Shown one piece after another: positions 1 through 37,191 of a stretch of 37,191 nucleotides of DNA; position 1 is the stretch's first letter, and each line of letters opens with the position of its first letter. This stretch comes from a virus (lineage: Duplodnaviria; Caudoviricetes), in IMG/VR virus record IMGVR_UViG_3300017565_000015, positions 1 through 37,191 of that record. The stretch is one strand, 5' to 3'. The notes under the pieces were generated by a model. It had not been told where the DNA came from, did not search any database, and saw nothing but the letters and a program-made list of their open reading frames with translations. Position numbers and translations under genes: made by a program.

Positions 1-123
1 ATCAAGGACAAGCGCATCGCCGAGGCGGACGTGAGCCGCTGGCGGTCTGAGATCGCGGCAGAGGTCCGGGGCGTCTTCGCCACGCCTGAGATGGAGAACG
101 CCGTGATCGACTCGGCCGTGCGC
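1..123. repeat. 123-bp end overlap, identical to 37069..37191 (circular contig)
   Basis: Bases 1-123 match the last 123 bases exactly, and the reading frame of the gene starting at 35557 continues across the junction. Confidence 0.95.
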
Positions 124-486
124 GTCCGGGCAGACGCTGACGTGCGCCGCGAAGGCCGTAGCATCCGAGGGGCCATCGAAACCGTGGCGGGCGGCATTGT
201 CGATTTCAACGGCGGCAAGATCCCCCTTCCGCTGGGCATGACCGAGAGCCAATTCGAACGCGGCCTGGTGGCGCTGACCCCGGAGAGCTTCACCGACCAG
301 GCGCCGGACGGGAATGTCTTCGTGGCAGGCAAGGCGGTGCCCGTGGCCGAATTCGTCAAGGGTCTGCCCAACGCGGTGCTGCGCCACGCTGGACAGGGCC
401 GCTACACCGTGTCGTCCGGTACGGGCGTCGTACTGAATCAGGCCGGCCAGCCGGTCATCGTGAGGGTGAGCAATGGCACTCGATGA
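1..486 (+). CDS. C-terminal part of an internal virion (ejection) protein that begins at 35557 and wraps the origin (about 665 aa in total)
   Basis: 37069-35557 = 1512, so position 1 is in frame; the frame stays open to the stop at 486. Confidence 0.8.
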   Translation: MKDKRIAEADVSRWRSEIAAEVRGVFATPEMENAVIDSAVRVRADADVRREGRSIRGAIETVAGGIVDFNGGKIPLPLGMTESQFERGLVALTPESFTDQAPDGNVFVAGKAVPVAEFVKGLPNAVLRHAGQGRYTVSSGTGVVLNQAGQPVIVRVSNGTR

Positions 487-2392
487 TGCCTACCAGGGCG
501 AGATAAACGAAGCGCTGCGCAATCGCGCGCAGCTCGCGCCGATAGCGCCAGGCCCCGAGCGGGGCTTTAGCTTTTGGGGGCTGCTGAAGGCGGCGCCGTC
601 TGGCATTGCTGCTGGCGGCCTAGAAGCCGGTGCGTTCTGGTCGGATGTCGTCGGCGCGTTCGGTGACGTGCAGGCGTCCTACAACTATTCCGGCATGCTG
701 CCCGTGGGCGTCGAAACCGGGCAGGAATGGCGCGAAGAAGACCAGAAAGAAGCCCAGCGCCGTCTGCGAACCGGCGAGGCATTCAGCAGCGCCGCAGGCG
801 ATAGCATTCGGGACGCGGCGCGCTGGCTGGGCCCGAATCCACAGACGGCCAGCACTGCCGAGCAAATGGTGTTTGGCTTTACCAAGACGATCACCAAGGC
901 GGTCGGCTACACGGTGGCCACCGGCAACCCGCTGACGGGCGCGGCGCTGACCGGCGCAGACGAGGGCGTGACCGCCTCCGACGAGCTGCGTCGACAGGGT
1001 GTCGACCTTGCAACCCGGGCGAGCGTGGGCGCCGTCACCGGCGTGACCACTGGCGTCGGCGTTGTGCTGCCCGTGGCAGGCAAGACGCTGGCGGGCACGT
1101 TGGGCTATGCCGCAGGCGGCGGCCCGGGCCTGTTCATCGCCCAGCAGCAGATGACGCGCGACATCCTGAGCAACGCCGACTACAGCAACCTGGCCGACCA
1201 GTACGACCCGTTTGACCCGGTTGGCCTGGCGGTTTCCACCCTGGTGCCGGCGGCGTTCGGCGCTTGGGCGCTGCGCGGCAGGACGCGCGCGGCCGCCCGG
1301 GAAGGCCAGGCTGCGCCCGAGGCGGCCAAGGCGGCAGAAGGCGTAGAAGCGCCGCGCGGCCCTGTGCAGCAAGAACTGGTCGACGCGGCGCGCGTGCAGC
1401 GCGTGCGCGAGGTGGTCGATTCCTGGAACCTGGGCGACGCAAGCGACGTGCGCGCCGCCAATGACGCCATGATGTCGGTCATGCGCGCCTCGTCGCAGAT
1501 GGCTGACGGCCTGTCGGTCTACGTGGCGGACCAGTTCCCGATGAAGGATGCCTACGCGGCGCGCGCCCTGGAAACGATGGTTTCCCGGTCAGAAGCCGCG
1601 CGGGCGGAACTGCTGCCGCAGGCCGAGGCACTGGCCGACCCGGGCGCCATCCGGGCGCTGCGCACCGAGATCCAGGATCTGGCCCAGGCGCGACGCGCTG
1701 CGGGCGACGATGTGGAGCTGCGCGCGCTGGCTGCCCAGATCCGCGCCAATGAGCCGCGCACCGGCGCGCGGGCGGCACTGAACCGTGCGCGGCAGGAACT
1801 GGACGCCCGGGCGCAAGACGCTGACGCGCGCATCGCCGCGCTGGAAGCCCAGATCGAAAGCAACGCCGACGCCATGGCCGCGCGCCAAGCGCTGGCCGTG
1901 CTGGACGATCGCATCGAGCAGATGAAAGCGGAACGCGCCGCTATTGACGCGCCCGCTTCGCCCATGACGCCGGTTGCCGCCGGTGTGCGCCAGGCAAGCC
2001 GTGCGGCTGAATCCCCGTTCCAGATCCCGGAGCGCGGCCGGCAACCGGCCACCGCGCGCGCCGAGTCCGCCGGCACGCTGCCGGGCGGCCAGGAGTTCGC
2101 ATCCGGCACCGACCTGGTAACGCCGACCGCTTCCCGCGCCGACGTCGATCCCATCGCACCGCCGGCCAAGCTGCCCACCACCACGGCGCAAGCCACCAGC
2201 GACGCCTATGTCACGACGCGCCTGGCGGAAATCGAAGCTGCCCAGCCGGACCTGCCGGTGCGCATGGACGGCGACGCGGAAGACATTCCGCTCTCCGAGG
2301 CAATCCGCCGCCTGAACGAACAACTGGCCAGGGACGACGCCGACACCGACCTGCTGGCCGTGGCCGCCAACTGCTTCATCAGCGCGGCATAA
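473..2392 (+). CDS. Putative internal virion/ejection protein (639 aa)
   Basis: Long Ala/Gly-rich ORF with hydrophobic stretches and coiled-coil, in the podophage core-protein position. Confidence 0.65.
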   Translation: MALDDAYQGEINEALRNRAQLAPIAPGPERGFSFWGLLKAAPSGIAAGGLEAGAFWSDVVGAFGDVQASYNYSGMLPVGVETGQEWREEDQKEAQRRLRTGEAFSSAAGDSIRDAARWLGPNPQTASTAEQMVFGFTKTITKAVGYTVATGNPLTGAALTGADEGVTASDELRRQGVDLATRASVGAVTGVTTGVGVVLPVAGKTLAGTLGYAAGGGPGLFIAQQQMTRDILSNADYSNLADQYDPFDPVGLAVSTLVPAAFGAWALRGRTRAAAREGQAAPEAAKAAEGVEAPRGPVQQELVDAARVQRVREVVDSWNLGDASDVRAANDAMMSVMRASSQMADGLSVYVADQFPMKDAYAARALETMVSRSEAARAELLPQAEALADPGAIRALRTEIQDLAQARRAAGDDVELRALAAQIRANEPRTGARAALNRARQELDARAQDADARIAALEAQIESNADAMAARQALAVLDDRIEQMKAERAAIDAPASPMTPVAAGVRQASRAAESPFQIPERGRQPATARAESAGTLPGGQEFASGTDLVTPTASRADVDPIAPPAKLPTTTAQATSDAYVTTRLAEIEAAQPDLPVRMDGDAEDIPLSEAIRRLNEQLARDDADTDLLAVAANCFISAA

Positions 2393-2401
2393 GGAAACGA
2401 C

Positions 2402-4882
2402 ATGCTGAAAAAATGTATCGACCAGGTGAATGCGGCTGCCGGCCGCACCCTCAGCCAGTCCGAAATCAAAGCGATCGATGACCGAATCACCGGCACGGCG
2501 CAGGCGCTTGCCCGGCAAGACCGCGCCGCCTGGCTGGCGCTCACGCCCGCCCAGCGCACCCTGGCCGCCGCCGAGCGCGCCATGCAGGACGCCCGCGCCG
2601 AAGCCCGCCTAAAGTTGCAGCGCCAGCAGCTCCAGCTGGTCAAGCGCGCCGACGTCGATGCCGAGATTGCCGGCATCCAGGATCTGTTCGGGGACAGCCG
2701 GTCCCGCGCGCTGGTGCGGCACATGGAACAGACGGACGCCTACATCAAGGGCGTCAAGGATCAATACTGGGCGCAGCTGCGCAGCCTGTTCGACGCCGCG
2801 GCATCTGCCGATGGCGTGTCAGCGGGGCGGCGCGCGCTGCAGTTCCTGTTCGACGTCGAAAACCCGCAGATGACGCGTGACCTGGCCGTCGAGGTGTTCG
2901 CGCGTGGCGAGGGCGGCACGGGCAACCGGCTGGCGGTGGAAGCGGCCAAGGCCTGGGGCACGACGGTCGAGACGATGCGCCAGCGATTCAACAACGCGGG
3001 CGGCGACGTGGGCCGGCTGGAATACGGCTACCTTCCCCAGGGCAGCGATCAGGGCCGGGTGCTGGCTGCCGGGCAGGACGCCTGGGTGCAGCAGACGCTG
3101 CCGAAGCTGGACCGAAACCGCTATGTGCGGCCGGACGGTCGCTTGATGGACGATGCGGAAATGACGGCGTTCCTGCGCGCCACCTGGGAAACCTTGTCTT
3201 CGGGCGGGCTGAATAAGCTCGAGCCGGGCGGGTTCCGTGGCACCGGCGCCCGCGCCAACCGCGGCAGCCAGACCCGGCAGCTCCACTGGCGCGACGGCCA
3301 GGCCTACATCGAATACATGGGCGAATTCGGCCAGGGCAGCATGTACGACGCCATGAACGGGCATATCTCCGGGCTGGCGCGCGATATCGCGCTGGTCGAG
3401 CGCTACGGCCCGAACCCGGCGCACCAGTTCCGCGTGCAGGCCGATATCGCCGAGAAGCAGGACGGCGGCGTCAAGCGCTCATTCATCAACCAGCCAGAGG
3501 CCTATTTCGACGTGCTGACTGGCAACGCAGGCGCGGTGCAGAACGCCAACCTGGCGCGCGTCGCGGCGGACCTGCGAAACCTGAATGTCGCCTCCAAGCT
3601 TGGCCGCGCGGTCTGGGCGTCCCTGTCCGACATCCCAACCTACCTGGTGACGGCCGGCTACAACAAGCTGCCCTACTGGCAGGCGCTCAAGAACATCGGC
3701 GGCCAGTTCAGCGGCGAGACGCGGGAATTCCTGAACGCGCACGGCCTGATCGCTGAATCCCTGGTGTCCGACCTGAACCGATTTTCGGGCGACCACATCC
3801 GCAACAACTGGTCCGGCAAGGTCGCCAACAGCGTCATGAAGCTGTCGCTCATGAACGCCTGGACCGACAGCATGCGCCGGGCGTTCCAGATGACCATGAT
3901 GGGCGGTCTGGGCAAGATGGCCGGCAAGGAATGGGGCGCGCTGACCGAATGGGACCGTTCGCACCTGGCGCGCAAGGGCATCACTGAAGACGATTGGGCG
4001 GTCATCAGCAAGGTGCAGCCGACCGAATACCGCGGGCAGCAATACCTGACGCCCGAGGCGATCATGGCCACGGGCGCCGACAATGCGCCTCAGCTGGTGT
4101 CCAAGGTGCTGGGCCTGATCCGGGACGAATCGGAATACGCGGTCATCAATCCTGACCTGGCCACCCGCGCGGCGCAGACCTGGGGTGGCCAGCAGGCGGG
4201 CACGATCGGCGGCGAGCTCGCCCGGTCCGTCATGCAGTTCAAGAGCTTTCCCATGGCCATGATTTCCCGGCACTACCGCCGGATGCTCGACGCGCCGCGC
4301 GGGCTGGATGGCGCGCCGGTGGCCGCCAACCGACTGGCCTATGGCACAGCCGTCATGCTGGGCACCACCATCGCCGGCGGCATCGCCTTCCAGATCAAGG
4401 AAATGCTGTCTGGCCGCGACCCGCTGGCAGTGAACAGCGGCCGCTTCTGGTCCGAGGCGCTGCTGCAGGGCGGCGGCCTTTCCATCGTGGGCGACATGCT
4501 CTTCCAGGATCCGCGCGAAACCCCGGGCGGATTTGCCGCATCGGTGGGCGGTACGGTGCTGGGCCCGTCTGCTGGCACCCTGTTCGATGTGGTGGGCCTG
4601 GGCGTCGAGAACGCATGGCGCGCGGCCAGCGGCGACGACCTGAACCTGGGAGCAGGCGCGGCGCGCACGATCCGCGGCACGCTGCCGTATCAGAACCTGT
4701 GGTGGCTGTCCGGCGCCATTGACCACACCTTCTTTCACGCCTTGCAAGAAAACCTCAGCCCGGGATACTTGAGCCGTGTGGAACGCCGCGCCGCTCGCCA
4801 GCACGATCAGGACTACTGGTGGCAGCTCGGCCCGGGCTTGCCGGAGCGCGGCCCCGACCTTTCCCGTGCCTGGAGCCGATGA
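2402..4882 (+). CDS. Large internal virion/ejection protein (826 aa)
   Basis: AAGGA RBS; helical protein with GYLPQ and QFKSFP motifs and a hydrophobic C-terminus, typical of podophage DNA-ejection proteins. Confidence 0.7.
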   Translation: MLKKCIDQVNAAAGRTLSQSEIKAIDDRITGTAQALARQDRAAWLALTPAQRTLAAAERAMQDARAEARLKLQRQQLQLVKRADVDAEIAGIQDLFGDSRSRALVRHMEQTDAYIKGVKDQYWAQLRSLFDAAASADGVSAGRRALQFLFDVENPQMTRDLAVEVFARGEGGTGNRLAVEAAKAWGTTVETMRQRFNNAGGDVGRLEYGYLPQGSDQGRVLAAGQDAWVQQTLPKLDRNRYVRPDGRLMDDAEMTAFLRATWETLSSGGLNKLEPGGFRGTGARANRGSQTRQLHWRDGQAYIEYMGEFGQGSMYDAMNGHISGLARDIALVERYGPNPAHQFRVQADIAEKQDGGVKRSFINQPEAYFDVLTGNAGAVQNANLARVAADLRNLNVASKLGRAVWASLSDIPTYLVTAGYNKLPYWQALKNIGGQFSGETREFLNAHGLIAESLVSDLNRFSGDHIRNNWSGKVANSVMKLSLMNAWTDSMRRAFQMTMMGGLGKMAGKEWGALTEWDRSHLARKGITEDDWAVISKVQPTEYRGQQYLTPEAIMATGADNAPQLVSKVLGLIRDESEYAVINPDLATRAAQTWGGQQAGTIGGELARSVMQFKSFPMAMISRHYRRMLDAPRGLDGAPVAANRLAYGTAVMLGTTIAGGIAFQIKEMLSGRDPLAVNSGRFWSEALLQGGGLSIVGDMLFQDPRETPGGFAASVGGTVLGPSAGTLFDVVGLGVENAWRAASGDDLNLGAGAARTIRGTLPYQNLWWLSGAIDHTFFHALQENLSPGYLSRVERRAARQHDQDYWWQLGPGLPERGPDLSRAWSR

Positions 4883-5244
4883 TGCGCCAAGACCAATTTG
4901 AACGCCTGACCGAATACGCCGAGAAGCTGATCGACGTGCTGGTCGATGAGATGAACCCGGACAACTGGCCCGGGCATGGCGTCGCCCCGAACATGATGGA
5001 CGCCCAGACGCGCGGGGATCGGTTCTGGGCGAAGAAGAACCCCATCGCCACTGTCACGCTGGCCATGAAGCTGAACAGCCTGATCGACTTGTCTCGGCGC
5101 CAGACGGCGGGCGACGGCGGCGCGGCGGCGGTGGACGATCACCCCGAGGCCGACGACGGGCTGGAAGGCGAGGTCAAGCGGGCAGAGAAGGAGGCGGCCA
5201 AGTTCCTGGAGAAGGTCCAGAAGGCGGCCGGCGCCACGCGATGA
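4879..5244 (+). CDS. terS: Putative terminase small subunit
   Basis: About 121 aa, GGAG RBS, ATGA-coupled to terL. Confidence 0.6.
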   Translation: MMRQDQFERLTEYAEKLIDVLVDEMNPDNWPGHGVAPNMMDAQTRGDRFWAKKNPIATVTLAMKLNSLIDLSRRQTAGDGGAAAVDDHPEADDGLEGEVKRAEKEAAKFLEKVQKAAGATR

Positions 5245-6896
5245 AGCGCAAGATTTCCTTCCTGGCCTTCTTCCTGATGTGGGCGAAGGTGCAGGGCTGG
5301 ACCGTCCCGGACCTGCACGTCCGCATCTGCCACTGGCTGGACACCTGCCGGGAGCCGGTGCGAGTCCTGCAGGTGTTCCGCGGGGCGGCGAAGTCCACGA
5401 TTTACGCTGTCTACAAGGCCTGGCAGCTGTACTGCGATGGCACCTGGGTGTCGCTCATCTGGGCGGCTGACGGACAACTGGCCAAGAAGCTTACGCGCGA
5501 CAGCATCAACGTGCTGCGCCGGCACCCGCTCTGCGGCGGCATGCTCCCCACCAAGCCAGGCTCTCAGATGTTCTGGGTGTCCGGGTCGAACGACCCGCGA
5601 AACGCCAGCATGACCGCAGTGGGCGTGAATCAGAACGTTGTCAGCGCCCGCGCGCGCGACATCGATTACGACGACGTGGAGGTGCCGAAGAACATCAAGA
5701 CGGCGGATGCCCGCGAGAACCTGCGCGCCAAGATCCAGGAGGCGACTTTCATCCTGGTGCCCGGCGGCCAGGAAACCTACATCGGCACGCCGCACACGCA
5801 CGATTCCATCTACCCGGAAATGATCGCCAGCGGCGCCGCGTCGCTGACCATCCCGCTGTTGGAAGACCAGATCCGGTACGAGGACACCACCAAGCGCACC
5901 CGCTACCCGGTGCCATTCAAGCCGGCGGCGGACGGGCTGTACGTCATGCTCGGCATCTACAAGCATGCGCGGCTGCTGGTGGAAGGGCGGGACTACCGCT
6001 ACGAGCGCGGCGAGGTCGTATTCGCCAAGCCGCCGGGCGGCGCCGTGCTGGATATCTACGCGCGCTGCGCATGGCCGGAACGCTTCACGCGCGCGGAAAT
6101 CGAGATTCGGCGCAAGAAGACCCGGACCCTGAACTACTGGGACTCGCAGTACCAGCTGCAGGCCAAGCCCATCAAGGAGTCGCGATTGGACCCGGAAAAG
6201 ATCAAGCCCTATGCCGTGCACCCGCGCGTCGAGCTCGCCAACCGGGCGGTGCGCATGATGCTGGGCAATGTCCAGATCGTCAGCGCGCGCGCCTATTGGG
6301 ACTGCGCGCTCGGCAAGATCCGCGGCGACGTGTCGGCTTTCTCCCTGGTGCTGGATGATGCGGCGGGGAATATTTACTGGCACGTCGCCGAGGCCATGAT
6401 GGGCGAGTTCGCCGAGTTCTCCGACGCGCGCAACGCCAAGATCATCGGCGGCCAGGTCATGCAGGCCTGCGCCCTGATCGAGCGCTTCAACATCCCCAAC
6501 GTCTATGTCGAGACGAACGGCAACGGCGCCTTCGTCCCCCAGCTCCTGCGCCAGGCGCTCAAACAGCAGGGACTGCGCTGCGGCGTTACCGATATCCAGG
6601 TGGGGCAGAACAAGAACGCCCGCATCCTTGACGGCCTCGAACCGCCCATGAAATCCGGCGTCATGTGGGCGCACGTCGATGTCCTGGACGGCCCGATGTG
6701 GGACCAGATGAAGGACTGGAACCCAGAGGTTAAAGACCAGCCAGACGACTACCTGGACAGCGGCGCTGGCGCAATCCTCCAGGCACCCGTCCGCATCGGC
6801 CGGATGGTCCGGGAAAAAGTCGGGATTCCGACCGGCCATGGGCGGGAAGATTGGCGCCCAACAGGGGGTGTCCACGAGGTCACCCTAGAAACCTAG
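5241..6896 (+). CDS. terL: Terminase large subunit (T7 gp19-like)
   Basis: Walker A VFRGAAKST, Walker B DIDYDDVE, motif III IGTPH, nuclease YWD...VETNG...DDYLD. Confidence 0.92.
   Translation: MKRKISFLAFFLMWAKVQGWTVPDLHVRICHWLDTCREPVRVLQVFRGAAKSTIYAVYKAWQLYCDGTWVSLIWAADGQLAKKLTRDSINVLRRHPLCGGMLPTKPGSQMFWVSGSNDPRNASMTAVGVNQNVVSARARDIDYDDVEVPKNIKTADARENLRAKIQEATFILVPGGQETYIGTPHTHDSIYPEMIASGAASLTIPLLEDQIRYEDTTKRTRYPVPFKPAADGLYVMLGIYKHARLLVEGRDYRYERGEVVFAKPPGGAVLDIYARCAWPERFTRAEIEIRRKKTRTLNYWDSQYQLQAKPIKESRLDPEKIKPYAVHPRVELANRAVRMMLGNVQIVSARAYWDCALGKIRGDVSAFSLVLDDAAGNIYWHVAEAMMGEFAEFSDARNAKIIGGQVMQACALIERFNIPNVYVETNGNGAFVPQLLRQALKQQGLRCGVTDIQVGQNKNARILDGLEPPMKSGVMWAHVDVLDGPMWDQMKDWNPEVKDQPDDYLDSGAGAILQAPVRIGRMVREKVGIPTGHGREDWRPTGGVHEVTLET
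6814..6851 (+). promoter_or_regulatory. Putative activator-dependent late promoter (copy inside the terL 3' end)
   Basis: AAAAAGTCGGGATTCCGAC + 13 nt + GAAGAT; identical 19-mer at 26766 and 30271. Confidence 0.7.
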
Positions 6897-6934
6897 CCGC
6901 CGGCGGGCCCGGCGCATCCGCCGGAGCCGCTACC

Positions 6935-8920
6935 GTGACCGTCCCCCAGCAGCCAACCCGCACCACTCACGTCGGAAATGGCGTCACCGCGCTCTTTGCC
7001 TACGACTTCCTGTGCCTGGCCACGCGCGACCTGCAAGTAATCGTGAATGGTGTCGAAGTCGCCTCATCCCAATACACCGTTTCGAACATCGGCCAGGCGA
7101 GCGGCGGCGACGTCACCTTCATTACGCCGCCCGCCAATCTGGCGCAGATTGTCATCCAGCTTGATGTAGTGCTGGACCGACAAACCGACTACCAGACGAA
7201 TGGCGACCTGTTCGCCCGAAGCATCAACCTTGACTTTGATCGCATCTGGCTTGCCATCCAGCAGGCGTTCGGATACCTGAACCGTGTCCCCCGCCTGGGC
7301 GATGCCGACGTGGACGGGCAGGGCGCCTACTTGGCCCGGCAGAACAGAATCAAAGACCTGGCGGACCCGATAGACGCCCAGGACGCAACCAATCGCCAAT
7401 GGGTTCTCCAGCAGCTCGCTGACTTGTCGGTTGATGGAAGCGGGCAGTTTGTCTTGGATATGCTGGCCGACGGCACCAGCACTGATCTGGGCACCGCGCT
7501 CATCTCAGGGGCGGGCCGCACCGTCGATACGATTGCCGACGTGCGCAAGCAGCGCGGATCGAAAAACCGGTATGTGATCGCTGCAGGCTACTACGCGCGC
7601 GGCGACATGCCTCCTGCCCTGTACCTCTACGACTCCAGCGACACGACGAGCGCGGACAACGGCGGCACAGTTCTGGTCAGTCAGTACGGCGATCGGTACA
7701 AGCTCGCGACCGGCAACGTCGTCCGGGCTCAGAATTTCGGGGTCATGGGCGATGGCGTACGGGACAACGCGGCGCGGTTGGCCGTGCTGCGCACGTGGGC
7801 CGCCCAAAAGTACGCCGCTGGATTCGGGGTCAGTATTCGTTTTCCTGCGGGACACTACGCCTATTCGCAAGGCCAAAACTGGGCAATTCCCGGCCTCCAA
7901 CTCATCGCCGAAGGCTCGGTCTGGCTCATCAACACGGGCCCCGACATTTCGTTCTTGTGCGACGGCTCATATATCGGTGGCGGCGTTCGCGGCATGTCCA
8001 TCCAAGGGGATTTCCGGGTTTATCCCAACGCGAACAGCACGATCGGCGTGTATATCAAGGCAGTGCATGTTTCGGATATTCAGATCACGTCCAAAGGAGC
8101 TGGCGCCACCTACGCCGCGATCTACATCGAAGCGTGCGTGTGTACCGTTTTCCGCATTCGCGCGTCCAGCAACGACGGTGGTTGGTACAACACGCCGGCG
8201 CGCTGTCTGCACCTGACGCAAAGCGGGCCGAACGGGGAGACGAGCTACTGCACGTTCATCAACCCGGTTCTGGAAGGGTCACCCGTTGGCGCGCTGCTGG
8301 ATGGGACCCTGGGCAATACCTTCATCGGCGGAACGATCGAGGCGACCGGGGATACCGGGCTGATTCTGACCGGCAACGCCAAGCAGAACAAATTTATATC
8401 CATCGATTTCGAAGAAAACTTCAACTTCGATATTTTCTGCCAAGGCAACCATAACGAGTTTTTGAACTGCGACACGCTCAAGAAAGTCGTTATCTCGGGC
8501 GGCAGCGACAACATCATCCACGGCGGGCTCCACCAGTTGATCGAGATTCAGGCAGCGTCGCAGCGCAACCTGATTTCGACCCTGAAATACAACCGGGCCA
8601 GCGGCAACGCGTACCCCGTGGACAACGGCACCCGCACCCGTTTCCGCGACCTAACCAACATGGGTACGGGTCGCCAGCACAATGCCCCGCCCACGGTCAC
8701 GCAGATTACGGTAGGGGCGTCTCCCTTCCTCTACACCAACAACACTGGCAACGACGTAAGCGTCCATGTGATTCCGGGGACCATGACCGGGGTGTCCATC
8801 GTGCGAGCGGGCCAGTTCCTGCCCACGTCGACGTCCTACGGCAATTACCAGTTGTCGCCTGGTGACGGCATCCAGATCGAATACAGCGCCGTTCCGGCCG
8901 TGTTCGTCATGCCGCGATAA
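6935..8920 (+). CDS. Tailspike/tail fibre: T7 gp17-like N-terminal adaptor plus pectate-lyase-like beta-helix
   Basis: GTG start with GGAG RBS; N-terminal GNG..F.Y.F and DFDRIWLAIQQ; RIKDLADPIDAQDATN; FGVMGDGVRDN beta-helix entry motif. Confidence 0.85.
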   Translation: MTVPQQPTRTTHVGNGVTALFAYDFLCLATRDLQVIVNGVEVASSQYTVSNIGQASGGDVTFITPPANLAQIVIQLDVVLDRQTDYQTNGDLFARSINLDFDRIWLAIQQAFGYLNRVPRLGDADVDGQGAYLARQNRIKDLADPIDAQDATNRQWVLQQLADLSVDGSGQFVLDMLADGTSTDLGTALISGAGRTVDTIADVRKQRGSKNRYVIAAGYYARGDMPPALYLYDSSDTTSADNGGTVLVSQYGDRYKLATGNVVRAQNFGVMGDGVRDNAARLAVLRTWAAQKYAAGFGVSIRFPAGHYAYSQGQNWAIPGLQLIAEGSVWLINTGPDISFLCDGSYIGGGVRGMSIQGDFRVYPNANSTIGVYIKAVHVSDIQITSKGAGATYAAIYIEACVCTVFRIRASSNDGGWYNTPARCLHLTQSGPNGETSYCTFINPVLEGSPVGALLDGTLGNTFIGGTIEATGDTGLILTGNAKQNKFISIDFEENFNFDIFCQGNHNEFLNCDTLKKVVISGGSDNIIHGGLHQLIEIQAASQRNLISTLKYNRASGNAYPVDNGTRTRFRDLTNMGTGRQHNAPPTVTQITVGASPFLYTNNTGNDVSVHVIPGTMTGVSIVRAGQFLPTSTSYGNYQLSPGDGIQIEYSAVPAVFVMPR

Positions 8921-8986
8921 CCGGAAAGCTGTCCTTGTCCGGGCGGGCTCTGAAGGCCGGGACGTTAGAAACACAAAGGGGGAATT

Positions 8987-9472
8987 GTGGCAAGAATCAG
9001 TGAGGCAGAAGCGGGCGGTCGAAACGTCGTGGCCCTTCTTGACACGCTTGCCGTGTCGGAAGGAACCGACGACGGCCGGCAGCCGACGATGGACGATGGC
9101 TACGACGTGCTGGTGGGTGGAAGGCTTTTCACGAGCTACGACGACCATCCCAATGTGCTGGTGCGATTGAATCCGTCGCTCTCGTCTACGGCCGCGGGGC
9201 GCTACCAGATCCTGTACCGCTACTGGCTTCATTACAAGGCGCTGCTGAATCTCCCTGACTTCGGGCCGCTGTCCCAGGACCGGTATGCCATACAGCAACT
9301 CAAGGAGCGGCGCGCTATCGCTGACATCCAGGCAGGGCGGTTCGATGAGGCCGTGGCCAAGGTGCGCAACATCTGGGCCAGCCTGCCGGGCGCCGGCTAT
9401 GGTCAGCATGAGCAGAAGATCGAGCGGCTGCGCGATGCCTACGTGCGCGCGGGCGGAACGCTCGCGGGGTAG
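8987..9472 (+). CDS. Endolysin, lambda R-like lytic transglycosylase
   Basis: SEGT catalytic Glu, STAAGRYQ, DFGPLSQD, IWASLPGAGYGQ. Confidence 0.93.
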   Translation: MARISEAEAGGRNVVALLDTLAVSEGTDDGRQPTMDDGYDVLVGGRLFTSYDDHPNVLVRLNPSLSSTAAGRYQILYRYWLHYKALLNLPDFGPLSQDRYAIQQLKERRAIADIQAGRFDEAVAKVRNIWASLPGAGYGQHEQKIERLRDAYVRAGGTLAG

Positions 9473-9474
9473 CG

Positions 9475-9828
9475 ATGGATTTCGAAAAGGGAATCTATGC
9501 GGGCCTGGCGTTGCTGATCACAGGGTTTGTGGGTAAGTGGCTCGTGCCGCTGCTCATCCGGACCCTGGACAACAGCGTAGCCAACGCTGCAGCATCAGGC
9601 GGCGCGCTGGCGACGATCACCGCCGAGCGTGACCAATGGAAGATGCGCGCGATCGAGCTGGACAGACAACTCCAGGAAATGCGTGCGGACTGGGCGTCTA
9701 TGAAGGGAGACATGCGACTGATCAAGTATCAGCTTCACGAGGCGCGCGTGCGGATTGCCCAATTGACGGGCGAGCCGCCACCGACTACCGAAGATGAAGT
9801 CGGAGAGGACTATGGGAAAAGTCATTGA
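9475..9828 (+). CDS. Membrane protein with coiled coil, candidate holin/antiholin
   Basis: N-terminal hydrophobic segment followed by coiled coil; lies in the lysis cassette. Confidence 0.5.
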   Translation: MDFEKGIYAGLALLITGFVGKWLVPLLIRTLDNSVANAAASGGALATITAERDQWKMRAIELDRQLQEMRADWASMKGDMRLIKYQLHEARVRIAQLTGEPPPTTEDEVGEDYGKSH

Positions 9829-10249
9829 GCGGCTGTGCCGCTGCGACGCAGAGCGGGCCAACTACCTGGTTCGGTGCCTCAAGGCGTGGGCTGCCTATCT
9901 TGGGATTCTGTGCCTTGGCGGCATGATCTTCGGGGCGCCGTTGTATGTGTGGTTCGACCGGGCGCTTACGTCCTCAGACGCTGCGCACCAGGAGGAAGTC
10001 ACACGTATGCAGACGATCAATCAGGAACTGATCGTCATCATCAAGGACCGGCTGCCGCCCATTGCGGCACAAGCCGACGCTGCGATCCAAGCGGCCAAGG
10101 GCGCCGCCACAAAGGCAAGCACGGCAGCATCTAAGGCCAGCGCCGCGGCCAAGTCGGCCAATACGATCGTGAAGAAGGTCGACGAGGTGCTTTCGCCTCC
10201 ACCGCCGCCGGCGCCTGCGCGCGTGCCTGACTGGCTGAACACCCCATGA
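9812..10249 (+). CDS. Single-TM membrane protein in the lysis cassette
   Basis: GAGGA RBS; one hydrophobic segment then an Ala/Lys-rich helix; coupled to Rz. Confidence 0.5.
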   Translation: MGKVIERLCRCDAERANYLVRCLKAWAAYLGILCLGGMIFGAPLYVWFDRALTSSDAAHQEEVTRMQTINQELIVIIKDRLPPIAAQADAAIQAAKGAATKASTAASKASAAAKSANTIVKKVDEVLSPPPPPAPARVPDWLNTP

Positions 10250-10758
10250 TCGCCACTGTGCTCAAGACGCTGGCAGGCTGGAAGGGCTACGCCGCGGCGG
10301 CCGTGGCCGGCGCTGCACTGATTGCGGGCGGGGTAATCGCCTGGAATGCACACGGCAACAGCCGATATCGTGCGGGCGTCGAACAAACTGAGCTAGCGAT
10401 GGCCGCCAATGCCCGCCAGATCGAGGCGCAGTACCGGCGTCAGGAACAAGAGATGGCGGCCGACTACGCGCGCCGCCTGGAGGAAGCCAATGATGCGATC
10501 CGCCTTTCGAATGCTGAGCGTGACCTTGCCGCTGGCGCTGCTGGCAGCCTGCGGGACGCCATCGCCATCCAGCGTGCCCGAGCCGCCCAAGCAGCCGCCC
10601 GTGCCGGCCTCTCTGAGCAAGCCGCTACCCGAGCCTGGGATGTACTCAAAGCGTGCACGGAAGAATATGCAGCGCTGGCAGGAGATGCTGACTCAGCCAT
10701 CGACGGACTGAGGGAGGGGGACGCCTGGGCGAAGGCCGCGGCCGGCCTCAAGCGGTAA
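10246..10758 (+). CDS. Rz: i-spanin (Rz-like)
   Basis: N-terminal TM plus coiled coil; contains an embedded lipoprotein gene. Confidence 0.8.
   Translation: MIATVLKTLAGWKGYAAAAVAGAALIAGGVIAWNAHGNSRYRAGVEQTELAMAANARQIEAQYRRQEQEMAADYARRLEEANDAIRLSNAERDLAAGAAGSLRDAIAIQRARAAQAAARAGLSEQAATRAWDVLKACTEEYAALAGDADSAIDGLREGDAWAKAAAGLKR
10490..10711 (+). CDS. Rz1: o-spanin (Rz1-like lipoprotein), fully embedded in Rz
   Basis: GGAGG RBS; signal peptide with lipobox LLAAC; Pro-rich mature part; +1 frame. Confidence 0.85.
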   Translation: MMRSAFRMLSVTLPLALLAACGTPSPSSVPEPPKQPPVPASLSKPLPEPGMYSKRARKNMQRWQEMLTQPSTD

Positions 10759-10773
10759 CGCAATAATCCAGAC

Positions 10774-10890
10774 CTACCACGTCTGCATGAATTCTTTTTC
10801 TTCTTCCGTCATCTTGTCATGGTCTTTTCCGGCGGACCGGAGAGCGAAAAACAAGGCAACGACTAACAGCGCATCGATGATGTAGGACAT
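10774..10890 (-). CDS. 38-aa small membrane protein (MSYIIDALLVVALFFALRSAGKDHDKMTEEEKEFMQTW)
   Basis: Translated by hand; GGAG RBS 8 nt upstream; TGcTAACCT extended -10 at 10919-10927. Confidence 0.6.
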   Translation of the reverse strand: MSYIIDALLVVALFFALRSAGKDHDKMTEEEKEFMQTW

Positions 10891-10937
10891 GGTCGGTACT
10901 CCGCAGGTTGATGGTTAAAGGTTAGCACGGCCTTCGT

Positions 10938-11156
10938 CTAGGCCGGATCCGCCCGCTTGGCCTGCCAGAACCAGTGGCTGAACTTGCCGCGCTTGGCCTT
11001 CTGCTTGCGGAAGGTGAGGCGGACCCGGCCGGCGTGGCCGGCGTCGATTTCCACGAAGTGATCGCGGTCCTCTGCCGTGACGGCCGGCGGCAGCGTCTTG
11101 ATGGCCGCGGCGACGTACTGCCCGCCGACCTGTTCCAGGATTCCGTTGTCGTTCAT
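10938..11156 (-). CDS. Hypothetical protein (72 aa) directly downstream of the integrase
   Basis: ATG 2 nt after the int stop; protein-like composition. Confidence 0.6.
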   Translation of the reverse strand: MNDNGILEQVGGQYVAAAIKTLPPAVTAEDRDHFVEIDAGHAGRVRLTFRKQKAKRGKFSHWFWQAKRADPA

Positions 11157-11158
11157 GC

Positions 11159-12142
11159 TCAATCCAGTTTGTTGGCGATCTCGGTGGCGCTCTCGCGGTA
11201 GTAGGTCATGAGGCTGCGCGGATCCCGATGGCCGACCATGCGCGCCAGCTCCAGCAGGTCCAGCTTCTTGGCCAGGCGCGTAATCGCCGTGGCGCGCGCG
11301 TCGTGGAAGGTGGGTCCGTCGATCTTGGCCAGCGTCTTGCCCTGACGGAAGTAGGCGTCGCGCAGGCCGGCGTTGACCGTGAAGACCTTGTCTTCGTCGA
11401 TACCCTTCATGGCTTCCAGCAGCTCGACCGCGCGGCGCGACAGCGGCACATCCCGGGCGTCGCCGTTCTTCGACTTGGGCAGATGGAGCATGCGCCGTTC
11501 CAGATGCACGTGCTTCCATTCCAGCGTCAGGATCTCGCCCGAGCGCATAGCCGTTTCCAGGGCAAGCAGGAACGCGACTGCCGTCTGCTCGCGCTTGTCC
11601 TTGGGCGTGCCGCCCTCGTAGCCCAGCGCGGTAACGATGCGCTCGGCCTGGCCCTCCTGGAAGATCACCTTGCGCGCCGGGTTGTCCTGCGGTTTGATGA
11701 CGTCGGGCCAGGGGTCATGGTCCACGTACCGCCATTCGCCCAGCTTGGCGCGCGTCCAGATGGCGCGCAGCAAGCCTATCTCGCGCAGCACCGTGGCGCC
11801 CTGGACCTTGGCAAGGCGGCGATCCCGCCACGCCGCCAGATCGGCCGGGCCTATGTCCTGCATGACCATCTTGGCGACCTGGTCCGTCTTCATGGCCGCG
11901 ATCCGTGCCTTCTCCCATCGCTCGCCCGCCTTCTCCGGGCTCACTTCGTCGGCGTACCGCTGCATGACGTCGGCGAGCGTCCAGCGCGTCACCTTGCCGG
12001 CGCGCACGTTCGCCAGTTCCAGCTCGCGCCGGTTGGCCCAGTCCATGGCCTCTCGTTTGGTGGAAAAGGTCTTGCTTTCGCGGTGGCCGTTGCGGGCGAC
12101 TTCGGCCCGCCACGAATCCCCGCGCTTTCTGAAAGTGGGCAT
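11159..12142 (-). CDS. int: Tyrosine integrase
   Basis: TAMRSGE, SKNG, FHDARAT, VGHRD...TYY catalytic R-K-H-R-H-Y set; likely start MPTFRKRG. Confidence 0.93.
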   Translation of the reverse strand: MPTFRKRGDSWRAEVARNGHRESKTFSTKREAMDWANRRELELANVRAGKVTRWTLADVMQRYADEVSPEKAGERWEKARIAAMKTDQVAKMVMQDIGPADLAAWRDRRLAKVQGATVLREIGLLRAIWTRAKLGEWRYVDHDPWPDVIKPQDNPARKVIFQEGQAERIVTALGYEGGTPKDKREQTAVAFLLALETAMRSGEILTLEWKHVHLERRMLHLPKSKNGDARDVPLSRRAVELLEAMKGIDEDKVFTVNAGLRDAYFRQGKTLAKIDGPTFHDARATAITRLAKKLDLLELARMVGHRDPRSLMTYYRESATEIANKLD

Positions 12143-12371
12143 TGGCGTAATCTCTGGCGTACGTTTGGCGTACGAGATTAGCAAAAACAGTGGTGGGATG
12201 TGGTGCCGAGTGGCGGGGTGGGTTCTGACCGGCACCACCAAACGCCTATGAAGATGGCGTAGGGTGGCGTAATGTTGGATGGTGTGGTGTTACGGGGTGG
12301 TGCCCGAGACCGGACACCCAAACCCCAGCATTCACGCGGCTCTTGACGCAGCTTGGCGTAAAGATGGCGTT
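12143..12371. repeat. Integrase arm-type sites: TGGCGTA direct repeats
   Basis: TGGCGTA at 12143, 12155, 12166, 12255, 12265 and 12354; TGGCGTT at 12365; they flank the att core. Confidence 0.75.
12298..12314 (-). other. attP: attP core matching a tRNA 3' end (TCCGGTCTCGGGCACCA, Leu-like)
   Basis: Reverse complement reads as the T-stem 3' side, acceptor stem and ACCA; lies between xis and int. Confidence 0.75.
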
Positions 12372-12568
12372 CGACGGCCATCGGGTGCTTGCCGAGTCGC
12401 CTCGATCCATTCCAGGATTTCGGCCTTGTCGTACAGCTTCCGTCCACCGATTCTAAACGGTCGCGGGAAGTCGGCGCGCTTGCAGACGCGGTCGCGCACG
12501 TGCGCCGGGTTCATGCCGCCGAGCAGTTCGGCGATCTTGTTGGTGTCGATCAGGTCGCGCTCGGTCAT
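12332..12568 (-). CDS. xis: Excisionase/AlpA-like winged-helix protein
   Basis: DFPRPFRIGGRKLYDKAEILEWI; adjacent to attP and int. Confidence 0.8.
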   Translation of the reverse strand: MTERDLIDTNKIAELLGGMNPAHVRDRVCKRADFPRPFRIGGRKLYDKAEILEWIEATRQAPDGRRTPSLRQAASRAA

Positions 12569-12700
12569 TCAAAGCTCCTTGATGATCTTTTGGCCGCAGC
12601 GGCGGCAAACGTGGCCGAGGTAGAGCTGTCGGCGGTCCATCGCAATGCGGAAGTCGTGGCCGAACAGCCAGCCGGCCAGGCCTTTGCATTTGTTGTTCAT
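12569..12700 (-). CDS. 43-aa Zn-finger-like phage protein (C..LFGH...CRRCG, DUF1660-like)
   Basis: Translated by hand; ends immediately before the xis ATG. Confidence 0.6.
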   Translation of the reverse strand: MNNKCKGLAGWLFGHDFRIAMDRRQLYLGHVCRRCGQKIIKEL

Positions 12701-12927
12701 CCGTGTCCCTTTAATGAGTCGTCGCCGCGCTCAAGGCGCGATAAATGAGGCATTTCATCCAGCAGCGCCATCGCGTCGGCATAGGCCCGCATGGCGCGCT
12801 GCTCGTCGATCTGTTCGGCCCCGAGGGTTTCGGCGCACTCGCGGAGCTGGGCGGCCAAGCGTGGGACGATCCCTTGAAGCTGGCGCAGTTCGGCCAAAGC
12901 GTTGACGACGATCTGGTTGTTGATCAT
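12697..12927 (-). CDS. Hypothetical protein
   Basis: Start MINNQ, coupled to both neighbours. Confidence 0.5.
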   Translation of the reverse strand: MINNQIVVNALAELRQLQGIVPRLAAQLRECAETLGAEQIDEQRAMRAYADAMALLDEMPHLSRLERGDDSLKGHG

Positions 12928-13301
12928 TACGGCTCCTTGTCGTCGCTGGCGACGTCTAGAGGCAGCGCCATGGTGTGCGCGCACGGAGGTTCGGGGATTG
13001 CCTCGCCGGCCGGTACGAACGCCGCGCAGCAGGGCTGGCCCCTCTTGTCGTATTGCCACTCCACCGGGTATTCGGCATCGCCGGGCTTGAATGCCATAGA
13101 CCGCCCGATCAGGTTGCACACCTCGTTGTCGTCGCATTCGTTGACGTCGCCACCCTCGCGCATGGTGCGGTCACGGGCACAGCCGCGGCACCAGGCCTCG
13201 AAGAAGAATTCGCCCTCGGTGCCATTGGATGGCTGGTAGGGCTGGCCAGCGCGCTCGGCATTGAGTGCGGCATGTCGGGCGGGCAGAATCGGGCTAGGCA
13301 T
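12927..13301 (-). CDS. Cys-rich hypothetical phage protein
   Basis: PYQPSNGTEG...WCRGC motif; coupled start. Confidence 0.6.
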   Translation of the reverse strand: MPSPILPARHAALNAERAGQPYQPSNGTEGEFFFEAWCRGCARDRTMREGGDVNECDDNEVCNLIGRSMAFKPGDAEYPVEWQYDKRGQPCCAAFVPAGEAIPEPPCAHTMALPLDVASDDKEP

Positions 13302-13656
13302 TTGCGCCTCCGTCCTTGTGGTCGGGGTGGGCGGGGCTGAGCCATTCGGCAAGTACCTTGCTGGCTGCCGCATCCCTGGCCTCGCGTGCCGTCCGGATGT
13401 CTTGGTCCAGATCGCGGAATGGAACCCGGGCGCGGCTGCGCTGGAGCGTATAGCCGCGGCGCCCCATGAACCGGAGGAAGACGTCGATGACGTAGACCTG
13501 TCCCGTAACCCAGTCGACCTTTTGGGCAATATCGTTGCCCTGCAAGTTGATGATTTCGTGCATGGCCTTGAACAGATCCTTCTGGTCATGGAAGTCGCGC
13601 AGTGGTGGCGGCAAGTGAGAGCCGTTTTCGAGCCATGCGGTGGTCGCGTCATGCAT
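13294..13656 (-). CDS. Hypothetical phage protein
   Basis: Start MHDATT overlaps the upstream stop; LPPPLRDFHDQKDLFK. Confidence 0.65.
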   Translation of the reverse strand: MHDATTAWLENGSHLPPPLRDFHDQKDLFKAMHEIINLQGNDIAQKVDWVTGQVYVIDVFLRFMGRRGYTLQRSRARVPFRDLDQDIRTAREARDAAASKVLAEWLSPAHPDHKDGGANA

Positions 13657-14812
13657 CGCTCTGCTCCTTCTGCGCGCCCGGTTGCGCGGACAGGGCGGCG
13701 CGGGCAGTCTTTGAGTGCTGGTCAGCGGTTCCCCACTTGGCCCGGGTCGCGTTGAAGCAGTCGGGAGCACGTCGATTCGGGTGGTTTGGGTCTTTCGAGC
13801 CGCAGCACAGCCAGTACTTTTGCTGACTGCCCGGCCGCTGCGCGTCCAACGCTTTGCGAAGATCGGCGCACAGGCTATCCGCGCGACCGCCGCCAGTTTC
13901 AATCCAGCTAATCGCCTCCCGCACCAGGGCATGGAGACGTTCGGCCGGCGCATCGCGCACTGCCTCGCTGGCCTGGGACTGTAGTAGCGCCGCCGCCGCT
14001 TTCAATTCGTCGCGGCACTTATGCCACATGGCTTCGGCGCTATTGGCGCGGCATAGCGCAGCCCCAAGGGCGGCTTCTAAGTCCTGCGCCTCGCTGGCCT
14101 GCGAAGCATCTTCCGACCGCTTCCAATCGTCCGCCGTTGCGGCTCGAATAAACGCACCCGTCTTGACTGGTGCCTCAAGCCACTGATACCAGTCGGCGAA
14201 GCCTTCGGGAGCGGGGCCGTGCAATACGCACTGCTTGATGACCAGCTGCTCCTCGCTGGCCTGGGGCGCGGCAGGCGGCTCTGTACCTGCGCGGGCCTGC
14301 GTTTCACGGCAATGGGTCATGTTGGATGCAAGGTTTTCCAGGGCTTCCTCCGCCGTCGAAATACCGTCCCTGATGTTGCGGATCCACTGCACGCCGTTGC
14401 AGGCCATATCCGCCCATTCATTGGCGGCGTGGCGTTGTAATTCCCAGCGCGCCAGCAGTCCACGGATATGCGCCTCCCCGGCTACAGGGGCGCTTGCCAG
14501 GGCGGCGCGGGCTTGCCATGTATCCCAAGCCTCCTTTGTCGCGGTCCACATGTACTGTCCATGCGTCGCGTGGCGTTCCAAATACAGCTCGTCGAGACCA
14601 GTCCTCCGCTGGAACCGCTCAAACGCCGCCCGCTCATCGGCTACAGGGGCGCCCAGCTTGGACAGCAGGGCGGATTCGATGGCGCGGGCGATGCACTGCC
14701 CGAGGTTGAAGTCGTGATCCCCGGGTCGGACGGCGAGCCGGCGAAGCACATTTGTGATTTCGTCATCCGTCAGCTCGGCTTCCTGCGCCGGGGCGGGGGT
14801 GTGGGTGGTCAT
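13649..14812 (-). CDS. Mosaic early protein with repeated linkers (Ea22/EaA-like architecture)
   Basis: 387-aa ORF; APVA(D/G)E x2 and QASE x3 linkers. Confidence 0.65.
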   Translation of the reverse strand: MTTHTPAPAQEAELTDDEITNVLRRLAVRPGDHDFNLGQCIARAIESALLSKLGAPVADERAAFERFQRRTGLDELYLERHATHGQYMWTATKEAWDTWQARAALASAPVAGEAHIRGLLARWELQRHAANEWADMACNGVQWIRNIRDGISTAEEALENLASNMTHCRETQARAGTEPPAAPQASEEQLVIKQCVLHGPAPEGFADWYQWLEAPVKTGAFIRAATADDWKRSEDASQASEAQDLEAALGAALCRANSAEAMWHKCRDELKAAAALLQSQASEAVRDAPAERLHALVREAISWIETGGGRADSLCADLRKALDAQRPGSQQKYWLCCGSKDPNHPNRRAPDCFNATRAKWGTADQHSKTARAALSAQPGAQKEQSDA

Positions 14813-16188
14813 GCTGCCTCCTTAGATTCGGCTGCTGAGAAGATGGAATGCTGCTGCTGCCACTCGCGGAACTTGGCCGTTTCCAAGGCCGTTAAGTCTG
14901 TCCACCCGGTGGGCCACCCCATTAGCCACTCGACCCACGTCGGGTTCAGGGGGCCATTCATTTCCGATGGCGAGACCATGGTGGCCATCTTCTTCCGAGC
15001 GCCAGCGCCGCCCCATTTGCATAGGGCCGCGCCGCCGCTTGATTTCATCGTGGTCGGTGTCGGGTAAAGGTTGGCGGCCAGGCTGAGCGGGGTTCCGCCC
15101 TGTGCATACGGTTTTGATCGCTGCCCCGTATCGCTTGCGGTCGGAGTCGGCCACATCCGCACCGCGGCTTCCAGGCCCACCTGCACCTTCCGGCCGTTGT
15201 GATACGCCGTCTTGCCGCGCCAATCCGTGACATGCGCAACGCTGCGGCCGCCGTTCGGGACGTTCGGCGTAGGCCACAATCCAGATTCGTTCGCGGAGGT
15301 GCTGAGCTCCGGTGTCGGCTGCGGACACGACTCCCCATTCCGCATCGAACCCCAGCGCGGCCAGGTCCCCGAGAACGGTTCCGAGTCCCCGAGAAGTGAG
15401 AATTGGGCTGTTTTCCACGTAGACGAAGCGCGGTCGAACCTCAGCCACGATCCGGGCCATTTGGCTCCAGAGGCCGGATCTTGCGCCAGCCAGTCCTGCG
15501 CCGCGTCCTGCCGCGCTGATGTCCTGGCACGGGAATCCGCCAGATACCACGTCAACAATGCCGCGCCACGGTCTTCCGTCAAAACTGCACACGTCAGACC
15601 AAATCGGGAAAGGTCGGAGGGTTCGATCGTTTTGTCTTGCCGCGAGAACTTGTGCGGCGTAGGCATCACGTTCAACTGCGCAGACGGTTCTCCATCCGAG
15701 CAGGTGGCCGCCGAGAATTCCTCCACCAGCTCCCGCAAAGAGCGCAAGTTCACGCATACCGACCCCTTGAATTCCTCGCCCGATTGGCTTCCATGGCATG
15801 CCGCCTTGAGTGCTCCGCATGACTCATCACCTCCAGGTTCTCCAGACGGTTGTCCGTCTTCACTCCGTTGATGTGGTGGACGCACTCGGTTGGCAACAGG
15901 CGTCGGCCAAGGTGAAGCTCCATCACCATGTCGTGGACATGCATCTCCTTTCGCCCGTCGGCATAGGGGTGTTTGGCCGCATACATCCTCAGGTGACCGT
16001 CCCGAGTCAAGCGCTGTTTGTAGGGCTTCGATTGCAACCCTGTGCGTTGACCCCGGCGCCCCTTCCCGTTGTTCTTCTGCCGACAACTCAGGGAGCAGAA
16101 AGCCTGCCCTTTCCGCTTCGGCTTGAATTCGCAGGTACAAACTGGACAGATGCTCATCTATCAGCCTTTTTGAAAAGAGCCAGCTCAT
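14809..16188 (-). CDS. C5 methyltransferase beta subunit in an alternative frame (TRD-like repeats plus motif IX); start uncertain (16188 ATG or 15753 GTG)
   Basis: Carries LNPTWVEWLMGWPTGWT (motif IX), which is missing from alpha; its stop is ATGA-coupled to the next gene. Confidence 0.7.
   Translation of the reverse strand: MSWLFSKRLIDEHLSSLYLRIQAEAERAGFLLPELSAEEQREGAPGSTHRVAIEALQTALDSGRSPEDVCGQTPLCRRAKGDACPRHGDGASPWPTPVANRVRPPHQRSEDGQPSGEPGGDESCGALKAACHGSQSGEEFKGSVCVNLRSLRELVEEFSAATCSDGEPSAQLNVMPTPHKFSRQDKTIEPSDLSRFGLTCAVLTEDRGAALLTWYLADSRARTSARQDAAQDWLAQDPASGAKWPGSWLRFDRASSTWKTAQFSLLGDSEPFSGTWPRWGSMRNGESCPQPTPELSTSANESGLWPTPNVPNGGRSVAHVTDWRGKTAYHNGRKVQVGLEAAVRMWPTPTASDTGQRSKPYAQGGTPLSLAANLYPTPTTMKSSGGAALCKWGGAGARKKMATMVSPSEMNGPLNPTWVEWLMGWPTGWTDLTALETAKFREWQQQHSIFSAAESKEAA
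14822..15757 (-). CDS. DNA cytosine-C5 methyltransferase, alpha subunit
   Basis: Motif I LFAGAGG, IV GGFPCQDIS, VI VENS, VIII HLRERIW, X LGNGQVP; no motif IX. Confidence 0.9.
   Translation of the reverse strand: MRELALFAGAGGGILGGHLLGWRTVCAVERDAYAAQVLAARQNDRTLRPFPIWSDVCSFDGRPWRGIVDVVSGGFPCQDISAAGRGAGLAGARSGLWSQMARIVAEVRPRFVYVENSPILTSRGLGTVLGDLAALGFDAEWGVVSAADTGAQHLRERIWIVAYAERPERRPQRCACHGLARQDGVSQRPEGAGGPGSRGADVADSDRKRYGAAIKTVCTGRNPAQPGRQPLPDTDHDEIKRRRGPMQMGRRWRSEEDGHHGLAIGNEWPPEPDVGRVANGVAHRVDRLNGLGNGQVPRVAAAAFHLLSSRI
15750..16157 (-). CDS. Free-standing HNH endonuclease with N-terminal Zn finger
   Basis: CPVC...FCSLSC; VHHINGVKTDNRLENL (HNH_3 type). Confidence 0.88.
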   Translation of the reverse strand: MSICPVCTCEFKPKRKGQAFCSLSCRQKNNGKGRRGQRTGLQSKPYKQRLTRDGHLRMYAAKHPYADGRKEMHVHDMVMELHLGRRLLPTECVHHINGVKTDNRLENLEVMSHAEHSRRHAMEANRARNSRGRYA

Positions 16189-16192
16189 TCAT
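16154..16192 (-). pseudogene. Remnant original methyltransferase 5' end (MNELALFKKADR*)
   Basis: Matches MRELALF at 15757; same frame, 435 nt upstream; coupled to the upstream stop and the HNH ATG. Confidence 0.75.
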
Positions 16193-16983
16193 CACCCCTC
16201 CTGCTGCTGAGAGGCTGCACGGATCACGGTCTGAGCGTGCTCACGCATGGTGGCTCGGCCCTGCTCGGGCATGTGCGCCCACGGGTAATCCATGCATTCG
16301 GCCATCGCTTTCGCAGCGGCCTCGATGTTGAGGGGCGGCAGCCGCGCATCGCCAGCAGCGGGAGCGGCAACCTTGGATGCGATGGCTTCTTCCAGCGATA
16401 CCAGATCGCGGCGGAAGTGGATTTCGTCGTGGCCGTAGCCGAAGCGCGCGCACAAGCTGCGGTGGAAATTCCGGTATTCGGCCCAGAGCTGCATGTGCCG
16501 GTACTTCTCGCCAGACAGGGCGGCCGCAAGAAACTTGGCGGCGTCCACCGCAGCACCCGAACCCTGGCAGTGGTCGCAGCAAACATCCACGTCGTGCGCG
16601 TCCGGGCTGTTGTCGCTCATCACGGTGATTTCGCCACTGCCGTCGCAGCGCGGGCATGCACCTGCCTGCCGCTCGTCCTTCGCATCGTCCTGTGCGCTGG
16701 CGGGAGGGGTGGGATCATCGACGCGGCCACCTGTCGGATCGTACGGGTCGACCGGGTAAACGCCTTCCTCGGGGTACTCATCCAGACGAACGGTCAGGAT
16801 GGGTTTCGCGTTCCACACGCCGTCGTCATCCTGCACGGTCCCTGCCGGAGCGACAGCCAGCACCAATTCGATATCGTGGCTTTCCTCATCGTCCCCGCCC
16901 ATGCTCTCGGCGGCGCGGATCAACTCGGCTGCCAGCAACTTCATCTGCGCGACGGTGGAAAGCCATTTGTATTGTTGTGTCAT
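16192..16983 (-). CDS. Mosaic hypothetical protein with a DnaJ-type CxxCxGxG pair
   Basis: CPRCDGSG...CDHCQGSG. Confidence 0.65.
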   Translation of the reverse strand: MTQQYKWLSTVAQMKLLAAELIRAAESMGGDDEESHDIELVLAVAPAGTVQDDDGVWNAKPILTVRLDEYPEEGVYPVDPYDPTGGRVDDPTPPASAQDDAKDERQAGACPRCDGSGEITVMSDNSPDAHDVDVCCDHCQGSGAAVDAAKFLAAALSGEKYRHMQLWAEYRNFHRSLCARFGYGHDEIHFRRDLVSLEEAIASKVAAPAAGDARLPPLNIEAAAKAMAECMDYPWAHMPEQGRATMREHAQTVIRAASQQQEG

Positions 16984-17135
16984 TTGTTCACGCTCCAGGG
17001 TAGAAAGGAAACGAGGTGGTAGGCGACGCAGAAGCAGGCCAGGGTCGCGGCGGCCATGAAGATCGCCACGCCGGTCGGGCCGAGCTCCATCATGAAGTTC
17101 GCGATCGGGTCGTCTTCGGGATCGCGGCGGGTCAT
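16980..17135 (-). CDS. 51-aa membrane protein
   Basis: Translated by hand (MTRRDPEDDPIANFMMELGPTGVAIFMAAATLACFCVAYHLVSFLPWSVNK); ATGA overlaps at both ends. Confidence 0.6.
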   Translation of the reverse strand: MTRRDPEDDPIANFMMELGPTGVAIFMAAATLACFCVAYHLVSFLPWSVNK

Positions 17136-17584
17136 GGGCGGGCCTCTATCTCAGCGAGGATCTGCGTCTGGCGCAGCAGGTCGGATGCGTCGGCCTGCGT
17201 CAGCCCGGCGCCGATGCGGCGCAGCGCGGGAATCTCGGCGTGCAGCGCGGCCATAAGCGGCCCGTCGATCGGCATGCCCAGGTCCAGACGCTTGGCGAGC
17301 TGGCGCAGCGCTGCGGCCTTGAACGGGCTGCCGTGGCGCGTCGCCCACATGTCGAAGAAGTCCGCCATGCCCGCAATCGCCGGCGCGCTGGCGTACCATT
17401 CGCCGTCCGCGACGCAGTGAAAGACCGGCACGCCGCGCGGATCGACCGTGACCGTGCCGTCTCGCTCCATCTGGTCGATGATGGCTTCCAGGGGCGCCAG
17501 GGTCTGCTGGGTCTTGATGAGCATGGGCAGGCGAGCCGGGCGCGGCCGGTACGCCTTGTTGCGGGGCTTGCGGGCGTGGGGCAT
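17132..17584 (-). CDS. Hypothetical phage protein
   Basis: 150 aa with basic N-terminus RKPRNKAYRPR; operon position. Confidence 0.65.
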   Translation of the reverse strand: MPHARKPRNKAYRPRPARLPMLIKTQQTLAPLEAIIDQMERDGTVTVDPRGVPVFHCVADGEWYASAPAIAGMADFFDMWATRHGSPFKAAALRQLAKRLDLGMPIDGPLMAALHAEIPALRRIGAGLTQADASDLLRQTQILAEIEARP

Positions 17585-17671
17585 GTCGTTCTCGGTATAG
17601 GGTGGCCGGTCACCGGCAGCGGTTTGGGGAGGTGGGGGAGGGAGTCCCGCCGCCGGGCCGGCCGAAAGGGG

Positions 17672-18196
17672 TTATTGGTCCAGGCCCAGCGAGCCCTGCT
17701 TTTCCTCGGGCGGCACGACCGTCAGCGTGGTTTCGCGGCCCAGGATCAGGGTCAGGCGGCCGTTTTCTTCGCCCGTCGGCTTGCCGCGCACGCGCCAGCC
17801 CAGGATGATCGTTCCGCCTTCCATCGGGTCAACGAAGAAGCGGTCGACGATGGCCTCGGCGATCACGATGTCCGTGGTCTTGCCGTTCGACTCGCCGACG
17901 CCGTAGTGCACGGTGACCTCGGCGCCAATGATTTCCTTCTTGATGCGCTGGCGGCCCAGCTCGGGAAAGCGCAGCACGGTCAGGCCCGGTTCCGATCCGT
18001 CCGTGGTCTGCTGGTCGCCCTTCTTGTAGAGCAGCGAGCGCATGTCGGGCGCCAGCAGCGCCAGCGAGTCGTTGCCCATGCGGGCGCTGAAGAACAGGTC
18101 GATGTCCGGCAAGGGGTTCTCGTCCTGCAATTCAGGACGGATGCGCATAGCGGTGAAGGTCACGGACTGACGGTCAAGCTGGAAGGACGTTTGCAT
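17672..18196 (-). CDS. Hypothetical protein downstream of recT
   Basis: GGAG RBS; 174 aa, beta-rich. Confidence 0.7.
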   Translation of the reverse strand: MQTSFQLDRQSVTFTAMRIRPELQDENPLPDIDLFFSARMGNDSLALLAPDMRSLLYKKGDQQTTDGSEPGLTVLRFPELGRQRIKKEIIGAEVTVHYGVGESNGKTTDIVIAEAIVDRFFVDPMEGGTIILGWRVRGKPTGEENGRLTLILGRETTLTVVPPEEKQGSLGLDQ

Positions 18197-18279
18197 GCTC
18201 TGGTTGCTCCAGGTGGGGAAATAGGGCGGGCGGCGCCGGGGATGCCTCCGTTGGTGAGGCGCCGCCCTGGGGAGAACGG

Positions 18280-19281
18280 TTACGCGGCGGGATCCAGCTC
18301 CGCGCGGCGGTTGTCGTAGGCCTTCTTGAGCGCGTCGTAATGCTCGTCGGGCGCGTCGCGGAACGCTTCGCCGGCCAGCGCCAGCGCGTCCAGGTCAGCC
18401 GCGGCGGCGATCATCTGCAGGATGGGCGCGGGGTCGAAGGTGGGCGCGGCGACGGCCGGTGCATCGTCGTCATCGTTCGGCGCGGGCGTGATGTAGTCGC
18501 CGTCCAGCACGTTGTCCAGCGCCTGCGACTCGCCGCGGGCGTTCAGCTCGTCCAGCGCTGCGGCGTTTGCCAGCTCGATGCTGACCGGCAGGTACTTGAA
18601 CAGGCGTCGCAGGACGGTCTTGCGGCCCATTTCGGCGTAGTGCGCGCCCCAGGGGCTGTTCTCGGTCTTGCCGTAGCGTTTGGCCTGCTTCCAGCCCTGC
18701 GAAGCATCGCGGATGTCCAGCACCTGCTGATTGCTCATGACTTCGAAGGCGTGGCCGCCGCCAACAAGCTTGGCGACCGCGTAGAAGGCGATGATCTCGC
18801 CACGCTCTCCCATTGCCGGCCGGTGTTCCAGGCGCTCGTCCAGGCCGTAGGCGTATTCGAAATGGTCGTTGGCGCAGACTTCATGCGCGGCGATGCTCAC
18901 GATCTGGCCAGAGCGGCGCGCAAGGTCGATCAGGCCCTTGTAGCCCAGCACGATCTGCACTTCCGTGATCTGCTTTTGGCGGTTATCGAAGGGGATCAGG
19001 TAGGCATGGCCCAGCGGCGTGTTCGGTTCCAGGCCCAGCTGCGACACCTGCACAACGGCGCCCATCAGCGATTCCACGGTGCAATTCATCAGCTTGGGCG
19101 TGGTACGCATGGCGCCCAACGCGATCTTCAGCATGCGGTCTGCGCTCACGTGGCGCGGCAGCACGGCGGCCAGGGTCGCCTTTTGCGATTCCATGAACGC
19201 CTTGACCTGGCCGATGCCGGCCTGGGACGCGACCATCTTGGAGGTCTTCTTGAGGTCCGCGAGAGAAGTGGTTTGGGACAT
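18280..19281 (-). CDS. recT: RecT single-strand annealing protein
   Basis: QLGLEP..LGHAYLIPF, GYKGLIDLARRSG, MGRKTVLRRLFKYLP. Confidence 0.93.
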   Translation of the reverse strand: MSQTTSLADLKKTSKMVASQAGIGQVKAFMESQKATLAAVLPRHVSADRMLKIALGAMRTTPKLMNCTVESLMGAVVQVSQLGLEPNTPLGHAYLIPFDNRQKQITEVQIVLGYKGLIDLARRSGQIVSIAAHEVCANDHFEYAYGLDERLEHRPAMGERGEIIAFYAVAKLVGGGHAFEVMSNQQVLDIRDASQGWKQAKRYGKTENSPWGAHYAEMGRKTVLRRLFKYLPVSIELANAAALDELNARGESQALDNVLDGDYITPAPNDDDDAPAVAAPTFDPAPILQMIAAAADLDALALAGEAFRDAPDEHYDALKKAYDNRRAELDPAA

Positions 19282-19292
19282 GATCGGTCCTG

Positions 19293-20201
19293 TTATTCGT
19301 CGGTGAGCGCCCAGGAGGGCAGGGAGACTTGATGGATGCCGGTGCCGTGTCCCGGCCATTCGTTGGAGGACAGGCAGGCGGCGTAGGTGTTGAGGTCGCG
19401 GCGGACTTGCTGCGCGCCCTGGTGCTTGCTGGCGGCGTCCAGCATCACGGCGCTCGCCGCATAGGGCCATTCCGTCTCGACCGCCACGAACACGAAGGCC
19501 AGCACGTCCAGTCCGCTGGCGCGCGCGAAGCCATCGCTGTAGAAGGCGTCCTGCACGTGGTAGCGCTTGCGGGCGATCTGGCGGGCGAACTCGGCCGGGC
19601 TGGCGTCGCTGTAGGTCTTGACGTCCAGCAGGATCACGCCGCTATCTCCGGCCGGATGCACCCAGTCAGGACGGCAGCGGCACAGCACGCCGGTATCCGG
19701 GTCGATCCAGTAGGCGGACACCTCGGGGCGCCCGGCAGCCAGCGCCTCGGCCACGTCCGGCAGGCGGCGCACGCTTTCGGCCTGGCGCAAGGCAGTCTCG
19801 CGCTGGGCGTGCGTGATGATCGTGCGGCCGGCGCTGCTCTCGTTCCAAGCGCGCCACCATTCCATCGCCTCGACACTTTCCGGGCTGGGCTTCTTGGCGT
19901 TCCACTGGGCCTCGGTGGGCCGGCGCGGCGCATCCGCAGGCAGCACGGCATAGCGCTTGTCGAACTCGGCGGGCTCCAGGATGGCGCAGTGCGCGAGCTG
20001 GCCTTCCAACTGGCCGGCTCGCTCCTTCTCAGGCGGGCGCGCCGGATCCAGATGCAGGGCGTAGAACGTGGCCGGCGAACGCGCAACGTGATCCAGGCCC
20101 GTCTTGCTGATGCCCGCGCCCCGGTGATAGGCCTCGATGTCCTGGCCGTCGATCGTGCACGGCGCGTCGATCAGGCTCACGGCTTCGGTGATGGCGTTCA
20201 T
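19293..20201 (-). CDS. recE: RecE/exonuclease VIII-like PD-(D/E)XK nuclease
   Basis: ISKTGLD, CRCRPDW, LDVKT, YHVQDAFY; paired with recT. Confidence 0.88.
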   Translation of the reverse strand: MNAITEAVSLIDAPCTIDGQDIEAYHRGAGISKTGLDHVARSPATFYALHLDPARPPEKERAGQLEGQLAHCAILEPAEFDKRYAVLPADAPRRPTEAQWNAKKPSPESVEAMEWWRAWNESSAGRTIITHAQRETALRQAESVRRLPDVAEALAAGRPEVSAYWIDPDTGVLCRCRPDWVHPAGDSGVILLDVKTYSDASPAEFARQIARKRYHVQDAFYSDGFARASGLDVLAFVFVAVETEWPYAASAVMLDAASKHQGAQQVRRDLNTYAACLSSNEWPGHGTGIHQVSLPSWALTDE

Positions 20202-20202
20202 G

Positions 20203-20391
20203 TCATTCCTTCGCGACGACCACGGTCTTGCCGCAGCCTTCGCAGGCGGTGAGGGTTTGGGCTTGCTCGTCGCGCTGCTGGCGGTCGCCGTAGGCGGCAA
20301 CGATGCCGCCCACGAAGACGACGGCGCAGACGGCACCGACCCATTCGTGACTATCAAGCTGGCGCAGGGTGCGCAGGAGGCGGCGGATCAT
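20203..20391 (-). CDS. Small membrane protein
   Basis: One TM segment; coupled in the operon. Confidence 0.55.
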   Translation of the reverse strand: MIRRLLRTLRQLDSHEWVGAVCAVVFVGGIVAAYGDRQQRDEQAQTLTACEGCGKTVVVAKE

Positions 20392-20759
20392 TGCTGCTCA
20401 CCCTTGGCCTTGGCGATGGCGGCGCGCGCGGCATCCGCAGCGGTCCCGGACGTGTACTGGTGCGTCAGCGGGTCGTCCACGAAGGCTTCCAGAATCTGTT
20501 CCAGGGCGGACAGCAGCTCCGGCGCGGCGGCCATAAGATGCGCGTTGGCCTGCTGCATCGCGTCCCACTCTTCGCGCGGGAATTGCGTCCAAAGCTCGTA
20601 GGAAATCTGAAGGCCGCAGGCGTCGTTACCGAGGTGATAGATAGGGCAGTCCTTGGAATACCGATCCCCGAGGGCCTTGCTCACGTCGGCGTGGACGCTA
20701 AGCCCAGCGCCAGACGTGTATTTGGCCGACCACGGCCCGGGCGTGTGTTTCGTCGTCAT
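20388..20759 (-). CDS. Hypothetical phage protein (HTPGPW...ANAHLMAAAPELL type)
   Basis: Characteristic terminal motifs of a common phage early-protein family. Confidence 0.75.
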   Translation of the reverse strand: MTTKHTPGPWSAKYTSGAGLSVHADVSKALGDRYSKDCPIYHLGNDACGLQISYELWTQFPREEWDAMQQANAHLMAAAPELLSALEQILEAFVDDPLTHQYTSGTAADAARAAIAKAKGEQQ

Positions 20760-21145
20760 GCCTTGCTCCAGCCCCGGCGGGCAAATGTCACGCGCTGGCC
20801 GTCGTCGCACAGGTCGACCAGATCCGAAACCAGATGGCCCTGGGCCAGCAGCGCCCACTGGCGGAAGTGCGCGCCCACGACGGCGAGATCGTCGCCGCGC
20901 ACCGACGAAGCCACCGCCATCGCGAATGCCAGCTCGGCAGCGGGGCGCGCTTCGGTCGCCGCATACAGCGCCTCGGCAGCGCGCTGGTCAGCTTCGTGCT
21001 GGCGGACCACCATCAAGTCCTGAATCAGCACGCGGTGCACGTCGGCATCCATTTCGCGCAGGGCAGCCGTGCGGCGCTGCGTCTCCGTCATCGGGGGGAT
21101 GATCGCGGCCGTGCCGCAAGGGGTGGGGTAGGCGAGGTTGACCAT
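20756..21145 (-). CDS. Hypothetical protein
   Basis: AAGGA RBS; start MVNLAYP. Confidence 0.6.
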   Translation of the reverse strand: MVNLAYPTPCGTAAIIPPMTETQRRTAALREMDADVHRVLIQDLMVVRQHEADQRAAEALYAATEARPAAELAFAMAVASSVRGDDLAVVGAHFRQWALLAQGHLVSDLVDLCDDGQRVTFARRGWSKA

Positions 21146-21146
21146 G

Positions 21147-21416
21147 TCAGTTCCTTGCCTCACCAGCCGCAACCTGCTGCGCGGCCTGCTGCGCCAGATT
21201 CTCGTAATGGGCGACCGCATCTTCCGGCGCTTTGACGGCGGCAACATCGACATGCTCGAAGTCGTTGCCCGTGGACTCCCACATATAGGAAGGCGTCTCT
21301 TCGTACTTGGCCAGGATCCGGGCGTCGGCCTCGGAATCGGCATGCACGGTCACGGTCTGCTCGCTGATGCGCGTCTCGGTCCGGCGCATCACGACCTGGA
21401 AAGCTTTGCGTTGCAT
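21147..21416 (-). CDS. Hypothetical protein, first gene of the leftward operon
   Basis: GGGAG RBS just downstream of PL. Confidence 0.65.
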   Translation of the reverse strand: MQRKAFQVVMRRTETRISEQTVTVHADSEADARILAKYEETPSYMWESTGNDFEHVDVAAVKAPEDAVAHYENLAQQAAQQVAAGEARN

Positions 21417-21460
21417 CGTCTTCTCCCTGTTGCTCGCCGGGGTGGCGAGTGCATGGAAGA

Positions 21461-21498
21461 ATTAAAGCATTCTTTCTTTTAGAAAACAAGCATGCTTT
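21461..21498 (-). promoter_or_regulatory. PL promoter with two operators
   Basis: TTGTTT-17-TTTAAT on the minus strand; AAAGCATTCTTT (21464) and CAAGCATGCTTT (21487). Confidence 0.75.
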
Positions 21499-21509
21499 AT
21501 TCGATGCGC

Positions 21510-21535
21510 AAAAAAAACCGCCCGAAGGGGCGGAT
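21510..21535 (-). terminator. Rho-independent terminator ending the cI operon
   Basis: CCGCCC stem with TTCG-type loop followed by T8 on the minus strand. Confidence 0.8.
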
Positions 21536-21554
21536 TTGACTGGGGCGCAGGCCT

Positions 21555-21836
21555 TCAGACCCGCCTGGGCACGGCAAACGCGGCGATCAATGCGACGAAG
21601 GAAACCCAGCCGAAATGGCCGCTGCTGATATCGCCATGCGTTCCGATCCAGACGAGGAACGCCGCCAGCGACACGCCGGCGAGCATAAGGAACGCCTGCG
21701 TGACTGGCGCACGCTTCCACTCGGCCAGCTGCACGGATCGTTTGCTGGCGGACAGCAGGTCGCCGAAGGCGAGCCACAGGATGAAGGCGGCAGACGGGAA
21801 CGCCACGTAGGGCGCGATGATTTCGGCGAGGCTCAT
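21555..21836 (-). CDS. Three-TM membrane protein downstream of cI
   Basis: AGGA RBS; three hydrophobic segments. Confidence 0.7.
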   Translation of the reverse strand: MSLAEIIAPYVAFPSAAFILWLAFGDLLSASKRSVQLAEWKRAPVTQAFLMLAGVSLAAFLVWIGTHGDISSGHFGWVSFVALIAAFAVPRRV

Positions 21837-21889
21837 TGGATTCCTACCTCTATCACTTCACTGACCAAACCAGTTGCAACTGAACCGGT

Positions 21890-22261
21890 TTAGGCGGCGC
21901 GCGGGGCGCCAGGACTTTTGACACCTATGGATTCTTTGAGGACTCCCTCGGCGAATCCTTCTACCCGGCCCTTCTGCGAATCGCTGAGGGCATTCCATTG
22001 TTCCACGGTGACGGCGGTAAACGGCCAATCCGCGCTGGGCGCCATGTGCGGCTGCTCTTCGCCCGTGGCGAGCCAATAGGGGTTGACCCCTAGATAACGC
22101 GCCGCGCGCTCGGAATTCTCAGCGGTCAGCGCCTTCGTTTTCCCCATGATGACCTGGCCGATTGCCTGGACGCTCACGGAAATCGCGGACGCAAGTTCCT
22201 GCCGCTCGCGCCCGGCCAGGCGCAGCGCTTCGGCCAATCTGGACCCGTACGTGCTCTTCAT
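21890..22261 (-). CDS. cI: CI-like XRE repressor (123 aa, no peptidase domain)
   Basis: HTH RQELASAISVSVQAIGQV; GVNPYWLATGE; divergent from cro. Confidence 0.85.
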   Translation of the reverse strand: MKSTYGSRLAEALRLAGRERQELASAISVSVQAIGQVIMGKTKALTAENSERAARYLGVNPYWLATGEEQPHMAPSADWPFTAVTVEQWNALSDSQKGRVEGFAEGVLKESIGVKSPGAPRAA

Positions 22262-22266
22262 GGGCG

Positions 22267-22325
22267 CAAGGGTACTTTCATCTGGACAAAGCATGGTTGC
22301 CTCAATAATTAAAGAATGCTTTAAT
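22267..22325 (+). promoter_or_regulatory. PR promoter with operators
   Basis: TTGCCT-17-TTTAAT; AAAGCATGGTTG (22288), AAAGAATGCTTT (22311) and weaker CAAGGGTACTTT (22267). Confidence 0.75.
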
Positions 22326-22331
22326 AGGCCC

Positions 22332-22538
22332 ATGAAGAAATCTGACGCTACCCGACTGCTTGGCGGCACTACCGCGGCCGCCGCCCAAGCAATGGGCATT
22401 ACGCCGCAGGCCTATTACCAGTGGCCGGACGAGCTTCCGCCGCGCTTGCAGGACCGTGTTGTCGCTGCGATTGCGCGAAAGCTGCTGCCCGGCGCGCTGC
22501 TGGGCGACCCGCTGCCGACCAGCAAGGAAGCCGCATGA
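22332..22538 (+). CDS. cro: Cro-like protein
   Basis: MKKSDA..LGG..AAAQAMGITPQAYYQWP.ELP (P22/N15 Cro-like). Confidence 0.85.
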   Translation: MKKSDATRLLGGTTAAAAQAMGITPQAYYQWPDELPPRLQDRVVAAIARKLLPGALLGDPLPTSKEAA

Positions 22539-22786
22539 ACCCATCAATGCACCGTGGCGCCTTCGCGCCCGTCGCTGGCCCAGGCCATCCGGTCGCGCTC
22601 CGCAAGAAGCGCATCGAAGACGGCCATCACGGCCTGCTCGCTCGGTTCCGTGAAGGTCCGGCGGGCGATCTGCTCGGCGTGCCGCAGCAGCTTTTCGGTT
22701 TCGGTCAGTTTTTCCATGCCGCCATGTTGCCGAGGCTCGGCTTCAGCGGCATTCCCTTTCACTTGAGCCGCGTTGAAGCGACATGA
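22535..22786 (+). CDS. Possible 83-aa ORF linking cro to the next gene
   Basis: ATGA overlaps at both ends and an AAGGA RBS, but the sequence is not very protein-like. Confidence 0.35.
   Translation: MNPSMHRGAFAPVAGPGHPVALRKKRIEDGHHGLLARFREGPAGDLLGVPQQLFGFGQFFHAAMLPRLGFSGIPFHLSRVEAT
22544..22717 (-). CDS. 57-aa helical hypothetical protein, antisense to the PR transcript
   Basis: MEKLTETEKLLRHAEQIARRTF..., amphipathic and protein-like. Confidence 0.55.
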   Translation of the reverse strand: MEKLTETEKLLRHAEQIARRTFTEPSEQAVMAVFDALLAERDRMAWASDGREGATVH

Positions 22787-23100
22787 GCGCCCCTGAATTA
22801 GCGATCCTTCCCCCCTCCCAGCCCGAAGGCGAAACCCTCCTGCGCAACATGCTGCGCAGCATGGACAAGGCCAAGCGGATGGAGGTCATGCAGGCAGCTG
22901 GCTGGAAGGACGAATCGTCCATCAGCCAGATCCTGAACGGCGGTTCCGGCATCAAGCTGGAACACCTGGACGCGGTGCTGAAGGTGTTTGGGCTGTCCAT
23001 CGTTGAGCAGTGGTACATGGACTACCTTGCCCGCGGCAACGCCATCGGCGCCAATTGCTGTCGTGCCCGGCTGAGCCAAGGCACTTGCGGGCGGCCCTGA
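22783..23100 (+). CDS. CII-like HTH regulator
   Basis: GWKDESSISQILNG...LDAVLKVFGL; position after cro. Confidence 0.6.
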   Translation: MSAPELAILPPSQPEGETLLRNMLRSMDKAKRMEVMQAAGWKDESSISQILNGGSGIKLEHLDAVLKVFGLSIVEQWYMDYLARGNAIGANCCRARLSQGTCGRP

Positions 23101-23102
23101 AG

Positions 23103-23339
23103 ATGGGCGCCGCCAATCCGCAAGCGAAGGGCGGCCGCATTGCCCGCCTGGCCGGGAGCCTGTGCCGCAATCCTGAGTTCCTGGCCTTCTGCAGCGCCCG
23201 CAACCCGGACGAGGCTGCCGAATACATCCGGCGCGTGTGCCATGTTGAATCGCGCGCCGAGCTGGACCACGACCCGCAGGCGTGCCACCTCTTTCATGAG
23301 CTGGTGCGCAAGCCGTTTGCCTATAGGACGGCCGCATGA
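23103..23339 (+). CDS. Hypothetical phage protein
   Basis: LCRNPEF...CHVESRAELD; coupled to rep. Confidence 0.6.
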   Translation: MGAANPQAKGGRIARLAGSLCRNPEFLAFCSARNPDEAAEYIRRVCHVESRAELDHDPQACHLFHELVRKPFAYRTAA

Positions 23340-24322
23340 ATTACTACCCGCACCACATCGGGGATTACCTGAAAGACACGGCGCACCTCACGATGATCGA
23401 GGACGGCGCCTATCGTCGGCTGATCGACCTGTACTACCTGCACGAGCAGCCTTTGCCCGTTGAAAAGCGCCAGGTCTATCGCCTTGCCCGAGCTTCGACG
23501 CCTGCCGAGCGCAAGGCGATCGACACGATCCTGGACGAATACTTCAGCCCCGGCGAAGAAGGCTGGATGCATCGCCGCTGCGAAGAAGAACTGAGCCGCA
23601 GCCGTGGCAAGACCGAGGGCGGAGACACCAAGCGGGAGAACGAGAAAGAGCGCCAGCGCCGTCATCGGCAACGCCGGTCTGACCTGTTCGAAGCTCTGCG
23701 CGGTCACGGTGTCACGCCCGCCTGGGACACGCCGACAGCAGAGTTACAGGACGAACTGTCACGCGTAGAAAGTAACGCCCGTCACGCACCTGTCACGCCA
23801 CCTGTCACGCGTGACGCAACGGCTATCCATAAGCCAATAACCAATAACCAAGAACCAATAGGGGGGGAGCCCCCATCATCTCCACCAGAATCGCGTGACA
23901 GGTCCGGGGCCGAAACCGGGACAGGAACGGGCGAATACCTGCCCAACCCCACGCCCTACGGCGCCATGGCCAAGCTGCTGCGCGCCCAAGGCCTCACCGA
24001 TGCCAACCCCGGCAACCCGGTGCTGCGCACCTGGGTCGACAAGGGGCTGACCGCCGACGAAGCACTGGCCGGCCTGGAAGTCGCCCGCGCATCGAAGACC
24101 GCGCCCAGCCCGATGACCTGGCCGTACCTGGCCCGCGTCCTGGAGACGCAACGCGAACGCGCCGCGCAAGGCGTGCCGCAGAAATCCGAACGCCCGGCCA
24201 CCGCCACCGAACGCCGCGCCGCATGGAACGCCGAGCTGCAAGCCGTGATCGGCCAGGCCGACAACCGCCAACCCCGAGAAATCGACATGGGAGTCATCGA
24301 TGCAACTGGCACACACGACTGA
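23336..24322 (+). CDS. Replication initiator, YdaU/DUF1376 family
   Basis: MNYYPHHIGDY..DTAHLT..EDGAYRRLIDLYY; internal iterons. Confidence 0.85.
   Translation: MNYYPHHIGDYLKDTAHLTMIEDGAYRRLIDLYYLHEQPLPVEKRQVYRLARASTPAERKAIDTILDEYFSPGEEGWMHRRCEEELSRSRGKTEGGDTKRENEKERQRRHRQRRSDLFEALRGHGVTPAWDTPTAELQDELSRVESNARHAPVTPPVTRDATAIHKPITNNQEPIGGEPPSSPPESRDRSGAETGTGTGEYLPNPTPYGAMAKLLRAQGLTDANPGNPVLRTWVDKGLTADEALAGLEVARASKTAPSPMTWPYLARVLETQRERAAQGVPQKSERPATATERRAAWNAELQAVIGQADNRQPREIDMGVIDATGTHD
23703..23899. repeat. ori: Putative replication origin: GTCACG iterons and CCAA(T/G)AA tandem repeat
   Basis: GTCACG at 23703, 23711, 23758, 23781, 23792 and 23804; inverted copies at 23810 and 23894; 7-mer x4 at 23834-23861. 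Confidence 0.7.
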
Positions 24323-25013
24323 CGCCGCGCGCGTCTTGCCCGTGGCATGGGCTGCCCGGCTGATCGAGCGCATGCAGGCGCTGTACGGCGCCAAGTTCGC
24401 CCAGCAGTGGGACGGCATCGCGCCCGCCAGGCTCGCCGAAGTCTGGGCCGAGGAAATCGCCGGCTACAGCGCCGAGGAAATCCAGCGCGGCCTTGCGTCC
24501 TGCCGCGGCCGCACTTTCCCGCCCACGCTGCCCGAGTTCCTGGGCCTGTGCCGTCCGACGCTGAACCCGGAGACGGCCTACCACGAAGCCGTCGCAGGCA
24601 TGTCCGCCCGGGCCCGAGGCGAAATCGGCACCTGGACCCATCCCGGCGTCTTCTGGGCCGCAATGCGCGTAGGCCAGCACGACCTGCTGAACCAGGGCTG
24701 GCAGACCGTCCGAACCCGCTGGGAATTCGCCCTGCGCGACATCATGGCGCAAGGCCGCTGGGAACCCGTGCCAGAGCCGCAGCTTGCCCTGGCAGCCCCC
24801 GGCGGCACCATCCCCAGCCGCGAGGAAGCCCAGGCCTTCCTGCGCCAGATCAAGGCCAAGACCGGCGCCCGCCTCTTCGCCTCCATCGACGACCCCCGAG
24901 CATGGGCCCAGCGCATCGTCGCGCGTGCCGCAGAGGGCAAGGCCGTCACCCCCACCGTACTGCGCATGGCCAAGAACGCCATCGCCGAACCCACCGATTC
25001 GAGGGACGCATGA
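24300..25013 (+). CDS. Replication protein P-like helicase loader
   Basis: YGAKFAQQW...IQRGL..C...FPPTLPEFLGLCR; follows the initiator. Confidence 0.7.
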   Translation: MQLAHTTDAARVLPVAWAARLIERMQALYGAKFAQQWDGIAPARLAEVWAEEIAGYSAEEIQRGLASCRGRTFPPTLPEFLGLCRPTLNPETAYHEAVAGMSARARGEIGTWTHPGVFWAAMRVGQHDLLNQGWQTVRTRWEFALRDIMAQGRWEPVPEPQLALAAPGGTIPSREEAQAFLRQIKAKTGARLFASIDDPRAWAQRIVARAAEGKAVTPTVLRMAKNAIAEPTDSRDA

Positions 25014-25762
25014 ACGACACGATCCTGGCCGCACAGGCCGCACAGGCCGACATTGCACTGGACCCGCTGGCGGGTTGTCTCGGGGAAGCGAACGCCGCCG
25101 CCTTCCGGAAAGTCCAGGCTGACGTGCTTGCGTTTGGCACCGGTGGCATGATCATCGATGCCGACGGCAACGCGCAGGCACTGGGACCGGCGGACCTCTG
25201 CCCGCCTGCGCCCATCGCGCGCGCGCACGTTTCGCCGCCCCTGGGCCTGGAATCGACGCAGGCCGGCCTGTTCGCCCCTGAGGCGCCCGCCGCGTCGGTC
25301 AACGTCTGCATCCTGGCGCTGGACCTGGGCACGAAGACGGGCTACGCGGTGCGCAAGCGGGACGGCAAGGTCGTGCACGGCACGCAGAGCTTTGCGCCGC
25401 GCAAGTCGTGGACGGACGGGCAGCGCTGGCTGCGCTTCCAGGCCTGGCTGGCTGAGGTGCTGGATCTGCACCACGTCCAGCGCATCGCGTACGAGCATGT
25501 GAGCTTTCACGCGGGCGTCCGGGATGCGCACTGCTACGGCGCCTTCCGCGCGCTGGTGGAAATGGCCGCCGACCGCCGCAACATCGAGCTGGTCGGCACG
25601 AACGTGCAGACCGTCAAGCGCCATTGGACGGGGAAGGGCGGGGCGGACAAGGCCGCCATGATCGCCCAGGCCCGCGCCCGTGGATTCCGCCCGGAGACGG
25701 ACAACGACGCTGACGCCCTGGCCGTGCTGGACTGGGCCGTCGCACAGGAGCGCGCAGCATGA
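25010..25762 (+). CDS. RuvC-like Holliday junction resolvase with N-terminal extension
   Basis: ILALDLGTKTG, IAYE, TGKGGADK, DNDADALA. Confidence 0.8.
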   Translation: MNDTILAAQAAQADIALDPLAGCLGEANAAAFRKVQADVLAFGTGGMIIDADGNAQALGPADLCPPAPIARAHVSPPLGLESTQAGLFAPEAPAASVNVCILALDLGTKTGYAVRKRDGKVVHGTQSFAPRKSWTDGQRWLRFQAWLAEVLDLHHVQRIAYEHVSFHAGVRDAHCYGAFRALVEMAADRRNIELVGTNVQTVKRHWTGKGGADKAAMIAQARARGFRPETDNDADALAVLDWAVAQERAA

Positions 25763-26133
25763 TCAAACGTCTGAAACTGGCCTTGAAGGTTGCCGCTTAC
25801 ATCCTGCGCAACGGTGCCGATGGCGCAGACGCGCCCGCTATGGCCGTGTTCCGAAATCGGTCAGCGGGCGGCGCCTGGTCCGCTTGGTCGAGCGATCCGC
25901 GATCATTGCCCGTGCTGCCCCAGCCCGAGTACGAAACGCGAGAGCTGTTCGTCCTGCCTCCCCGCGGCGTTGTGTCGGTCGTTGGCCGCGTCGTTGACGG
26001 CGCCGCCAGGCTGAACAAGCACGGCAAGGAGCTTCCCTCTGGGACCGCGCTCTTCGGCACGCCTTACCCGGCGACGCGCGATGAGAAGGAAACCCACGAC
26101 TTCATGGAATCCAAGACCAAGGGGGCAGCATGA
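25759..26133 (+). CDS. Hypothetical protein
   Basis: ATGA-coupled at both ends. Confidence 0.55.
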   Translation: MIKRLKLALKVAAYILRNGADGADAPAMAVFRNRSAGGAWSAWSSDPRSLPVLPQPEYETRELFVLPPRGVVSVVGRVVDGAARLNKHGKELPSGTALFGTPYPATRDEKETHDFMESKTKGAA

Positions 26134-26501
26134 GCCGCACCCCCGAGCAGGTTAAGCAGGCCAGCAAGGCCCGCAACCAGGCCTCCACGAAGCTGCGCCG
26201 CATGGGCTACCGCTTCGCCAAGCAGTCCGCAACCGAGGCCGAAGCGGTGGCCGCCATCCACCGCATGACCGGCTGGCCGCTGCCCGAGCGCGGCGACGCC
26301 ATCGAGTACCTGCAACGATTCGCCAGCATGCCCGAGGGCGAGCCCGCACCCGGGCGCGAGTTCAAGCCGCTGCACGCGGAGCCGTACCGCCTGGACCGGT
26401 GGCTACGCTACGCCGCTGCCCGCGCCGCACAGGTCCAGTGCCCGCTGGTCCACGCGGTCAGTGCCGTCGACAACTGGCGGCGCCTGGAGGTTGACGCATG
26501 A
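26130..26501 (+). CDS. Hypothetical protein
   Basis: ATGA-coupled at both ends. Confidence 0.55.
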   Translation: MSRTPEQVKQASKARNQASTKLRRMGYRFAKQSATEAEAVAAIHRMTGWPLPERGDAIEYLQRFASMPEGEPAPGREFKPLHAEPYRLDRWLRYAAARAAQVQCPLVHAVSAVDNWRRLEVDA

Positions 26502-26767
26502 CGCCCATCACGCCCGCCCCGCCCATCGACTGGAATCGCGTGTTCCTGACCCTCCGCAGCGAGGGCTATACGCTGCACGACGTCGCCGCATACACCCGCA
26601 TCCCCAGGGGAACGATGATGGGGTGGATGCGAGGCGCCGAGCCCCGCCACCAGGACGGCGAGACGATCATCAAGTTCTGGACCGAGGCCACCCAGCAGCC
26701 CCGCGAAGCACTGCCGGAGCGCAGCCCCGTGGCCTTTGCCAGCCGCCTGGCCGAGGCCCGAGTCTAA
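26498..26767 (+). CDS. Small HTH protein, candidate late-gene activator
   Basis: GYTLHDVAAYTRIPRGTMMGWMRGAEP XRE-like HTH; last early gene; its stop abuts the late promoter motif. Confidence 0.7.
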   Translation: MTPITPAPPIDWNRVFLTLRSEGYTLHDVAAYTRIPRGTMMGWMRGAEPRHQDGETIIKFWTEATQQPREALPERSPVAFASRLAEARV

Positions 26768-26803
26768 AAAGTCGGGATTCCGACCAGCGCACAGAACCAC
26801 AAT
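26766..26803 (+). promoter_or_regulatory. Putative late promoter ahead of the head genes
   Basis: AAAAAGTCGGGATTCCGAC + 13 nt + CACAAT. Confidence 0.75.
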
Positions 26804-26836
26804 CGGCTCCGATCTTCCCCCAAGACGGAGCCGAGC

Positions 26837-27139
26837 ATGTCCAAGCGCACCCACAACGTTCAAACCCCGGGCGAAGTGCCCACGACCACGCAGGACGACG
26901 AGTCCAGCGCCACCGGCGCGACGCAGCCCGGCGACGATCAAACCCCCGCCGCGGCTACCGCGCCCGCTGAACCGGCCGCTACGCCAGCCGCAGAGCAGCC
27001 CAAGGCCGCGCCGCGCGGCAAGGCGCCCAAGACGCGCGCCGAGTACGCCACGACGCCGGCCGCCGACATCGACCCCGCCGCGATTACCGCGCCCGTGCTG
27101 TCCCGCGACGGCTGGGTGATCCCGCTGCCCAAGGTCTGA
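26837..27139 (+). CDS. Hypothetical late protein
   Basis: GGAG RBS; low-complexity; C-terminal PVLSRDGWVIP. Confidence 0.65.
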   Translation: MSKRTHNVQTPGEVPTTTQDDESSATGATQPGDDQTPAAATAPAEPAATPAAEQPKAAPRGKAPKTRAEYATTPAADIDPAAITAPVLSRDGWVIPLPKV

Positions 27140-27141
27140 TC

Positions 27142-27486
27142 ATGGGCAAGGTCATCAAGAAGGTCGCCAAGGTCGTCAACAAGATCGACCCCATCGGCCG
27201 CCAAGTGGACAAGCAGCTCAACAAGGCCGGCCTGCCCACTGCGAGCGACGTGGGCGACATGCTTGGCGGCGCCGACCCGGTGGAGTCCACCGCAGGCGCC
27301 GGCACGGCCTCGGCCGAGGAACAGCGCCTGAAGGACGAGCAGGACGCAGCAGCGCTGGCCAACCGGGCCACGGCCGAGCGCGCCAAGCAACGCCGGGCCG
27401 GCAGTCTGCTGGCATCAGGCGCATCTGGAGGCAATGGCCAGACCTCTTCCGTGCTGGCCTACGGCAAACGCACCTTCGGGGAGTAG
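27142..27486 (+). CDS. Small virion/assembly protein preceding the portal (T7 gp7.3 position)
   Basis: MGKVIKKVAK...RRAGSLLASG; position. Confidence 0.6.
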   Translation: MGKVIKKVAKVVNKIDPIGRQVDKQLNKAGLPTASDVGDMLGGADPVESTAGAGTASAEEQRLKDEQDAAALANRATAERAKQRRAGSLLASGASGGNGQTSSVLAYGKRTFGE

Positions 27487-27492
27487 CCCACC

Positions 27493-29121
27493 GTGGCAGA
27501 AGATCAGCTCGCGTGCGACGTTATCCGCCGTCTCGGCACCCTCAAGGGCTTGCGCGCACCGCACGAAGACATCTGGCGGGAGTGCTTCGACCTGTCATTC
27601 CCGATCCGATCCCAGGGCTTCAACGGGGACACGGAAGACATCCAGAGCGTGGCGGGCAAGCGGGCCCGCCTTTGTGATTCCACGTCCACCGACGCGGGCC
27701 GCATCCTGGCGTCCGGGATCCAGAGCGGCATGACGCCGGCGAACTCGCGTTGGTTCGGCATGACGGTCTGGGACGAGACGGACGAGGAACGGCGCTGGCT
27801 GGACGAGTCGGCAGAGCGCCTGTGGGAAAGCATCCACGCCAGCAACTTCGACGCCGACGCCTTCGAATCCCAGCTGGACATCGTGGGCGCCGGCTGGTTC
27901 GTCCTGTTCATCGACAACCAGAAGGACGACGACGGGTCGGTGACGGGCCTGCGCTTCGAGCAGTGGCCGATATCCGGCTGCTACTGCGCGGCATCCAAGC
28001 CTGGCGGCGAAATCGACACGATCTACCGCCCGTACCAGCTGACCGTAGAGCAGTGCGTGAGCGAATTCGGCCTGGCCAAGTGCAGCGAGAAGGTGCGCCG
28101 CCTGTACATCGAAGGCAAGTACGACGAGCTGATCAACATCGTGCACGCCATCTACCCGCGCCGGGTTTCGGTGGTCAACGCCAAGCGCGCGAAGAACCTG
28201 CCCTATGCGTCCGTGCACGTCGACTGCGACGACAAGGCGGTGCTGCGCGAATCCGGCTACCACGAGAAGCCCTTCGCGGCGCCGCGCTGGACGGTCATCC
28301 CGAAGTCGGTCTACGCGGTCGGCCCCATGTTCGACGCACTGCCCGATATCCGCACGCTCAACCAGATGAGCCAAACCGAGCTGATCAACGGCGACCTGGC
28401 CACGGCGGGCATGTGGATCGCCGAGGACGACGGCGTGCTGAACCCGCGCACGGTCAAGGTCGGACCGCGCAAGATCATCGTGGCGAACAGCGTGGATTCG
28501 ATGAAGGAACTGAAATCCGGCTCGGACTTCAGCTACTCGTTCACGAAGCGCGCCGAGCTGACCGCCGCAATCCGCAAGCTCCTGATGGCCGACCAGCTGC
28601 AGCCGCAGGACGGCCCGGCCATGACCGCGACGGAAGTGCATGTGCGGGTGCAACTGATCCGCCAGCTGCTGGGGCCCGTCTATGGCCGCCTGCAAGCCGA
28701 ATACCTCAAGCCGCTGATTCAGCGCTGTTTCGGCCTGGCCTTCCGCGCCGGCCTGTTCGATACGCCGCCCGAGTCCCTGGGTGGCCGCACCTACACGATC
28801 ACCTACATGTCGCCCATGGCCAAGAGCCAGAAGCTGGAAGAGGTGAGCGCGACGGAAAGCACCCTGGCATCGGTCGCAGCCGTGGCCGAGGCCAAACAGG
28901 ATCCGACCGTGTGGGACAACATCAATTCCGACGAGGCCGTGCGCGTCATCGTCGAGGGCCGCGGCGCGCCCGCCAAGATCGGCAACACAGCCGAGGAAGT
29001 GGCCGCCATCCGCAAGCGCCGCGCTGAACAGCAGGCTGCCGAGCAGGAGCAGGCCCAGCAGCAACAGATTGCCCAGGTGGCCGGCGAGGCCGCTGCAACC
29101 CGCATGGCCGAGGCCGCATGA
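27493..29121 (+). CDS. Portal (head-tail connector), T7 gp8-like
   Basis: PANSRWF, PRW...YAVGP..DALPDIRTLN, MTATEV..R, LGPVYGRLQAEYL. Confidence 0.93.
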   Translation: MAEDQLACDVIRRLGTLKGLRAPHEDIWRECFDLSFPIRSQGFNGDTEDIQSVAGKRARLCDSTSTDAGRILASGIQSGMTPANSRWFGMTVWDETDEERRWLDESAERLWESIHASNFDADAFESQLDIVGAGWFVLFIDNQKDDDGSVTGLRFEQWPISGCYCAASKPGGEIDTIYRPYQLTVEQCVSEFGLAKCSEKVRRLYIEGKYDELINIVHAIYPRRVSVVNAKRAKNLPYASVHVDCDDKAVLRESGYHEKPFAAPRWTVIPKSVYAVGPMFDALPDIRTLNQMSQTELINGDLATAGMWIAEDDGVLNPRTVKVGPRKIIVANSVDSMKELKSGSDFSYSFTKRAELTAAIRKLLMADQLQPQDGPAMTATEVHVRVQLIRQLLGPVYGRLQAEYLKPLIQRCFGLAFRAGLFDTPPESLGGRTYTITYMSPMAKSQKLEEVSATESTLASVAAVAEAKQDPTVWDNINSDEAVRVIVEGRGAPAKIGNTAEEVAAIRKRRAEQQAAEQEQAQQQQIAQVAGEAAATRMAEAA

Positions 29122-29354
29122 GCGAAATCACCCCCGCCGTTTACAAGGCGATCTTCGAAGACGACCGGCGCGGCGCCGCCATTCTGGAAGACCTGATCCA
29201 GCGATTCGCGCGGCCCGCCGTCACCACGGGCGGCATCGACGCAATCCTGAAGACCTACCAGCGCGACGGCATGCGCAGCGTGGTCGAGCACATCACGAAC
29301 CAGATCAACCGGGCGAACGGCGTCCCGGACCCGAACGCCGACCAAGGAGAGTGA
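29118..29354 (+). CDS. Small conserved protein after the portal (Bbp19-like)
   Basis: YKAIFE...GAAILEDL..RF...RDGMRSVVEHI. Confidence 0.7.
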   Translation: MSEITPAVYKAIFEDDRRGAAILEDLIQRFARPAVTTGGIDAILKTYQRDGMRSVVEHITNQINRANGVPDPNADQGE

Positions 29355-29357
29355 CCA

Positions 29358-30260
29358 ATGTGGAAAAAGCGCTTCCCCCTCATGAACGAAGCGGGCACCG
29401 CGGACGCTGGTGGCAGCGGTGGTGGCGATCCCGGGGCCGGTGGCTCCGCCGTCAATGACCAGCCCGCTGGAGGCGATGCAGCCCCCGCCAGCACCACGCC
29501 GCCGGCCGCCGCCGCGCCTGCAGCGCAACCGTCGAATCTGCTGAAGCAGGGCGTTGAAGAACCCACGCCGACCGAATTCATCCCCGAGAAATACCGCGTC
29601 ACGAAGGACGACGGCACGCTGGATATCGAAGCATCCGCGCGCAAGCTGGCCGAAGCTCACGGCAGCCTGGAAAAGCGCCTCGGCAGCGGCGACGCACCGC
29701 CCAAGGCCCACACCGATTACGTGATCACGCCGCCGGAGGACATGAAGGATCTGGACTTCTCCGACGACGCGGAGATGCAGGGCTTCTTGAGCGAAGCCCA
29801 CAAGGCAGGCTTCAGCCAGAAGCAGATCGACGTTGCGCTGGCCAGCTACTTCAAGATGGCCCCGCTGCTCGCGGGCGCTGGCGCTGAAGCCACGGCCGAA
29901 GCCGCAGAAACGGCGCTCAAGCAGGTCTGGACCACCGACGCCGACTTCAAGCGCAATGCCGGCCTGGCGCACGTCGCCACCGCCGCGGCTGCTGAGAAGG
30001 CTGGGATCTCGATGGACCAGGCTTACGCCGAGCTGGGCAACAACCCCACCTTCCTGCGCTTGATGGCCGCCCTTGGCCCCGAGTTCCAGGAAGACAGCAC
30101 GCCGGGCGCGGCCAGCTTCAAGGCGGTCACGGAAGACGACATCCGCACCATGGAAATGTCCGATGCCTACCGCGACCCGAAGCACAAGGACCATGAGCGC
30201 GTCAGCGCCACGGTCAAGAAGTTCTACGACCGACGCTACGGCACCGAAGCCGCCGCGTAA
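29358..30260 (+). CDS. Capsid scaffolding protein
   Basis: Acidic; IPEKY; C-terminal SDAYRDPKHKDH; lies between portal and capsid. Confidence 0.8.
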   Translation: MWKKRFPLMNEAGTADAGGSGGGDPGAGGSAVNDQPAGGDAAPASTTPPAAAAPAAQPSNLLKQGVEEPTPTEFIPEKYRVTKDDGTLDIEASARKLAEAHGSLEKRLGSGDAPPKAHTDYVITPPEDMKDLDFSDDAEMQGFLSEAHKAGFSQKQIDVALASYFKMAPLLAGAGAEATAEAAETALKQVWTTDADFKRNAGLAHVATAAAAEKAGISMDQAYAELGNNPTFLRLMAALGPEFQEDSTPGAASFKAVTEDDIRTMEMSDAYRDPKHKDHERVSATVKKFYDRRYGTEAAA

Positions 30261-30270
30261 TACACCCCTC

Positions 30271-30308
30271 AAAAAGTCGGGATTCCGACACCCCCCCAGC
30301 GCGACCAT
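30271..30308 (+). promoter_or_regulatory. Putative late promoter ahead of the capsid gene
   Basis: AAAAAGTCGGGATTCCGAC + 13 nt + GACCAT. Confidence 0.75.
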
Positions 30309-30321
30309 TGCGGGCAATTCA

Positions 30322-30418
30322 CCGGCCTGCAATGGCGCGCAGATACCCGGAATAGCCCTCCCAGTGGTGCGGTAGCCGGTACCAGTGGGCGAACTCCGGG
30401 CCCGTTCGCGGACACCCC
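30322..30418 (+). ncRNA. Structured capsid 5' leader with two similar bulged hairpins
   Basis: CCGG-C-CTGC..GCAG-ATAC-CCGG and GGG-C-CCG(TTCG)CGG-ACAC-CCC. Confidence 0.45.
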
Positions 30419-30460
30419 GCAAGGCGAATCGAGCAGATCAATTCACCTTCGGAGCAATCC

Positions 30461-31327
30461 ATGTCGAACACCATCACCCAAGCATTCGTCAAGCAGTGGG
30501 ACACCTCGATCCGACTGCAAGCCCAGCAGAAGGAAAGCCGCATCGCCGGCAACGTCTTTGACCGCGGCACGATCACGGGCGAGTCCTTCACGGCCAACCG
30601 TCTGGCGCCGCTGGAAGACACCCCCGAAAACACCGTGCGCCATGGCGATACCACCTGGTCTGAAGCCGAGCATTCGACCCGCGTGGCCATCATGCGCGAT
30701 TTCTACCAGGCCCTGCCGGTGGACCGCAACGACGAGCCCAAGCTGTTGGCCAACCCGCTGAGCGGCAGCTACAACGAATCGCTGCAGGCCGCCCACAACC
30801 GCCGCAAGGACAGCATCACGTTCGACGCGCTGCTGGGCAACTCGCAGACCAAGGATGGCGGTGTCATCGCACTGCCTTCGTCGCAGATCATCACGGCCAG
30901 CGCCACCGGCTTCACCAAGGCCAAGCTGATCGCTGCCCGCAAGATGTTCCGCAAGAACGAGGCCGACGAGCACAACGGCGAAGAGCTGCACATCGCCTAC
31001 AACGCCGACATGCTGGAAGACATTCTGTCCGACACCACGCTGACGAGCGCGGACTTCATGGCCGTGAAGATGCTGCAAGACGGCGACTTGTCGGGGCGGT
31101 GGATGGGCTTCAAGTGGGAGCCGTACGAGCGCGTCAAGATCAACGGCAGCACCGCGACGACCGCCGCCTGGGCCAAGTCGGCCGTGCACTTCGGCACCGG
31201 CTTTGTCGAGGGCAAGGCTTCCCGTCGCGCCGACAAGAAGGACCTGATGCAGGTGTCCATGGCCGCATCCCACGGCGCTGTCCGCGTCTGGGAAATCGGC
31301 GTCGTGGCCATCGAATTCACCTTCTAA
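30461..31327 (+). CDS. Major capsid protein
   Basis: ITQAFVKQW...LQAQQKESR, HNRRKD, GRWMGFKW, GAVRVWE.GVV; GGAG RBS. Confidence 0.9.
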   Translation: MSNTITQAFVKQWDTSIRLQAQQKESRIAGNVFDRGTITGESFTANRLAPLEDTPENTVRHGDTTWSEAEHSTRVAIMRDFYQALPVDRNDEPKLLANPLSGSYNESLQAAHNRRKDSITFDALLGNSQTKDGGVIALPSSQIITASATGFTKAKLIAARKMFRKNEADEHNGEELHIAYNADMLEDILSDTTLTSADFMAVKMLQDGDLSGRWMGFKWEPYERVKINGSTATTAAWAKSAVHFGTGFVEGKASRRADKKDLMQVSMAASHGAVRVWEIGVVAIEFTF

Positions 31328-31363
31328 GCCCCGCCACCCCTTTCAAGACTTCAGGAGAACACC

Positions 31364-31822
31364 ATGGCAGAAGTTAACAGCGTGCAGGGCGCCAAGATCG
31401 TCGCGGGTCAGAAGTTGCTGCCCGCCGAATCCCACGGCCGCCAGCGCATTCTGATCGCAACGCTTCCGGCGACGCATGCCGCGTATGCGATCAACGACAC
31501 GATCTTTCTGGGCCGCGTGCCCGCCAATACCCGCTTCCTGACCGGTGCGGTGATCAGCGTGGGCGGCAGCGGTACGGCCAGCTCCACGGTGGACATCGGC
31601 ACGCGCAACACGGTCACCCAGGCGGTGGTCGATGCTGACGGCATCACCGTTGGCGCGGACATTTCGGCCGCCGGCAAGATCGTCGCCGATACGGGCGCGT
31701 TCATCGCCGCGGCGGCGGACGTGCTGACCGCGACCGAAGTGGACGTCTACGCCACGGTCAAGGGCGCGGTGCTGGCGGCCAACCAGCAAATGCGCTTCGA
31801 GATCCCGTACGTCACGGACTGA
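31364..31822 (+). CDS. Capsid decoration/cement protein
   Basis: AGGAG RBS; beta-rich, 152 aa; directly after the capsid gene and before a terminator. Confidence 0.65.
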   Translation: MAEVNSVQGAKIVAGQKLLPAESHGRQRILIATLPATHAAYAINDTIFLGRVPANTRFLTGAVISVGGSGTASSTVDIGTRNTVTQAVVDADGITVGADISAAGKIVADTGAFIAAAADVLTATEVDVYATVKGAVLAANQQMRFEIPYVTD

Positions 31823-31863
31823 TCGCACAGATGGTCATCTCCCCTGGCATCCAGGTGGAATTC

Positions 31864-31893
31864 GCCGGGGGCTTGTCCCCCGGTTTTTTGTTT
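31864..31893 (+). terminator. Rho-independent terminator after the capsid genes
   Basis: GCCGGGGG-CTTGT-CCCCCGGT followed by a T tract. Confidence 0.85.
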
Positions 31894-31906
31894 CAGGTGC
31901 CCGAAA

Positions 31907-32488
31907 ATGTCGTCAGCTAACCCCGTTTCCATCTGCTCCAACGCGCTGCTGCGCCTGGGCGGCAAGGCAATCGCCAGCTTCGAAGAACCCAGCACGCAGG
32001 CCGGCCAGTGCGCCAACCTCTGGCCGACCGTGCGCAACAAGCTGCTGCGTGCCCACCCGTGGAACTGCGCGACCAAGCGCGTGATTCTGGCGCCCATGGC
32101 AGAGGCGCCCGCCTTCGACTTCCAGTATCAGTTCCAGCTGCCCAGCGACTGGCTGCGCACGCTGCAGGTCGGAAAGAAGGATTGCCCGATCCAGTTCCGG
32201 CAGGAAGGCCGGCGTATCCTGGCCAACGTCACGCAGCTGCCGCTGGTCTATATCTGGCTGAACGACAACCCCGGCACCTGGGACGATGCTCTGGTTGATG
32301 TGGCCGAGCTCAAGATGATGGCGGTTCTGGCCTACCCGGTCACCGCGTCGACGACCCTGCGCGATACCTGCTTCCAGGAGGCGGCGATGGCCGAGAAGAT
32401 GGCCAAGGCGGTCGATGGCCAGGACGAGCCCCCCGAAGAGCTGGGCGGATCCGAACTGCTTGAGGCGCGCTTGGGCGGGAGGTGGTAA
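31907..32488 (+). CDS. Tail tubular protein A/adaptor (T7 gp11-like)
   Basis: ICSNALLRLG, HPWNCA, FQLPSDWLR. Confidence 0.85.
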   Translation: MSSANPVSICSNALLRLGGKAIASFEEPSTQAGQCANLWPTVRNKLLRAHPWNCATKRVILAPMAEAPAFDFQYQFQLPSDWLRTLQVGKKDCPIQFRQEGRRILANVTQLPLVYIWLNDNPGTWDDALVDVAELKMMAVLAYPVTASTTLRDTCFQEAAMAEKMAKAVDGQDEPPEELGGSELLEARLGGRW

Positions 32489-34656
32489 TGCCCCGCATCG
32501 ATTCCATCCAAACCAATTTCACGGCCGGCGAGATCTCTCCCAAGGTGCGCGGGCGCACCGATATCGCCCGGTATCAGAACGGCGCCGAGTCGCTGGAAAA
32601 CATGGTCGTCGATATCTACGGCGGCGCAGCGCGCGCGCCTGGTACCGAATACCTTGCCAAGAACGGGGTGACCGCGGAGCAGAGTCGCCTGATTCCCTTC
32701 GTGCTGAACCGGGACACCGCCTACCACCTGGAGTTCGGCAACGGGTTTATGCGCGTCTTCAAAGCGGGCGCCGGCCAGGTTCTTTCCGGTGGCGTGCCGT
32801 TCCAGATTGCCACGCCTTATTCGGCCCTACAGGTGAAGGATCTGCGCTGGGCCCAAGCCCCCAATGCCATGTTCTTCGCGCACCCCGCCTTCCCGATGCG
32901 CATGTTGCGTCGCCTGGCAGATGACAGCTGGGTGTTGTCGGCGGTGCCGTTTACCGTTCTTCCGTTCTCCGAAACCGGTGCGCGGTTCAATACCGCCTTG
33001 ACCCTCAGTGCCGCCACGGTGGGCACGGGCCGCACGATCACCGCTGGCAGCGCCGTTTTCATGGCGTCGGACGTGGGGCGCCGGGTCACCTACGAAACCG
33101 GCATCGCCATCATCACCGCGTTCGGATCGTCCACCAGCGTGACGGCGCAGATAACCTCCCAGTTTCCCAACACGGTTCTTCCGGCGCTGCAATGGGTGCT
33201 GGAAGACTCGCCGCAGACGACCTGCACTCCGAGCGTGAAAGGGACTGTTGGGCTGGCTATCACCTTGACGCTGACCGCCAACGGCTGGCGCGCCGAAGAC
33301 GTGGGCAAGTACGTGGGGATCAACCGGGGCCTGGTACTGATCACGGGCGTGACCAGCGCCACCGTGGCGACAGGCGTGGTCAAGGCAGACATGGATGCCG
33401 CCACCGCGGCCGAAGCCAGCGCCTGGACGCTGCAGGGGCCGGTCTGGGACGCCAACGAGGGCTATCCCACGGCGGTCACGATCAATCAGCAGCGCCTGGT
33501 CGCAGCGGGCACCAAGCGATATCCGAATGGGGTCTGGGGCAGCCGGAGCGGCGAATACTTCGATTTCACCCAGGGCGTCAACGACGCAGACGGGTTCTTC
33601 TATGCGCTGGACGGCGAAAGCAACGGCATCGAGCATCTGGCATCCGTCCGCGCGCTGATCGCCCTGACGCCGGGCACCGAATGGACGATGGTTGGCGGCG
33701 TGGAAAAGCCGCTGACGCCGACGAACGTAAACGCGAAGGACCAGACGGTCTATGGCTGCAGCAAGCCGCGGCCGGTGCGCGTCGGCGACGAACTGCTGTT
33801 CGTGCAGCGCGCCGGGCGCAAGGTGCGGGCCATGAGCTACCAGGCGGCATCTGACGCATACAGCGCGCCGAACATGACGACGCTGGCCGAACACATCACG
33901 GAATCTGGCGTGGTCGAGATGGCCTATCAGCAGGAGCCGGGATCGGTCCTGTGGTGCGTGCTGGCCAACGGAAAGCTGGCGGCCATGACCATCGATCGGG
34001 ACGAGGGCGTCATCGCCTGGACGCCGCACGACACCGATGGCTTCTACGAGTCGATCTCGTCGGCGCCGGCGGGGGCCACGGATGAGGTGCTGGTGGTGGT
34101 GCGTCGCGTGGTCAATGGCAGCACGGTGCGCTACATCGAGCGGCTGAACCCTTCCTACATGGTGCACAGCGGCATCGTGGGCACGAACCCTTCCGGCGCG
34201 CAGGTCTGGGGCGGCCTGAACCACCTGGAAGGCAAACAGGTGGACGTGCTGGCAGACGGTTCTCCCCAGGGGCAGATCCCTGTAGTGGGCGGGCAAATCA
34301 CGCTGCCGCGGGTGGCGAAATCCATTCAGGCGGGGCTGCGCGTGCGCCCGCGCGTCAAGCTGCTGCGCCCCGAGGTGCAGACCCAGACGGGGACCGCGCA
34401 AACCAGCCAGATGCGCGCGCACAAGCTAAACGTGCTGGTACTGAACACCATCGGCGCGACCATCAACGGCAAGGAAGTCCAGTTCCGCCAGTTCGGCCCG
34501 GACATCCTGGACAAGCCGCCCGAGCCCTTCTCTGGATGGAAAGGCGTCGCCGAGACCGGCTGGCTGGAGGGCGAGATGGACGTCGACATCACCCAGGAAC
34601 AGCCCCTACCTTTTCACGTACTGGCCATCGTGCGCCACTGGACGACCAACTCATGA
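32488..34656 (+). CDS. Tail tubular protein B/nozzle (T7 gp12-like)
   Basis: QTNFTAGEISP, GYPTAVTINQQRL, LFVQRAGRKVR, AWTPH. Confidence 0.88.
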   Translation: MPRIDSIQTNFTAGEISPKVRGRTDIARYQNGAESLENMVVDIYGGAARAPGTEYLAKNGVTAEQSRLIPFVLNRDTAYHLEFGNGFMRVFKAGAGQVLSGGVPFQIATPYSALQVKDLRWAQAPNAMFFAHPAFPMRMLRRLADDSWVLSAVPFTVLPFSETGARFNTALTLSAATVGTGRTITAGSAVFMASDVGRRVTYETGIAIITAFGSSTSVTAQITSQFPNTVLPALQWVLEDSPQTTCTPSVKGTVGLAITLTLTANGWRAEDVGKYVGINRGLVLITGVTSATVATGVVKADMDAATAAEASAWTLQGPVWDANEGYPTAVTINQQRLVAAGTKRYPNGVWGSRSGEYFDFTQGVNDADGFFYALDGESNGIEHLASVRALIALTPGTEWTMVGGVEKPLTPTNVNAKDQTVYGCSKPRPVRVGDELLFVQRAGRKVRAMSYQAASDAYSAPNMTTLAEHITESGVVEMAYQQEPGSVLWCVLANGKLAAMTIDRDEGVIAWTPHDTDGFYESISSAPAGATDEVLVVVRRVVNGSTVRYIERLNPSYMVHSGIVGTNPSGAQVWGGLNHLEGKQVDVLADGSPQGQIPVVGGQITLPRVAKSIQAGLRVRPRVKLLRPEVQTQTGTAQTSQMRAHKLNVLVLNTIGATINGKEVQFRQFGPDILDKPPEPFSGWKGVAETGWLEGEMDVDITQEQPLPFHVLAIVRHWTTNS

Positions 34657-35099
34657 TCAGACCCGCAACCCTTGCCGACGTCGAACGCCTGGCCGAGCTG
34701 GCGCGCGACTTCCACGCCGAGACCCGCTTCAGGGATTTGAACTTCAACCTGGACAAGGTGGTGGTGTTGTTCGCCGGCCTGGTGGAAGAAGAGAACGGCC
34801 TTCTACTGGCGGCTGAACGCGACGGCGACCTGATTGGGTTCGTCGCAGGCGGCATCGGCGAAGACTACTTCGGCGACGACCGCTTCTCTTTCGAATACGG
34901 CGTCTACGTGGCACCGGCGCACCGGGGATCGATGGCCGGCCCGCATCTGGCCCGTGAATTCCTGCGCTGGTCCGACGCGCGCGGCGCCCGCTACAAAAAC
35001 ATGGCGATCAGCACCGACATCACCACCGACCGCACTGGCGCGCTGTATGAGCGCCTGGGCGGTAAGAACGTGGGCAATCTCTATTCTTGGGGGCTGTAA
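34653..35099 (+). CDS. GNAT-fold acetyltransferase-like protein
   Basis: MIRPATLAD, YVAPAHRG, ALYERLG. Confidence 0.8.
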   Translation: MIRPATLADVERLAELARDFHAETRFRDLNFNLDKVVVLFAGLVEEENGLLLAAERDGDLIGFVAGGIGEDYFGDDRFSFEYGVYVAPAHRGSMAGPHLAREFLRWSDARGARYKNMAISTDITTDRTGALYERLGGKNVGNLYSWGL

Positions 35100-35560
35100 T
35101 GGCTTGGGCACCTTTGGTACTGGCCGCCGTGGGCGGCGTCATGTCGGCAAAAGGGCAGATGGATGCGGGCCGTGCCCAGCAGCAGGCTGCCAATTTCAGC
35201 GCAGAGCAGGATGAAATCGAGGCGGCGCAGACGCGTCAGGCGTATCGGGAGCAGGCCGAGAAGATCCGGCGCATCGGGCGGGCCCAGGCGTCCGAGGCCA
35301 AGGCAGCGTATGCAGCCTCCGGCGTGTCGATTGGTAGCGGTACGCCGGTCCTGATCAACGATCAGATCCAGAACGACACCGAGTCTGACGCCTATAACAC
35401 GATCCTGACCGGCAACCGCCGGGCCGACTCGCTTGAGGCCCAAGCCGCGATGTCCCGGCGGTCTGGCGCATCGATGGCGAAGGTTGGGCAGCGCGCGGCA
35501 ACCGGCAGCCTCTTGAGCACTGCCGGAAGCACCTACTCTGCTTGGAAGAAAAACCAATGA
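35099..35560 (+). CDS. Small internal virion protein (T7 gp14 position)
   Basis: Hydrophobic N-terminus; AAYAASGVSIGSGTP motif. Confidence 0.75.
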   Translation: MAWAPLVLAAVGGVMSAKGQMDAGRAQQQAANFSAEQDEIEAAQTRQAYREQAEKIRRIGRAQASEAKAAYAASGVSIGSGTPVLINDQIQNDTESDAYNTILTGNRRADSLEAQAAMSRRSGASMAKVGQRAATGSLLSTAGSTYSAWKKNQ

Positions 35561-37191
35561 AGATCCCCACCGGAAACCTTGGCAACGTCGTGGCCCAGCC
35601 CGTCCAGGCCATCAACGCGCCCGCTACTGCCTTCGGCGCGGCTGAAGCGCAGGCGGCGGTTCAAACCGGGCAGGCGCTGACCAGCATCGGGAACCAGATT
35701 GCCGACACCCAGAACGAGCTGAACCGCGTGAAGGCCATCCGTACCATGGCCGAGGCGAAGAACGGCCTCTACAACCTGGAAGACGAGCTGACGCGTGGCA
35801 TTGCAGACGGCACGGTACCGGCTGCCGAGGCCGCGGCGCGCTGGCAGGAGTTGGCGCCCAAGCAGCTGGAACAGAGCCTGAAGGGGATAAGCGGATCCCA
35901 CCGCGCCGTCGTGGATGCCCAGCTGGCCGAAACCACGGCGTCGCTCGGACGGCGCGTGGGCGATGCAGTGGTCAAGCGCAACCAGCAGGATATCGGCGGC
36001 GAGCTGGTGGCCCTGGGCGGGCAACTGGAGCGCGAGGCGGTGCGGGACCGGGCGGGCGCGAACGCCAAGTACGAGCAGGCCGTGCGCGCCATGGGCCCAC
36101 AGGCCGGATTGACGCCGGCGCAGATCGAAAAGGATGTGCTGCGCTTTAAGGAGAGTTCCGCCAACACCGTCGCGTACGAGCTGGTGAACGGGGCCAGGAA
36201 CAACGGCGCCGCGCTCAATGAGGTGGAACGGCGGCTGACGTCGGACGAGTTCAACGACCTTGACCCGCAGCGGCGCGCGGTGCTGCTGAACACCACGGCC
36301 GGCTACAAGACGGCGCTCGAGCAGCGTGCAGTCGCGGCGGCGCAGCGTGCCGAGATTCAGGCGGCCAAGCGAGACCGCCACGCCGCGGGCATCCTTGCCG
36401 AGGTGCAGCAGCTTTCCACGCAGGGCAAGAAGCTTGATCCGCAGTATCTGGCTGGCGCGGCCGCCGCTATGGCGGGCACGCCGTATGAGTCCGCATTCAA
36501 AGCCGCGGTGGATCAGGCGCCGGCCGGCACCGCGTTCGCCATGCAGCCCTTGCGCGATCAGCGCGAGATGCTGGACGGCCTGCTGGCCGAGGGCAACCGC
36601 GTCGGCTGGACGCCCACGCGCCAGGACTTCTACGACAAGGCGCAAAAATCCTACGAGACTTCCCAGCGCGAGTACAAGGAAGACCCGCTGCGCGCCGCGG
36701 TCGACCGGAACGTGCTGCCCGAGCTGGCGCCGCTGGACATGAGCGGCGGAATCGCCGGGATCACGCAGGGCGTGCAGGAGCGGCTGCAGCAAGCCCAGCA
36801 GGTCGAGGTTGTCGCCGGGCGCCCGGTGTCGCCTTTCACGTCAGACGAGGCGGTGCAGGTCGCCAGCGTGTTCAATGCTCTGCCGCCCGACCAGCGGGCC
36901 ACCAGCATCGCGGCCCTGTCCAAGGCGGTAGGCACGCGCACGATGTCGGCCATTGCCGCGCAGCTGGACAGCAAGGACCGCACCCTGGCCCTGGCGGCCG
37001 CACTGGGCGATCAGCAGCGCCCGAATGGCGGCCTGGTGTCGGAACAGGTGCTGCGCGGCGAGCAGGCCATCAAGGACAAGCGCATCGCCGAGGCGGACGT
37101 GAGCCGCTGGCGGTCTGAGATCGCGGCAGAGGTCCGGGGCGTCTTCGCCACGCCTGAGATGGAGAACGCCGTGATCGACTCGGCCGTGCGC
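35557..37191 (+). CDS. Internal virion (ejection) protein, continues across the origin to 486
   Basis: ATGA-coupled start MKIPTGNLG; in frame with the ORF at the window start; absent from the ORF track because it runs off the end. Confidence 0.8.
   Translation, partial: MKIPTGNLGNVVAQPVQAINAPATAFGAAEAQAAVQTGQALTSIGNQIADTQNELNRVKAIRTMAEAKNGLYNLEDELTRGIADGTVPAAEAAARWQELAPKQLEQSLKGISGSHRAVVDAQLAETTASLGRRVGDAVVKRNQQDIGGELVALGGQLEREAVRDRAGANAKYEQAVRAMGPQAGLTPAQIEKDVLRFKESSANTVAYELVNGARNNGAALNEVERRLTSDEFNDLDPQRRAVLLNTTAGYKTALEQRAVAAAQRAEIQAAKRDRHAAGILAEVQQLSTQGKKLDPQYLAGAAAAMAGTPYESAFKAAVDQAPAGTAFAMQPLRDQREMLDGLLAEGNRVGWTPTRQDFYDKAQKSYETSQREYKEDPLRAAVDRNVLPELAPLDMSGGIAGITQGVQERLQQAQQVEVVAGRPVSPFTSDEAVQVASVFNALPPDQRATSIAALSKAVGTRTMSAIAAQLDSKDRTLALAAALGDQQRPNGGLVSEQVLRGEQAIKDKRIAEADVSRWRSEIAAEVRGVFATPEMENAVIDSAVR
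37069..37191. repeat. 123-bp end overlap, identical to 1..123
   Basis: Exact match. Confidence 0.95.

Follow-up and report, generated by a model that had tools for sequence, protein, structure and literature searches.

An HNH endonuclease gene in a phage genome lies between two versions of the beginning of a DNA methyltransferase gene. How did the nuclease gene come to be there, and what does each version of the start serve? The window, i.e., the whole stretch of DNA analysed here, is a complete virus record of 37,191 nt with direct terminal repeats. It contains integrase, repressor, RecT, terminase, head and tail genes, and the phage is therefore probably temperate. The methyltransferase/HNH locus is part of the leftward early region, on the minus strand. 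A contig from run X1 shows 0 differences from window 14700–16331, and X1 may be the source sample; runs X4 and X5 contain close variants carrying the HNH gene.

Two frames and two starts at the methyltransferase locus

The layout of the locus is as follows, where α and β are the two methyltransferase frames and L478 is a near-identical allele that is empty, i.e., HNH-less.

16197..16202, minus strand: AGGAGG, a putative Shine-Dalgarno-like site 8 nt 5′ of the β ATG (16188) and 4 nt 5′ of the α-frame ATG (16192)
16154..16192, minus strand: upstream start copy, its first 21 nt equal to those of L478; the α frame, MNELALFKKADR and a stop, is a dead end
16150..16188, minus strand: β N-terminal peptide MSWLFSKRLIDEH, codons 7–13 being supplied by the element and the HNH ATG lying within β codons 11–12
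14809..16188, minus strand: β ORF, 459 aa, with no stop through the entire HNH gene, which is in another frame; PHROG 1008, DNA methyltransferase (E 3e-26)
15750..16157, minus strand: HNH endonuclease ORF, 135 aa, with N-terminal Cys pairs; PF13392 HNH_3 (E 2.4e-11)
15731..16171, minus strand: the element as judged against L478; 441 nt stand in place of 6 nt, a net gain of 435, divisible by 3; 3′ edge approximate
15731..15757, minus strand: element-borne, recoded α codons 1–9 with their own ATG; 9 of 27 nt differ from L478, vs. about 98% identity downstream, and the β Trp is gone
14822..15757, minus strand: α ORF, catalytic chain of a C5 cytosine methyltransferase, 311 aa; PF00145 (E 1e-27, residues 2–166) and PHROG 363
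14911..14949, minus strand: LNPTWVEWLMGWP in the β frame, motif-IX-like and nearly invariant in 45 β sequences

As the original prediction had it, there are two ATGs in one frame 435 nt apart; on the minus strand, the ATG at 16192 opens MNELALFKKADR and a stop, and the one downstream, at 15757, opens MRELALFAGAGGG. The two start copies are identical at 14 of 21 nt, with a third-base difference in every one of the five ELALF codons. The claimed couplings, TGATG from the upstream gene to the start copy and ATGA from the start copy to the HNH start, can both be read. The HNH stop does overlap the new α start, by 8 nt (ATGCGTGA), but the overlap of the ATG itself that had been claimed is absent. 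A search near the locus for sigma-70 promoter-like sites found none, and three terminator-like hits are all on the opposite strand.

The prediction is not supported in calling the upstream copy a remnant. That copy contains the β ATG, the start of a 459-aa second-frame ORF (16188–14809) that begins 4 nt inside the supposed remnant, remains open across the HNH gene, and had been overlooked. Nor is there support for MRELALF as the beginning of an intact enzyme: the enzyme is probably two-chain, with the upstream copy serving as the start of the second chain.

By its motifs, the target gene is of the M.EcoHK31I type, with two overlapping frames: α, beginning MNELALF, has the catalytic motifs, and β, beginning MSWLFS, has the motif-IX-like block. 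That is, motifs I–VIII and X fall in one frame and motif IX in the other. The motif names, including "motif IX" for LNPTWVEWLMGWP, are those that we take to be standard in the C5 methyltransferase literature. HNH-less relatives have the same two frames, and 59 of the 73 class A alleles listed have complete α and β ORFs including the motif-IX-like block; the remaining 14 are cut off or outside the pattern used. The β chain has no match among PDB sequences or in Pfam.

In the accessible text on M.EcoHK31I, α likewise has motifs I–VIII and X, motif IX belongs to β, which is read from the same DNA in a different frame, and the first 42 residues of β are dispensable in vitro (PMC2836561). What is common to the two systems, on that account, is the division of motifs between α and β over two frames of one DNA. 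The phage gene differs in that β starts 4 nt after α and is co-extensive with it, that β has a PTP-repeat variable region, and that it is an orphan gene known from its sequence. A similar overlap is left unresolved in the part of the Cluster O mycobacteriophage report at hand (PMC4351075). Comparison of window 15270–15500 with L001 and run X4 shows the catalytic core and variable region swapped between alleles having identical 5′ and 3′ ends; the swap is possibly an exchange of specificity.

Empty alleles and the distribution of the element

The HNH protein has a homing-family endonuclease domain: it matches PF13392, and in 34 sequences H75, E80 and R85 are invariant and H94, H95, N97, N107, H116 and H120 are at least 90% conserved. 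In a fold search the top match, a weak one (E 0.016), was I-HmuI.

Empty alleles are available for comparison. Over gene nt 61–201, L478, L493 and L494 match the window at 138–139 of 141 nt, and over codons 10–72 they are 97–99% identical to it (L494, 99%). As predicted for an HNH-less relative, the start of L478 is contiguous, and the motif-I DNA of the target is indeed what the insert splits; because L478 has the same upstream ~30 nt in addition to the contiguous start, the duplicated start is not a chance resemblance. In all close relatives the insertion site is the same one. The replacement start is foreign and recoded, as proposed: in L478, codons 1–9 differ from the window at 9 of 27 nt, amid near-identity downstream. 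The recoding does include the five ELALF codons but is not confined to them, extending to codon 9. That is, the displaced segment is replaced by a foreign homologous copy, in which codons 2–9 are respelled; this respelling is common to the HNH alleles and is absent from the 73 class A alleles listed. HNH-less relatives with the recoded start had been named as an observation that would count against the proposal. Proteins beginning MRELALF or LRELALF do exist in classes B and C, but the DNA spelling of the element (CTT GCG at codons 4–5, TTT at codon 7) is nearly absent: among the alleles listed, none of the 73 in class A or the 23 in class C has it, and 1 of the 47 in class B does. These class counts, made among the matches listed and with B and C mostly drawn from a targeted pattern, are not population frequencies.

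The claim that the insert has neither intron nor intein held as well. A group I or II intron was rejected, Rfam revealing no ribozyme structure and the insert having no non-coding room; so was an intein, the α frame having stops and β being without a Pfam match and unconserved across the insert.

The distinct HNH-bearing alleles among the matches listed are that of the window (also L107 and L108), L001–L006, L109, L110 and L187–L189. A protein database has about 60 close HNH homologues, which come without DNA context. The cassette had no match in E. coli genomes, and GenBank phages and plasmids and GTDB genomes yielded distant HNHs only, with no cultured reference phage found. In isolate run X5 (window 15661–16219), one assembly contains both an HNH-bearing allele and one that is apparently empty.

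How the element is distributed among methyltransferase alleles was judged from codons 10–72. Over this segment L002 is 100% identical to the empty allele L077, whereas the window and L002 are only 89% identical. On a 159-row tree of the segment the 11 rows with the HNH label require 10 changes, of which starred branches force at least 6, and monophyly of the HNH alleles was rejected by an AU test (p-AU 1e-50) on a subset of 50 rows, namely 11 HNH alleles, 24 hand-chosen near neighbours and 15 random rows. The distribution is thus patchy, a pattern that homing would produce but that is confounded by general recombination. The class B label is also scattered on this tree (29 changes for 50 rows), and therefore recombination near codon 10 occurs without the HNH gene. 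The window and L001 differ in the methyltransferase core too, and module swapping is therefore general. L002 and L003 are 95–100% identical in the cassette only and 45–77% identical shortly outside it, on both sides.

Islands of 30–50 nt, at window 16190–16220, 16664–16713, 16342–16370, 14469–14510, 14632–14672 and 13667–13705, are near-identical across otherwise unrelated phage loci. The upstream 20-mer, in the island before 16192, is common to 18 loci and is followed by many different genes, 2 loci running into this methyltransferase start. The islands look like recombination linkers.

In two alleles, L367 and L407, a relic of the element lies in the 141 nt upstream of RELALF. The HNH gene has been reduced to 141 nt by an in-frame deletion, leaving a 38-aa remnant from which the catalytic core is gone; both start copies are kept and β is open. 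We regard this arrangement as a candidate decay intermediate.

The frame open across the HNH gene

Across the HNH gene the β frame has 0 stops in 10 of 10 intact genes listed, a count that omits L001, the HNH of which is that of the window, and L110, which is frameshifted. The third frame has 6–11 stops and the α frame likewise has 6–11. Synonymous shuffling of the HNH genes put the probability of 0 stops at 0.0002 in the window; in 9 of 10 genes it was no more than 0.0084, and in L006 it was 0.068. The avoidance extends to codon choice: T-ending codons before AA, AG or GA number 0 of 272, vs. 234 of 736 elsewhere, counts that are pooled over related genes (61–98% protein identity) and so not independent. 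In 215 distant HNHs taken as controls, the same frame is open in 15, of which 13 are, by eye, nested in amino-methyltransferase ORFs.

The net length of the insert is 435, 438 or 441 nt in all 11 alleles measured, and in 9 of 11 HNH alleles β extends as far as the motif-IX-like block, the exceptions being L110, with a stop at codon 106, and L006, with a stop ahead of the motif-IX-like string. In L110 (478–888), the HNH gene also has two compensating frameshifts flanking the catalytic motif; these defects reflect either decay or assembly error. Identity across the HNH gene is 42% in the β frame vs. 41% in the third frame. Conservation of the β frame is thus no higher than background, and the read-through segment is therefore not a new domain; it is unconserved, in keeping with a tolerated linker.

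The two start copies have kept different things. In the upstream copy β M1, W3, F5 and S6 are kept in 11 of 11 HNH alleles listed and α stops; in the downstream copy α ELALF is kept and β Trp3 is lost. The duplicated start has likely been divided, with the upstream copy used for β and the recoded downstream copy for α.

Independent support for this division is given by HNH-less class B (n=50 listed; L029, L076, L095, L102 and L347–L465), in which the start is duplicated and staggered, by 13 codons in 41 of 50, so that the α and β starts are separated. The first copy keeps the β peptide and the second keeps α, and in many members a new α start codon overlaps the β Ser-Trp codons. Ser6 is present in all 41 class B alleles with the 13-codon stagger and is encoded by AGY in 32 of 41, vs. 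TCG in 73 of 73 class A alleles (alleles listed). Because Ser6 is kept in these staggered genes, and mostly by AGY codons, we infer that selection acts on the β N-terminal peptide itself; the argument relies on Ser6 rather than Trp3, the presence of which in class B is partly explained by the overlapping α start codon. Residue 8 separates class B from the element: Ala8 is kept in 37 of 41 class B alleles vs. Arg in 10 of 11 HNH alleles, and for this reason class B is not a simple deletion of the present element. It may be a scar of greater age; alternatively, the duplication may have arisen independently and have been entered later by the HNH gene.

Structure prediction supports binding of the β peptide to α. 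In a three-chain model of L494, β 1–35 docks on α 35–58 through residues 1–10, 12–13 and 16–17. The docking score was 0.77, vs. 0.02 for the best of 3 controls; the mark applied, which 116 of 157 solved pairs and 2 of 215 mismatched ones attain, is only roughly applicable to a β/α pair; runs agreed in at least 79% of contacts, with partner pLDDT at least 64. The docked peptide is the Ala8 version of the empty allele, unlike the Arg8 peptide of the window; Ala8, found in 59 of 73 class A alleles, is a predicted contact. Resemblance to one-chain methyltransferases of solved structure may account for the docking pass. The locus offers a natural genetic test of whether the second frame in a very large family of phage methyltransferases, a frame that usually goes unannotated, is a real subunit with a functional N-terminal peptide.

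Competing readings and known relatives

The anatomy, the cognate empty allele, the net lengths in multiples of 3 and the avoidance of β stops are read directly from the DNA. What probably accounts for them is a splicing-free homing cassette of 441 nt, lodged after codon 7, that brings a recoded start for α and a read-through for β. In such a scheme the HNH protein would nick or cut empty alleles near the motif-I codons, which would vary little because they code in two frames. The cassette would be copied during repair, crossing-over taking place within the 21-nt upstream copy and shortly past codon 9, and the carrier would be immune because its site is both split and respelled. β would be made with an unconserved insert of ~132 residues behind the docking peptide and would pair with α; the nuclease would decay later by in-frame deletion.

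The same anatomy might belong to a passive or domesticated passenger of ordinary short-homology recombination, the HNH protein not targeting the site. The scatter of class B, the short islands joining many unrelated genes and the two allele types in run X5 all agree with such a passenger, but we consider it unlikely. The upstream copy and the junction are at one site in 13 of 13 close full-length HNH loci with readable flanks, and 12 of the 13 match the methyltransferase by tblastn (the L109 contig ends at the HNH stop). Recoding is sharply confined to codons 2–9, and conversion is two-sided and tight around the cassette. Moreover, the HNH label is unclustered on the tree (10 changes vs. 10.8 when shuffled), whereas the class B label is clustered (29 vs. 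42.7).

A homing element could also supply α with its replacement start while the upstream copy is a dead stub, β restarting at the GTG in ATGCGTGAA or later. Class C empty alleles (23 listed) carry that GTG in the β frame, in-frame GTG and ATG codons (β 146 and 175) could serve for a restart, the β-frame identity across the HNH gene is at background, and β is broken in L110. We give this version little credence, as it offers no reason for stop avoidance over ~135 codons, for lengths that are all multiples of 3, for a relic deleted in frame, or for a Trp3 that is lost downstream and kept upstream in 11 of 11 alleles. Highly improbable is a route in which the insert is spliced out of the RNA as an intron, or is skipped by the ribosome through bypass or frameshift, with MNELALF thereby joined to the body of the enzyme. 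T4 gene 60/MobA illustrates, in the text available to us, that bypass signals can be part of an HNH cassette, and the window has an A5G run after TTC. But Rfam gave no credible match (one hit, 16.5 bits vs. a 50-bit cut-off), the insert is nearly all HNH coding, and there would be no need for a replacement start that has its own ATG. Most relatives lack the A-run, and frameshifting there was rejected for this want of conservation.

To return to the homing cassette, its nearest counterparts each display a part of the arrangement. MobA, a T4-type HNH element in topoisomerase genes 39/60, is described in the excerpted preprint (bioRxiv 10.1101/2022.08.31.505936) as an intron-less phage HNH cassette that removes a small part of a conserved gene and provides in its place a homologous but diverged segment with a new start; out-of-frame overlaps with the HNH gene and a patchy distribution are further likenesses. 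MobA, by that account, interrupts a single ORF in the middle of the gene, so that two proteins result, and brings a bypass cassette with it, whereas the methyltransferase target is the shared start of two frames, one of which reads through the whole HNH gene. WHO at yeast FBA1 (PMC7282813) and the fungal mitochondrial mORF hybrids (PMC3630166) are also homing elements that bring a foreign replacement gene end, and WHO cleavage is allele-specific (PMC7282813); as far as the accessible portions of these papers go, they differ in being eukaryotic, at the 3′ end and of other nuclease families. The displaced WHO fragment, on the same account, need not stay open. In the phage the displaced 5′ copy is not freed from coding, as it begins the β ORF, and it appears to be still used for a second protein.

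Each trick is thus known separately, the replacement segment from MobA, WHO and the mORFs and the out-of-frame read-through from the ShiLan inserts described below. In open-access full text no paper was found on both at one dual-coded start, and the sections of PMC10448857 at hand have nothing on this layout. The arrangement suggests that a splicing-free mobile nuclease can persist in two-frame DNA by giving one protein a replacement start and being read through by the other. Tentatively, we go further: a homing nuclease may exploit a dual-coded, invariant start and unpack the overlap, so that each frame has its own start copy, one subunit is translated through the nuclease gene, and decay leaves a permanently staggered gene with two starts. 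If so, the common HNH-less class B genes, with their 39-nt duplication, would be immune scars, and overlapping genes would have, in invasion by selfish elements, a general way of becoming separated. The candidate series, from empty to invaded allele, deleted relic and staggered duplicate, makes overlap resolution directly testable.

The ShiLan domain and Pacc40 hidden HNH inserts of mycobacteriophage methylases are, in the available part of PMC11855218, out of frame, with the host frame stop-free and neither intron nor intein, and are retained as a predicted loop. The window's HNH matches methylase-annotated mycobacteriophage regions, e.g., in Bipolar, at ~35%, and among its frames β alone has this ShiLan-type relation to the HNH gene. 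The inserts differ, within that text, in having a single host frame, an internal site and no reported duplicated or recoded start. Distant HNH ORFs also lie out of frame inside long amino-methyltransferase-like ORFs at L017–L021, L023, L112, L119, L122, L138, L142, L262 and L325. DPPY or DPFxGSG-type motifs can be read by eye in these host ORFs, from both AT-rich and GC-rich hosts, and ShiLan-like inserts look widespread beyond the actinophages.
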